A stretch of DNA of 61,680 nucleotides, filler included, from Choristocarpus tenellus KU-1152 (Eukaryota; Protista; Phaeophyceae): assembly GCA_964200185.2 (NCBI GenBank). It is 8 parts of 8 records of this genome, joined end to end, with 100 filler letters (N's around TTAATTAATTAA, not from the genome) between each part and the next. Parts side by side here need not be neighbours in the genome. Positions count along the whole stretch, not along the records: positions 42,288 to 59,000 come from CAXNAD020000786.1; 7 more parts are not named here. One strand, 5' to 3'. The notes under the pieces are model-generated. The model saw only the letters and a program-made list of their open reading frames with translations. It ran no database searches and was not told where the DNA came from. A program made the translations under genes and the position numbers. Below, one piece after another: positions 1 to 61,680 of the stretch. How positions within the stretch are numbered: position 1 is the first letter of the stretch; each line of letters starts with the position of its first letter.

Positions 1-2974
1 AACAACCATCCTCATAGTCCTGCACCATCCTCAATTTTGAGAAAGACCTGTTAGTTCTGGATAGGTCAAGGAACCTTCATGTAGTATCATCTCCATAATT
101 ATCGTGTAATAATATCAGGTGGGTGTGCAGCGTTGAATCTTTTGGGAAAGAAAGTTGAGTTGTGGTTTGTTGCATTCAATGATCAAGTGAATGTATATGT
201 TGAATTGCTGAGGTTGTGGTGGGGTCATCATGATTGTACGAAGTAATGTTGTTGATGTAGAGTCAATGAACATTGCGATCTTCTGCAGTTAGTTGTACAA
301 TGCACTGGTGGATTTGCAGTAGGCAGGAAGCGACACCCCATAACTCTGAACAGTAACGATAGATAAGTTATGTGTTGTGTGTTCTTAAAGCAAAAACGGC
401 GAATATCGTACTTGAACATAAAATTGCAAAAAATGTATGATACCTGTTTTCATTATCACGTGTAACACAGAAAGAAAAAGATGCACACTAAGTAGTACAT
501 AGAATTAATACTAATAGATAATGGAGTTCTAGATCGATACTTCGAAATTGAACGTCTATATTTTGTCCAAAACATACATCAATCCATTTACTAATCAATC
601 AGCCACCTTGGAAGGCACATGTTCTTCAGGAATCAAGAAGATCCATCTCTATAAGAGAACCACAAGCCACAACAGTGTAGAATCACTTCAGGTTAAGATT
701 TAAATATGCTTAAGGCCTGACTTTCTTGAGGTCCTACATGCTTTGAATGACACTGACACACCGCCAGGTCCACTACATAAAGCTTTGCTCTCAACATAGC
801 AAATGCCTCGTATGCAGTATCGGATTTTGCAAGCAGGAGCTCACCAATTGTGCTTAGTCCTACAAAGAAAGTTATTCCTGTGAAGATTGGGTGAGAGCAT
901 ACTAAGGCAAGTGTCTGGGGCAAAAATGGAGGCTCCTGTTCATAGGGTCAGTTGTAGACAAAGAGGATGAGCAAATTTCAAAGAAAGACTCTAATGTTTG
1001 GTGAACTTATAGATGAAAACGGAAGCCAGGTGGACTGGAAAAGAACTAAATTTTAAATATGCCACCAAGACAATATTGAGGGACTTAGTATCATTGACGA
1101 GGGATGGTGCTCAGAGGCAACAAACCAACAGAGGTGGTTCGAGAGTGTGGTTGAAAGCACAACAAGCTTCACGGAAGAATGTCATTCCAGGGAAGTAGCA
1201 GTGATAGTACACGTATACAAATAACACGGAACGAAGTAGTACTAAGTAAGCAGCCCAAGGGAGATCAGAGGACATGCACACTTACCACTACGGAAAAATG
1301 TATATTTCTCACATCACTGTCTCTTTCAATTAGGATAGATTCTTCCAGCATCCTCCATTACTTTTATATGATATGCAATGAGTGGTGCTTCAGATTGGAT
1401 GAGCCCGGTGCAACAGTGAAATATCATTTTCCCCTCCTATTTCACACGGTGATATATTTACAAATCTAGTGGCATCCTTTCTCAAGCATTGGGTGTTAGA
1501 GTGTTACGCCGGGTGGGGTTTTCTCCATAACAAGACTTGAGTAATTAATAATTTCTCTCTGATGTTTTCTTCCTTTCTTCTATAGTACCTTGCGTTTTCT
1601 CAAGCCTTGTATATTTCTCTCCTCTGACTAGACGAATAAGAAGAATAAGAATATCTCCCCACAAAAAGGTATCATGTAGTTATCATGCACGACTAGTGTT
1701 GGATATTTGAAGCTAATATGAGATGCACACCCCATCCCTTTTACCTGCAGTCAAACAATTTTGCCAAATATTTTTGAGAGGATGATGGTCCAGAAGGCGT
1801 CTTGCTTGATTTTATGCTGTCTGACAGGGTCAGTACCTGTGAAGCTTTTAATAGAGTAGTTCGGAAATCCCTGTTAATTACTCACTGTGAAGGTCAAAGA
1901 ACAGACGCCACAGGTACAAATATACGTCTAGTCAGGTGGTCTCCATCTGACAAGAAATCCCCCCTGAAGATTCCACTCCTACCTCTTTCCCCCTGGTACA
2001 GTTGGAGCACCTTGGCTGCTAACTGGTAAAACTAATACTCCTCTTTCCCCCAAGCACAGCCCACAAATCACCCCCGTATGCCTTTCCTCCTGGTGCTCCT
2101 GAAGCACTGTGGTTGCTTAGTTGTGAGTCCTCTCAACCCTTCTCTTCCCCCTAAATAAATGGGTTTACCGAGGCACACATGGCAGCTGTTCCTTTCCTCC
2201 TGGAGCTGGCGAGGAGAGTGACCGCTGACTGGCGGAGCTTCTCCTCATCTTTCCCCCTCTCTTCATCTTTCCCCCCTGGTACAGCTTCCTACTGTTTCTC
2301 ATGCAAATGTATGTACGTGTAGGAGCCCTGCAGTATCACATCCTGGTCACAGAAGGTCGGCAATAGTTTTGGTTGAGGCAAGTAAGACAGAGGGATAATT
2401 GCCTACAAATCCGACTTTCTGACCTTTTGGGGGGGCCTTATCTCACTTAAATAACGAGTGCAAACAGAGGGGTAAACAAAGCCAGACGCCCAACGAACAA
2501 CATTTAGCGTGGGTACGGAGTGCAAACCAAGGGAAGTATCCCCCAGAAATGCTTGCCTGCTCGGAAGAGCACGGCAACGGAAAGTACCACCAAACGATGC
2601 CTGCCTCTGGCTAGGGCTTTGGAACACTGAAGAGAATACTTAAGTCGCCGTCATACACTGTAGGGAACGACTCTGACGGCACGTACCTTGGTGCCCAGAA
2701 GACAGGGTAGGTAGGACTTATCTATACTCCATTTTGTTTTGAATTTACGACTTCGTCCAACACCAAAAGACTAAATACTGCATGGAGTTTTTAAATATGA
2801 AAAATATGTCAAATTATTTTGTTCTTGTGTGGTTTTATGATAATGGTATGTCCATACTTCCTGCTAGGGTGTGCCTGAGCTCTGCCCAATTTTGCTCTTT
2901 GTAAGCTCGCTGCAGCTCGACCGCTGTTCAAGGATCAGATCTACCGTCCTTCCAGAATAATCCACTGTTCTTCC

Positions 2975-5900
2975 ATGGGTGATCAAAATCTCAACAGTGA
3001 GCAAATCGCAGCATTGAACGAACTCCGAACTTCGTTTCCTCTGGACAGAGATTCAAATGGCTTGCCTCTTGATGACTCCTGTCTTATGCGGTATCTTCGC
3101 GCGAGGAACTGGAACGTGAGCAAGGCGGGGAAGATGCTCTCGGCAACCCTAGACTGGAGAAGGAACTTTGGAGTTGAAAAGGTGTGTTTGGAGGTTGTGG
3201 ATGAAATTCCACCTCTCTGGAATGTTTTTTTGAATTTGCCTTGTGCAGTGAAATCTCCTTGTGTGTTACTCAAACGTCTGGCGAAGAAGTGCAAAAGTCA
3301 CTGTCGAAGGTAGACGCTTTTTCCTCTTGTCAGAGAAGGGTTGAGTTGATTTGATGGATCTGGATGCACCCTTGAACTCTTGTTGTAAGGGTTGTTTTTT
3401 GGGCAGTTGAACTTGAACCTGTCGCTGTTCGTGCTCGTACATGTCGTGCCTGCGTTTTTGTCTTGCCTCAAATACTACTTGTCCATATTGCTTATATCGA
3501 CACATAAGGCGTTCATCCTCTCATAGGTCCTCAATGAAGAAGGAGATGTGATAGCACGTGAAAACTCAACTGGTAAGATATACCTTCGTGGATACGACAA
3601 GGCAGGTCGACCAATCATGATCATGAGACCTCGATGCGAGAACACAAAAAATCACGATGGCAACATCAAGCATCTGGTGTACCAGGTGAGAAGAGAATGT
3701 TGCACGATTTCCACTGTGAGAGGGGTGCCCTTGATAAGTTTAAGCTCTACTCGAGAATGAGCCACCATCACGAAGGTGGCTTCTATCAAAGTGATCATAC
3801 ATCCAGTCATTTAATAACCCCAAAAATCTCCATCACCACGTCAGTGGACCCTGCTAAGGAAATTACCTATGATGGTCATTCTCAGTGTTACCGCCACTCG
3901 TTCATGTCATGTGGAGCTGCACTCACTGTAGACAAAGAAATTTCTTGCCTGCAAATCTGTTGTGCAGATCGGTTGCTTGTTTTTACAAGTAATTTTGGGT
4001 GTTCGTATTTTATTGTCTTATATTACATGCGCAGGGTGATATCATTGAAGTGTTTTTCTTTTTTTAAAGAGACGTTTTAGTCTCAGTGTGTGACATTACA
4101 CCTCTCTCTAAGAGGGCTCTGCGTCAGTGGAAGTTTTTAGCCTCACTGGAATAGCTTCTCGCCCACAGCTTGTTTCTGCAGATAAGCACACACAAGTCTT
4201 TCTGAATGCTGTAAAAAACATGCTAAGAGGAGAGTACAGGCACACAAGATGGAATATTATGGTGCACCGTAGTGTACATTCCTAACGTTACTGCTTGTGC
4301 GGTATCCCTCAACCAGGTGCGGTGACAGTGTATCGCTCGTCGATTTGTGTACGAAATCCGTGAGTTGGCCCAGATCGCCTGGCCATCATGCTGATGCTTT
4401 TTGTTTACTGAGTCAGCGTTGACCTCATTGCTTCTGAGTCAGTCTTACACTACTTTCCACCGGCTGTGATCTTACACTAGTAGACAAACACAAAATTGAA
4501 GGATTGTAGACTCCAAAAAGAAGCACAGCAAAGCTTTGTGAGTTTGTTCAATTTTCTCATTTACTCGAAGCTGTATCAGGCAACTCTTCAGTTTTGTCTT
4601 CATGTGCTGACAGGGGGGAGACAGGTCATACTGGCAATCCTAATCCATTCTGCCATGCATTCAGTATTGTTACTGTGTGACTACCAGTCTGAGATTGTAT
4701 CACCTGGTTTGAACCCAATTTCAAGACATTTTCCACACAATGCACCCCAGACCCATGCGACAACCTCCTGCCTGCACCAAAGAACCTCAATGTCTTGTTC
4801 ACATTGTTGCTGGTCGTTCTCATGTAAACCGGGTTGGCTGAATGCTCCCAGTGAAGCACCTATAAATTGTAGTAACAATAACAATAATAATCATAATTTA
4901 AGTATTGATTATAATAATCATAATAATACCTACAGATGGAGCGAGCAAGGACAATTCTCCAGGACGAGGGAGGGGGGAAGGGGAAGATGTGCTTGGCTAT
5001 TGATTTTGGGGGATACTCTATGTTCAATGCGACCCCAATGAAGACCAGCAAGGAAACTCTTAACATTTTGCAAAACCACTACCCGGAGACCCTTGGGGTA
5101 GCTTACATGTTAAGCCCGCCTCTGCTCTTTAAGGGGTTCTGGAATGTGAGAAGCGATGGTGTACTGTCCCCTTGTGTGCCTGTGATGGCGTTGATGCCTC
5201 TCCCTCTATTGTGGTAGAGAGGGGTGAGTGGGTCGGTAGCCCTAACCCTGATTTTTTGTGGCACTCCGACTCTGTTCAATTTGATTTGTTCGTATTTTGT
5301 AGCATCTCTACTGGTGTGGTGATGTGGAGCTGTGTGTCGCTTGTCAGTTTCTGTCTGCGGTTGGAGGGCGCTGGGAGGTCCATCTTTATTTTTTTGGAGG
5401 GGGGGAGAGGATGAATATATACATTACGGAACGATCTCGGAACTGTACTTTGTTGGTATCCTCATTTTCACAATAGATTTATTGCAACACGCTTGCTATT
5501 ATTTTATTTTTGTTTCTTAGTGTCATTGTTGTCTGCCTTGGTCTTAGTGGCTTAGAACCCTGTGTTCAAAAGGCGGGCAGAGGAGAAGCAGCAAGGAAAG
5601 TATTTGAAGTAGTTGATAGCATACTTGACACCAATACAGAAAAAAAAATAGATTGGAATGTCCTGTATTCTAGTAGTGCATTGTTTGACCGTTTTAATTC
5701 TACGCTGAATGCCTGTGGTAGTCTACACCCTTTCTAAAGCGGGTTCAATGTGATCCTAGTTGCTTTCCCACTCAATACCAATGGCACTGTGCTATCGTGC
5801 ACCTAATGTGTTGAAGGCGTGCACAAGTGTGTGTGTGTGTGTGTGTGTGTGCCATCTTAGCATTGGTTCGTCTCGTTGATGTGATATGTTGGAGATGATG

Positions 5901-7359
5901 CCTGCTCCCTGATTTTGACAGGTAATTTACCCTTTCATTGATCCGACCACCAAAGAGAAGTTCATGTTTGTGAGTGGATCCCTCACCACCCCTACCGCGC
6001 AGGAGGCGTTGGCAAAAAACTTTATCTTGGACAGCATGGAGGAGGTGAGGTATCTTTTTTTCTTTCATCGTTAGAATAAAATTTTATTATTATTTTTAGG
6101 TCTGCTTCATTTCCTCTCGATTTTAACATTCACACATCTATTGGATATCGAATCTGTACTTCGAGGTAGGAATCTGCTTTTTAATCTTTTACCCATTCTT
6201 TTTTTTTAATCTATCATTACAGTTACTTTTTTTTTTTTTTTGGTAGGATGTACGGAGTGAGTGCAGTGCTGCATTGTGCACGGGATGTGCAGAGAGGTTT
6301 TGAAAGGTGCTAATTCTCAGGAAAGTAGTTTGTTAATGTGCGAGTAGAGTCTCCTTTGCCTTGATTGAGAGAGCGCAATCACGGATCTCAAAGGAGGGTG
6401 TTGAGCTGCACGTATATATATATATATACACATACTCATGTTCACCTTTTTGTGTCATGACCGGTGCACCTGTCAGGTGATTTTTTTTGCATGTGATGTA
6501 AGATCATTTCTACCACTTTTTTAATGCACAAGATTTATTTTTTTTCCCCATGTTGTTGTCGATCTGTTCGGGGCTAGGGTTGTGCCAAGTATTAGCGGTA
6601 CTAGTGCAACCCTTCAGTTTCTCGCCCTTAAGACTTGGTTCCTGGTGTTCAAAGGTAGGGGATGCATGCGCTGGTATAATCTGGTCACGAACACAATGCC
6701 CAGATTTTAGAGTTAGGGTTATAGGGTTAGGGTTACACTTTGCCGGTTTGAAAGTACAGGACAGGTGACAAACACAGCACCCAATGTATGCATTGCCTAG
6801 GTTATGATCTTCCACGACATGTTACTGGAAATGAGTTGAATTGTTTGAAAGAGATCTCATGTCTGAACTGGGCAGGGCCGAGCAGGCAGTTGTCATTTAT
6901 CGTTAGGTAGGGTTGAGTGAACACTGGGTTGTGATGTATGCCCACGGTGCTCTAAAATGAGCAAATGTAGTGCTAGCATTATGTGTTTTGAGTGCCATCA
7001 CAAGCATTTGAGACACGATTGTGTCGAATTCAAATCGTTTGTGCTCTTGAGTCCTTGGTAAGAGCAAGCTAGCGCAGTGAGTACACCACCCCTTTTGTTG
7101 TCAGTACCCAGGAGTTGAGGTTCTGATGAGACACCATCCGATACATGCTTCACATTAATCCAACTCTAACTCCTCACCCTCACCACCCTCTGTTGATGCA
7201 CTCCTCCTGCCTTTCGAAAATAATTACACTCCTCGATACCAGAGTCTAGGAGGCAAGAACAAGGTGCCATTCGACTCAGCAACGTACTTAAAGTCGCAGA
7301 TGAATGAAGAGTATGAAGCTGCCTTGGCTTCCAGTTCACCACCAGCTGCAAATAGTTGA
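2975..7359 (+). CDS. Sec14/CRAL-TRIO lipid (phosphatidylinositol) transfer protein, complete, 5 exons: 2975-3181, 3527-3685, 4936-5145, 5922-6044, 7243-7359 (271 aa)
   Basis: The exons join in frame across GT-AG introns (all phase 0) from ATG to TGA. Motifs: DDSCLMRYLRARNWNVSKAGKMLSATLDWRR (CRAL-TRIO N), GKIYLRGYDKAGRPI, LQNHYPETLG, FWNVIYPFIDPTTKEKF, EESLGG..FD...YL. Confidence 0.93.
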
Positions 7360-10300
7360 GAGAGTAGGGCTTAAAAATTGAGGAATGGAATGCAGTTTGT
7401 CAAACCTGATTGTGCGGGTCTTGTTCCTGCTGTATGAAGTATTTGTTGCCATGAACCTCTTGGGGGGAGTAATGGCAAGGTTAGTGTGGCAGTGTTTCAA
7501 CTGGTGGGGCTCACTCTCCTGGAAGGGATGTCAAGCATGGTGTAGGTGTCTCTTTGGATGAACATATGCTTGCCTGGTTGTGAGAACAGAGGCGATTCAG
7601 CCTCCTCTTAAGTACATAGATGTGCCACATTTTGGTCTTGAGAATTGCCTCCATCAAATATATATATGTGTATGTTACATCAGGTCTCTCAAAGTTTAGA
7701 AGAGTAGATATTTGAGAACACACTCTACACACTCAGACTTGCTTTTTGAAGTATGAGGTACCCCACCACCTTATCCAGCTTTGGTGTGATGGTTGTGTCG
7801 ATTTGCTAGCCTCCCTTGTATTTTATACCTCATTGATCAGTGCTGTGTGCTTTAGCATTGCTGTTATGACCAAGACTAGGGGGTAGGGGGGTATGGGTAG
7901 GGGAGAAGACCAGCAGGAACGAAATGTTGCCCAGAGCAGTTGACATACATGATGCATTTTTGGTAACTCGAAAATGCAAAGGTGAATTGCCTGTTTAGAA
8001 ACTGTTTCAAGGTGTCAGTGCTGACAATATTTCTTTTGTGTACCTGTGTAGCCAACCTGTGCCCGTGCATGAATGAGGAATTTGGCAGAGCGTGCGTTGT
8101 GTTCATGGTGGATTACATGGAAGGCGTTATGCCTATGTGAACTCCTCTCAGTATGATATGTTTTGTTGATTTGCTTTTATTTGCAGCAAAGAAGAAATTC
8201 TAGTTCTATGTAGTTTTGTGTGTTTCTGCTTTTAGTGGGATGTGCGTTGTATGCGTTCGTTTAAGACTTGAGACTTGATAGGCAACTTTTGCTACCCGGA
8301 TTGAAAATCACTTGGTGCTTTGGGTTTTTTTCGAGTCCAATAATACTAGCACCACAGTTAACATCTGTGTGTGTTCGAAATTGGGAGTTCTACTCTGGAG
8401 TAGGTGGCGTAATTTAATCTGTAACACATTTCAACTTGAACGTATATCGAGGCATACTTTCTTACAGAGTAGCCCGTAGGTTTCTTCCACAATACAATAT
8501 GGAATTTCGAGTGACGTGATTCATGATTCCAGTTCTTCTGGGTAAAAGGTTGGATACGGCGTATCCGTGTCTGCTGCAGTTCGACAAGCAGCAGAGGCTC
8601 ATCACAGTGCCAAATAAAATCAACTCGACTGTTTGGTCCTGGCGTATTCCCTGCCAACTGAAGGACTGTCCGATGTCTACAATGACCATGTGTAAAATCA
8701 AGAATTATTCTTTATATCATAGTATGTTCAAACTACCTATGATTCACAGTCGGCGCGTGTTGTGGCCGATCACGGAATCGTGTCCTACATCACCCCATAC
8801 ATGTTTTCATGACAACAGAGGGCCACCCCACCTATTTGTTGCGTTATGATTGCAGAGGATTGAAGGGACGCCTTAGAAGTAGGAAAGTTCTTACGTTGTA
8901 CCTGCTTTTGATTTCCCCTTACACTAGAAATAATACACTCTCTCCCAATTTTGAGACCTCCCCTCTCTGGATTTATTTAACTTCAATACTAAATAAAGTA
9001 CAGTCTATATATGCAAGTAAAATATATACTATACAATGCACTATGTGAGAAAATTGTGAGTTATTATTATATTTTTCTATCGTCTAGTTTTAACACACAC
9101 CTGTTACAGGGTAGAAGTCTCAGTAGGACCTCCATGTTAGAGCGTGCCCCTGAACTCACCTCCACAGACAGGATTTTTAACTCAAATCCAACGACCTTAA
9201 AACGACGCTATGGGGGCGTTGTCCTTGGTAACAGTTTGTATGGTGTCAGGTAGCCTTCTCTGCTGACATTCCACTCAGTGCTAGCTCAAAGCCCGACTCA
9301 AAGTTTCGTTCAAGATAAAAGGACTGGTAAGAGGGGTAAAAGTGTTCACTAAAAGCCATCTTATCTTCCCATCTACCTACTCCTGTGCCCCTGGGGGGCT
9401 TATTGTTTTCTTAATCCACCCAACTTCTTGGGTCTTCTATGCAACTGCTCTGTACGTACTCTAATCATAAACCTTCTTCTGCAACTTCTTAGGAACTTTG
9501 ACATTTTTGTTCTGTAATGATGTGTATGCACTCCGAATCTTACTCTGTTTCTTCTATAAAATCGGCATTTATTCTGTAGGGCTATCTATGTGTTACTAAT
9601 AATACCGTATATTGTTCGCACTTGTTAGAACGCGAGAAACAATCCTCGCACTATTCGTCAGTCACAAACATTCGTGTTTGCTAAGGCATGAGAAGAAATG
9701 CTCGCGCTATTCGCGTGTAATAAATGCTCGCACTTTGTTAGAACACAAGAAATATTCGCGCTATTCACCTGTGACACACCTTCATAAAAAATGTCACAAG
9801 CATCACTCTAAAAAAATGCAACCAGACTGCTCATCATTAGTCTAAACTTCATCTTCTTAAATTCAATTTGTTTAGACTATCACTATGAGATGTGGATGGA
9901 TGCAAAAATATCTCTATTTACGTTGTAAGTGGTGTTACGTTGTTTCGATTTTTTAGATTTTTGTCATTCCGTCCAGCTGAACGCTGCTGGGGTTCCCATG
10001 TCTATTCTCCAGAAAAGAGAGGCTTCCCTTGACTAATCAGCTTCCTGGCAAAATACCTTCTCGGTGGTTTTAGTACATGATTTCTTCCCTCTCAACAAAT
10101 GGCAGACTCCACTACGCTGAAACTACAGTCTGTATGAAGTAATAGCAAAGAAAAAAAATGTCAAAGAAATGCATCATGACAAAACACCTGCACTATATAT
10201 AAATCGACCAGTGTACTCCTTGCAAGGATAGGACATCAAGCACTGTAAATGTTACATATGCATGCAGCATGTGAATCTCAATGTGCCTGCCTAACAAGGG

Positions 10301-11105
10301 ACTATGTGTATCAACACCCCCTCTTGGTGTGTAGAAGGACATCTGTCTGTCGTGGTGTGTGACATCGTGTAGAAAAGTTAATCCATCCTTTCCATGTACC
10401 TTACACATTTGGTATCACCATCAGAAGTAGCAGTAGCAGTGTAGTGCGAATTAAAAGCAAGTTAATCGATTCACGAATTCTTGCAGCTGAAGGCAGGGCA
10501 AGAAAGTAGCATGATCACTGCAATCCTTTCAGAATACAACCTGTCGCTTGTCTCTTTCTCTGTGGAGCACAAGGTTTCCACTGAAAGTGGCACAACAGAC
10601 ATAAAATTGTGCGAACTAAGGGAAACAGTACCGAGACTGCAAAAAAGGGAGGGTGAGCAGGAGGTCACTCAGTCAAGGAAGCATTGCAGGGTAGAAAACT
10701 AACCAATGCGGGATTTGTGAGTATACCTAAAACAAATCAAATAAGAGAAATATACTCCAACAGATACTGCCCTTGAGACAACGCAAAATAGTTGTTGCTC
10801 CTTCATGCCACCAAGTATTCCAAACATGCCTGACTCTGCTCATCCGTACATACAAAAGTATCAACAAGGTGGAATGGCATACTTCAGGTGAGGCGTTGTC
10901 AATTTTCACAACTCTAGAGTAGTACACTACTTTTCCAAACAAAGTTTAATCCTGTCACCAACACAATCAAACCAGATCTTGCATCTACTGACTGCTACTC
11001 CAACGTAGCAGACATATACTACAGCAAATGATAGATATTAGGTTACCAGCAACAAGCAATTTACACAAGAAAAGGGGTTAGGGTCAGATCAACAATTCCT
11101 CTCGA

Positions 11106-14100
11106 TCAGGTGAAGTCGTGTGTGGTACCATCAGCCAGAGTAAGCTCCCCCTTTCCTTGGAAAGATATGTTGTCCTCAGACCAATCCCCCTCAAAACGCT
11201 CTCCATTGGCAAAAACACATATTCCAACGCCAGATCGTAATCCTTCTACCCACCTGTCCAAGCAAGTAGAGCATAGCAACAAAGATGGTCATGTTGGGAA
11301 AGAACATCATAAGCAAGATCTCACAGCACAGAAGAAGAGCAAATAATGGTTAAATCAAACTTGTACGAAGTGCAGTCTCCTCTTTTCGTCATGAATATAT
11401 TCAAATCTTTTGTCATGAATATATTCGAATCTTTTCGTCATGAATATATTCAAATCTTTTGTCATGAATATATTCGAATCTTTTCGTCATGAATATATTC
11501 GAATCGTTTGTCATGAATACATTTGAATCTTTTGTCATGAATATATTCGAATCTTTTCGTCATGAATATATTCGAATCGTTTGTCATGAATACATTCGAA
11601 TCGTTTGACATGAATATATTCGAATCTTTTGTCATGAATATATTCGAATCTTTTCGTCATGAATACATTCGAATCTTTTGTCATGAATATATTCGAATCT
11701 TTTCGTCATGAATATATTCGAATCGTTTGTCATGAATACATTCGAATCGTTTGACATGAATATATTCGAATCTTTTCGTCATGAATATATTCGAATCATT
11801 TGTCATGAATACATTCGAATCGTTTGACATGAATATATTCGAATCTTTTCGTCATGAATATATTCGAATCGTTTGTCATGAATATATTCGAATCTTTTGT
11901 CATGGATATATTCGAATCGTTTGTCCTTCCCACTCACAGTCACAAATAAATCCTCTACAGGTATCCCACACTCTCCTCCAAGAACCTCCCGGTTCCTCAG
12001 CTGGTGACCTCAACTACCCCCCTAAAGGAAGCGTTTCCTGCAACAGGTCTCAGCTTCAATGTGACCAAATTTAGTATGTGCAACATAAATATATAAGAAC
12101 GGACTGACTAGGTTGGCCCCCTTACACCTCAAGCCTCAATTTCAACACTAGGCGGACTATTATCAACAGTCATACTGAATGCACAATCCGTCTTCCTGCG
12201 ATTAACTGTAGGAAATCATACCATACCTCCAGACAACACCCTCATACCATACTCCGGGAGAGCCAAAGTAAAAACGAGAGATACCCAGGTCGCATTCTAA
12301 CGAGGACAAATATGTGAAAAATTCGGCTTCTTGGACAAATGCGTATAGGGAGTTTTTCCTTAGTTATCCTGAAATATCCCGAAATTTTTCAAGGAACAGA
12401 GACATCAATAGTCTCAAGTCAGCGATAGCACTTCATCTATTGAGATAAGGGTGAACTGCAAAAAAATAAAAAATAAAAAGTAAAAAATTGGCTTAGGATG
12501 CAAAACGGCCAAAGTCTGAGTACCCCTTGTCTACTTTGGCTCTGGAGCAACATAATGGCAAGTCAAACAACCCCCTTCTTCCACAGCACACCACACACAT
12601 TGCTCGTACGTGTTGTGCACAACAACATCGATTATTAATGCGTATACAACCACAACTACTCTACATCAGACACACAGAAAAACATAATATGCAGTGTGAT
12701 GTGTTTACTTGAACCTGAAACTGTATGCCCCCACACACAAAAAGCAAAACGATGTACTATTGCTTCTACAAAAAAAACTAAATTCTTCACAATCACTCAA
12801 GAGTCACTTAATACCCCAACATTACAGTATGACATAGTACCCTCCAAAATAGAGTAACATACTCCGTAAGGAGAAGAATCTCAAAATAAGACATAACATT
12901 GACTAGTCCTTTCCTATCATCCAGGAAGCACAACTCAGGTATTGCTCTCGAAACCCTGCTGCAAAACGTGCTTCAACATTCCCAAGCTTACCCCCCTGTG
13001 AACACATCTCCATTGGAGTACTTGCAGGTCCCTTGGCCGTGTGGCAAACCCCCTTTGACCTGACCCAAGAAGTGGTTACCGTTAGAAAACCTAATCCGCC
13101 ACTCCACCTATAGTCACAACGATGATTACAGGTCAGAATGAAGAGAGGAAAGGTGCAGGGCAGAGGGGTCAAGCCTGAGGTTGGAGCACGGCGTAGATAG
13201 TCATACTAGTTGACACCTTCACTATGAAACCACCCACCTCGTCTTCCTTTGGCCTTGACTTTTCCCACTCTCCCTCCAATACATCTCCAGCGAGGGTGGT
13301 TATTGAGCCCACACCGTGCCTTACCCCTCCATGAAATACACCTATTGATCAAGCACGCACAAAAGAGAAAACCACAACAGCAAATAAAACAAAAGAGCAC
13401 CACGACAAGGACAAAGAATCAGAAAAAAATAAAAAAAACGTAACGGTCAACCCAACCGTTACATGCAAAAAAGATAATAGTGTTCACTTGCACCAATGTC
13501 ATCCAACACCTCTCATTGTCCAACTCTGTGTTAAACAACATACTACATCTGAGTAGTACACATTATGATCATGTCTTGTACATATGCAGTACTTAAATAC
13601 ATGTACTCCTCTATCTCTTCACACTTTTCGAGACGCACGTATGATATAAGTGGACTTCTAGTACAGTTGACGGTGAGGTAGGGTTAGGGCCGTGAGAGAA
13701 ACCGACAACGATACAGCAGTCACAGCTTACACTGTCACCAAATTAGTCCACACCGTCATACCGGCACGTCAACCCGCCTACATTTCAGTCAGCATTACTT
13801 TCCAATTCCTCAGGAAAATCGGAAAGCCCAGTGCATTTTACACCCCTCCCTACTTACATCCCCTGCCAAGAAGAAGAAGAAGAAGAAGCGTTCTGATGTA
13901 AACGGACACAATAAATGGAAAAAAACAAAAAGCACCTTGGACACTGATTGGTACGCTACTGTTCTAATCACAATAAAAGCGCACCAATGGTAATTTTAAC
14001 CTCTTGTGCGATCGAAGTCTCTGGATAAGTTCACTTCCAATTAGACCCTTTCATGCTCAACCTTACACACTTGAGGTACCACGTGGTACGGGGGTACTCT

Positions 14101-17100
14101 TCACCACGCTTGTACCAGGAGGTACCCCGGACCACGGTTCACCAACCTTACCACATCCTAAGATGCAGATGAGATTATCGATGGCCTCCACAACGGACAT
14201 CTCTCTCATCTCCACTGTAAAACATTCACTCTAGTTTTGCTACTTGTATCCTACTACTTGCATGAGATGGTACCCATCTGTAACAATAATGAACGATAAC
14301 CCCAAGGGCCTCACTCAGGACATCATTAGTGAGTACTTGTGCTGCTACTGGGTACAATGTTAGCTCTCACCCTCGTAGCGCTCTCCATCTGGCTGTGTCA
14401 AAGTGCCCTCACCGTTGTACTCATCTGCTCGCCATTCCCCAGAGTAGACTGACATCCAAAACACAAACACATGGTCAAAACACGGGCCTATGTAAGTAAT
14501 AATTACGCTTTCTTATTGACGCACGAGGAATGAAATGTAACCAGATAACATTGATACATACATAGGTGCATGACCGTTTGTCTCAGGGTTTAGGATCAAG
14601 GGGATGTCCAAGATCTTCGTAGTCAAGGAAGTTAAAAAAGTATGTATAATGAAAAGTGACATGACGTGAACACTTCATTCTATTTATTTTACAGTTTGAG
14701 GTCACTCACCCGATTATAAAAAATTAAAACAAAAACTCCAAAGCCTTCAATCAATGTCACAGGACAAACAGGAAAACGATATGCGCTGTCAACTAAAATA
14801 TCACTCTGAGGCCATCGCCCAAGAAAGTATAGCAACTTGCTCGAGTGGAGTCAGTGCAAAGACAATTCAACATACCTCCCTCTACAGCCAGTAGTAGTGC
14901 ATGACAGCGACATACATTGTGCGGTCCTCTAAGAACCAGGACCACGCTTGGACCAAGTACACTAGCTGGTTCAACACTGGGCGCAGCAACACAGTTCAGT
15001 TTGAACCAAACAGCCTCTAACTTCTCACATACTCACTTGACTCCTGACATACTCACTTGATCCATCAGGGTGAGTACACTGGCCCAGACCACATCGCTGT
15101 CCATCCTTCCACTCCCCTATGTATATCTCCTTTGATGTTGTTGTATAGCGCCCGGCACCCTCACGTCGCCCTCTGGAAAACTGAAAAGAGGTGTGTATTC
15201 AATGTCTTTTGAGGATAAGGTACAATATCTTTCTTTAAGAGCCAGTGTTGGCTGGTGTGTTCCTGGTGTTCCCTTTATCTACTGTTAATGTTGTACATGT
15301 GTTGTCCTTCACACTCTTACATACGAAACGTAAACATGATCTCTGGCATACATATGCGTTAGTAAGTAAGGCAGTTACATAGTATTATATGAGAGTATAA
15401 GGTAGTACAAGATTAAACGTGGAGTCTCTTCCGAAAAGATGCAAGGCGTAAAAGGTTAGATGATAATAAAAAAAATAATAATAATAAGAGACATACAACA
15501 AATGTAGACCACCTCGGTGTAATTTATTTTGTCCAAGATCTTTCCTGTTGTTGCTGAAGTTTGTGAAAAGGTCTCTCATCGGAGAAGGAGAGGCACCCAA
15601 ACCTTTAAGCTAAAAACATTTTGTGAAAATAAAAAAATAAATGCGGTATAATGTCGAACAAATAGGAGGGATATCCTTAGATAAAAAAAATTACCAAAGC
15701 ATATATATATATATGCATCAATCCATTCCAAAATCTGTGCAGTACTATAGTTTGTTACTTCAAAAGAGTAAATATCAATAATACATTTTCCTACTTCTTA
15801 AGCCCACTCTCCACTGCCTTCTGCCCCAAGCACATTCCTCTGTTCCCATGGGCAGAACTCCATTTCATTGCCACACAAGAACCAAATCGGTCACAACAAT
15901 AACCTGACCATACACATAGATACATACATAGATACATACACACACATACATATATATACATACATATATATACATATACATACATACATACATACATACA
16001 CACAAACAACCAAAAACCATTTTTGTTTCCATCAACTTCAACTTCCACAGTGCCTTGGTTGAATCTCTCATTCCTTCGCCTTGAATCAAAGTATCCTAGA
16101 TGGGGGTGCTGTTTTTGCTAAATGGGTCTCTGCGACTGTTTTGATATTTTTTTCTTAACCCTATTACATTACAATACAATGACAAATGACTATTACATTC
16201 ACAGGAGATCTTCTCTTCCACATTCACAGACTTGAATTAGGCACTCCTCATGAGTGACATATGAATTGGGCCGTCAAGCATCACATACATATCCACACTA
16301 TGTATGGGTATGTATCTAATTAATAATTCCTATGTAGTATTCCAAGTTGAAGATACATTCAGTCCTACAAAATATGATACAGAATCCAAGTCATGAAATG
16401 TCATCAACCAATCAAACACACTACACACGAATGACAATACCAATACCATGAACCAATCAGGTACTTGATCAATGTCATCAACCAATCAGATACACTACCA
16501 GTATAGCATTAAATTGCTGAACTCTCGGACATACAACAATACCAAAAATCACTCAGGAATACTACTTCCCCCTCCAAATAAATAAATATTTTCATCTCTT
16601 ATCCACAGGCATTGTAAAAAACAAAATAATTCTCCTCCTCCTGAGAAGGTCACCTTTCATAGGCAGTTCAGACATGTCATTCATTCAGAAATATCAAACA
16701 AGCGCACACATTGCTATTTTTATACACTATATGCAGCTGATTTGTGTTCTGATTTATTATTTGAAATCAGGGAGGAAGCACATTTCATGGGAATATACGG
16801 TTACCACATCTGTCCACTCTACTAAAAGACATATTTTAATCTTTGTGCCTTCTGGCTTGTTGATCACAGAGCAATAAATCGCAAAGTAGTGGTTTGGCCA
16901 ATTTATGACATGTAAAATGAAAAAAATTCAATCTGACCTTTTAATGGCAAGTCAGATATATCCCTACAAAAGATGCCCTATTCCTGATGTCAAATAAAAA
17001 AACATAACTCAAATCAGTTACATGGAGCCTGAGAAAAATGGCATCGTGAGCATTGTACTTGGTTGACACTTATAAACGCTTGTTGTGGACTGCCTATAGA

Positions 17101-17980
17101 AACCGGCCTAAGATTGAACTTATCCAACCATGAAAGAAAATCACCCCTATGATCTCCATTCTACCACCAAAGCAGGCATTTTTTACCCAACCACCAATGG
17201 TATCGTGGCTCTCAAAACACCCTCTACAGCCCCCAATGCACACACATACACACACAAACACACAAACACACACACATAAACACATAAACATCCACAAACA
17301 TCCCTAACCCTTGCACACACCTCTCCGTCATAAATATTCCCCTCTGCATCACAGTAAACGCCTTTCCCATGGAACTCCCCATCCAACCAATCCCCACTGT
17401 AGGTCTCCCTTCCTCGTATGACACAGTTCCCCTTGCCCGTTCTAGCATCCCTCTTCCACTCCCCATCGTAAAGGTAGTCTTTAGCCCCTGTTGTCATCAC
17501 CCCCCTTCCATGCCGAACATCACAGTCCCACTCACCCTGACAGCATCAGACGTCCAGATACATCAGATGTCAAGATGGTATATATAGTAAGGGTTCAAGA
17601 CACATCAGTGAGATTGAAGAGAACATTGTGTGTGTGTGTGTGTGTGTGTGTTTGTGTGTTACATGTGAGATAGAGAGATAGAGATAGAGAGAAATGATCC
17701 AGCGTAATCTGACCTCGTAAATATTTCCAGTCGCCTTCTCCTCATACAAACCCACCCCATGCCTCTTCCCATCCTTCCAGCCCCCAGTATAGCAATCCCC
17801 CCCCTCATAAACCCACTCCACCACACTAGACACAGCTGACGCCGTCCAGCTCCCCCTCTTACCCCCCAAACCACCACCACCACCACCTCCTTCATGCACA
17901 GACCCTTCAGTATCTCTTCCAACCCCCCAACCCCAAGAAGATCTTCCCCTCGCCCCCAAAATTGCACCCCCAACGCCTGT
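11106..17980 (-). CDS. MORN-repeat protein, 3' part (5' end lost in gap). Exons: 17714->17980, 17321-17536, 15057-15180, 14371-14448, 13238-13341, 12992-13107, 11106-11253
   Basis: Repeated YxGxWxxxxRHGxG MORN motifs (e.g. YTGGWKDGKRHGVG, YDGEWKRDARTGKG, YIGEWKDGQRCGLG, FTGGWVEGLRSGVG). Splice phases are compatible across GT-AG introns, and the ORF ends TTHDFT-TGA. Confidence 0.9.
11381..11924. repeat. Minisatellite, about 22 tandem copies of a 24/25-bp unit (CTTTT[C]GTCATGAATATATTCGAAT), in the last MORN intron
   Basis: Head-to-tail units read directly, with no unique spacers. Confidence 0.95.
12260..12542. mobile_element. MITE with GAGCCAAAGTA terminal inverted repeats
   Basis: Left end GAGCCAAAGTAAAAACGAGAGATACCCAG; right end reverse complement GAGCCAAAGTAGACAAGGGGTACTCAG; flanks GGGA/TGGA. 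Confidence 0.6.
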
Positions 17981-18080
17981 NNNNNNNNNNNNNNNNNNNN
18001 NNNNNNNNNNNNNNNNNNNNNNNNTTAATTAATTAANNNNNNNNNNNNNNNNNNNNNNNNNNNNNNNNNNNNNNNNNNNN
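17981..18080. other. Artificial contig linker (N44-TTAATTAATTAA-N44). Same linker at 23768-23867, 27044-27143, 31488-31587, 34112-34211, 42188-42287, 59001-59100
   Basis: Identical six-frame-stop spacer flanked by Ns, seven times. Confidence 0.97.
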
Positions 18081-19679
18081 TTACTTCACCACTATCATAT
18101 ATTGTACTATTGTCTTCCTTAGCTTCCCATCTACCTACTCTAGTGCCCCGGGGGGGGAGCTAGGGAAGCATCCCAAGAATATATATATATATATATATTC
18201 CACTGGCGGACCTTCTGTAAGAATGAAACCATGGAATATCTTCACGAGACCAATACCACAGACTTGGGACAGCTCGTCATTCAGAGTTATCACACATGAA
18301 AGATCCACATTTTTCTCCCGTCTTGACTTGAGGTGATGAGGCCCCATCTTTGAAGATGCTCATCACTCCTCAATTTGCACTTGTTCAACCTTCTTAACCT
18401 CGTACCCTTGGTTAAGGTTCGTCCTTGTTCGTCTGGTCCGTCTTGCCTTGTGATTATCTTCGCCACCCTTGGCTGAGTGAACCGCGCCGCCACAGAATCA
18501 CATTAGTCACACTTTTCATCAACCTTTTTACAAGTACCTTTTTATCGACCTCTTACAACATACCTTTTTAGGGAATTACAGATATTGGTGAATTTTGGGG
18601 GGTTGAAAAAGGTGCCACAAATGAACTTTTGCAACCTCCCGAAAATAGTACCTTTGCAAACAACCATCAACATATACCACCTTCCAAAAATGGGGGGAGG
18701 TTCGTACACCTGTGAACGTGCATAATAACTCAGATATATCACAAGAATAGCTAATGATTTGTCGGAAATTTGATTTGTCCGACGTATGTTTCCTTTGTCA
18801 TCAACACAATATTTATAATAGTACTACATCACATTCAAACAAAGCAGTAGTAGTTTCCCTTCTTGATGACATCAGTATCAGGATGTGTGGATCTATACCA
18901 ATACCTTACACTGTACAACAAATGATGGGACCGGTTCAGGGACTGGTCTGGGTGAAACACGTCGATATCGGGACCAATCCTTGGACTATCAGAGAGAGAA
19001 AAAATAAACTGACTGGGTCCCAGACTATAGGACTGAACTGAGCATATTTGTTGCAACTTAACGGGATGGGACCGGAGAGATCAATATTTTTAGCCGGACT
19101 GGGTCACGGACCTGTCATGGCAAACCATGTTGGTTGGATGGGTAGAAAGTTTAACTGGACTGGGTCATGGCATAGTCCTGTTTAGAGCATATTGTGATGT
19201 GGATGCTTCTTGAGCATGACTTGGTAATACTTGTTCACCCTACGTTGTGTGGGTAGCGTAAAATGTGAAAGTGTGAATCACATCCTTTTCACGAATATAA
19301 TTGCAAAATATCAGTCAGTGCATCACAATCGAATGCTTGAAAGTGTGCTGTGACATGTAACAAGTAAGTATTCAACAGTTGTACTATTTTTGATGATTGT
19401 TGGGAAGAAATCAGCTAGCAGAAGCATGGGAGTGAGCCATAAGATCTAAACAGCAGGAAGCTCCCTATTGTCTGGATGATGTGCCGCATCTCCGATGCAT
19501 GCAACAACCTTTGATAAGGTTCCCCTGCGCATTTTATGAGAGGTGAAGGAGCATCTTTAAAAGTTGGAAGGCCAGTTCAGCGAGTACTTGAGGAAGGGTT
19601 GGCTTTCAACTCTACCTCACCACTGTCGCTGCAGTTGAGTACTACTCTGCTGCTGTCGCCCAGGCAGATGACTTCACAG

Positions 19680-19940
19680 GCAGTGGGCACCTTGACCTCT
19701 CCCAGAGTCCAAGTGATTGAGAGGTAGCAAGGTTTTGTCTCTTTTGCGCCGTAAGCCATCTTTTCTCTCACCAGCTACAATACACACCCTATTTCATTTG
19801 TATATTTTCACATTAGTGCCTGCACAATCGCTACTCTCCCTTTCAACACACAAAATGACACCACATGTTAGCAAAGACCCTTTCTGTAATTGTACTACAA
19901 AGGGATGCTTTCGACGTTTCTTCAAATACTTCAATTGAAA
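19680..19940 (-). repeat. Degenerate dispersed repeat of unknown family (homologous to 37040-37200; shorter shared segments at 20626-20690 and 42995-43040)
   Basis: Visible nucleotide similarity. Translations ITERVFANMWCHFVC*KG versus VAERVFAELWCHFLCRKG; KPxYLSxTWT-like motif in three copies. Confidence 0.55.
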
Positions 19941-22279
19941 TTTTGCCTACCTTTCAATTACTACAACAATGGGAGAGTGTCTTGTCCTGGGACTTGTCAG
20001 TACTGTAATCCCATCCGTGTTATCCTCTTGTTGATTGCTTTGTTGTGCATTTTCAATGCTTTAGGTATACAGTACGGAATGTGGACGTATGAACACGACA
20101 CATGGAAGATGTGTGGTGTGCAGTGCACCCCACATACACTCACCTATTCTTTCATTCAGTCTACTATATTACGTAGAAGCCACGTTGATATCAACGCTAT
20201 TCATTAGCCCAGTGTACATAATCCTCACTATATGTATGTATATGCATATGCAGCCAAAAACCAAAAAAGTCAAGATATGAGAAAATCAAATATTGTGATT
20301 CTGACATGTCTCCAAGTATTGAACACTCCTACTGACAATGCAGTAGTGGCGCACGTTTTCACTGGTATTAGATGCTTCGGTCAGCTGGAGAAGGCCAAGT
20401 CTTCCAGATATATTGATGAGTCAAAGTAAACGAGAGGCACCCATGGTTGATTATAAGGATGCTAAGAATTGTTTGCAAGAGTGTTTTCAAATGCTTACAG
20501 GAGCTTTTCTGAATGCTGTGTTGAGAAGTTTTAAAAATAGAGAAATCAACATTATCGGGTCAAACTTAATCATCCATAGAAATATGGGTGCATTTCGAAA
20601 AATTGAAAAACTGACTTCGAATGCAAAACGCCCAAAACCTAGGTACCTCTCTTTTACTTGGACTCGAAAATATACAATAGCGAAAAAAAAGTGTGCTGCG
20701 AGGTGTTAATATCCTGGGGGGGGGCGGAGTCAGATCGTACACAACAAATGTCTGATGAAATTCTGACACCCTTAAATACTGCATGCAGAGTTACCAACCG
20801 GGAATGCTTAATCGGCTCAGATATGATATTGTGAAATACTAAGGAAAACATAACCAAAGGAATTCAGTCATACTATCACAAAATAAATTGACTACGTTTT
20901 GTATACATGTATTTTTCTACAAAAAATATTAACATATTTACATATTGAGTAACCCCTGTGCTTTTACATTGGTCTTTCCTGTATTGTAACCCCACAGACA
21001 AAGATCCATGCCACAACCACCATTCAGAACTCTTAGCCTAACAACAGCTCGTTCTATATACAAGAGCCTAAATAAAATTATGGTAATAAAAAAAAAACAT
21101 TCGAGTTTTCTTCCATTCTTGGTGGGTTGATATCTCTAATGTGAATGGAGCTAATCGAGGTGCCACTTAAAACCGTCAAAAACCTAATGATCAACTACAA
21201 GAAAAACATCCGGTTTTCCGGATCAGTCCGTATACACACAAATATGTAAATGTATCGAGTAATATATGCCGTATGTTTTGGACAGCCCATTCGTTTTGCA
21301 AGGACAAAGCACAAAAATACATGGGATTATCAGATGGTGACCACTGGTTAGTTTGATGTCCTAAGGAAACTCCACCTGACAAATTGCAACCATTGCAAGG
21401 TCCTACCCTACTAGCTTTTCACAAATCCAAACATCACCATGGCAAACACTCCTTGGTCTTGGGGAAGCAGTATCTCAAATCAACTCATACGACTTACCTG
21501 TCATTCTTGCCAGGTTTTGGTTCTCCACCCGTTGGATCTGCAGTTATTCATAATGGTGTAGAAATGTATCCACTCACTACACACCAATTCAGTGTTGCAG
21601 GTCCCCAAACACTAGGTAGTCAATATTACAAAATTGATTTCACTCACCGAATTGTGATTACAATACACTATTGGTACATGAGGTTGATCCTACTAAGACT
21701 CAAATTGTCACTATTGGTTGATGCCATCAGAGCTAGGATAGTCGGGTAACACATACTATTAGTACTCAGCTAGTCATTTAGTACTTAGAGAAGCGGCACT
21801 GCAGCACCCAGTCCACAATGCAACCTCCTCCAAGACATACCCAAGCACGAAATTGACTAGTGCATCAAACTGAAATTTGGCCACACAGCAATACACTCTC
21901 CTCTCCTCTCGACAAAATATACCAGCCTCTAGCCAATCCTTAACAACTTGTACGGATAAAGAATCCTTCAATAACCTCGTAGTAGATTTCTACATTTACG
22001 ACCTACCCAAATATCATACTTCACCCTCAAACCCTTATATCCGTAGGGGTTGCTGTACTATAGACATGTGTTAGCACACCACATGAAACTCACTTTGTCA
22101 AGCAGTTCCTACTTCCAAACAAGTCTGCCTTACCACTGACACACCCTCATCACAAATTGATCATACATGCATACTCCCTATCACCATGTGTGAGCACTGT
22201 TCCTACTCAACGTCACAGAGCACCCTCCAACTAAATTTCATACTTCAAGGTATCGATCACTCCCTGCACCAGTACATCA

Positions 22280-22495
22280 GTGTCAAAGTATCTGGGGGGG
22301 GGGGGGGGGGTTTGTGAGGGGNNNNNNNNNNGCGGGTCTGTGTTTTGGGGGGGGGCCGCCCTTTCCGTTCAAACAATTTTTTTTTTGCTGACATTTCAAA
22401 TCCGACACGTGGGACCAAATCACACCAAAAAAGTGAAAATCAAAAAAAGGGTGAAAAAACGGACGTCGACACTCCCCCCCCAGATACTTTGACCC
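22280..22495. mobile_element. MITE, TIR GNGTCAAAGTATCTGGGGGG, 3-bp TSD TCA
   Basis: TIRs at both ends and TCA on both flanks; contains a 10-N internal gap. Confidence 0.7.
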
Positions 22496-23889
22496 TCACT
22501 ACACTCTCAACACTCAAATAACACCTAACAATTACAATACACACCCACACGGAGAGACCGCTTGTGCATCTTTTGGAAAATCTTGACTGTTAGAAACCCT
22601 CCTATCCCTACACTCTCACCAGAAAGCATTATGCATCCATATATCATACTTGATACTCAAGGGAAGTGCATATTAGGTGGTTGATTTGCGTGGTTGTTTG
22701 CGTAGTCTGATGAGTACATCTATTACAGATTTGAGTTGACATAACAGTATTGTAACAAGGAAGGAACTGAGTGCAACAAAATCCGAGTTGATTGATTAAC
22801 ATGGGATGAAGCAGTATGTACGTTACATCTATTGATTAAGATATCATCCACATCAACAAACCCAAACTATGTATTACTTAGTCTGCTCCCCCAACAAACA
22901 CTGTCCATCCCACAATAAACCAGATGTACTCGTCACACTACACCCCACGCAAACCTACCAAAAAACATGCACTCCCTTCGAGTTTCAAGTCCTTAGGGGC
23001 CCTACTGTCCCTACTCAAGAATCACACCCTCCACACAATTTCACACTTCACACTCCCCTTCTGTTCATATCCACACTGGGGACCACCTTGTTCGCCCCCT
23101 CCTTCTCTGAAGACGTCACTACATCCTTTCCACTTCAGATGTGAACCCTTATTCATTCCTCAATTCTTCAGAAGAAGGGCAGGGAGAACAACCGAATAGT
23201 TGACAACGTTGCTGCGGGTAATCAATGATAGTCTTGAGCATGAGTTGAAATATAGAGGCATGGCTCAATCTTAGAAGATGGAACATTGCACTGCTGCAGG
23301 CCATTTTCCTTCATCAGTATGCTCACTGTTTCAATGTAGCATTCAAATCATGAAGTGGTTTCACATCCTGTGCATTCTGAGGGTACCGGAGGAAATATAC
23401 GTAATTAGAGAAGCATAGTGTTGGTAGATGAAGACCGCAAGCCACGAAAATGTGCTAAGAAACATGTTGTGCTCAATTCGACAGAGTGGGTAATGTTGAT
23501 GAAAATACACAGGCGATCTCAGCAACATTACAGATGAACCAAGGAAAAACAGTGGTTTGTGGCATCAGGGGAGAAAGCATGGGACACTAAAAGGAAATAT
23601 GTACAATATATGGTGTTGATGAGAGAAAAATGTCATGTTAGACAAAACCTGCCAACTCGTCACCAGTGCTCAAGACTAGAGGAGGACTCATCATGTAATG
23701 TCTTGCTAACTTGGTGGTACAGGTGAACACACTACTGTGATGAAATAGAAGTGCAGAAAGAAAGATGNNNNNNNNNNNNNNNNNNNNNNNNNNNNNNNNN
23801 NNNNNNNNNNNTTAATTAATTAANNNNNNNNNNNNNNNNNNNNNNNNNNNNNNNNNNNNNNNNNNNNTTTTGCTTTCTTTCACAAAAAA

Positions 23890-26819
23890 AAAAACCTCCC
23901 CCCTCCCCCCCCGCGCTGCCCCCCCCCCCCCAAAGCCAGAGCCGCCGCCACCGCCGCCGCCGCCGCCGCCGCCAGGATCGTCCTGCCCCGGAGCCGGCTC
24001 TGTAGCCGGCGACCACAGCGATTGGTCCGCTCCGGAAGTACTTGTTTCCCCTCGAGAGGAAGAAGCAACGAACGCATCATTGGTAGCATGCGTTCCCCCC
24101 CCCCCTGCAACAACAATAATCGATTCAGTGGCGGAATCGGTTGTTCCCACCCCCTCCCCTGCAGCGAAAACACTTGCCGAGGTAGGGACAGTGATTGCGC
24201 TGACAGTTTCATTCCTGACAGTTTCATTCTTGACAGCTTCATTCTTGACAGCTTCATTCTTGACAGTTTCATTCTTGACAGTTTCATTCTTGACAGCTTC
24301 ATTCTTGACAGTTTCATTCTTGACAGTTTCATTCTTGACAGCTTCATTCTCGTTACTACTGCTGGTGTTGTTATCATCGTCCGACACAATCGGCTGTTCC
24401 TCTCTCAATTCCCCTCCTGTTCCTCTCGCTTCCCTCTCCCAAGCCAGGCATTGGGAGAATAGGGCCGCCTCCCTCGCCTGCAAACAAACAAACAAACAAA
24501 ATTAAACACATAAAAAAAAGGAAAAGAGGGAAAAAAAAAAAATTGAACAGTCCGTGATAGTAACAATATCTTATAATAATAATAATAATATTATAATAAT
24601 AATATGTATCTCAGGAGTTATTTTGGGGGGCAGGGTTGTTCACAAAAATAAAGCAAAAATACATGAACTGTCTGTAATAATGATAATAATAATATTTTAT
24701 AATAATATAATACTAATAATATGTATCACAGGAATAAATCCTATAACATTGAAAAAAAAAATGGAATAAGGCGATGGGGGGATTGGTCAGTGACAGGCAT
24801 GCCAATACACGTATAACACCATCCCTGACAATGAAAGGTATACCTTTTAAATATTTGCCAACACACGTGACAACACCATCCCTGACAATGAAAGATATAC
24901 CTTTTAAGTAGTACTTTGATTCTTGGATAGGAGGTGTTCAGTGCAACCTCCCGGTTGTAATACGATAGAATAAAATAATAAAATAATCAGGTAGACTTAT
25001 CAGCGAGGACACATTGAAATTAAACAGTACTACTACTAATAATATTTTTTTCATTAAAAAGCGAGTACATACAACACACAAAAAAAAACACACACACACA
25101 CACACGCACAAGAATATATATAAAAAACGTAAAAAATGTGCATGTAAAAGCGTAAGAATAAAAAACGCGAAAAAATATGTAACACTAAAAATGTATGAAA
25201 AGCATTAAAAATATATATATTAAAATAAAACATTTAGAAAAAAGAAAAACATAGACACAACGTAACACAACCAATCTCATTCCATACACACAACATAACC
25301 AATCACATTCCATACACACACACACACACACACACAAAGAGAGAGAGAGAGAGAGAGAGAGATGTATGATGTATACACACCTCAAGGCTTTGTTGGACCT
25401 CTTGAAACCCTTGAAGCATTGTCTCCCTCTCCCTCTCCATAAACGCCTCCCTATCCCTCACCGCAGACAGCAACGCCTCTTGGGGATGTAAACTCCCATC
25501 GCCTGCGTCCACGTCACCTTCACCTCGACAAGAAGAACGCCTTCCAAATGACCCCATGATCTCCTTGATATTGGACAGGCGGTGTTCCTCATGCTGCAGC
25601 TCTCCCCGTACCTTTTTGTTGTCGTTAGGGATAGGGTTAGGGTTAGGGTTTAGGGTTTGGTTTAGGGTTTAGGGTTTGGGTTAGGGTTTAGGGTTAGGGT
25701 TTGGTTTAGGGTTAGGGTTTGGTTTAGGATTAGGGTTTGGTTTAGGGTTTAGGATTAGGGTTTGGTTTAGGGTTAGAGTTAGGTGGTTGGTGCAATTCAC
25801 TTGCAAAAACAAAATAAAAATGTATTCACTCTCCAGGAAAAAAAAAAAGTGCCTGAGGTGGGGTACACGATGAAATGAATAAATTAAAACAGTTACTAAA
25901 ATAATAATAATAATAAATGATAATAATATAATGACAATAATAATGGTAATAATAGCAACAAAAATAGTAATAATGAAAGTTACAATAATAATAATAATAA
26001 TAATAATAATACTAACGAAGCAATAATAATAACAATGACAGTAAAATATCAATCGATAATAATAATAGAAAAAATAACAATAGTAACAATAACAATAACA
26101 ATACTAATAATAAAGTAATAACAATAAGAGTAATAATAAAAAGGTTTTCCACAACAATAGTACCGCTGTCGAAAAAAAAAAAGAACAATATTTCAAAAGA
26201 AGAAAAAGGCATTCGTGACAAGACCATCGCCATTCATGAACAGAAAAATAAAAAAATATATTTGTATCGCTTGATAAACGGAAAATAAACAATTAAAAAG
26301 TATTTTTGATCTCTCATCCCAATATGTTTACATTTTACGCTACTTCGTAAAAAAAAAAAAAAACTTTTCTATTTCTTGTTTTTCCCAGACAAAAAAATTA
26401 TAATAAATTTTCATATTTTTGCGTATTCGTAACAAAAAGTAGAATCATTTTTTTTTCCCATTTTTTAAAAGAAAAATATAAATACATACTTACATACATA
26501 CACATACACACATACATACATATATACATACATATATTATATATATTATTTCTTGTTAACCCTAACCCTAACCCTAGACCCTAACCCAACTAACGTTTTG
26601 AAGATGCCCCTCCAGACCACGTATCTCATCTTGCAGCCTCCCCCTCTCCTCCTTGAGCCTCTGCACCTTTTCCATCAGGGTACTCCCACTCCCCCCCAAC
26701 CCTAACCCTGTCCCTCCTAGCGTGCTGCTGTCGAAAACGCCTCCCTGGTGATTAAGCAACGAAAACGCCTCCACATCTCTATGCAACTCCGCTTGTCGTG
26801 CGTCGAGGTCATGGCGGAC
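23890..26819 (-). CDS. Unknown coiled-coil/low-complexity protein, internal fragment. Exons 26595-26819, 25381-25611, about 23890-24477
   Basis: Three in-frame phase-0 exons with GT-AG boundaries; heptad-like MEKVQRLKEERGRLQDEIRGLEGHLQNVRGELQHEEHRL. Both gene ends are lost at gaps or poly-G sequence. Confidence 0.7.
24200..24349. repeat. Coding 15-bp tandem repeat, about 10 copies, encoding (NE[T/A]VK)n on the minus strand
   Basis: TTGACAG[T/C]TTCATTC units read directly. Confidence 0.9.
25625..25783. repeat. Intronic telomere-like (TTAGGG/TTTAGGG/TTTGG) array abutting a splice acceptor
   Basis: Read directly; lies next to the acceptor at 25612. Confidence 0.9.
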
Positions 26820-27399
26820 CTGAGAGGGAAAAGGATTAGGGTTACTGTCAGGGTTACTGTTAAGAGTACTGTCAGGGTTAGGGTTAGGTACAGCGTTAGG
26901 GTTAGGTACAGCGTTAGGGTTAGGGGGGGAGGGGGGGGGGGGGGGGTCTTTCACGGCCATGCTTATATTTTTATTTTATTTTTTGTGCTTACGAATAAAA
27001 ATAAAAATAACAAAAAAAATAATAAAAAAAAAAATAATAATAANNNNNNNNNNNNNNNNNNNNNNNNNNNNNNNNNNNNNNNNNNNNTTAATTAATTAAN
27101 NNNNNNNNNNNNNNNNNNNNNNNNNNNNNNNNNNNNNNNNNNNCGACTGACCTGCTAAACCGTCTGAGGCAAAAGCATGCCACAGAGGGACAACTTGGAA
27201 GGTGGTTTGGGGATGGATGGAAGGGGGGGGGAGTCTTGTCTTCATTTTGTTGTCGTTATCGCACAAAATATATATATATATATATAAGTTAGTTAATATA
27301 AATGCACGATATTCTTCACAGTATTTTTTGTAGTGCCCCTTACACCCATAACCCTAACCCTAACCCTCCCACTTCACTCCAAATTTTAAAAAATTGTAG

Positions 27400-30300
27400 G
27401 CAGACAATGCTGGCTTTGATGCGACTGACCTGCTAAACCGTCTGAGGCAAAAGCATGCCACAGAGGGACAACTTGGAAGGTGGTTTGGGGTGGACGTGGA
27501 TAGGGAGGGTGAGTGTTCTGTGTTTGAAGTGTGTATTATCTATTCTGTGGATGGATGGATGTTGCTATTCATAAGTACTCTAGTACTTCCTCCTTGTTGA
27601 GATTAATTTTGAACAGTGGGGGGTGGATAGGGTACAAAAAAAGTGTGTTTGAAATGGTTTCAGAATAATAATTAGCAGAGGGAGTGGGCACTAGGGGTAG
27701 GTCAGTCAAGGTATTATTATTAGTGCTACTGTTGTTTATTAGTGGTACTAGTACTAGTGTTCTGTTGGTCTTGGGAATGGAATTTGAGCGTTTGATTGTT
27801 CTTGTTGCCTTTTTTTGTATTTTTCTATTTCTTTTTTAGAACATTCAGTTATATAGAGTACATAGAGCTTGGTTGGTAGTCAAGAACCTGTTGATTGTGA
27901 AAAGTGATCTACCTACCTAGCTAGCTAGCTAGCTCAGGTTTGGTTTGGTTTGGTTTGGTTTGGTTTGAATGGGAGTACGGTGTCGCTGTGTTCTGATTGG
28001 TCGTTTGTTTAAGGCACAGAGGGTTTGAACCGTTGGATTTGATTGGATTATATTCGATTCTATGACTGCAATCCGCCAATCATAGTTTAATCACAACAGT
28101 ACAAATATATATATATATATATATATACCCTTGTGTGTGTTTCCTTGAAGGTTGTTGACCAGAATCCAAAGAATTGACCAGTCATTGAAATTTTACAATG
28201 ATTGTGTATGCATATGGACGAGAGCCTTCCTGTTTCAGAGGGTGGAGTTGTTGAATTATTGGGTCCCAAGATATTAGTAATAACAAAATAAAATAGTACT
28301 AATAAGAAGAATGTGTTGGGAGGTCTTGGGCATCTGCCATCGCTGGATATGGACTGTGATAAACCTAAGAGTGTAGTGTTTCATGAAAGAAAAAAAAAGG
28401 TTCTTGAAAAATTCAAAAATAAAATGTGTTTTAAATGATGTTTTGAAAGTGTAGGGGGGAATGGGATCAGTATTGTTCTAGAAGATGGTAGGGGACTTTG
28501 TGTGTCTTTGCTTTGCTCTGGGGCTGGGTGTTACCAAGTATGTAGAGGATTGGTTGTTGGTTAATCAGAGTGACAGATTTTAATTTTAATACATGTTTTT
28601 TTAGGTGAGTTATTTATTTTTCATAATACTATGTGTATCTGGAAACGTAATGGCTCAAAGTATCTGGGGAGTGGGGTGGTGGGTGTCCATTTGGGATCAA
28701 GTTTTCCATGTTGTGATTTTTAGGTGATTCGACTGCATACGTCAGATGGATAATGTTAGTGCACTTTTCCTTATTTGGGGTCAAATGGATACCCTGGTGT
28801 AGACCCCCCCCCCCCCCCCCCCCCCGCAGATACTTTGGGTCGGTTGGATGTTGTTGGATGTTGCAGTGCAGTAACAATGTAGGAGGGGATTATTATATGG
28901 AGTGAGTTTTACTGAGTGATTGGTACTGCGAATCATTGGGATGAGTTTTTTATATATATTTTTTTTCACACATTTCTGGTCGCAGAGCACTACAGAGCCT
29001 CGCTTTTTTGGCTGGGTTAAAATATTGAACACATGAGAAAAAAAATTAAGTGGTTTTGTTTTTTGAAGTTTTGTGTTCTCATTATTGGTGGCTCTTGATT
29101 CACCAATGCAAAAAAAATAATAATTTCTGTTCTTTTTTATTATTTTTTGACCTGTCTTCTCGTGAGGGTCTCGGTCATTTTTTTCTGTTTTTTTGTTTTT
29201 GGTTGCTGATCCATCGAACGGTATACAATACAGTACAGCATATATATATAATAGTAAAAAAGAGTGGCAATTACGCTCGTATAATATTTTTGTGTTTTGT
29301 TAAAATTGTTCCAGGCGTTTGCGACACGTTTGAGAGCGGTGTTTGGGAGCCGACTGTCAACAAACGTAACTCTCTTCTCTCTGCTACGGAGGCTGCGTGC
29401 CTAATCCTCTCCATTGATGAGACGGTCAAGAACCCACAGGTATGCATGTCATTTATACTGACTGCTGCATGATACGATTCACCTCACACCCTAGTGACTG
29501 CCGCCTCGGTGCTCTGCCTCACATCTCAGCCCCCTCCAAACAGGGGGCGTTGCTGCCTCGACCCCACCTGACGTACGTGTATGTGGTGGGAAGGAGATTT
29601 TTTTCTGTTGTTTTTTTTTTTGTTGGGATTGTTAGTTGGGTATATTATGGTACGTTGGTACTTACTTTGTCAAGAGCAACATGCCAATCTGATTTTATTT
29701 TTATTTTTTTAATTGGAAGGGACCATCTGTGTTATAACTTTTGAATTGGTTGTTGTATCGATGGAGATGATTACTTTTGGTTTCCTCGGTTTACCCTGTC
29801 ACCATCATGGCTTGGTTAATAACCGATTTGCCTGCCCCTGCTTTGCCTTTGGTTTCCCAACTAATCCCCCCTCCAAAATCAAGCATCTGTTATAATCCTC
29901 CAGGGAACTATTGCTGCACATATGAAAACATGTCTAAGTCGCCTTCCTATACTGTTCGTATGAAATTTTGGAAAGTAACAAGATATTGATAGTAGGAATG
30001 GACCTCACCTCTACAGAGTGGGGTGGGGGGGGGGGGGGGAACCCTCCCCCAAGTAGGACAGCACAGGTTGTTTTTTGCGCGTGTCACCTNNNNNNNNNNA
30101 TCATCGCACTACATGTGCATGCCTGGCGCCGTAAGCCGGGCATAATGTTGCTGAAAACGGCCTGCGGGACAGCTCAGCAATTGGACCGAACTGATGTTTC
30201 TATGCCTGCCTAACCTAACACCCATGGGCACTGCAATACAGTGACAAAACATTAAAAAAATTCCGGTAGAGGGCAGTTACTTGAAGGGGTGTAAAATATA

Positions 30301-31322
30301 TATGAATGACCAAAGTATGCATGCATGCATCGGGGAAGCTGATTTCCCTGCTGAGAAGTTTGAGATTGGTGCAGATTGCACATGAGAGGGTAGACAGGTC
30401 ACTGTTTGGGAGTTGGGGTTAGTAGGGGTCAGGGTATCAAAATGTTACAAATTGTTACCATATGTAGGACTGTCTGACTACTTCGAACAAATCCAATGAC
30501 AGCATGAAGTATTGGATTTACACCATCAGATAAAAAATATATATACGTTGAAGGTATACCTTGAAACGTCATACTTTCGTGCTTATCCCCCAGTATCTGG
30601 TTGGTACAAACCTCTGATTCGGTCTCAAAAATATTCAGTCTGAGGGTGTATAAGTATAGGGTTAGGGTTAGCATGCACTTGACTGTTTTGTTCTGGGTAA
30701 TAATAATGTTAGCTGACTTCAAGGTAGGGTACCCTCCTTGGTTCTGTGGCTTGAGAGCAAAGGTATGGTTTTTTCAGGAATCGACTCAACTCATTCACTT
30801 CTTTTTTTTTCACTTCTTCAAATGAAAAGTAGAGATGGTGTTCAAGGTATTTCCAAGTGTAGTGCTAGTGTGTAAGGAACAGGTTAGGGTTAGGGTGTAC
30901 CTTTTGCTGTCTGTGATGGGTTTGTTGTACTGCTGTATTGTCTGTCTGGGGAAAAAAAAAAAATCTTTTTTTTCGGATAACAGCAGGATCACACCACTCT
31001 AAAGTTTTTTTTGTGGTTTTTTTCGGATAAGTCAGAAACTCACCTGGTATCGCGACCCTATTTCAACCCCTCACCCTCACGTATATGTCCCAAATGATAT
31101 CTCCAATTGCAACAACAAAGGCTATCTGTATTTTAACTAGTCCTTCCTTGCCCCCTTCAGAGTGAGAAACCTGGATCGCCCAGCCAGGGTGTGGGCATGG
31201 GGCGGGGGGGACAGCCAATCAGCGCAGGGATGGGGGGTGCAGGCATGGCTGGGATGATGGGGGGAGGAGGGAGGGGTCGCAGGCCAGGAGTTAAGATGAT
31301 GAAAGGAAGGGGAGGGGCATAA
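27400..31322 (+). CDS. CCT7: T-complex protein 1 subunit eta, 3' end. Exons 27400-27508, 29315-29439, 31161-31322
   Basis: [57 protein letters not shown] and a Gly/Met/Arg-rich tail; splice phases compatible; TAA at 31320-31322. Confidence 0.93.
28652..28841. mobile_element. MITE family A (TIR core TCAAAGTATCTG) in a CCT7 intron
   Basis: TIRs present; internal sequence homologous to 42009-42187 and 61490-61664. Confidence 0.75.
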
Positions 31323-31599
31323 GTAATTGGCAGGTTTTAGGTGGATCTTGGGGGAGGAAGGTTCAGCAGTAGATTGGCAGGCATCTTGGGGAAGGGGGGG
31401 GGGGGGGGGGGGCAGGGGGGGGGGGGTGGGGGATTATCGCCACCTGGGGAGGGGGGGAAACCTTGTTTTGGGGGTTGGGTTGGGGGGNNNNNNNNNNNNN
31501 NNNNNNNNNNNNNNNNNNNNNNNNNNNNNNNTTAATTAATTAANNNNNNNNNNNNNNNNNNNNNNNNNNNNNNNNNNNNNNNNNNNNAAAGCTAAAAGA

Positions 31600-34049
31600 G
31601 AAACAAATAAAGGTTAAAAACAAAAAGGACAGGGAGTATATTCTTCTTTGCCGCGTTTTTTTTTTTTTTGTCAAAGGAGATGATGTTACGTTGCGTCGGT
31701 GTTCTTGAAGGTAGGATTACCATAGGCAATGGTGAGTTCGTCCCTAGGATCCTTATTCCCACAAGCTTCAAGGGGTACCTCATACCAGGTCAAAGCCAAG
31801 AGTCCCTGGTGTGCACTAACTAGCCCAACAATGCTGTGTGGCAACTCTCCAAAAAAGGTTCAACCTAACACTTAGGTTATACCTGAGGTAATTCAGTTCT
31901 ACCTAGAAATGCAACTGGAGCACATGAGTGATGCGCACTCTTGAAGTGGATCAGCTTGAACATTTCCCCCCTGACGATTCAGCAGCTCATAAAAAATGAA
32001 GGTAACAAACCCTTCCTCGTCGACATGGACGGGTGTCTCATGACATCTCATACTTCCCCATGCATATGACCCTGTCTTGTAGTATAACTGTATGCCTGGA
32101 GCAGGGGTAGTGTGTAGAGTGTCATTACGTTCAAAGGAGGATGTGCCTTTTTTGGATGAAAGAGTCTACACCCATCAACACCCGAGGTAGACCACTCTAC
32201 AAAGCCATCGGAGTCAAAGTATCTTAGAGGGTAGAGCCGCGCCCGTTTGGGGGCCAAAATCCAATGTTGCAATTTTGATGCAACTTTGGCTATTGTTTTT
32301 GTTAGGAAGTATCCATATCCTTGTTCCGAACACACCTTTTCATAACATACACATTTTACCTACTTGGAAACATTTTGGAGTAGGAAAATGTCATCAAAAA
32401 CCCGTGGGAAGCCAAGCCCCAAATGGACAAACAGGGAAAAATTCGTACCCTCTAAGATACTTTCACTCATCGATGGTATGGACCCCCACCTGCTGTGTCA
32501 CTTTACTATAACTCTTGATTGGATTATATGTGTAGAAAAAAGGGGGATCTTGGCAGTGATTTGGGGAGAAGCAGTGTAAATAGACTTTACTTGAAAGTAC
32601 GGTTTAAGGATATATTCATGAATGTGTATGAATGAGGACGTGGACTCACACTCTCCACAATAAATCGACAACATCAGGACCTCCATGGGAAGAGGAGGAC
32701 ATACACCAACAATTGCTATCCCCACCTCGTACACCTGTCCTTACCCACTCAATTCTCGCCCTCTTTTGACAACGCCTAGCATTGTCCCTATCTGTGTATG
32801 ATCAATTGGGGTATCTTCTTCAGAGCATTGTGATTTCTATCAGTCAGCAGGAGGAGAGGCAGTGGGCGCCCCACATGTATGGTGGCCGTTGACCACTCGC
32901 ACATGGGATTGAATGATACAAGAACCATCACCACATCTCTAGGAGTGCAGTGCACAAATGCTTAAGAACAATTTCGCAAGTCTCCTGGTAGAGAATCTTA
33001 GGTACTCAATACTTTCCCTGTCGCCGTAGACACTTTAATTATAGTAACTGCAGTCCTTCCATGTGCAAGCAAAGCAATGCTTTGTGGCACTTGTCCAGCG
33101 CTGGCCAACTCCTCTGAGTCCACTTTTTTTGGTGGACACCAGGACGTTTGAGAATCGCTGAGTAATGCTTAGTACCCCTTTTTGACTTGTTGCAGGATGA
33201 CCTGCAGTACCTCAGTCCTATTACGTGTTTTCATTTTGCTCCTTTCATGCTTCCCCTCATCTTCATCCACCTCCTTTCCATTTCCTGAATTTTTTCCCCC
33301 AGCAAACTCCACGTTGTGACAAGGATAATCCGCGTAAGTGTTTGTTCAAACAACTAATGAAGAAAGAAAATGAACACATACACAAGCATGGGGATCAACC
33401 AGAAACGTTAATCCAGACGAGGGAAATCACCTGTTCCAAAAATGCACAGTCACACACGTAACATCAAAATGATCAGAAAACAATCACAGGGGTCCCTTAC
33501 GATCAACGGCACCCTTGGATACGATACCTTGGCTCAGCCCCACGCCTTCAGAGTGGGGTCCCCGATAGATCGTGTCTTTGCTGTCCAGAAGAGTATCTCT
33601 GTTGAATAATTCTACTGTTGTGTACTTGGCGAGGGTTGCCGACCCCACTCTGGGTATTGTTCTCATATTTACCATCAATGTACAACTTGGGGGGAGAGAC
33701 ATTAACCATGCTTAGCGTATCTATTGTGCCATTCTTGACTTAGAATTTTTCTCTACAGCCTGTTGTTGGTAGTAGGTTTTACACAGAGGAGACGAGACGA
33801 TACAACAAACACAACAACAGAATCTCTATATATTACTTTCACCAAAGACCTCAGAAATAAGACCACTTTGTGACATGATTTCCTACAAGGAGAGCTACAC
33901 GATACGCACGATTGCTACGATAAGCAATGTCTACGAAGACAGCCAAGAGATGGTGGGCAATGAACCCCAGTTTGTTAGGCCATGCTTGACCCGTCCCAGT
34001 CTCTCCTGCGCATCGTTTGTAACACCCCTTGATAATGCTATTGCTAACA
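31600..34049 (-). mobile_element. Degenerate Ty1/Copia relic (integrase region, possible LTR 33761-34049)
   Basis: Broken minus-strand frames give integrase-like VHTIDG...SGVDGCRLF, VHVDEEGFVTFIFYELLNRQG and FFGELP motifs in the expected order. The putative LTR has TGTT...AACA termini. Many stops and frameshifts. Confidence 0.45.
32211..32468. mobile_element. MITE family B (TIR GAGT[C/G]AAAGTATCTTAGAGGG), 4-bp TSD ATCG, inserted in the Copia relic
   Basis: TIRs of about 21 bp, ATCG on both flanks, homologous to 39364-39630. Confidence 0.8.
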
Positions 34050-34051
34050 TT

Positions 34052-34111
34052 GAGTGAAACTATCTTAGAGGGTACGAATTTTTCCCTGTTTGTCCATTTG
34101 TGGGGCTTGGC
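34052..34111. mobile_element. MITE family B end (reverse orientation), truncated by gap
   Basis: Matches the reverse complement of 32410-32468. Confidence 0.7.
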
Positions 34112-34211
34112 NNNNNNNNNNNNNNNNNNNNNNNNNNNNNNNNNNNNNNNNNNNNTTAATTAATTAANNNNNNNNNNNNNNNNNNNNNNNNNNNNNNNNN
34201 NNNNNNNNNNN

Positions 34212-37200
34212 GGATGAAAAGGCCTGGAGATGACAAGAGTGCGACTGTTGGAGCAGGGGGGGAGGCAGAGGAGGGGGGGTGGCTGTACTTTGAGGGTCTG
34301 GTGGCAGTGGCGATGGTCTGTCTAGAACTGAGTCCCCGGAATCGAAAGGAACGCCTTTTGCAGTCTGCACTTCTCCGGAATTTTCCTGGAGCCCTCGAGG
34401 CCCTACAGGTAAGAATTATAGTGTTTTCATGATGGTTGTAATTGTGATACGTGTTGACACAAGTTTTTAGATATGTGTATCAAACGAATTCACACGGTAG
34501 TACTAGGTGTTGAGAATATTCCAAGAATATTCCAAGGACATAGTTTAGGTGGTGTTTGATCTTTTATATCGTTAGGGGGGGTAAGGGCAATAAATATGCC
34601 AACGCTCTACCACTTAAAATGGCATAGGGGGCCCTAGTGTGTTCGTCTATGAGCAATTGGCTTTGTTGAGTGGGAGTTTATTTTTTTCTGTTCCTTCTCC
34701 CTGGACGCTTTTGTGTCCCATGCTGTAAAAGTTTCATCTCCTGTCTTTCCCCTCAACCCCCTCCCCTCTCCTTCTTTGTATCCTACCAGTCCTCCTGGTG
34801 GTGAAAAGATAAAACTAACAAGTAATGATATGACTCTTCCCTCCTTCTGCTCTTCCTCTTCAGGATCCAAAATTCCCTCAGAACCTGGTGGAGGTATCTG
34901 CCTCAGCTGCAACACGAATTGCTGGTGACACCACGTGCAAAACTGCCAGTGCATCAAGCGTAACTGTCATGAGTGATATCAACACTTGCAAGGATGAATC
35001 CATTGTGCCAGTAGCTGAGGCAATCGCCACAGAGCCGCCACAGGTCCAAAAGCAGGAGCAGCAACAGAATACGACACAGGTATTGGCATGTCCTTCTCAT
35101 TTGTACAAGGTAGGAGATGGGGTTGTGGTTTTGAAAAAGACCTCAACAGCAGCGGTAGCAACATCTCCAGCTCTTCCGGTTGAAAGGGTTTCACGGTGGG
35201 AGGCGGTGGTGTTGGCAGTGGAAGAAGTTGAACCCAATAATAAACACAATGATGACGGCAACGGCAACTCTGGAGCCAATAGCAAAACTCTCGATGGCCA
35301 CTGTAGCAGTAGGGAGAAGGAGGCAGGAGGGGTGAGGTACAGGGTTAGTTATAGGGGTTGGGGGGAGCGTTACAACTCCTGGGAATGTGAGAGCAGCTTG
35401 GAGGCCAGCACAAGGTTGAAAGTGGAGGATGATGGGGGTGGTGCAGGTGGAGATTCTGGAGCTGGTTCTGGGACCGGAGGAGGGGTGGAGGTTGGTGATG
35501 ATGAAGGAGAAGATGAAGGGGATGAGGCCTCTACTACTACATTGGAAAATCAGGCACGTGGTATTTGCTTTTTGTAAAAGGGTTAGGGTTATTGCATGTA
35601 GACCTGTAGAATAGCCTGTGTATGTCACTTGGCCAATAGGATGGATTGACTGTGCAGTCTCCTCTTCCTGCCCCCACATTTTTGCCTCGAATCAATTCTT
35701 GCAAGGGTCCTACACATTAGGGTGTCAACATTATGGGGTTGGATGTTAGCTTGTGTTCAAAAAGTCATTTTCTTGGTATATAATTGTATTCTGGTAAATA
35801 AGTATGCTGCACATGGGGTGCTCACACATGCACCCTCTCTATTGCACATGATTCTCTGCGTAAAGGGGGACACATTCCACACCTTTGGAAGGCATTTCCT
35901 GTAATATTTGTCGGGTTTTTGGGCCTTACTTTCTTGAAGCTTGTTCCTTTGCCCTTACCTACATGTTGCCTACTAATAATATATGCCATTTATGAATACA
36001 ACTAACCCAATTGTGTTGCAGGTATCCTCTGAGACGCCATCAAGGTCCACTGCAGCATTAACTGCTTCACTACCATCATTGGGAAGTTCATCGTCGATCA
36101 AGACCGGTTCTGTGTCAATGCCCCCCTCCTTAGCCCTCTGCTATGTAGAGGGTCTGGAGGCAAGCCTTCACATGGAATCTGAGGGGAGGGGAAGGAGCAG
36201 CAGCCGCAGTGGCATAAAAAGGAGGGCAGGTCCAGTTTTCAACCCGATAGAGTTAAGGGCTAGTGCCAAGCTTAGAGCAAAGGCTGTCTTGCTTACGGTG
36301 AGTTGGCCTCTGTGTGTGTGTGTGAATGAGCGAGTGAGTGAGTGAGTGTTTGCTATGGCAATCTATGCTTCTACTGCAAACTGTTCATTCTTGGTAGCAC
36401 TCAGTGGTTGTTTTGTTTCACCCCAGAGTCACTATCGTAGTGATGAAAATTGTAGTGTTAGGGTTCAGGTCAAGGTTAGGAACCTTGTTGTGGCAGTATT
36501 CTAGGGCTATTTTATGGCACTCTGTATATACAGTGGCAAAGACCTCAGGGTTTGTTTGAGGGTTGGAGACAGTCCATTCGTGGTTTTATAGTGTCCTGAG
36601 GGTGATTTATGGTACCCTAATATGGAAGTGCAGGAGTGGGTCTTACCATTTGTTGACCCCTGGTTTGGTAGTGCCCTAGAGCGATTTTACTGACATGCAA
36701 GACCTCTGCAGTACAGGTTCAATTTTCTGTGTACTTCTTTGTTCATCATTTAGAAGACATGGAGATTCGTGGAGAAGAATTGCATATTCTTGAGTTGAGG
36801 TCTCGAGTACATAGAGGAAGCAAGGTGGTAATTTAGGAGATGTTGTATTTTCTGTTTATCAATAGGTTGAGTATAAATGCAGTCTGCTCAAATCCTGTTT
36901 ATGTACTTGAGTAGAATCGGAATGTGCCTTGTAGCAAACAAGCAATGCCTGTGAGGCGCCTCAAGGATATTTCATCGAAGCGCAGATATGCCCAAGAAAT
37001 CGACCAATTGAATCGTGTTGTTTGGATCATTTTATGATCAACAGAAAGGGCGAAGAGATTCCGCTTGGTACAGTTGCAGAAAGGGTCTTTGCTGAATTGT
37101 GGTGTCATTTTTTGTGTAGAAAGGGGGGATATCAATATTTGCGCTCACTATTGTGCACATGAAGCAATGAAATAGAGTGTATTGCAGAAGGTAAGAAATT

Positions 37201-40200
37201 TGACTTGGAATGCAGAAGGGTCCATCCAAACCTGCCCACCCTTCAATTGGTTTGGCTCTAAGATGAGCAAAAACGTAATTATGTATATATATATTATGTT
37301 CAGGAAAAATAATGTGCGTGTGAGTGTTTTTTGGTGAGTTAGAGACGTCTGCCCCTGCTTGTTTCAACTGCAGGAAGGGCGTAGTTGAATGCTGTATAAA
37401 TTCGGGACAAGATTGGCAATGTTTGAGATTTTGTAGGCGTAACTTTTTATTGGCATTGGGTAGTTCTTACAATTTCAACTTGGAAAAGGGAAAGAATCAC
37501 CTGGAGTTCAGAACTTGGTTGCATGCCAGATGAGGTCCAGGTGCTTCAGAGTGCCCCCATGGAGCTGCCAGGGTAATGGTAATACGTTTACACTGTATAT
37601 ATTGAGTACTGTACTAGTTCCTGGAAAATTGTGTATTATTGTTTTCGTACATTTTGAATTTGTGAAAGGAATAAGATGAGAATTTTTTTTTATAGAAGAG
37701 ACCCCCTGCTCTTGGATTGTACATTGTGTCCATGGTGAGTTATGTGCATCTAGCTAGATCAATGCATTTGCTTCAACTTCAACGTGTGTGTGACACTTAG
37801 CAGTAGACATGATATTTATGGTGATGGTATGAGGGAGATGCTTGTAGGGTAAGGGAGGTTTCCAGCAGGTTGAATGCACTCCATTGGCTGAATGTGATCA
37901 AGGGTATTTATGTATTTGTCTATAGGTTGCTTTTGATACCCTGACCCTTGTCCCTCAACCTGGCCATCATGGTCATGCTCAGGTGGAAGCAGCACTCCCT
38001 GATGGAGCATGCTTGCGAGGTCCTGAGCACTTTGAGTTGAGGCTTGTTGGGCCATGGATTTCCTATGTAGAAGAGGCCACATCGGCCAAGGAGCTCATGG
38101 AAGCATGCCTGCTCCTGGAGGGATCAATTAACCCCCGCTGGCTTGACCCAGACAAGGCCAGGTTGGTGTTTGTTATGAAGCCTTGAGAGTACAGCAGAAC
38201 GTTTCTGCTGAGCTACCATACCAATTAGACGGTGTGTTGTCAAGGCTGTATTGGTTAAAGTTTAACTGGATCTAGTTGAGTTATCTGTTGCTTTTTCTGG
38301 TGCATAATTTGAATGTTCATATTATGTATGTATCTCTATGTGTTTGTATGTGTACATCAAATAAAGTTGTCAATGTCTGCAGAGGAAGAGTTCTTTATGC
38401 TATATTGAAACAGGATGTGTTTTTCGGGTGTTCCTCTAACTGGTTCAACATTTTCTTGCGCATATATATTGCAGGGGGGGGGTTAATAGCAATGACGAGT
38501 ATTTGGTTATTGTAGTAGGAGGATGTTAATATGGAACAGGGGCAGAAACCTCCTTGCTGCTACATAGAATTCGTAAGAGTTTTGGAGATAAATATCATAT
38601 GCATTCATGCAACTGTTCTTTTTGTAGGTCTTTGTACTAGATGATGAGGCGCAGTCCCTTGAATAGTAATTGTGCCCCAATATTTAGGGACATGATACTT
38701 TGAGCACATGATGCCACAACAGGGATGTAAGAAGGTTTACAAGAAGGGTTTAGAGAACGGATCGAGCACATTCACCCTTGCCATCTCAGTAGCTATGATC
38801 ATTTTCCCACCCATTCGGGTTATTCAGGTCAAATATTTTGTGCATGTGTGTGTGTACTCTCTATACTTCTGTTTTCTCAAGTGTTCGACACATTTTATAT
38901 AATGTGAAATTTTTGTAGAGCTCTATTAAATATGATTATCATTATTTTTGCCTTTTGCCTTTTGCCCTCGTGTTGTTGGGGGGGGGGGGGGGGGGGGGTG
39001 TGTTTTTCCCTTCCTCNNNNNNNNNNTTTTTTTTTTTTGTTGTATTTTTTTTTTTTTTTTTTTTTTTCTTGTTCTGTTTGCTGGGGTTTTGGTGGGGGGG
39101 GGGGGGGGGGGGGGGACAGGCTTTTCAGCATACTCCCATCGGCAGCACATGCACTGAGAATGCCTACATATTCTGCAGTGTGCATGCGGGTATGGGTGCT
39201 GGATAGGAGCATGCTCTACGATAAGGTCTGTTGCTTTGTAGCTTTTGGCATCTTTGGTCGAGTCTTGCCTGGGGGAAGGGGGGACCTCATTGGAGAAGGA
39301 GAACATATTTTTAGAGATCGGATGTTACAAGTAGAATGAGGGGCTCTCTGTTGATCAAGGTTTGAGTCAAAGTATCTTGGAGGGTAGAGTATCCGTTTGG
39401 GGGCCAAAATTCAATGTTGCGATTTTGATGTAATTTTGGCTATAGTGTTTGTTCGGAAGTGTCGATATCCTTGTTCCGGAGATATTCATGATACCTTCTC
39501 CAAGATAGTATACTTTTCACCTACTCCGAAACATTTTGGAGTAGGAAAATGTCATTAAAAGAAACGTGGGAAGCCAAGCCCCTAACGGACAAACAGGGCA
39601 AACCCCGTACCCTCTTAGATGCGTTCACTCTTTGCTCACCAATGATGGGGGGGGTTTGTAGCACCTCCTCTCGGCACTTTCTTGAAAGTAACATGACTAT
39701 TGTTGACATAAGTGGGGCCAAATGGACACCCTGGTGTAGACCCCCCCCCCAGAAAGTGTGTGTGTCATACAACAGTGGATATTCCACTACGAGTGATGGG
39801 GTATTTGGAGTATGTTGTGGGATAGCACCAACTTCTTGTTCTTGTTCTTTCTTTATTTTTTTCAAAGTATTTTTTATGTATAGTACTCTTCCACAATGGA
39901 AGAGTAGAAAAGAATAGAGCTTTAAGACCCAGTCTTACCATTGTATAATATTTGTCTTGCGCTTCAATTTTGTTTTTTATCAGTTGGATGATTCGGGTCA
40001 ATAGTTGCAGTTGGAATCACTTCATGAATATTGTTATGCCAACTGATGTTTTGCGGATGTCATCGAGGTGACAAGAGACTCTAAGTATCGGGAGGGCCTT
40101 TTGTATTTTGGTGCTTAGAGTTCCAGGTCTCCACATAAGTCTTCTGCTGTCTTTACCTTGAAATTGGGTGGAGTATCGCCCTGTACACAACCCAGACTGC

Positions 40201-41654
40201 CTTCATGTGTGTGTCTGTGTGTAGATGCTCATTCATGTGTTTGTGTATGTGTTATTTTGATAGTCATGCCGATGTTGAGGGAGTTAGGGCAAGAGAGGTT
40301 GCAGGAAGGGTCTATTCTGTTGGCTGAATGCATCATGCGGGCAATTTTTCAATTGGTGCAATTGTGTGTATTAGACGTTGCCTTACCTTTTTTTTCTTTT
40401 TTTTCTCATAAAGAGGTATCCCTTGGCGTGAGCTAACCCCTTCGTGCTGATATTGCATTAGATCCTGCGTTCACATTGCTTGCTAGCTGTAACCCTCAGT
40501 ATGTGTATGCGGTTCACTTTGATAAGGTTTCAAGCTGGGACACTGGAGACAACTCCTCTTATAATCGGGAGTCATTTGCTGCACCGCCCACCAACACACC
40601 CCATTCCGGGAGGAAGGCAAGGAGGGGGGCAGCAGCTGCTGCCACCTCTGCTTTTGGCAATGGAGAGGTATGTAACAGTTATCGTTTAGAATTTCCTTGT
40701 TAAATATTTTGGGACTGGTGCTCTACTTCCTGTTCAAGTGTGTGCATTGTTGAACTTGAACCAGTAGAGTGCCACTGCTGTTTGTTAATGGTGTGGAGGA
40801 TGATGATAATGTAGCGATCTTCAGAGGGTACAATGTTATTCTTGTATGCTCAGTGAAATGAGACCCCTAGTGCTTTCTGTGTAGGGTAGTGGAGGGTGTG
40901 CTTCCTTGCCCAGGGTGTGAGGTTTCAGTGTCATCTTTGATTTTGGTGTGTATAGCTTGTCTTGTCGCAGGTACAGTAGATGAGAGACCAGGTGGAGTCT
41001 TCATGAGGCTCATTTCTTGTCTGTTCTCAATTGCACATTAGATTTGGCGGTGTGAGTATTGCCTTGGTTATGATATTGCCGTTTTTTCAAATATTGCGTT
41101 TTGTTCCTTGAGATTGTTCTAGAATGGACCACAGACATCTGCTACTGGGCACAACCCCTTCCCACCTAAACTCTCCACTCCCACCCTCCCACCCCACCCC
41201 ACCCCACCCCCCACCTAACAATGGTCAAACTGGAACAACAATTGCCCTGCCCATTCCTGCTAAGGAACATGGAGGGAGCAATTCACTTGATGACGACTAC
41301 ATCTACATACAATCTCCGGCTCCATCCACTCGCTCAGAACATTATGCTGGGGGTGGGGCAAGTGGAGGAAGGTCTAAAGGCAGGTCAAAGGGTGGCCGCT
41401 CTAAAGGCTCGGGTAGTATTGCCTCAGGTGGTAGCTCCTCGAGTGGGGGAAGTGGCCACTTAGGCAGCGATGCTGGGGTCGGCGATATGGGAGCAGGGGC
41501 CGAGGCAGCATTTGCTGCAGCAGCTGCTGCAGCGGCTCCACCACCAGCATCCCCAGCACCGCCACCTCCTATGGCAGCGCCATCGAGCACAGCATCTAGG
41601 GGAGGGGGGGGAGGAACTGGCCGAAGGGGAAGGAATAGAAAGAGGCAGCGTTGA
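34212..41654 (+). CDS. Chromatin protein with WHIM3/WSD-like motif and chromo-barrel/Tudor-knot, 3' part. Exons <34212-34408, 34864-35553, 36022-36297, 37983-38161, 39120-39225, about 40500/40527-40667, 41123-41654 (apparent frameshift near 41200)
   Basis: GWLYF..L..RNRKERLLQSAL (WHIM3-like), WEAVVLAV...YRVSYRGWGERYNSWE (chromo-barrel), LLTVEAALPDGA, WISYVEEA...LLEGSINPRWL, RVWVLDRSMLYDK, and a C-terminal basic NLS-like RRGRNRKRQR. Confidence 0.75.
36940..37200 (+). repeat. Degenerate dispersed repeat (intronic copy of the 19680-19940 family)
   Basis: Nucleotide and translated similarity to the reverse complement of 19770-19900. Confidence 0.55.
39364..39630. mobile_element. MITE family B copy in an intron of the chromatin gene
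   Basis: End-to-end homology with 32211-32468; GAG...CTC termini; flanks TTT/TTT. Confidence 0.8.
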
Positions 41655-42008
41655 GTAAGAGGTAGATGTTATTGTTGGAGGGGGAGCTGGGAGTTGGAAC
41701 CAGTGGAGAATTGACTAAGTGTGGAAGGTGATTGTGTTTGTCTAAATTTGACAGTGCGACGAGCTAAGAGAAAGGAATTGAGGAAGCGTCTGTCCAGGTT
41801 GTGTTGTAGGATTGTGTCATACTTTGTATGGCAGAAATTCCATGTATTTGTTTATTCTCCTTCCAACATGGCATGAAAATGAAAAACGCTTCAATGCTAT
41901 TAGGGCTTACTTATTTTAATCCAATTCGTGGGTAGGCTTAGCCAGAAAGCACTACCACACTGTTGGTATTGAGTAGGTGAAGTTGCCAAGCCTGGAATGA
42001 TTGTGCCA

Positions 42009-42187
42009 GGCTCAAAGTATATGGGAGAGGGTGGCGGTTGTCCATTTGGGGTCCATTTTTCCCTGTCACGATTTTTGGGTGATTTGGTTGTATGCATCGG
42101 ATGGAATATGTAGGTGCACTTCTCCTGGTCAGGGCCCGAATGGACACCCTGATGTAGAGTCCCCCCCCCCCCCCCCCCCCCCCCGAC
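42009..42187. mobile_element. MITE family A copy, right end lost in poly-C and gap
   Basis: Homologous to 61490-61664. Confidence 0.75.
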
Positions 42188-44193
42188 NNNNNNNNNNNNN
42201 NNNNNNNNNNNNNNNNNNNNNNNNNNNNNNNTTAATTAATTAANNNNNNNNNNNNNNNNNNNNNNNNNNNNNNNNNNNNNNNNNNNNGGGGGTGGGTCTC
42301 TCTCCACCTCCCTTCCTGTTGAAGGGGTACTATTTTTGTTGAATTGGAGGCAAATTGTGGAAGAGAACGGATCAGATTCGGCCTTCCACTTTGGTACATA
42401 ACGGGAAAATGGCGTTGAGTGTACTTTCTTTGAGACCTTTGATGCAGACAGATATCAGACATTTCTTTGACTGGTGGGTGTTGTAATTTAAGGCTCTCTG
42501 CATTAATAACATTTCATGGACACAATTTCATACCTTGGTGAATAATGAAGTCATAAACATGAGGCTCACAACTTTTAGAGAAAAACTTTTGAGGTGTTGA
42601 AAGACTTTTATTTTAAATGCAACTTAAAGGCGTGTCAACCCTTAAATGGCATAACTCGCCTTAAAATGGACACTCGCCAATAAGGCAAGTCGTTTTGGGT
42701 TGGGACAGTGTCGCCTTAAAAAGAGTCACTACTACTGGGGTGTAGTTGTGAATCGACGGGTTTCGCTAGAATAAATTTAAGTGACTCGGTTTTTTGTACT
42801 AATTCAAACCAAAGTGACGCGCGTGCCACTTCTTCCGCAAATGGAACTTCGACAGGGTACGCCAGCCATATATAATAATGGTTGGGATTAGGACAAAAAC
42901 ATCCTAAGATGGTGTTCATTCAACCGCTCGATTTGGGATGTCTAATACCTCAAATATAGTTAAGATTGAAAAACTGGCTCAAAATGTGTAACAGTCAAAA
43001 ACTGGGTACCTCTCATTTACTTTGACTTTTAGATACAATAATATCAATAATTTTTTCTCTATGTAGAGAAATATTGGAAAAAGAGCGTTTAATTCATTTA
43101 TAGTTCATTATTACTTACTATTGTACAGTAGTAATACTATAATTTAAAGGACTTCCACAAGGCATCAAAGGCGAATTGAGTGTGGGAGGTGGTGATGAGC
43201 AGAAATAATGCAAATGACCAGACCTCAGTGAGGTCTTGTTGAGAGAAGGATGCCTCGATCCCTTGTCCTTGTTCAACGTGCGATTTGTCCCAGTCACATA
43301 CAGTTACTACTATTAATACGATGTTTGTCCAAAAAATTGGTTTTCCACCCATTTCACACTATGAGTCAGCAAAAAAAGGACTAATTGTGATATCCGCAAT
43401 TGTACAAGGTGCTCTTCTACTTTTCAATCCTTTGGTCAATAGTCCAAATATTCAACTCTTGAGTAACCACTTTACTATATACTGTACATGACGTATTATC
43501 TTAACCATTGAGGAACAAGTATGCTACCCCACCACACCAACAACGCAGCACCTCTCCAACTCTTGTGTCCTTCCCAAGGAGAAAACACTCCTACAAAGTA
43601 TAAACAAAGACCCACTACATGAGCAAAGAGAGGGAACACTATAAAAATCATAGTACCACTACCTTAGCAAAGTAGGAACCCATGGAAGTACACACAAAAG
43701 GGGCAATTCCGATGCAACATTAGCAATGTAGTGCCAGCGAATGGGTACACAGTAAGTATTAGTAGTAATAATGTGCCAATAAACGGATTACTTACTCCAA
43801 AGATACTCTGAACAGGCAGAGCACCAAAGGTCAAGTTCAAGACGTGAGTGTTATACTCAAAGTACTACTAGGAGAGATAAGATTCTCACCAGCAGGGCTG
43901 TTACCTCTTATTTCTCACTCACATAAAAGAACTGTTACAATCACCACCACAAGATGATTTACCGCCCTGCATATAGACTAAAGGACAAACAAATGCCCTT
44001 GCCTGTCTCCAGTCCCCCAGTCACTCGCTATATCTATGCCAAAATTGCACAGCTTTCGAGACCTTGGTCAGGCCAGACTTGTAGGTATACATCAAAGGGC
44101 ATACCATGTACTACTTAGGGTTAGGGTTATACCACATACTACTGTGCTACAAAAAACACAAACCACCCTCAATCCTGCTCTCCTTACTCCCTT

Positions 44194-45201
44194 TTAACCC
44201 TTCCCCCCAGTGGATGCTGCCACAGACTTCTCATACAGCTTCTTCTGCTTGTCCCAGTCCTTACGGAACTTCTTGATGGCACTCTTGCTAAACGCCTTCC
44301 CTTCCTTGTCGTGTGTTGGTACACCATCTATGTCAAACGCAGAGAAGAGGTCGGTCTGACCCGTGAAGAGTTCCTCCGGGGGAGTGTTTTTTCGTGCCTC
44401 CTTCTCTGCTAGCTGACGGGCCTGGTGGAAGGAAAGGGGACCAGGCAGATAGATGATTTATCTTCATGAGCTACGATGACATTGAGGGTACGATTTTCTG
44501 GGAAATAAACTAACTTGGAAGGTGAAGGGGCCGCACGATATATTTGGGAGACCCTTGCTCAAAAATCAGTAGATATAACTCGAGTGTCAGTACCTGTGAT
44601 ATCACCAAAGTCTTGCAACACTGGCTCTATTCAACATGTCCTGTACCAATCGAATATGAAAAATGAGGACTAGAGATAGGAGAAACCACCCTCAACTATG
44701 TAGAACTGGACATGGTTGATGAACACAAAGAAATGGGGGTGAAAACTGCCTAGAACAGACCATGCGATTCCAGTGAGCTATACCTTATCAGCAGGTCAAA
44801 ACTCTCATCCCATCCTCTTCCAAAAGAGGCACAGTTTGTGAGCTGCAACAACAACAAAGACGATCAAATCCCTATACCCCAAACGCTTTTATCCTCAACT
44901 GGGTCTCTCACCACTGGAAGAACTTTCTTTCCTTCAGCTGTTGATGGCATTCTGTCCCTGAATGTTACTTAAATGAATCAACCAATGAATCACAATCACA
45001 CAATGTAATAAAAAAGATAATCCCTCCCACCCTCAAGAACAAACCTACTTGCAGCGAAAGTAAAACATCAGCATACATCGCCCCCCCCCCGTCCCCACAC
45101 ATTTTGTATACCAAAATAAAGCACAACCTGCTGCGGACTGTAACACAGCCCTCTCAACAGGGGTGTGAGTGAGGAACTCTCTATACTTGCCAAACGAAAT
45201 G

Positions 45202-45232
<31 letters not shown>

Positions 45233-48200
45233 GACAGGTATCGTGCTGCTAGTTGTAATTGTCATCAAAATAAAACCGGCCAAGACATCCCAAACGCACA
45301 TATATGAAATGTGAAAATAATCGTTTGTCCATGCCTTTGTGTTTGTGTAGTTCATTCACACGGTATCCTTGCAGTGCACATGGCAACCATCACTGTTTTG
45401 TTTTCTTTTTCAGATGCATTTTTTCAAGAAACTAACCCTAACCCTAGGTTGTGTATGAAAAATATCCCTAACCACCCAAGGAAACATTCTAAAAGATGGG
45501 TAGCAGGAGAGTGTGCGCTGGGGAACCACCACCTGAATTCACCACTGTTCACTTTTTTCACATGCATTTTCAAAACCCCTAACCCTAACCTGTGTGTGAA
45601 AAAGATCCCTAAGCTTGATTCGAAAAGCTAAAAAATATGACAGTGGAGGTTCCCCAACACACAGGTATTCTCCTGTCCACTTCAACCTTCAAGAATGCCA
45701 CTCAAATTGCATTCCTAGAAATCCGTAAGTAATCAACCCAAGAAGCTAAGCACATGCACACAATGGATGACATGACTGGCAGTCATTTACAATCCATACT
45801 TGCAGCACCTGTACCATACCATACCATACAAAACTGTGCAATGCCCTTCATTATTGAACAAACAAGACCATGACTACCTGCTTCTATCAATTCGGTGAAT
45901 CAAGTATCAAATATTACATTCTTGTGAGGGTGTCCAATATAAGTACATTCAAATTTGGAAGGAAGGCTTCCACACTCTCAAGAGTGGTTGCTCTGGAGAC
46001 TTGAAAGGCTTTGCTTTGACTAAAAGTAATACTCTTTGAATCCTATTGGCTAGAAGGGGAACAGACATTTGCAAGAGCTATAGTAAAATGATTTCGCTTA
46101 TCAACCATTTCAAAAAAGAGATAATAAGGTGACTCAGATATTGACCCACTGAAAAAGAACTTGTTGCCCTGCTGCCAATGACAAACCCAGCAATGAAAAG
46201 TCTCACACAACCACACTCATACCACTTCACCTAAAGAGTGTAGCAATGACGCTCTTACAACAGAAGGGACAGTTTTTGACCCACTATTGACCAGGGATGT
46301 AGTGGAGATACTGAGGAGCTCAGTAAAAAACCCACAAAGCTTTCAGGTGTCTTACACAATATTCGGTCAAACCACCAACAAACGACTTGTCTTGAGTTTA
46401 GCAAACCCCTGAAAGGTTAGGTATTTCCACTATATTCTTGATCTTAGGTATTGAATCTCTTGTTTGTGTGAATATCTATCCATGCCACATACCTAGAAAA
46501 CGAAGAAAACCTCAACCCTAACCCTAACCCATACTGAAGACAAGCACACACACTCTGCATGCTTCCTACCCCTCAAAGTGACACGCACTTCTTGTACCTA
46601 TCTCTTTCCAATCGTAGACGAGGTTTTGAGATGAATGCGTCCCATCACATCAACACTAGAGTTCCTGCCACAGACATGCCAACCCTTGCCCTTAGTCCAC
46701 CAAACATACTTCATACTTGGAGCTTTACCATTTCATTCCTCAAACCCATCGCACCTGCTCCTCCTTGCGACTTTTACCCGGAGCGGCAGTCCCCTTTCCC
46801 ACCGCCTCCCTGAGAGTGATTGTCCGATTAATCACCAACCTGTCACCACTAGTGTCTGGGTCCACCACAAAGAACCCAATCCGCTCCATCTGTCAGGTCA
46901 ACCGTCGACCGTCAACCATCACATGTCACACAACCACAAGGCACATAAAACACAAGTCAACTAAGGACAGAACAGAAAAGGAATATGATCTCCTAGTTGC
47001 ATCAATAGCAAGATTAGGATTGAAATTATTAACTCAACACACACTTGAGAATTAGCCCCCAAAGTGACAGTGAGATGCCCCACATAGATCAACTTCCAGG
47101 AGTACATGGGTAACGGCGTCCAACGCCTACACCTTACTTAACTCCCTCCCACTCCCCAACACAAGGATTTATCTTTGACGTAACCCCATTCTTCAAAAAT
47201 CTTCTACTCAGTTGTTGGTCTCCTGGTAGCAATACGCATTCTGACCAAAACTTAGGTTACAAATATATTGTATCTAGTGCTGACTGTATGGATTGATTCA
47301 ATACATAACCCTCCGTAGGAGAGTAGGTGGGCAGTATTGTGTTGTCTCTGGTTGCAACTGGTCATATCTAGTCCATAACCCTGCACAACATAATCAAGAG
47401 TCCTTTGGATTTGCAGTACTATATTGTACCATGTATCTTCAACAAACATAAAATACACTTCTTCCTTAGCTACTTTTGAGTGAAACTATCCTAGGTGGGC
47501 GTCAGTCTTTTCACTTGAGTTTCAAGGTCATCAAATTCTTCACTACATGCACCATGTCCTTGAAGGGGTGTTACTGTAGAAGAAGGGCTTACTTAGCTGG
47601 GGATGTATTGTAAATTAAGAGCAATCTACACGTTGCTCAAAATGTGCTACACCCTTAAAAATAATCCACACACCTCTCTTCAGTGTTATCCATCCTTAGT
47701 GCATCACCTGAGGGTACAAAAAGTACTAATAATTTTATTGTGTATTGAGCTGCCTGACACTTTGCACTTGTTGTACCAAGGAGTACGTACTAAGGAAATC
47801 CTTCAACAATTGAAATGACATGTAAGCCAAGCAGATTGAACTCAAGCACAAATCGTGTTGGAAACTAGGAGAGACACTGACACTGCATTGTGTTGTTTAC
47901 TTCTCAAGCAAAGTTGAATGCCTTGAATCAATCCTACACCGTGCACACACTGACCCCCCCAAAAAAGACCAGCTCTGTCATCAACAGAATTGATCACAGA
48001 CCCTTGGGGGGAAAATCCCAATCTCCCAGATCTCTTGTGGGTAGGAAGGCACACAAATTGGAAGGTTTTCTGCCAACAAACCTGTACACATTATATTCCT
48101 CACACAGAACAAATTTTCAACCCTTACTTGGTCATCTCAGATACAGGCAATCCCCACAGATGCTGCTGAACATTAAGATGGTAGAAGTCTCTTCTGTATG

Positions 48201-51200
48201 GTGCAATGCAGCTCAACTGCTCAGAGAATCAAGGACTTTTGTAACACATGTGTATCAGTGTTTCTAGTAACCCTAACCCTAACCCTAACCCTCTATTCCC
48301 ATGTCCTCGCCATTACTACCATTACTCCTGCCATCACCCCCCCCAAATACACTGAAACCATATATGTACGAGTTTTCGGCCTGCCCTGTCTTGAACTCCC
48401 TCTTACTGCCCACGACCTGGTCTGGGTCAACCTTGCCTTGCCTCAAAGGCCCCTCTCCCAGCTCTATCAAATATTGGATAAAATATGCCTCTATGTATAT
48501 CTATCTATATCCGCAACCCAATTAAGCTCAACAAACCCAGCATAATTTCCAGCACAAGATATTACTTTGGAGGTACTACTAGGTACTCCTAAGCACTACG
48601 CAGATCCTTGTGCTGCACAACCCAAGTTAATCAAAAGTATTGAAATACATTACAAGTGATTCTAAACACCATTCTTTTTTTAGTCAAAATATTAAAAGCG
48701 TAGACATCATTGAGAGCAAATCACACTACTTTGATTCCACAACAAACGTAAATAATGAAAAACAAGGTAAAATGAAAATTCTTGGTGCAGCTTCCAAAAA
48801 AAAATGAAAATGGTAAAACAACTGGGTTAAAAATCCTAACATTTTCAGCCCGAACAAGCCTCTTTCATAATGACACTCTCCCTCACCCTAAACAAAACAG
48901 GTCTGAGATCAGAATCACCGATGATATTTCAATGGCCACACCACAAAGGGTGAAGTAGCAGCAATCATCCAACCACTGCACAACAAACACAGTGGCAAAT
49001 TTTGCATCCTGTGGCCATTCAGTCCCATGACCACAAGATGGGTCACAAATACACTACTACTTACCTGGAAGCATGTGCCAGCAGGGGCTCCTCCAGGCCG
49101 TGCGATGAGGGAAGGGTCCAAGAGGGCACCCTCGACAACGACTTCTGAATCCTTTGTGAGCTGCCAGGAATGGTCATGTTAAAGCGGGGACGTGGGCCTT
49201 TTAAGGCAGAAGCAGTCAAATAAGTACTGTCTAAGTAGAAGAGGGGGGTCTAATATGTGTACCCTCCTAAAACGGATAATCACTCAAGGCAACATAATAA
49301 AGCAACAGAGGAATAATGTGATAATTCATACAACAGTGCACTAGGGAGAAACTCTGACACAAGACAGGAGGGAGGAGAGGCAGAGCAAAAGGCAGTAGGA
49401 TCACCACATCCAACACACAACAACAAAGTGAAGCACTGATGGGGGAATGCAAATAGTTGAACAAAACTTGGTACATCTAGTAGTTAATGGAGTAGTACAT
49501 TGTGTAGTGTAGTGTAGTGTAGTGACTTTGACCATGGGATGGGGCCAGGTAGAGTTGAGGTGCTGGTTTCTACTTTCAGATCAAAGCAATCCAGTGACCA
49601 TATGATGTAACCTCAGTTGACCACTAACAGTTTTGACCTTGCAAGAAAAACTGACAAGCTTATTTTATCTACTGATTATAGGGGGGGGAAAGTCTATAGA
49701 GCTGCTTCCTATGTAATGTGGGTGAGAATGACTTTCCATACTTCAATAGGCCCGGTCAAAAGCACTTACAGTCAAGAACCATGTCCTCGCTTGGGTTTTC
49801 AAAGGGGGCAGTGAAGTTTGGGGGTTCTTCATCATCAAAGGCCTTGGCATGGAAGAGAGCGAAGTTGCCTCTCAATGCAAATGAACTCAACCCTTACATT
49901 TTTTTCTTAATACAGCTATCTTGGCTTGTCAGTCACATATACCCTCTTTTGTCTCCTGATCAACTCCACCACATTCAAAAGGATTTCCAATGAATGACAG
50001 ATCTTCCGTCAAATCTCACCTCACAGTGCAAGAAATGTCTATTTAGTACAAAGTGACATCAGTAGGGAGATTTTTTTTTCAACTTGTGTACTGAAGTAGT
50101 AGATCTGAGTGCTCTTTGGCAAAAACACCCAAGAATTATCATTGCACTCAATCAAATCAAACCACGGCACTAGCGAGAAATGCAATCAAGTACATCAAAA
50201 ACTTCAATTCAAATCAAACACTGAAGATCGTTCTGTCAACTGCATCGCACCAAACCACACACCTCTGTTCATTTTCAGTTCAGAGAGTTCTTGGGGGCAG
50301 GCTACAAATGTCCAAGATAGTATCCGATTTTGAAAGAAAAAAATTGGGGGGAGGCCTTTACAAAAACCCACCAGAAGGTCACCACAATATGTCAGCAAAA
50401 TCCAAGTTGAGTTGATCTACCTATTCTATGCCTCCCACTACAACGCTACAAGAAATGCCTTCCCAATGCAGCATTTTTTCTGCCTTACAAATCTTTGAAA
50501 CTAATGCTGAACAGAATAAGCACAACATCACATACAAGCCAATATTTTCAGGTTACAGCAATGTATGCATACAGGCCAGACGAACGCTGCTGGCTTGATA
50601 CAGGATTTCAACGATAATTCCAATAGTAGTGATGAATGTTAGGGTTAGGGTTAGGGTTAGTGATGAATGTTAGTGATGTGAAGCTATCGTATTTACATTT
50701 GCACATCTGCATCTTCTCCAACTAATTTTCTGAGAAATTACAGCACAAACAAGAGCAACCAATCAAACAACTGCAACACAAACACCATAAACACAACACT
50801 CATCTATTAGAACTCTACAAGATCACACTCATTCAACACATCACTGCTCCTCCTCACCTGCTCCTCCCACCGGTCGTCAGGAGAGTCCACAGCAAAAAGA
50901 TGATCATACAACCGCACCTCCGCCACAACACATCCCTCCCCAGGAACCCAGGAGATATTACCCTTGGGTCGTTTCACCACACCTTCCCCCTCCCCTCCCC
51001 CTTCCTTCCCGTCGCTGCCTCCTGGTAAGACACCCAAGGTAGTAACAGAGCAACGAAGCTCCTGAATTGTCCCATCCTTAGCCTCTACCACTTCATCACA
51101 CTTCATGGCCATGCTGCAGTGCTTAAGTCCAACCGACTGTAGGTAGGTGCCACAACACAGTTAACAATTGGTGCTAGGGTTAGGGTTAGGGACGCATGCT

Positions 51201-54200
51201 CGTGGAAACAAAAACTGACAGAATTGAAACATGTAGGTTTTCCTGCACATTGAAAGTACTAAGCTTATGCTGAAAATAACAAAATTAAACAACAGATTCA
51301 AGATGTATGTTTATAGCCCCATGTGCATTATCAAGTTCTGGCTTCAGTACTCCTAGCAAGCAGTATGGAAAACCAAAGGAAATAAAAAAAAAAATGCAAT
51401 CAGGACATGCACACTCATCAAGGGGCAGGGGAGGGCAGATGACCACCTTTGTGTTCAAAGTAATTATCATTAATACCAATCAAACAACCACAGGAAACTC
51501 CTCAACCCACCTACTTACCCCACAAAAAACTCATCACCCCTCTAACTGACCACTCTACAGCAGGAAAGTCCAACACAATAAAGTCCAAAAGATTAATAAG
51601 GTTCAAAGTTTATCCGGACCCCTCAACCATATTTAGTCCCCCCTCCCCTTTTGTCAACACCTATACAACGTAACACCCTCCTTCACCGAGTTTTCTCATC
51701 CCTAGAGCAAAGGCTTCCAGCCCAGCTTACCTTTCCTGGAGCTAGCCCATAGTAATCTGGTGCATCCTCTCGCCTGAAGTCAGAGCTGTCGACGTACAGT
51801 ACCTTTGTGAGGGTTAGTTTGTGAGAGCCCTTCTCTGGAGCAAATGGGATATCTGGTACCTTCATATGCATCCACACCACCATGCCACATGCACGTCCAC
51901 CAGGGGAGATGACCAAGCGGGGAAAAGTAAAGTAAAGTAAAGTAAAAAACATACCAAGAAGTTAAACACCAGACAAAAAAAAACAATCTGAATCAACATG
52001 TATGAAAAGGATTCCTCATCAACAGATTAAAATACAATATACATACATATATTTATATATATATATTCCTATTTGAGCTTAACACCGTCAAAAGAAAAGA
52101 ATGAAAACCAAAACCAGTAGATCAGTAAGGTCAACAAAAAATATCCAACCAAGGAAACAACAAAGAGGTACTACAGTAGCTAAACAAAATCACTCATGGT
52201 GATTGATGGTATTTGGAGCATACCTTCCATCACACATAATCCATGATACCATGATACCATTCTCACAAAATCCAACCATTAACCAACCAATAAGATACCA
52301 ATACAGGAAAGAAAGTCCAGGAGATAGTCAGCACCTTGCCCCAAAAAGGGTTAAAGTTGTTTTCTGTAAGGGGCGGGCAAATCACATTGTACCATACCTC
52401 TAGTTCTCTCTCCGCCTCCAAGTTGGTAAGTGTGACCTTAATGGGGTACAGAACACCCATCACTCTTGGTGCAATGTCATTGAGGATGGTTCTGACCCAA
52501 TACTCAAGTTTCTCCACCTCGATGACATTCTCATTCCTAACAAACAAGCAATTCCCAAAAGCTGTGTTAAGAATGGTATTAGTATTAGTATTAGTATTAG
52601 TTAAGAATGTTGATGGTATTAGTATCTAGTATCTCCAAATGGTTAAAGTGTCTTTATCACAAAAGTGTAAGTGTGAATCAAGGATTGCAAGAGTAAAACA
52701 GCATTGCTTATTGACAACCTGCCTCAAGCATTGTTGTGTTACAATACAATATCTATGTTTATGAGTAAACTACTAAGGAAGATCTAAAGTTGGTGGGTAG
52801 CAATCACACAATCACACCATGAGACAAGAGACAAGAGAGCAAAACTGTAGGATGTTGAGACAATGGACCATTGATGTATATAGAGAACAGTACAGTACAA
52901 GTGCTTATCGGTACTTCCCAAAGATTGTAGTACAAAGATTGCTGAGGGGAGTTCTTTCAGTGTCGGCGGTTGTCACAAAAAAATTTAATTAACAACCTTT
53001 TATTGTGCTATACCTCACAACTACTACAAGATATCGAGCAGCACACTAGTACTAAAGGTGCTCTTCTACGTTACTCACTGCTTTGAACATACACAAACCA
53101 CAGTAGATCCCAGTCTCTTTGCTTAATTTAATCATTTTTCTAAATCTAGCATTCCACCTCGCAGGTTATATCGACAAAGGTTATATCAACAAATATAATA
53201 TCAACAAAGGTTATATCAACAAATATAATATCAACAAAGGTTATATCAACAAAGGTTATATCAACAAATATTATATCAACAAAGGTTATATCAACAAAGG
53301 TTATATCAACAAATATTATATCAACAAAGGTTGTATCAACAAATATTATATCAACAAATATTACCTCAAAACCAACCCGACCATAGTAAAGTGTATTCAC
53401 TTTTGCCCTTGATCACATCCTTTATTCTCAAACGGATTTTTTCTTACAATAACCGGAAGAGTTCTAAGTCTGCCCCTCCCAATAACCCTCCCCCCCCATC
53501 AAAGAAATGTAAAGATGTGACTTCTTTTTCTAACTAACATCGTCCTGCCTATGGATACATAAGATGTAGTTCCCTTCAGCTTGTAGAGGGAACTCCCTAC
53601 CGCTTGAGGTTTACTTGAGGGGGTGGGGTTTGGTTTTATTGGAAGGGGCAGACTTAGAACCTCAACCCTAACCCAAATCCTGACTTAGGAGAGGGTTTAG
53701 GTCTAAGGCATCAAGGGACAAGGGCTAGGTGACAGGCACAGGGGCAGAGTTTACAGGTCAATCAGCGTACACATACTGTACTATATATAGTATACCATTT
53801 CAAGGTGTTTTTGTAGGGTTAGGGTTATGATAACCAAGACACGTTGATATTAGAGAAGGGTTAGGGTAAAAGGTGTGTACAGCATAACCTTATTTGAAAA
53901 ATCACGTAGTGCTAGACTAGATAAAAACATAGATTTTCAATGGAGAAAAAGAAGAGTTCCTGATTGATAATTCTTATTTCTGATGAAAATAAATACAATA
54001 CCTGTACAAAACACAAGCATCTAAAAAAAAATCATATTCCTCCCAAAAAACTGTTCACTTCATCAAGAGACTCGTCCCAGTAGAACGGTCACCATCACGA
54101 ATGCAAACCAGTATCAATCATGGACAACAAGTTATATCCGTATACCACACCACTCGACAAGGATCACTCCAACAAAGTCCTCATAAAAATGCATTCCAAT

Positions 54201-57200
54201 ACAACAAGTACTTCAACATCAATTAGAAATACTTCCAACAGTATCCATTCCAAATACTTCAACAATATCCAATCCAATACAATACAAAGAGCAAGTAACA
54301 AGAAGTCAAGATTTCAAATACTTCTAACCCTAACCCTAAGTTGTGTCATGTGCTAACTGACCTTGTAACCCCAATGTCAGCACAAAAGGCGTTGATTACC
54401 TCAGGTGTATAGCCCCTCCTCCTGAATCCCTTGATGGTGGGCATGCGGGGGTCGTCCCAACCATGTACCAGACCCCCCTTAATTAGCTTCAGCAACTTGC
54501 GTTTGGATAGAACCTTTCAACAACAACAACAACAATCAACAACAAACAAACAGCAAGAGGATCACTCAAAGAGACACCTCTTGTGATCAACAAGAAATAT
54601 AAAAGGAAACAGCACCCAAGAAGATAAAAAAGGGTTATTAACCCTAACCCTAAGGCATGCAACAGCCCAGACTAAGTTGAACCATTACAACTAAATATTA
54701 TACTCAGCAGGAGAAATAGCGTATGTATTCGATTATTGACGTAATAGAGTTGGAAAGGTTAGCATTAAAAGAAAATATTCAAAAATGGTGTTTTGGGTCA
54801 GTGCCATGGCTGAGATCATCTCACCTAAAGTCCAATAAAAAAAATTATCAAAAAAAAATCTATTTGTAGGAAATGAACTACTACCGAAAATATATTTTAA
54901 AAAAAACATCGTAACAATTCTTCTTTTTATTATTATTTTATTCAACAAATCACTAACTAGGATCGCACTCAACATATTTTCCACACTCTTTCCAGTAGCA
55001 AGTACCAAAAACATCCAAAATCAACTGTAAGTGCTTCAGCATATAAACAAGACATCCCCCTCCCCCTCCCCCTCCCCCCCCCCTCTTGTTTATTTTGTTC
55101 TTCACCGTGCGAGTGATATTGAGTCGTGCAAACTCGTAAACCTTGGGTCTGTATATTTCCAACGCCTCAAGGAGCCAATAGTATGACTCTCTCCTAGTCT
55201 CAAACTCCAAAGTACAGATGGAATAATCAATGTCTTCCAAGCTGAACATAGATAAAGAGTACAAGTTCACAGTTGACAGGGGAGGGGGAGGGGAATCAGG
55301 ATCTCCACCATTTAATTAACAGCAAATTCTACAGAATGTACTTGGAAGTGATGGGAAGGGACTCATTTTCCTAGGATAAGGATGTCTCAATACAGAACAC
55401 TACATTAGACAATACATTGCATCACAAGGGATGCACAGAATGAGATGCTGGGCAGATACCAAAACTTTCATGGTTCGGAACATGATAGACTTTACCTCTT
55501 CAGGGTGTAGAGGGATCATGCTTTTGGTTCACACTTGGTTCTATAAACTCTCAACAAGCACACAAATGCATGACAACAAAAAAATTCATCACTCAAAAAA
55601 CCTCAACTATTCAAAATTTTAAATATCGTACACCAAAAAAAAGGGTGGATCACCAAGATGTAAAAAAATTGTACAATGGTTCCATCTCAACTTTGGACAG
55701 CCCCACTCTAACCAATAATATCAAAATAAGAACAACCACAACAACCACTAGCTGGAAGACAAAATGTATGTATGTATGTATGTATGTATGTATGTATGTA
55801 GCAATGAAAGAACTCTTGTTAGAAAAAAATTGTTTCTGAAGGGATCATAGACCAGGTAATGATGAACAGGTAAGTATCTTTTTTATCTGTCAGTATCAGG
55901 TACCAAATATCAGATACCAAGTCTAAAGTAGAAAAAAAACTAAGAAACAAGAACAAAAAACCGTTAACATATTCTTAACACCATGACTGTTACAATTTAT
56001 TAAATTGCGTCAAATGAGATGTTAACATATACAAAAGCTACTGCTCTCTCCTTGTCCTACTGATCAAAAATACACCACCAATGATAATGTCCTTACATTA
56101 AATAAACAGAAATAATACCAACTAGTCAAGGTATATATCTCCAGCAGGAAAGACTCAAACTCAAGTAACTATTAATATACTCATGTATCCATTTGAGGGT
56201 GGGGAAGTTAACTAAGGCTTCGGGTTTCAATCCTTACATTTTTCTATGTACATCACATTTGAAGGGTCATTTTTTTGTAAACACAAGTCACCAACCCTAA
56301 CCCTAACCCTAAACCTAGCTACTTAAGTCACACCTGTCCACGAGGCAGTGAGTGAAATCATAAGTGGGGTATATGCACCACTTGTTTCCAACGTGAGGGT
56401 GTGCAATGTACCTAATCCGATACGCCACCTACCAGAACACACAACACACAACACAAAACAACAAAGGAGGGGGAGAGATAGAGCAGTGGTGCATTGGCCT
56501 AAGAGAAACAAAAATATAGCAAGGAGGAGACAGATCAAGGAGGAAACAGATCAAGGGGGAGAGAGCTCAAGGGGGAAGCAGGTCAAGGGAAAGACAGTTC
56601 AAGGGAAAGACAATTCAAGGGGTCTGTTTTTCTTTGCTGTAAAGAGGTAAAAGCCTCAGAACCTTGCGACCCAATGACTCTCTTGCATAAACTTGGTAGG
56701 TTTGTCACCCCAAAAACTACTAGACCTTCACAGCCCTATCAATTTTCACATTGAGGCTATATAGATGGACACGCTGCCAAACATAGAGGTCTAGAATCAC
56801 ACATGACCCATCATACATCAACCCAAAGTACAAACAAAACAAAAATATGATATACACAGCCCTAACCCTAACCACCCCCAAAATGTACACCAACATCAAA
56901 TCTACATCCGTCCCACCTCTTGTCGAAACCCCCAAAAACCCTGACCTTCCCACATCTCATCTATCACGTCGCCTTCAAGATATCCAAGAAATATTATCCA
57001 TGCTACAATAGCAGAGCTGTATTCACAAAGGTGTAAGAGACATGATACTACATTTATACATAGTATTAATATGAAAAAATACATTTTCTTTCTTGCATCT
57101 ATGATGGCAGTTACAGAACTCGAAATAATGCAAAGGGAACTATGGAGCTCAAATATCCAGGTCACCCTAACCCTAACTAATAGCATACAACCAAAGAAGC

Positions 57201-58643
57201 ACGTGTATTAACCAAAGAGTGTGTATATTAAACTTTATTTCTTCAAAACAAACTACACATATGGAGTGTCTGGAAAGAGTTACTTCTGCTGACAGGTGCA
57301 ACTACACACTATATATCCTCCCACACTTCATACACATGTTTCGCCCATGGTTGAACGACAAACTGAATCCCCAACACACTACCACCAAAATTCAACATGC
57401 AGCAATGCAGCAGATACACCACACATGACTGTCAGCATACCCTACATCAGCCTGACAGATAACAATATCTGGGCATGTTGCATGCCTATCATCTTTCATC
57501 TTCGCCAGATACTTTCATAGTTCACAGTAAAGGTGGGTAGAGTTTTATCAGTAATAACAGTAACAGTACCAGTTAACAGTATCCATGTACCTGATCCCAC
57601 ATGTTGGGGTTGGGTGAGGTCATATCCATCTTGAGCCTTAGGGTGCACTGATTCTCCTCCATCTTGCCTACCCGCATGTCTTCAAACAAAGCCAGACTTT
57701 CCTAGCCCGTTGGGGGTGAGAGTACAACAAAGTACATACAAAGTATATTCAAAGTACGTTTAAAGTATATACTAAGTACATTTAAAGTACATTCAAAGTA
57801 TATTCAAAGTACAACGAAATACATACCAAGTATATTCAAAGTACATTTAAAGTATAAGCAAAGTACATACAAAGTATATACAAAGTAGATTCAAAGTACA
57901 TACAAAGTACATTCAGAGTACATACAAAGTACATACAAAGTACATACAAAGTACAACAAAGTATATTCAAAATATATACAAAGTACATACAATGAAAAAA
58001 CAAAACACAAATCCAAGTCAAACCAGAGGAATGGCATTGAAGGGTTAGGGAGTCTCAGGGTTCAGAGTGAGGCCTATCATAGGGGATTGTAACAATAACG
58101 GTAGGGTTAGCGATGTGGATGAAACTGTGCAGATCAACAACACCATGCTGAAGAAGGCTCTTGGTATGTCATTAATCTGTCCCTTAACGCAGTAAGTCGT
58201 AACAATGTACATATACAGTTTACATGCACTTGTAACATCAGGTGTACAGAACAGATGTGGATGCTATGCTATATTGCGGAATATAGTACGTAGGCCAATA
58301 CACTAGATGATATGTTGGAGATTACTACCTGCTGGATGACTAAGAAGGTAGAGTAGCCCACCATGTGAAGAACAGATCACTATCTCATCTGGTGTTGGAT
58401 GAGTAACACACATAATGCTTGGTACAAATGAGAGGAACTGACACTATCCTTTTGACCTACAACCATTAGAACAACTAACCCTAACCCTGAATGAATACGA
58501 CATCTGTGCACCTCAACAGGCCTATCCCTCCAGGGACTGCAAGGATCTCCATCTGCATTGGGATCCATCATCTTGGCCCTGGCCACGTCTCTGCATCGAG
58601 AGATATCGTCCTTGCTCTGATGACACACATACGCCTTCCCGCT
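44194..58643 (-). CDS. QARS: Glutaminyl-tRNA synthetase, 3' part. Exons 58512-58643, 57591-57701, 56334-56428, 55106-55241, 54362-54513, 52398-52536, 51731-51859, 50858-51136, 49065-49160, 46755-46889, 44194-44421
   Basis: [132 protein letters not shown]. All 11 exons are phase-compatible; TAA at 44194-44196. Confidence 0.96.
53165..53362. repeat. 15-bp minisatellite ([GGT/TAT/TATA-variant]TATATCAACAAA), about 13 copies, in a QARS intron
   Basis: Read directly. Confidence 0.9.
53459..53663. mobile_element. MITE with about 25-bp TIR (GTTCTAAGTCTGCCCCTYCCAATAA)
   Basis: 53461-53485 is the near-perfect inverted complement of 53636-53660. Confidence 0.65.
57720..57991. repeat. 11-bp degenerate minisatellite (AAAGTACATAC) beside the acceptor at 57702
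   Basis: Read directly; more than 20 imperfect copies. Confidence 0.9.
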
Positions 58644-59100
58644 CTGTTTCGACAAAAAAAATGTAAGACGTAAGAAATTACAGATTGCACCATGAAACCA
58701 TTTATGCATTCAAAAAGAGGTTGTGCTTGGTACACATGCTCCTTGCCACCAACACCCTGCAGATCATGATAAAGAGGACCTGTAAACAGGGGAGGGAGGG
58801 GGGAGAGGGGCACGAGCGATCTGTGTCCAAGATTTCCTTTATACAGAGTAACGTATAATGTGCTCTTAGTGCTATTCCAAGTGCCATTGAACATCATACC
58901 TGTCAACCCCTCCCCCGCCCACACCGAAACCTCATGGAAAATCTCCCCCCTCCCCCCCCCCCATCAATTAAACCTTACTAAAGTCTAGGCCCTTCCATCC
59001 NNNNNNNNNNNNNNNNNNNNNNNNNNNNNNNNNNNNNNNNNNNNTTAATTAATTAANNNNNNNNNNNNNNNNNNNNNNNNNNNNNNNNNNNNNNNNNNNN

Positions 59101-60056
59101 CTAGGCTTGACATTGCAAATGCAGTTCGTGAAGTTGCCAAGTACAGTAGCAATCCCAAAGTCACTCATTGGCGTGCAGTGAAATGTATTTTAGCATATTT
59201 GAATACGTGTCCCAGTGTTGGATTGAGGTTTGGTGGTTTTGGTACTGAGTGTGAGTTGAGTGCATATGCTGATGCTAGTTATGCTGGAGACTGGAATGAT
59301 CGTAGGTCAGTGACTGGAGGAGCAATTATGTTTGCAGGAGGAGCAATATCTTGGATGTCAAAAGTGCAAAGAGTTGTAGCTCTGTCTTCCACAGAGAGTG
59401 AATACATAGCACTTAGTAGTGTGGCACAAGAAATACTTTTCTTGAGGAGTGTTTTTGAGTTTATTCAGCCACAGTTTCCTAGGCGTTGCATTGATTTGTT
59501 TGAGGATAATGATGGTGCATGTAAACTAGTACGAAATGCCACAAACTCTACTAGAACAAAGCACATAGATGTCCGACATCATTTTTTAAGGGATTTGTCT
59601 AGAAAAGGAGAGATTCGTGTTGTTTTTGTTGGTACTGCAAACCAGAGAGCAGATGTCTTGACCAAGAATTTGCCAGTTCGAGTTTTTAGACAACGTGTGA
59701 AGTTTTTGATGAACATGTGACACAACTTTTGTTTTTGATTTGATTTGATTTTTTTTTTAATGATTGTTTGAGAGATAATACTTGTTTTCAGCAAGGGGAG
59801 GATGTCGAATAACCTAGTGTTATCCTTACGTTGTTTGTGCTGACACAAGTACACCACATAGGTTATACGTACGTTTATATTTGGTTAGGTATGATACAGA
59901 GTACGTACGTATAAAAAATATAATAAGTCAACATTAATCCACACATCAGTGATGATGGATGGTTGACAGGCAATTAATAATTCAATGTGTGCTTTACCAT
60001 GTAATTCAACAGCTAGCTTCCGGCGACGAGCCTCATGTGCGCCAAGCTTCTCGACA
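59101..60056 (+). mobile_element. Ty1/Copia LTR retrotransposon 3' end (RT end/RNase H, PPT 59793-59802, 3' LTR 59803-60056)
   Basis: Copia pol motifs, the purine tract AAGGGGAGGA, and an LTR bounded by TGTCGA...TCGACA. Confidence 0.9.
59103..59720 (+). CDS. Copia Pol C-terminus (reverse transcriptase end plus RNase H), 5' truncated by gap
   Basis: RLDIANAVREVA..HWRAVKCILAYL, AYADASYAGD..DRRSVTG, VALSSTESEYIA, FEDN, RTKHIDVRHHFLR, QRADVLTK. Confidence 0.93.
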   Translation, partial: RLDIANAVREVAKYSSNPKVTHWRAVKCILAYLNTCPSVGLRFGGFGTECELSAYADASYAGDWNDRRSVTGGAIMFAGGAISWMSKVQRVVALSSTESEYIALSSVAQEILFLRSVFEFIQPQFPRRCIDLFEDNDGACKLVRNATNSTRTKHIDVRHHFLRDLSRKGEIRVVFVGTANQRADVLTKNLPVRVFRQRVKFLMNM

Positions 60057-61440
60057 TACAGCAATACTACGGTTGTGCAGCAGTAGGCGTGTACCACGCG
60101 ATGCCCTGTGCTGCAGGTGAGCTATGCCTTTTTCCCGACATGACCCCAAAAGAACCTAACGGCCATGTATGCCAAGGAGGGTGTGGTGGCCGGCTCCACG
60201 GCACCTGTGGTGAAGTGGAGCCAGAGAGTGGCAACGAATTGCACCGCATCTGCCCCACATGCGTTGCTGCCAAGCAGTCTGCCAACCAGTCCTCGCAAGC
60301 TGCCACAGGCAAGCGCAAACTTGGTGCGGTGTCTTCCTTGGGAGGGTCTGGAGCCGCCAAGAAAGCAGCATGCATGTCCCGCGGACGGCTGACTCTGGGG
60401 CTCGACGGGGTGGAAGAGGTTACAGAGTATTTAAACAACATGTACACACAAGAGGTACCCGAAAACATGTCCGATGATGAAAAAGAGGGCGGCGAAGATG
60501 ACTCCGGGAGACGCGAAGTTGAGGTGCCTCCACCTTATTCGGAACTTTCTTCCCACTTCCATCACTTGGAGACCATCGCCGAGAAATGTGGCATGCAGGA
60601 GGCCGCTTTCCACCTACAGAAGGCCAGGATGGCAATGATCAACGTGCATGCCTCTAAGCATGTAAAACAGACAGACATTAGAGCCTTTGCGAGCCGACCA
60701 GAGAGGGATACGTAGTGGAGAGAGGGGTGGTAGTGGTTCAGTGTCTTAATTCCAGCTGTAATTTGTCTTGATTTTCAGGTGTATCGCTGGTGGTCCTGTT
60801 CGGTTACGGTTTGGTGTAGAAGCGACGAGTAGGCTCGGGCGCAGGCAGTCAGTCCTCCTGCTCTGTGCTCTGACGCGTGGTGGATTTTGAGTGCGGTGTG
60901 CGGTGATACGAGTACAGTATGAATGGATCGTCATCAGGGCTCTGAGCATGATCTGTACTCTGAAACATATTGTGTATTGCAATGATATGCGTGAGATACA
61001 ACAACACTACAGCAGGACCATTCTGCTGTTATTCCCCTTTCTGGATACAGTACGTACTGTACAGTACTGCTGTACATTGCCCAGTCTATGCGATATGACA
61101 CAATGTGCATGGTACGGAATGCGCTGCCACAAACACAACAGTTACAGCTTCATACAGCAGTACAGTACCCGAAACAAGCAGCCGCGATCGTCCTCTCATC
61201 ACACTCCATATTATCCACGTGGCTGCACACGTTGTTTTTGTGTGGTAGGCGATACTGCCGTACTAGGTACGTGTTTATATGGTGTGTCATTACTCTGAAA
61301 TACGTGCGTATGTAGATGATTTCCTCGAATTGTGCGGTCACCGCACTATTCAGGAACGTTAACGAATAGTGCGGGTTCCCGCAATAGTGCGGCAAATGCT
61401 TCTTGTCACTACCCCCGCACTAAAGTAGGGACCCTTACTG
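60057..61440 (+). mobile_element. Internally deleted pogo/Tigger-like (Tc1-mariner) DNA transposon, right part
   Basis: Right terminus ...GGGACCCTTACTG followed by TA; repeated subterminal CCGCACTATT/AATAGTGCGG motifs at 61328-61424; the ORF resembles transposase termini. Confidence 0.6.
60101..60715 (+). CDS. Intronless 204-aa ORF: N-terminal Cys/His (PHD-like) finger fused to a transposase-like C-terminal tail, no DDE core
   Basis: C..C...HxCxxxCxxxxHxxC...CxxC finger, basic GKRK segment, RGRLTL, then an acidic linker and PPPYSELSSHF..KQTDIRAF. Family assignment is from recall of brown-algal pogo-like proteins. Confidence 0.6.
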   Translation: MPCAAGELCLFPDMTPKEPNGHVCQGGCGGRLHGTCGEVEPESGNELHRICPTCVAAKQSANQSSQAATGKRKLGAVSSLGGSGAAKKAACMSRGRLTLGLDGVEEVTEYLNNMYTQEVPENMSDDEKEGGEDDSGRREVEVPPPYSELSSHFHHLETIAEKCGMQEAAFHLQKARMAMINVHASKHVKQTDIRAFASRPERDT

Positions 61441-61489
61441 TACCATAAAACCTAACCATGTCATATTGTATCACATGTGGTCAGCTTCT

Positions 61490-61664
61490 GCCTCAAAGTA
61501 TCTGGAGGGGGGTGTCGGCTGTCCATTCGGGGCCCATTTTTCCCTGTCGCGATTTTTGAGTGATTTGGTTGCATACGTCGGATGGATAATTTAAGTGCAC
61601 TTCTCCTGGTCAGGGCTCGAATGGACACCCTGGTGTAGACCCCCCCCCCCAGGTACTTTGAGAC
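61490..61664. mobile_element. MITE family A, complete, 3-bp TSD TCT
   Basis: GCCTCAAAGTATCTGG...CCAGGTACTTTGAGAC with TCT on both flanks. Confidence 0.8.
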
Positions 61665-61680
61665 TCTTGTTAGACACTAC

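What the first reader, a model, noticed from the sequence alone, without database searches (positions are those of the whole stretch)
44194..44421. GlnRS carries a C-terminal module resembling the eukaryotic CysRS extension
Seen: after the normal GlnRS end (INRTITLRE) the ORF continues via GKSRKEEQ into a separate phase-0 terminal exon: [64 protein letters not shown]. Known: PPxEMF...YSxFDExGLPTHDxEGKELSK..KKLxK..Q.KL is the C-terminal appended domain of cytosolic eukaryotic cysteinyl-tRNA synthetase, whereas typical eukaryotic GlnRS has its appended domain at the N-terminus. Inference: exon shuffling of a basic, probably tRNA-binding module between synthetases, possibly shared across stramenopiles.
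Basis: partly seen in the sequence, partly recalled or inferred. Interest (0 to 1): 0.7.

Follow-up and report, generated by a model that had tools for sequence, protein, structure and literature searches.

The report
Synthetase tail shared between GlnRS, CysRS
This brown-algal glutamine tRNA-charging enzyme ends in a spliced-on 65-residue domain that is also the tail of eukaryotic cysteine tRNA-charging enzymes, and the domain likely helps grip tRNA in place of the usual N-terminal arm that its relatives lack.

Summary
Confirmed. The exon at 44421-44194 (minus strand) is real and is spliced to GlnRS: contigs of run X2 join 46755 to 44421 across a GT-AG intron. It is homologous to the last ~65 residues of eukaryotic cytosolic CysRS (48-53% identity to two named CysRSs; closest predicted structures are CysRS tails). 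It is not peculiar to this alga. 109 of the 120 closest GlnRSs carry it, including oomycete, diatom and xanthophyte proteins. None of those has the Yqey-like N-terminal domain, while the 3 that have that domain (including the stramenopile Cantina) lack the tail. Added here: the same tail, with the same SRK.EQ linker, also sits on a second GlnRS whose core groups with bacterial enzymes (diplonemids plus unnamed records). The two cores do not form one clade (AU p 0.0004), so the tail likely moved between cores. Shuffling of this exon is not supported: the conserved linker lies on the previous exon and the intron position varies. Likely function is a cis-acting tRNA-binding appendage (inferred, untested). 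The scan reported the same layout earlier in Albugo. I found no paper describing it in 10 searches.

The parts
44194..44421 (-). Terminal coding exon of cytosolic GlnRS (75 aa + stop), carrying the CysRS-type tail domain
   Evidence: spliced joint
44308..44346 (-). Predicted beta-hairpin (exon residues 26-38) with the D..G.PT motif; G33 and P35 invariant in 69 aligned sequences
44209..44286 (-). Predicted long basic helix (exon residues 46-71) that begins with an xSKxxLKKxxK-like motif; 9 K/R against 3 D/E in 22 residues
44422..46754 (-). Last intron, 2333 nt, GT-AG, phase 0
46755..46889 (-). Penultimate exon: end of the anticodon-binding barrel, a flexible linker and the conserved SRK.EQ start of the appended unit
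49065..58645 (-). Nine upstream exons of the GlnRS core (approx. 58645-58511, 57700-57589, 56426-56334, 55241-55104, 54511-54361, 52535-52395, 51856-51731, 51136-50858, 49160-49065); further 5' exons lie off the contig
   Evidence: Pfam hits
43800..44193 (-). 3' untranslated region, at least this far: one high-depth X2 contig covers it together with the terminal exon
   Evidence: table 8, record 9

Best explanation
The exon encodes the spliced C-terminal domain of a cytosolic GlnRS, homologous to the end of the eukaryotic CysRS extension, and it likely works as a tethered, sequence-non-specific tRNA-binding arm that would replace the Yqey-like N-terminal domain missing from these enzymes. Shown: splicing, homology to CysRS tails, conservation across ochrophytes and oomycetes, and no sampled protein with both the tail and the N-terminal domain. 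Predicted: a small helix-hairpin-helix domain on a disordered 12-residue linker, ending in a lysine-rich helix. Inferred: the helix contacts the tRNA backbone in cis and lowers Km for tRNA-Gln. Also inferred: the tail was fused to a GlnRS once, probably from CysRS, and later passed with its linker between two different GlnRS cores by gene recombination or core replacement, not by shuffling of this exon.
For: Splicing. Homology: of 72 longer hits scanned (of 150 listed), 27 carry GlnRS/GluRS-family Pfam domains, 14 CysRS domains, 6 other and 25 none. Named CysRS hosts are Hymenolepis, Macrostomum and Paratrimastix. The top three structure matches are CysRS clusters or CysRS-fragment clusters, TM 0.90-0.84. 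Distribution: tail in 109 of 120. In the 84 tail-bearers with a HIGH match it lies at residue 25-138, leaving no room for the 210-259 aa N-terminal domain (size from PMC3333875). PF04558 occurs only in P0061, P0075 and P0081, which lack the tail. Fold: mean pLDDT 78; homologue P0005: linker 568-579 below 50, tail blocks 85-96. Precedents: xSKxxLKKxx helices bind tRNA (PMC13219428); the Deinococcus C-terminal Yqey enhances affinity in cis (PMC1865053 abstract); the Plasmodium QRS K-rich tail binds tRNA non-specifically (PMC9136112). Origin: linker motif in 20 of 24 and 15 of 15 GlnRS tails against 4 of 39 CysRS tails; cores not one clade.
Against: No binding or kinetic data exist for this domain on GlnRS. 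The exon as a whole is only mildly basic (16 K/R against 12 D/E). The strict SKxxLKKxxK pattern is met in 18 of 24 stramenopile-type, 4 of 15 second-group and 13 of 39 CysRS tails, so it is not the best-conserved part; the hairpin motif is (24/24, 15/15, 36/39). The human CysRS extension is reported to sharpen anticodon discrimination rather than add general affinity (as cited in PMC3333875). Mutual exclusion with the N-terminal domain rests on only 3 carriers of that domain, and the ranking favours tail-bearers. The tail tree is unresolved, so the donor is not shown; the window's own tail scores equally on GlnRS and CysRS profiles (93.6 against 93.0 bits).
Confidence: 0.65

Rival explanations
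1. The tail would act as in human CysRS, as a kinetic quality-control element that tightens anticodon discrimination (tRNA-Gln against tRNA-Glu) rather than as a general affinity booster.
For: This is the only function reported for the homologous CysRS extension (passage in PMC3333875). The tail follows the anticodon-binding barrel directly.
Against: Only the last ~65 of the 178 residues of UNE-C2 (571-748 per PMC7254149) are shared, judged from CysRS homologues. Reuse on a different fold and tRNA suits a non-specific role, and the linker is predicted disordered.
Confidence: 0.17
2. The tail would be a protein-interaction or localisation module (multisynthetase complex, elongation factor, ribosome, nuclear import) common to both enzymes.
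For: The best-conserved residues are the structural hairpin and aromatic positions, not the lysines. Tandem or stand-alone copies occur in proteins without synthetase domains (P0126, P0245, P0213).
Against: No partner is indicated by any search. The terminal helix resembles a documented tRNA-binding motif.
Confidence: 0.12
3. Origin rival: the tail was ancestral on GlnRS (or passed from GlnRS to CysRS) and was lost repeatedly in bacteria and in lineages that kept the N-terminal domain, so no transfer between cores is needed.
For: The two tail-bearing groups lie on both sides of the GluRS root and share the linker. One clade of GlnRS tails is not rejected (p 0.70). Change counts cannot tell gain from loss.
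Against: It needs several losses. No sampled protein has both domains (0 of 3 carriers), and none of the bacterial-length GlnRSs has the tail (101 of 109 GlnRS-motif rows lack it). The tail is on CysRS in animals, fungi and a metamonad but patchy on GlnRS.
Confidence: 0.2
4. Origin rival: this exon itself was shuffled from a CysRS gene into the last intron of GlnRS.
For: The intron is phase 0 and lies near the domain start; five other records break at the same place (P0002, P0003, P0123-P0125).
Against: The conserved linker lies upstream of the intron. Other GlnRS records break about 8 codons later and CysRS-like records 4 codons later (breaks inferred from read-through gene calls, not from DNA). 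The gene has at least 10 introns, so one near any domain edge is expected.
Confidence: 0.07
5. Artefact: the exon belongs to a separate CysRS fragment and was joined to GlnRS by gene prediction.
For: The assembly is fragmented, and one chimeric synthetase transcript was met among the hits (P0149).
Against: The joint is seen in run X2. The same fusion is present in 109 of 120 homologues, including transcriptome-derived ones.
Confidence: 0.01

Closest known systems
C-terminal extension of eukaryotic cytosolic CysRS (UNE-C2 of human CARS1, residues 571-748; PMC7254149)
   Same: Last ~65 residues homologous: 48-53% identity to two named CysRSs, same predicted fold, same C-terminal position on a class I synthetase.
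   Different: Host is GlnRS. The upstream part of the extension and its long E/K/A helix are replaced by a short linker with SRK.EQ. Reviews treat such domains as tied to one synthetase family (PMC3333875 introduction).
Eukaryotic GlnRS with the Yqey/GatB-like N-terminal domain (PF04558/PF04557; yeast Gln4)
   Same: Same catalytic and anticodon core; the stramenopile tail-bearing core groups with N-terminal-domain carriers. Probably the same role as a tRNA affinity helper.
   Different: Domain absent in all 109 tail-bearers; the appended domain is unrelated and at the other end.
Deinococcus radiodurans GlnRS with a C-terminal Yqey domain (PMC1865053)
   Same: A C-terminal appended domain on GlnRS that enhances tRNA affinity in cis.
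   Different: 215-residue Yqey paralogue; no similarity to this tail was found (profile against PDB sequences).
Plasmodium/Toxoplasma GlnRS K-rich C-terminal extension (PMC9136112)
   Same: Same position; shown to add non-specific tRNA binding.
   Different: By eye from the supplement alignment, the Plasmodium tail is a plain charged helix of about 45 residues with no P-x-x-F or D..G.PT hairpin motif; Toxoplasma's tail was not seen.
xSKxxLKKxx helix of class IIb synthetase N-terminal extensions (AspRS, LysRS, AsnRS)
   Same: The terminal helix fits the motif; weak Pfam AsnRS_N hit on it (E 0.32, below cut-off).
   Different: Only the helix is alike; it may be convergent.

Membership tests
Glutaminyl-tRNA synthetase | Class Ib catalytic domain plus two anticodon-binding barrels (PF00749, PF03950, PF20974) | tested here: met
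   P0001 precomputed domains; exon hits; homologue model matches GlnRS structures first
Glutaminyl-tRNA synthetase | Groups with GlnRS, not GluRS, in a core tree | tested here: met
Glutaminyl-tRNA synthetase | HIGH motif in this gene | tested here: inconclusive
   The 5' exons are off the contig; 84 of 109 tail-bearing homologues show the motif
Glutaminyl-tRNA synthetase | Charges tRNA-Gln with glutamine | not testable with these tools
   needs an assay
Canonical eukaryotic GlnRS architecture | Yqey-like N-terminal domain (PF04558) | tested here: not met
   Tested on homologues only: absent in 109 of 109 tail-bearers; this gene's own N-terminus is missing from the window
Eukaryotic CysRS C-terminal extension (UNE-C2) | Sequence homology to the terminal domain | tested here: met
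   human CARS1 itself was not compared
Eukaryotic CysRS C-terminal extension (UNE-C2) | Same predicted fold | tested here: met
   TM 0.90, 0.84, 0.84 between predicted models over 74-75 residues; no solved structure matched
Eukaryotic CysRS C-terminal extension (UNE-C2) | Full-length extension attached to a CysRS core | tested here: not met
   Only the terminal part is shared and the host is GlnRS
Eukaryotic CysRS C-terminal extension (UNE-C2) | Modulates anticodon discrimination | not testable with these tools
   needs kinetics
xSKxxLKKxxK tRNA-binding helix | Motif on a predicted helix | tested here: met
   Helix 46-71; relaxed pattern in 18 of 24 stramenopile-type tails
Shuffled exon module | Intron at the conserved unit's boundary, shared by donor and recipient | tested here: not met
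   Linker upstream of the intron; breaks at 14, 10 and 6 codons before P-x-x-F (inferred from protein records)

The most novel reading that the evidence does not exclude
A domain regarded as specific to CysRS is a mobile tRNA-binding cassette. It displaced the ancestral N-terminal domain of GlnRS within stramenopiles, and it then passed, linker included, onto a separate bacterial-type GlnRS used by diplonemids and other marine protists. This gives a third solution, beside the N-terminal and C-terminal Yqey domains, for how GlnRS holds its tRNA.
Probability: 0.45. Interest if true: 0.65.

Novelty: new variant of a known kind. Interest (0 to 1): 0.5.

Why it matters
Appended domains of synthetases are often catalogued as unique to one enzyme, and the CysRS tail has no Pfam model in the copy searched and no solved structure. 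Finding it on two unrelated GlnRS cores gives natural swap experiments for what the domain does, which bears on the human CARS1 extension. It also explains how stramenopile GlnRS may cope without the N-terminal domain, and it marks a lineage-level difference from animal, fungal and green-algal GlnRS. It is a domain rearrangement of a known sort, not a new mechanism.

Tried and rejected
No whole genome is held for this window. The run search listed no holder on record as RNA; this is no evidence either way. Pfam gives the exon only a sub-threshold AsnRS_N hit. PDB sequence searches with the exon and with a 69-sequence profile found nothing significant. Fold searches found no clear match (Foldseek 0 at E<=0.001; VIA best Z 4.3); this does not show the fold is new. 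The atlas feature search gave only scores under 0.8 and did not name the unnamed second-group protein P0284. P0149 first looked like a GluRS with the tail; it is a chimeric transcript, with its first 338 aa equal to GluRS P0275 and its last 365 aa to GlnRS P0274, so 'tail on GluRS' was rejected. Separate catalytic and anticodon-domain trees showed no breakpoint inside the core. The tail tree (78 rows, 56 columns) is unresolved. The start of model P0001 upstream of 58645 is intron read-through: a loose contig end there continues into unseen sequence. The sequence look-up in earlier findings was blank. Ten paper searches gave no description of this fusion; subscription journals are largely not covered.

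Full report
Observation. The minus strand at 44421-44197 encodes the quoted peptide plus ten more residues, preceded by a pyrimidine tract and AG and followed by TAA. The previous exon, 46889-46755, ends at a GT donor in phase 0. The window is a chain of contigs joined by N spacers; the gene lies on the contig 42288-59000 and its 5' end is cut off. A database protein identical to the predicted product exists (P0001, 565 aa, labelled Choristocarpus tenellus by its source) and maps to 11 exons.

Splicing. Of three runs laid, X2 has a contig that skips 44420 to 46754 with GT-AG ends at depth 476, while intron contigs have depth about 50; X1 and X3 show no such joint. X2 alone was laid on the rest of the gene and joins 9 further GT-AG introns. 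Its library type is not on record, so I call it spliced sequence, not a recorded RNA library. A loose end at 58645 runs into sequence absent from the contig, so the gene continues upstream and the first residues of P0001 are intron read-through.

Homology to CysRS. A search of the exon against 1.84 billion representatives gave 503 hits, 150 listed. I scanned the 72 longer ones with Pfam: 27 carry GlnRS/GluRS-family domains, 14 CysRS domains, 6 other families and 25 none. A motif rule on all 150 gave 41 GlnRS, 39 CysRS, 67 unassigned and 3 without the domain. Named CysRS hosts are Hymenolepis, Macrostomum and Paratrimastix. Pairwise identities are 27/51 and 32/67. In the atlas, the nearest predicted structures are cytoplasmic CysRS clusters or fragments from nematodes, ascomycetes and chordates (TM 0.90, 0.84, 0.84), then an oomycete-rich GlnRS cluster (0.80). 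Human CARS1 was not compared directly; the link to UNE-C2 (residues 571-748, PMC7254149, passages read) rests on those chordate clusters.

Structure. The model of the exon shows a helix, a short helix, a beta-hairpin at 26-38 and a long helix at 46-71 (mean pLDDT 78). In a full-length homologue (P0005, unnamed) the tail is confident and hangs on a linker predicted to be disordered (568-579). G33 and P35 are invariant in 69 sequences. The last helix holds 9 K/R against 3 D/E, but the whole exon is only mildly basic, 16 against 12. No solved structure matched by sequence or fold.

Distribution. Among the 120 best homologues of P0001 (of 8000 scored; ranking favours tail-bearers), 109 carry the tail, P0001 included. 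Named ones include Pylaiella, Tribonema, Vaucheria, Chrysoparadoxa, a pelagophyte, Fistulifera, Nitzschia, Triparma, Pythium, Aphanomyces, Saprolegnia and Albugo. Of the 11 without, 8 end early at partial models or apparent intron read-through, and 3 are complete and carry the Yqey-like N-terminal domain: Cantina marsupialis, Sanguina and an unnamed record. None of the 109 has that domain; in the 84 with a HIGH match it lies at residue 25-138. Loss of the N-terminal domain is known for trypanosomatids and some fungi (PMC3333875, first part and passages read; PMC8319005, passages), but neither paper's passages mention stramenopiles or a replacing tail.

A second host core. Two hits were diplonemid proteins. 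A search with one listed 120 proteins: by motif 109 GlnRS and 11 GluRS; the tail is in 8 GlnRS and in the query itself, which proved a GluRS/GlnRS chimeric transcript. The tail-bearers are Rhynchopus, Diplonema and Flectonema proteins, one from a genome contig of 182 kb, plus unnamed records. One unnamed member is closer to Pseudomonas, Toxoplasma and E. coli GlnRS (653, 636, 615 bits) than to yeast or human (444, 431); an alveolate source is my guess, untested. Core trees put this group with bacterial GlnRS and the stramenopile group with the N-terminal-domain carriers: FastTree on 57 rows, IQ-TREE on 40 of them (17 dropped for run time) and a mixture model on 30. One clade of tail-bearing cores is rejected (p 0.0004 for the core; 0.0002 for the anticodon domain). 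The group was defined by the tail, but I had seen the FastTree first. Yet the tails look like one lineage: the SRK.EQ-type linker is in 20 of 24 and 15 of 15 GlnRS tails against 4 of 39 CysRS tails; mean identity between the two GlnRS groups is 55.5%, against 49-50% to CysRS (6 of the 15 are fragments assigned by eye). One clade of GlnRS tails is not rejected (p 0.70), but the tail tree is unresolved and the window's own tail scores alike on GlnRS and CysRS profiles. Direction and donor are therefore not shown.

Exon shuffling. The linker and the start of the first helix lie on the penultimate exon. Read-through gene calls imply intron breaks 14 codons before the conserved P-x-x-F here and in five other records, 6 codons in other GlnRS records and 10 in CysRS-like records. 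With at least 10 introns in the gene, one near the domain edge is unremarkable.

Mechanism. The most likely role is a cis-acting tRNA-binding arm (inferred). It rests on the basic helix, which resembles the xSKxxLKKxx motif (PMC13219428, passages), on the apparent exchange for the N-terminal domain, which serves tRNA binding in yeast, and on two precedents for C-terminal helpers on GlnRS: Deinococcus Yqey (PMC1865053, abstract) and the Plasmodium K-rich tail (PMC9136112, passages and first part of one supplement; PMC10813123, passages and a supplement search; PMC9878616, passages). The Plasmodium tail lacks the hairpin motifs by eye, so it is an analogue. Against this reading: the hairpin is better conserved than the lysine motif, and the human CysRS extension is reported to tune anticodon discrimination (cited in PMC3333875; original paper not read).

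Novelty. Ten searches and passages of PMC11580382, PMC4494062 and PMC6723311 gave no account of this fusion; AARS Online's table of domains shared between families, as far as shown, does not list it. Subscription papers and unread supplements may hold one. The scan itself noted the same layout in Albugo (e1-7182352), looked up after my own analysis. Verdict: a real, lineage-wide domain rearrangement, a new variant of a known kind, interest 0.5.

Noticed in passing
window 17981-59100: The window is a chain of contigs joined by 44 N + 12 bases + 44 N spacers (7 such joins), so genes across spacers are not neighbours.
   Followed up: yes
window, 23 places, e.g. 44118, 46519, 48268-48291, 50642: Short interstitial telomere-type TTAGGG doublets are scattered through introns on both strands: 23 exact 12-mers against 0.01 expected.
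   Followed up: partly
window 58646-58709: The start of the NCBI model P0001 is likely intron read-through; spliced contigs leave the contig at 58645.
   Followed up: yes
window 59103-59720 (+): An open frame at the start of the next contig looks like the RNase H end of a Ty1/copia retrotransposon (recalled resemblance; no Pfam hit).
   Followed up: partly
proteins P0126, P0245, P0213: Tandem copies of the tail domain (2-4) occur in proteins with no synthetase domain, one beside F5/8, fn3 and CH domains.
   Followed up: no
protein P0149: A database entry is a GluRS/GlnRS chimeric transcript, joined in the conserved region of the catalytic domain.
   Followed up: yes
proteins P0281, P0282, P0285, P0286, P0288: GluRS-motif proteins close to diplonemid GluRS carry a C-terminal PF01588 tRNA-binding (EMAPII-like) domain.
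   Followed up: no
proteins P0274, P0211, P0276, P0278-P0280: Diplonemid GlnRSs have a short N-terminal piece with a weak Arc1p_N-like hit (E 0.0016 in P0274), possibly a GST-like remnant.
   Followed up: partly
proteins P0046, P0101: Two unnamed GlnRSs carry a further domain of about 200 residues after the tail, with no Pfam match in P0046.
   Followed up: no
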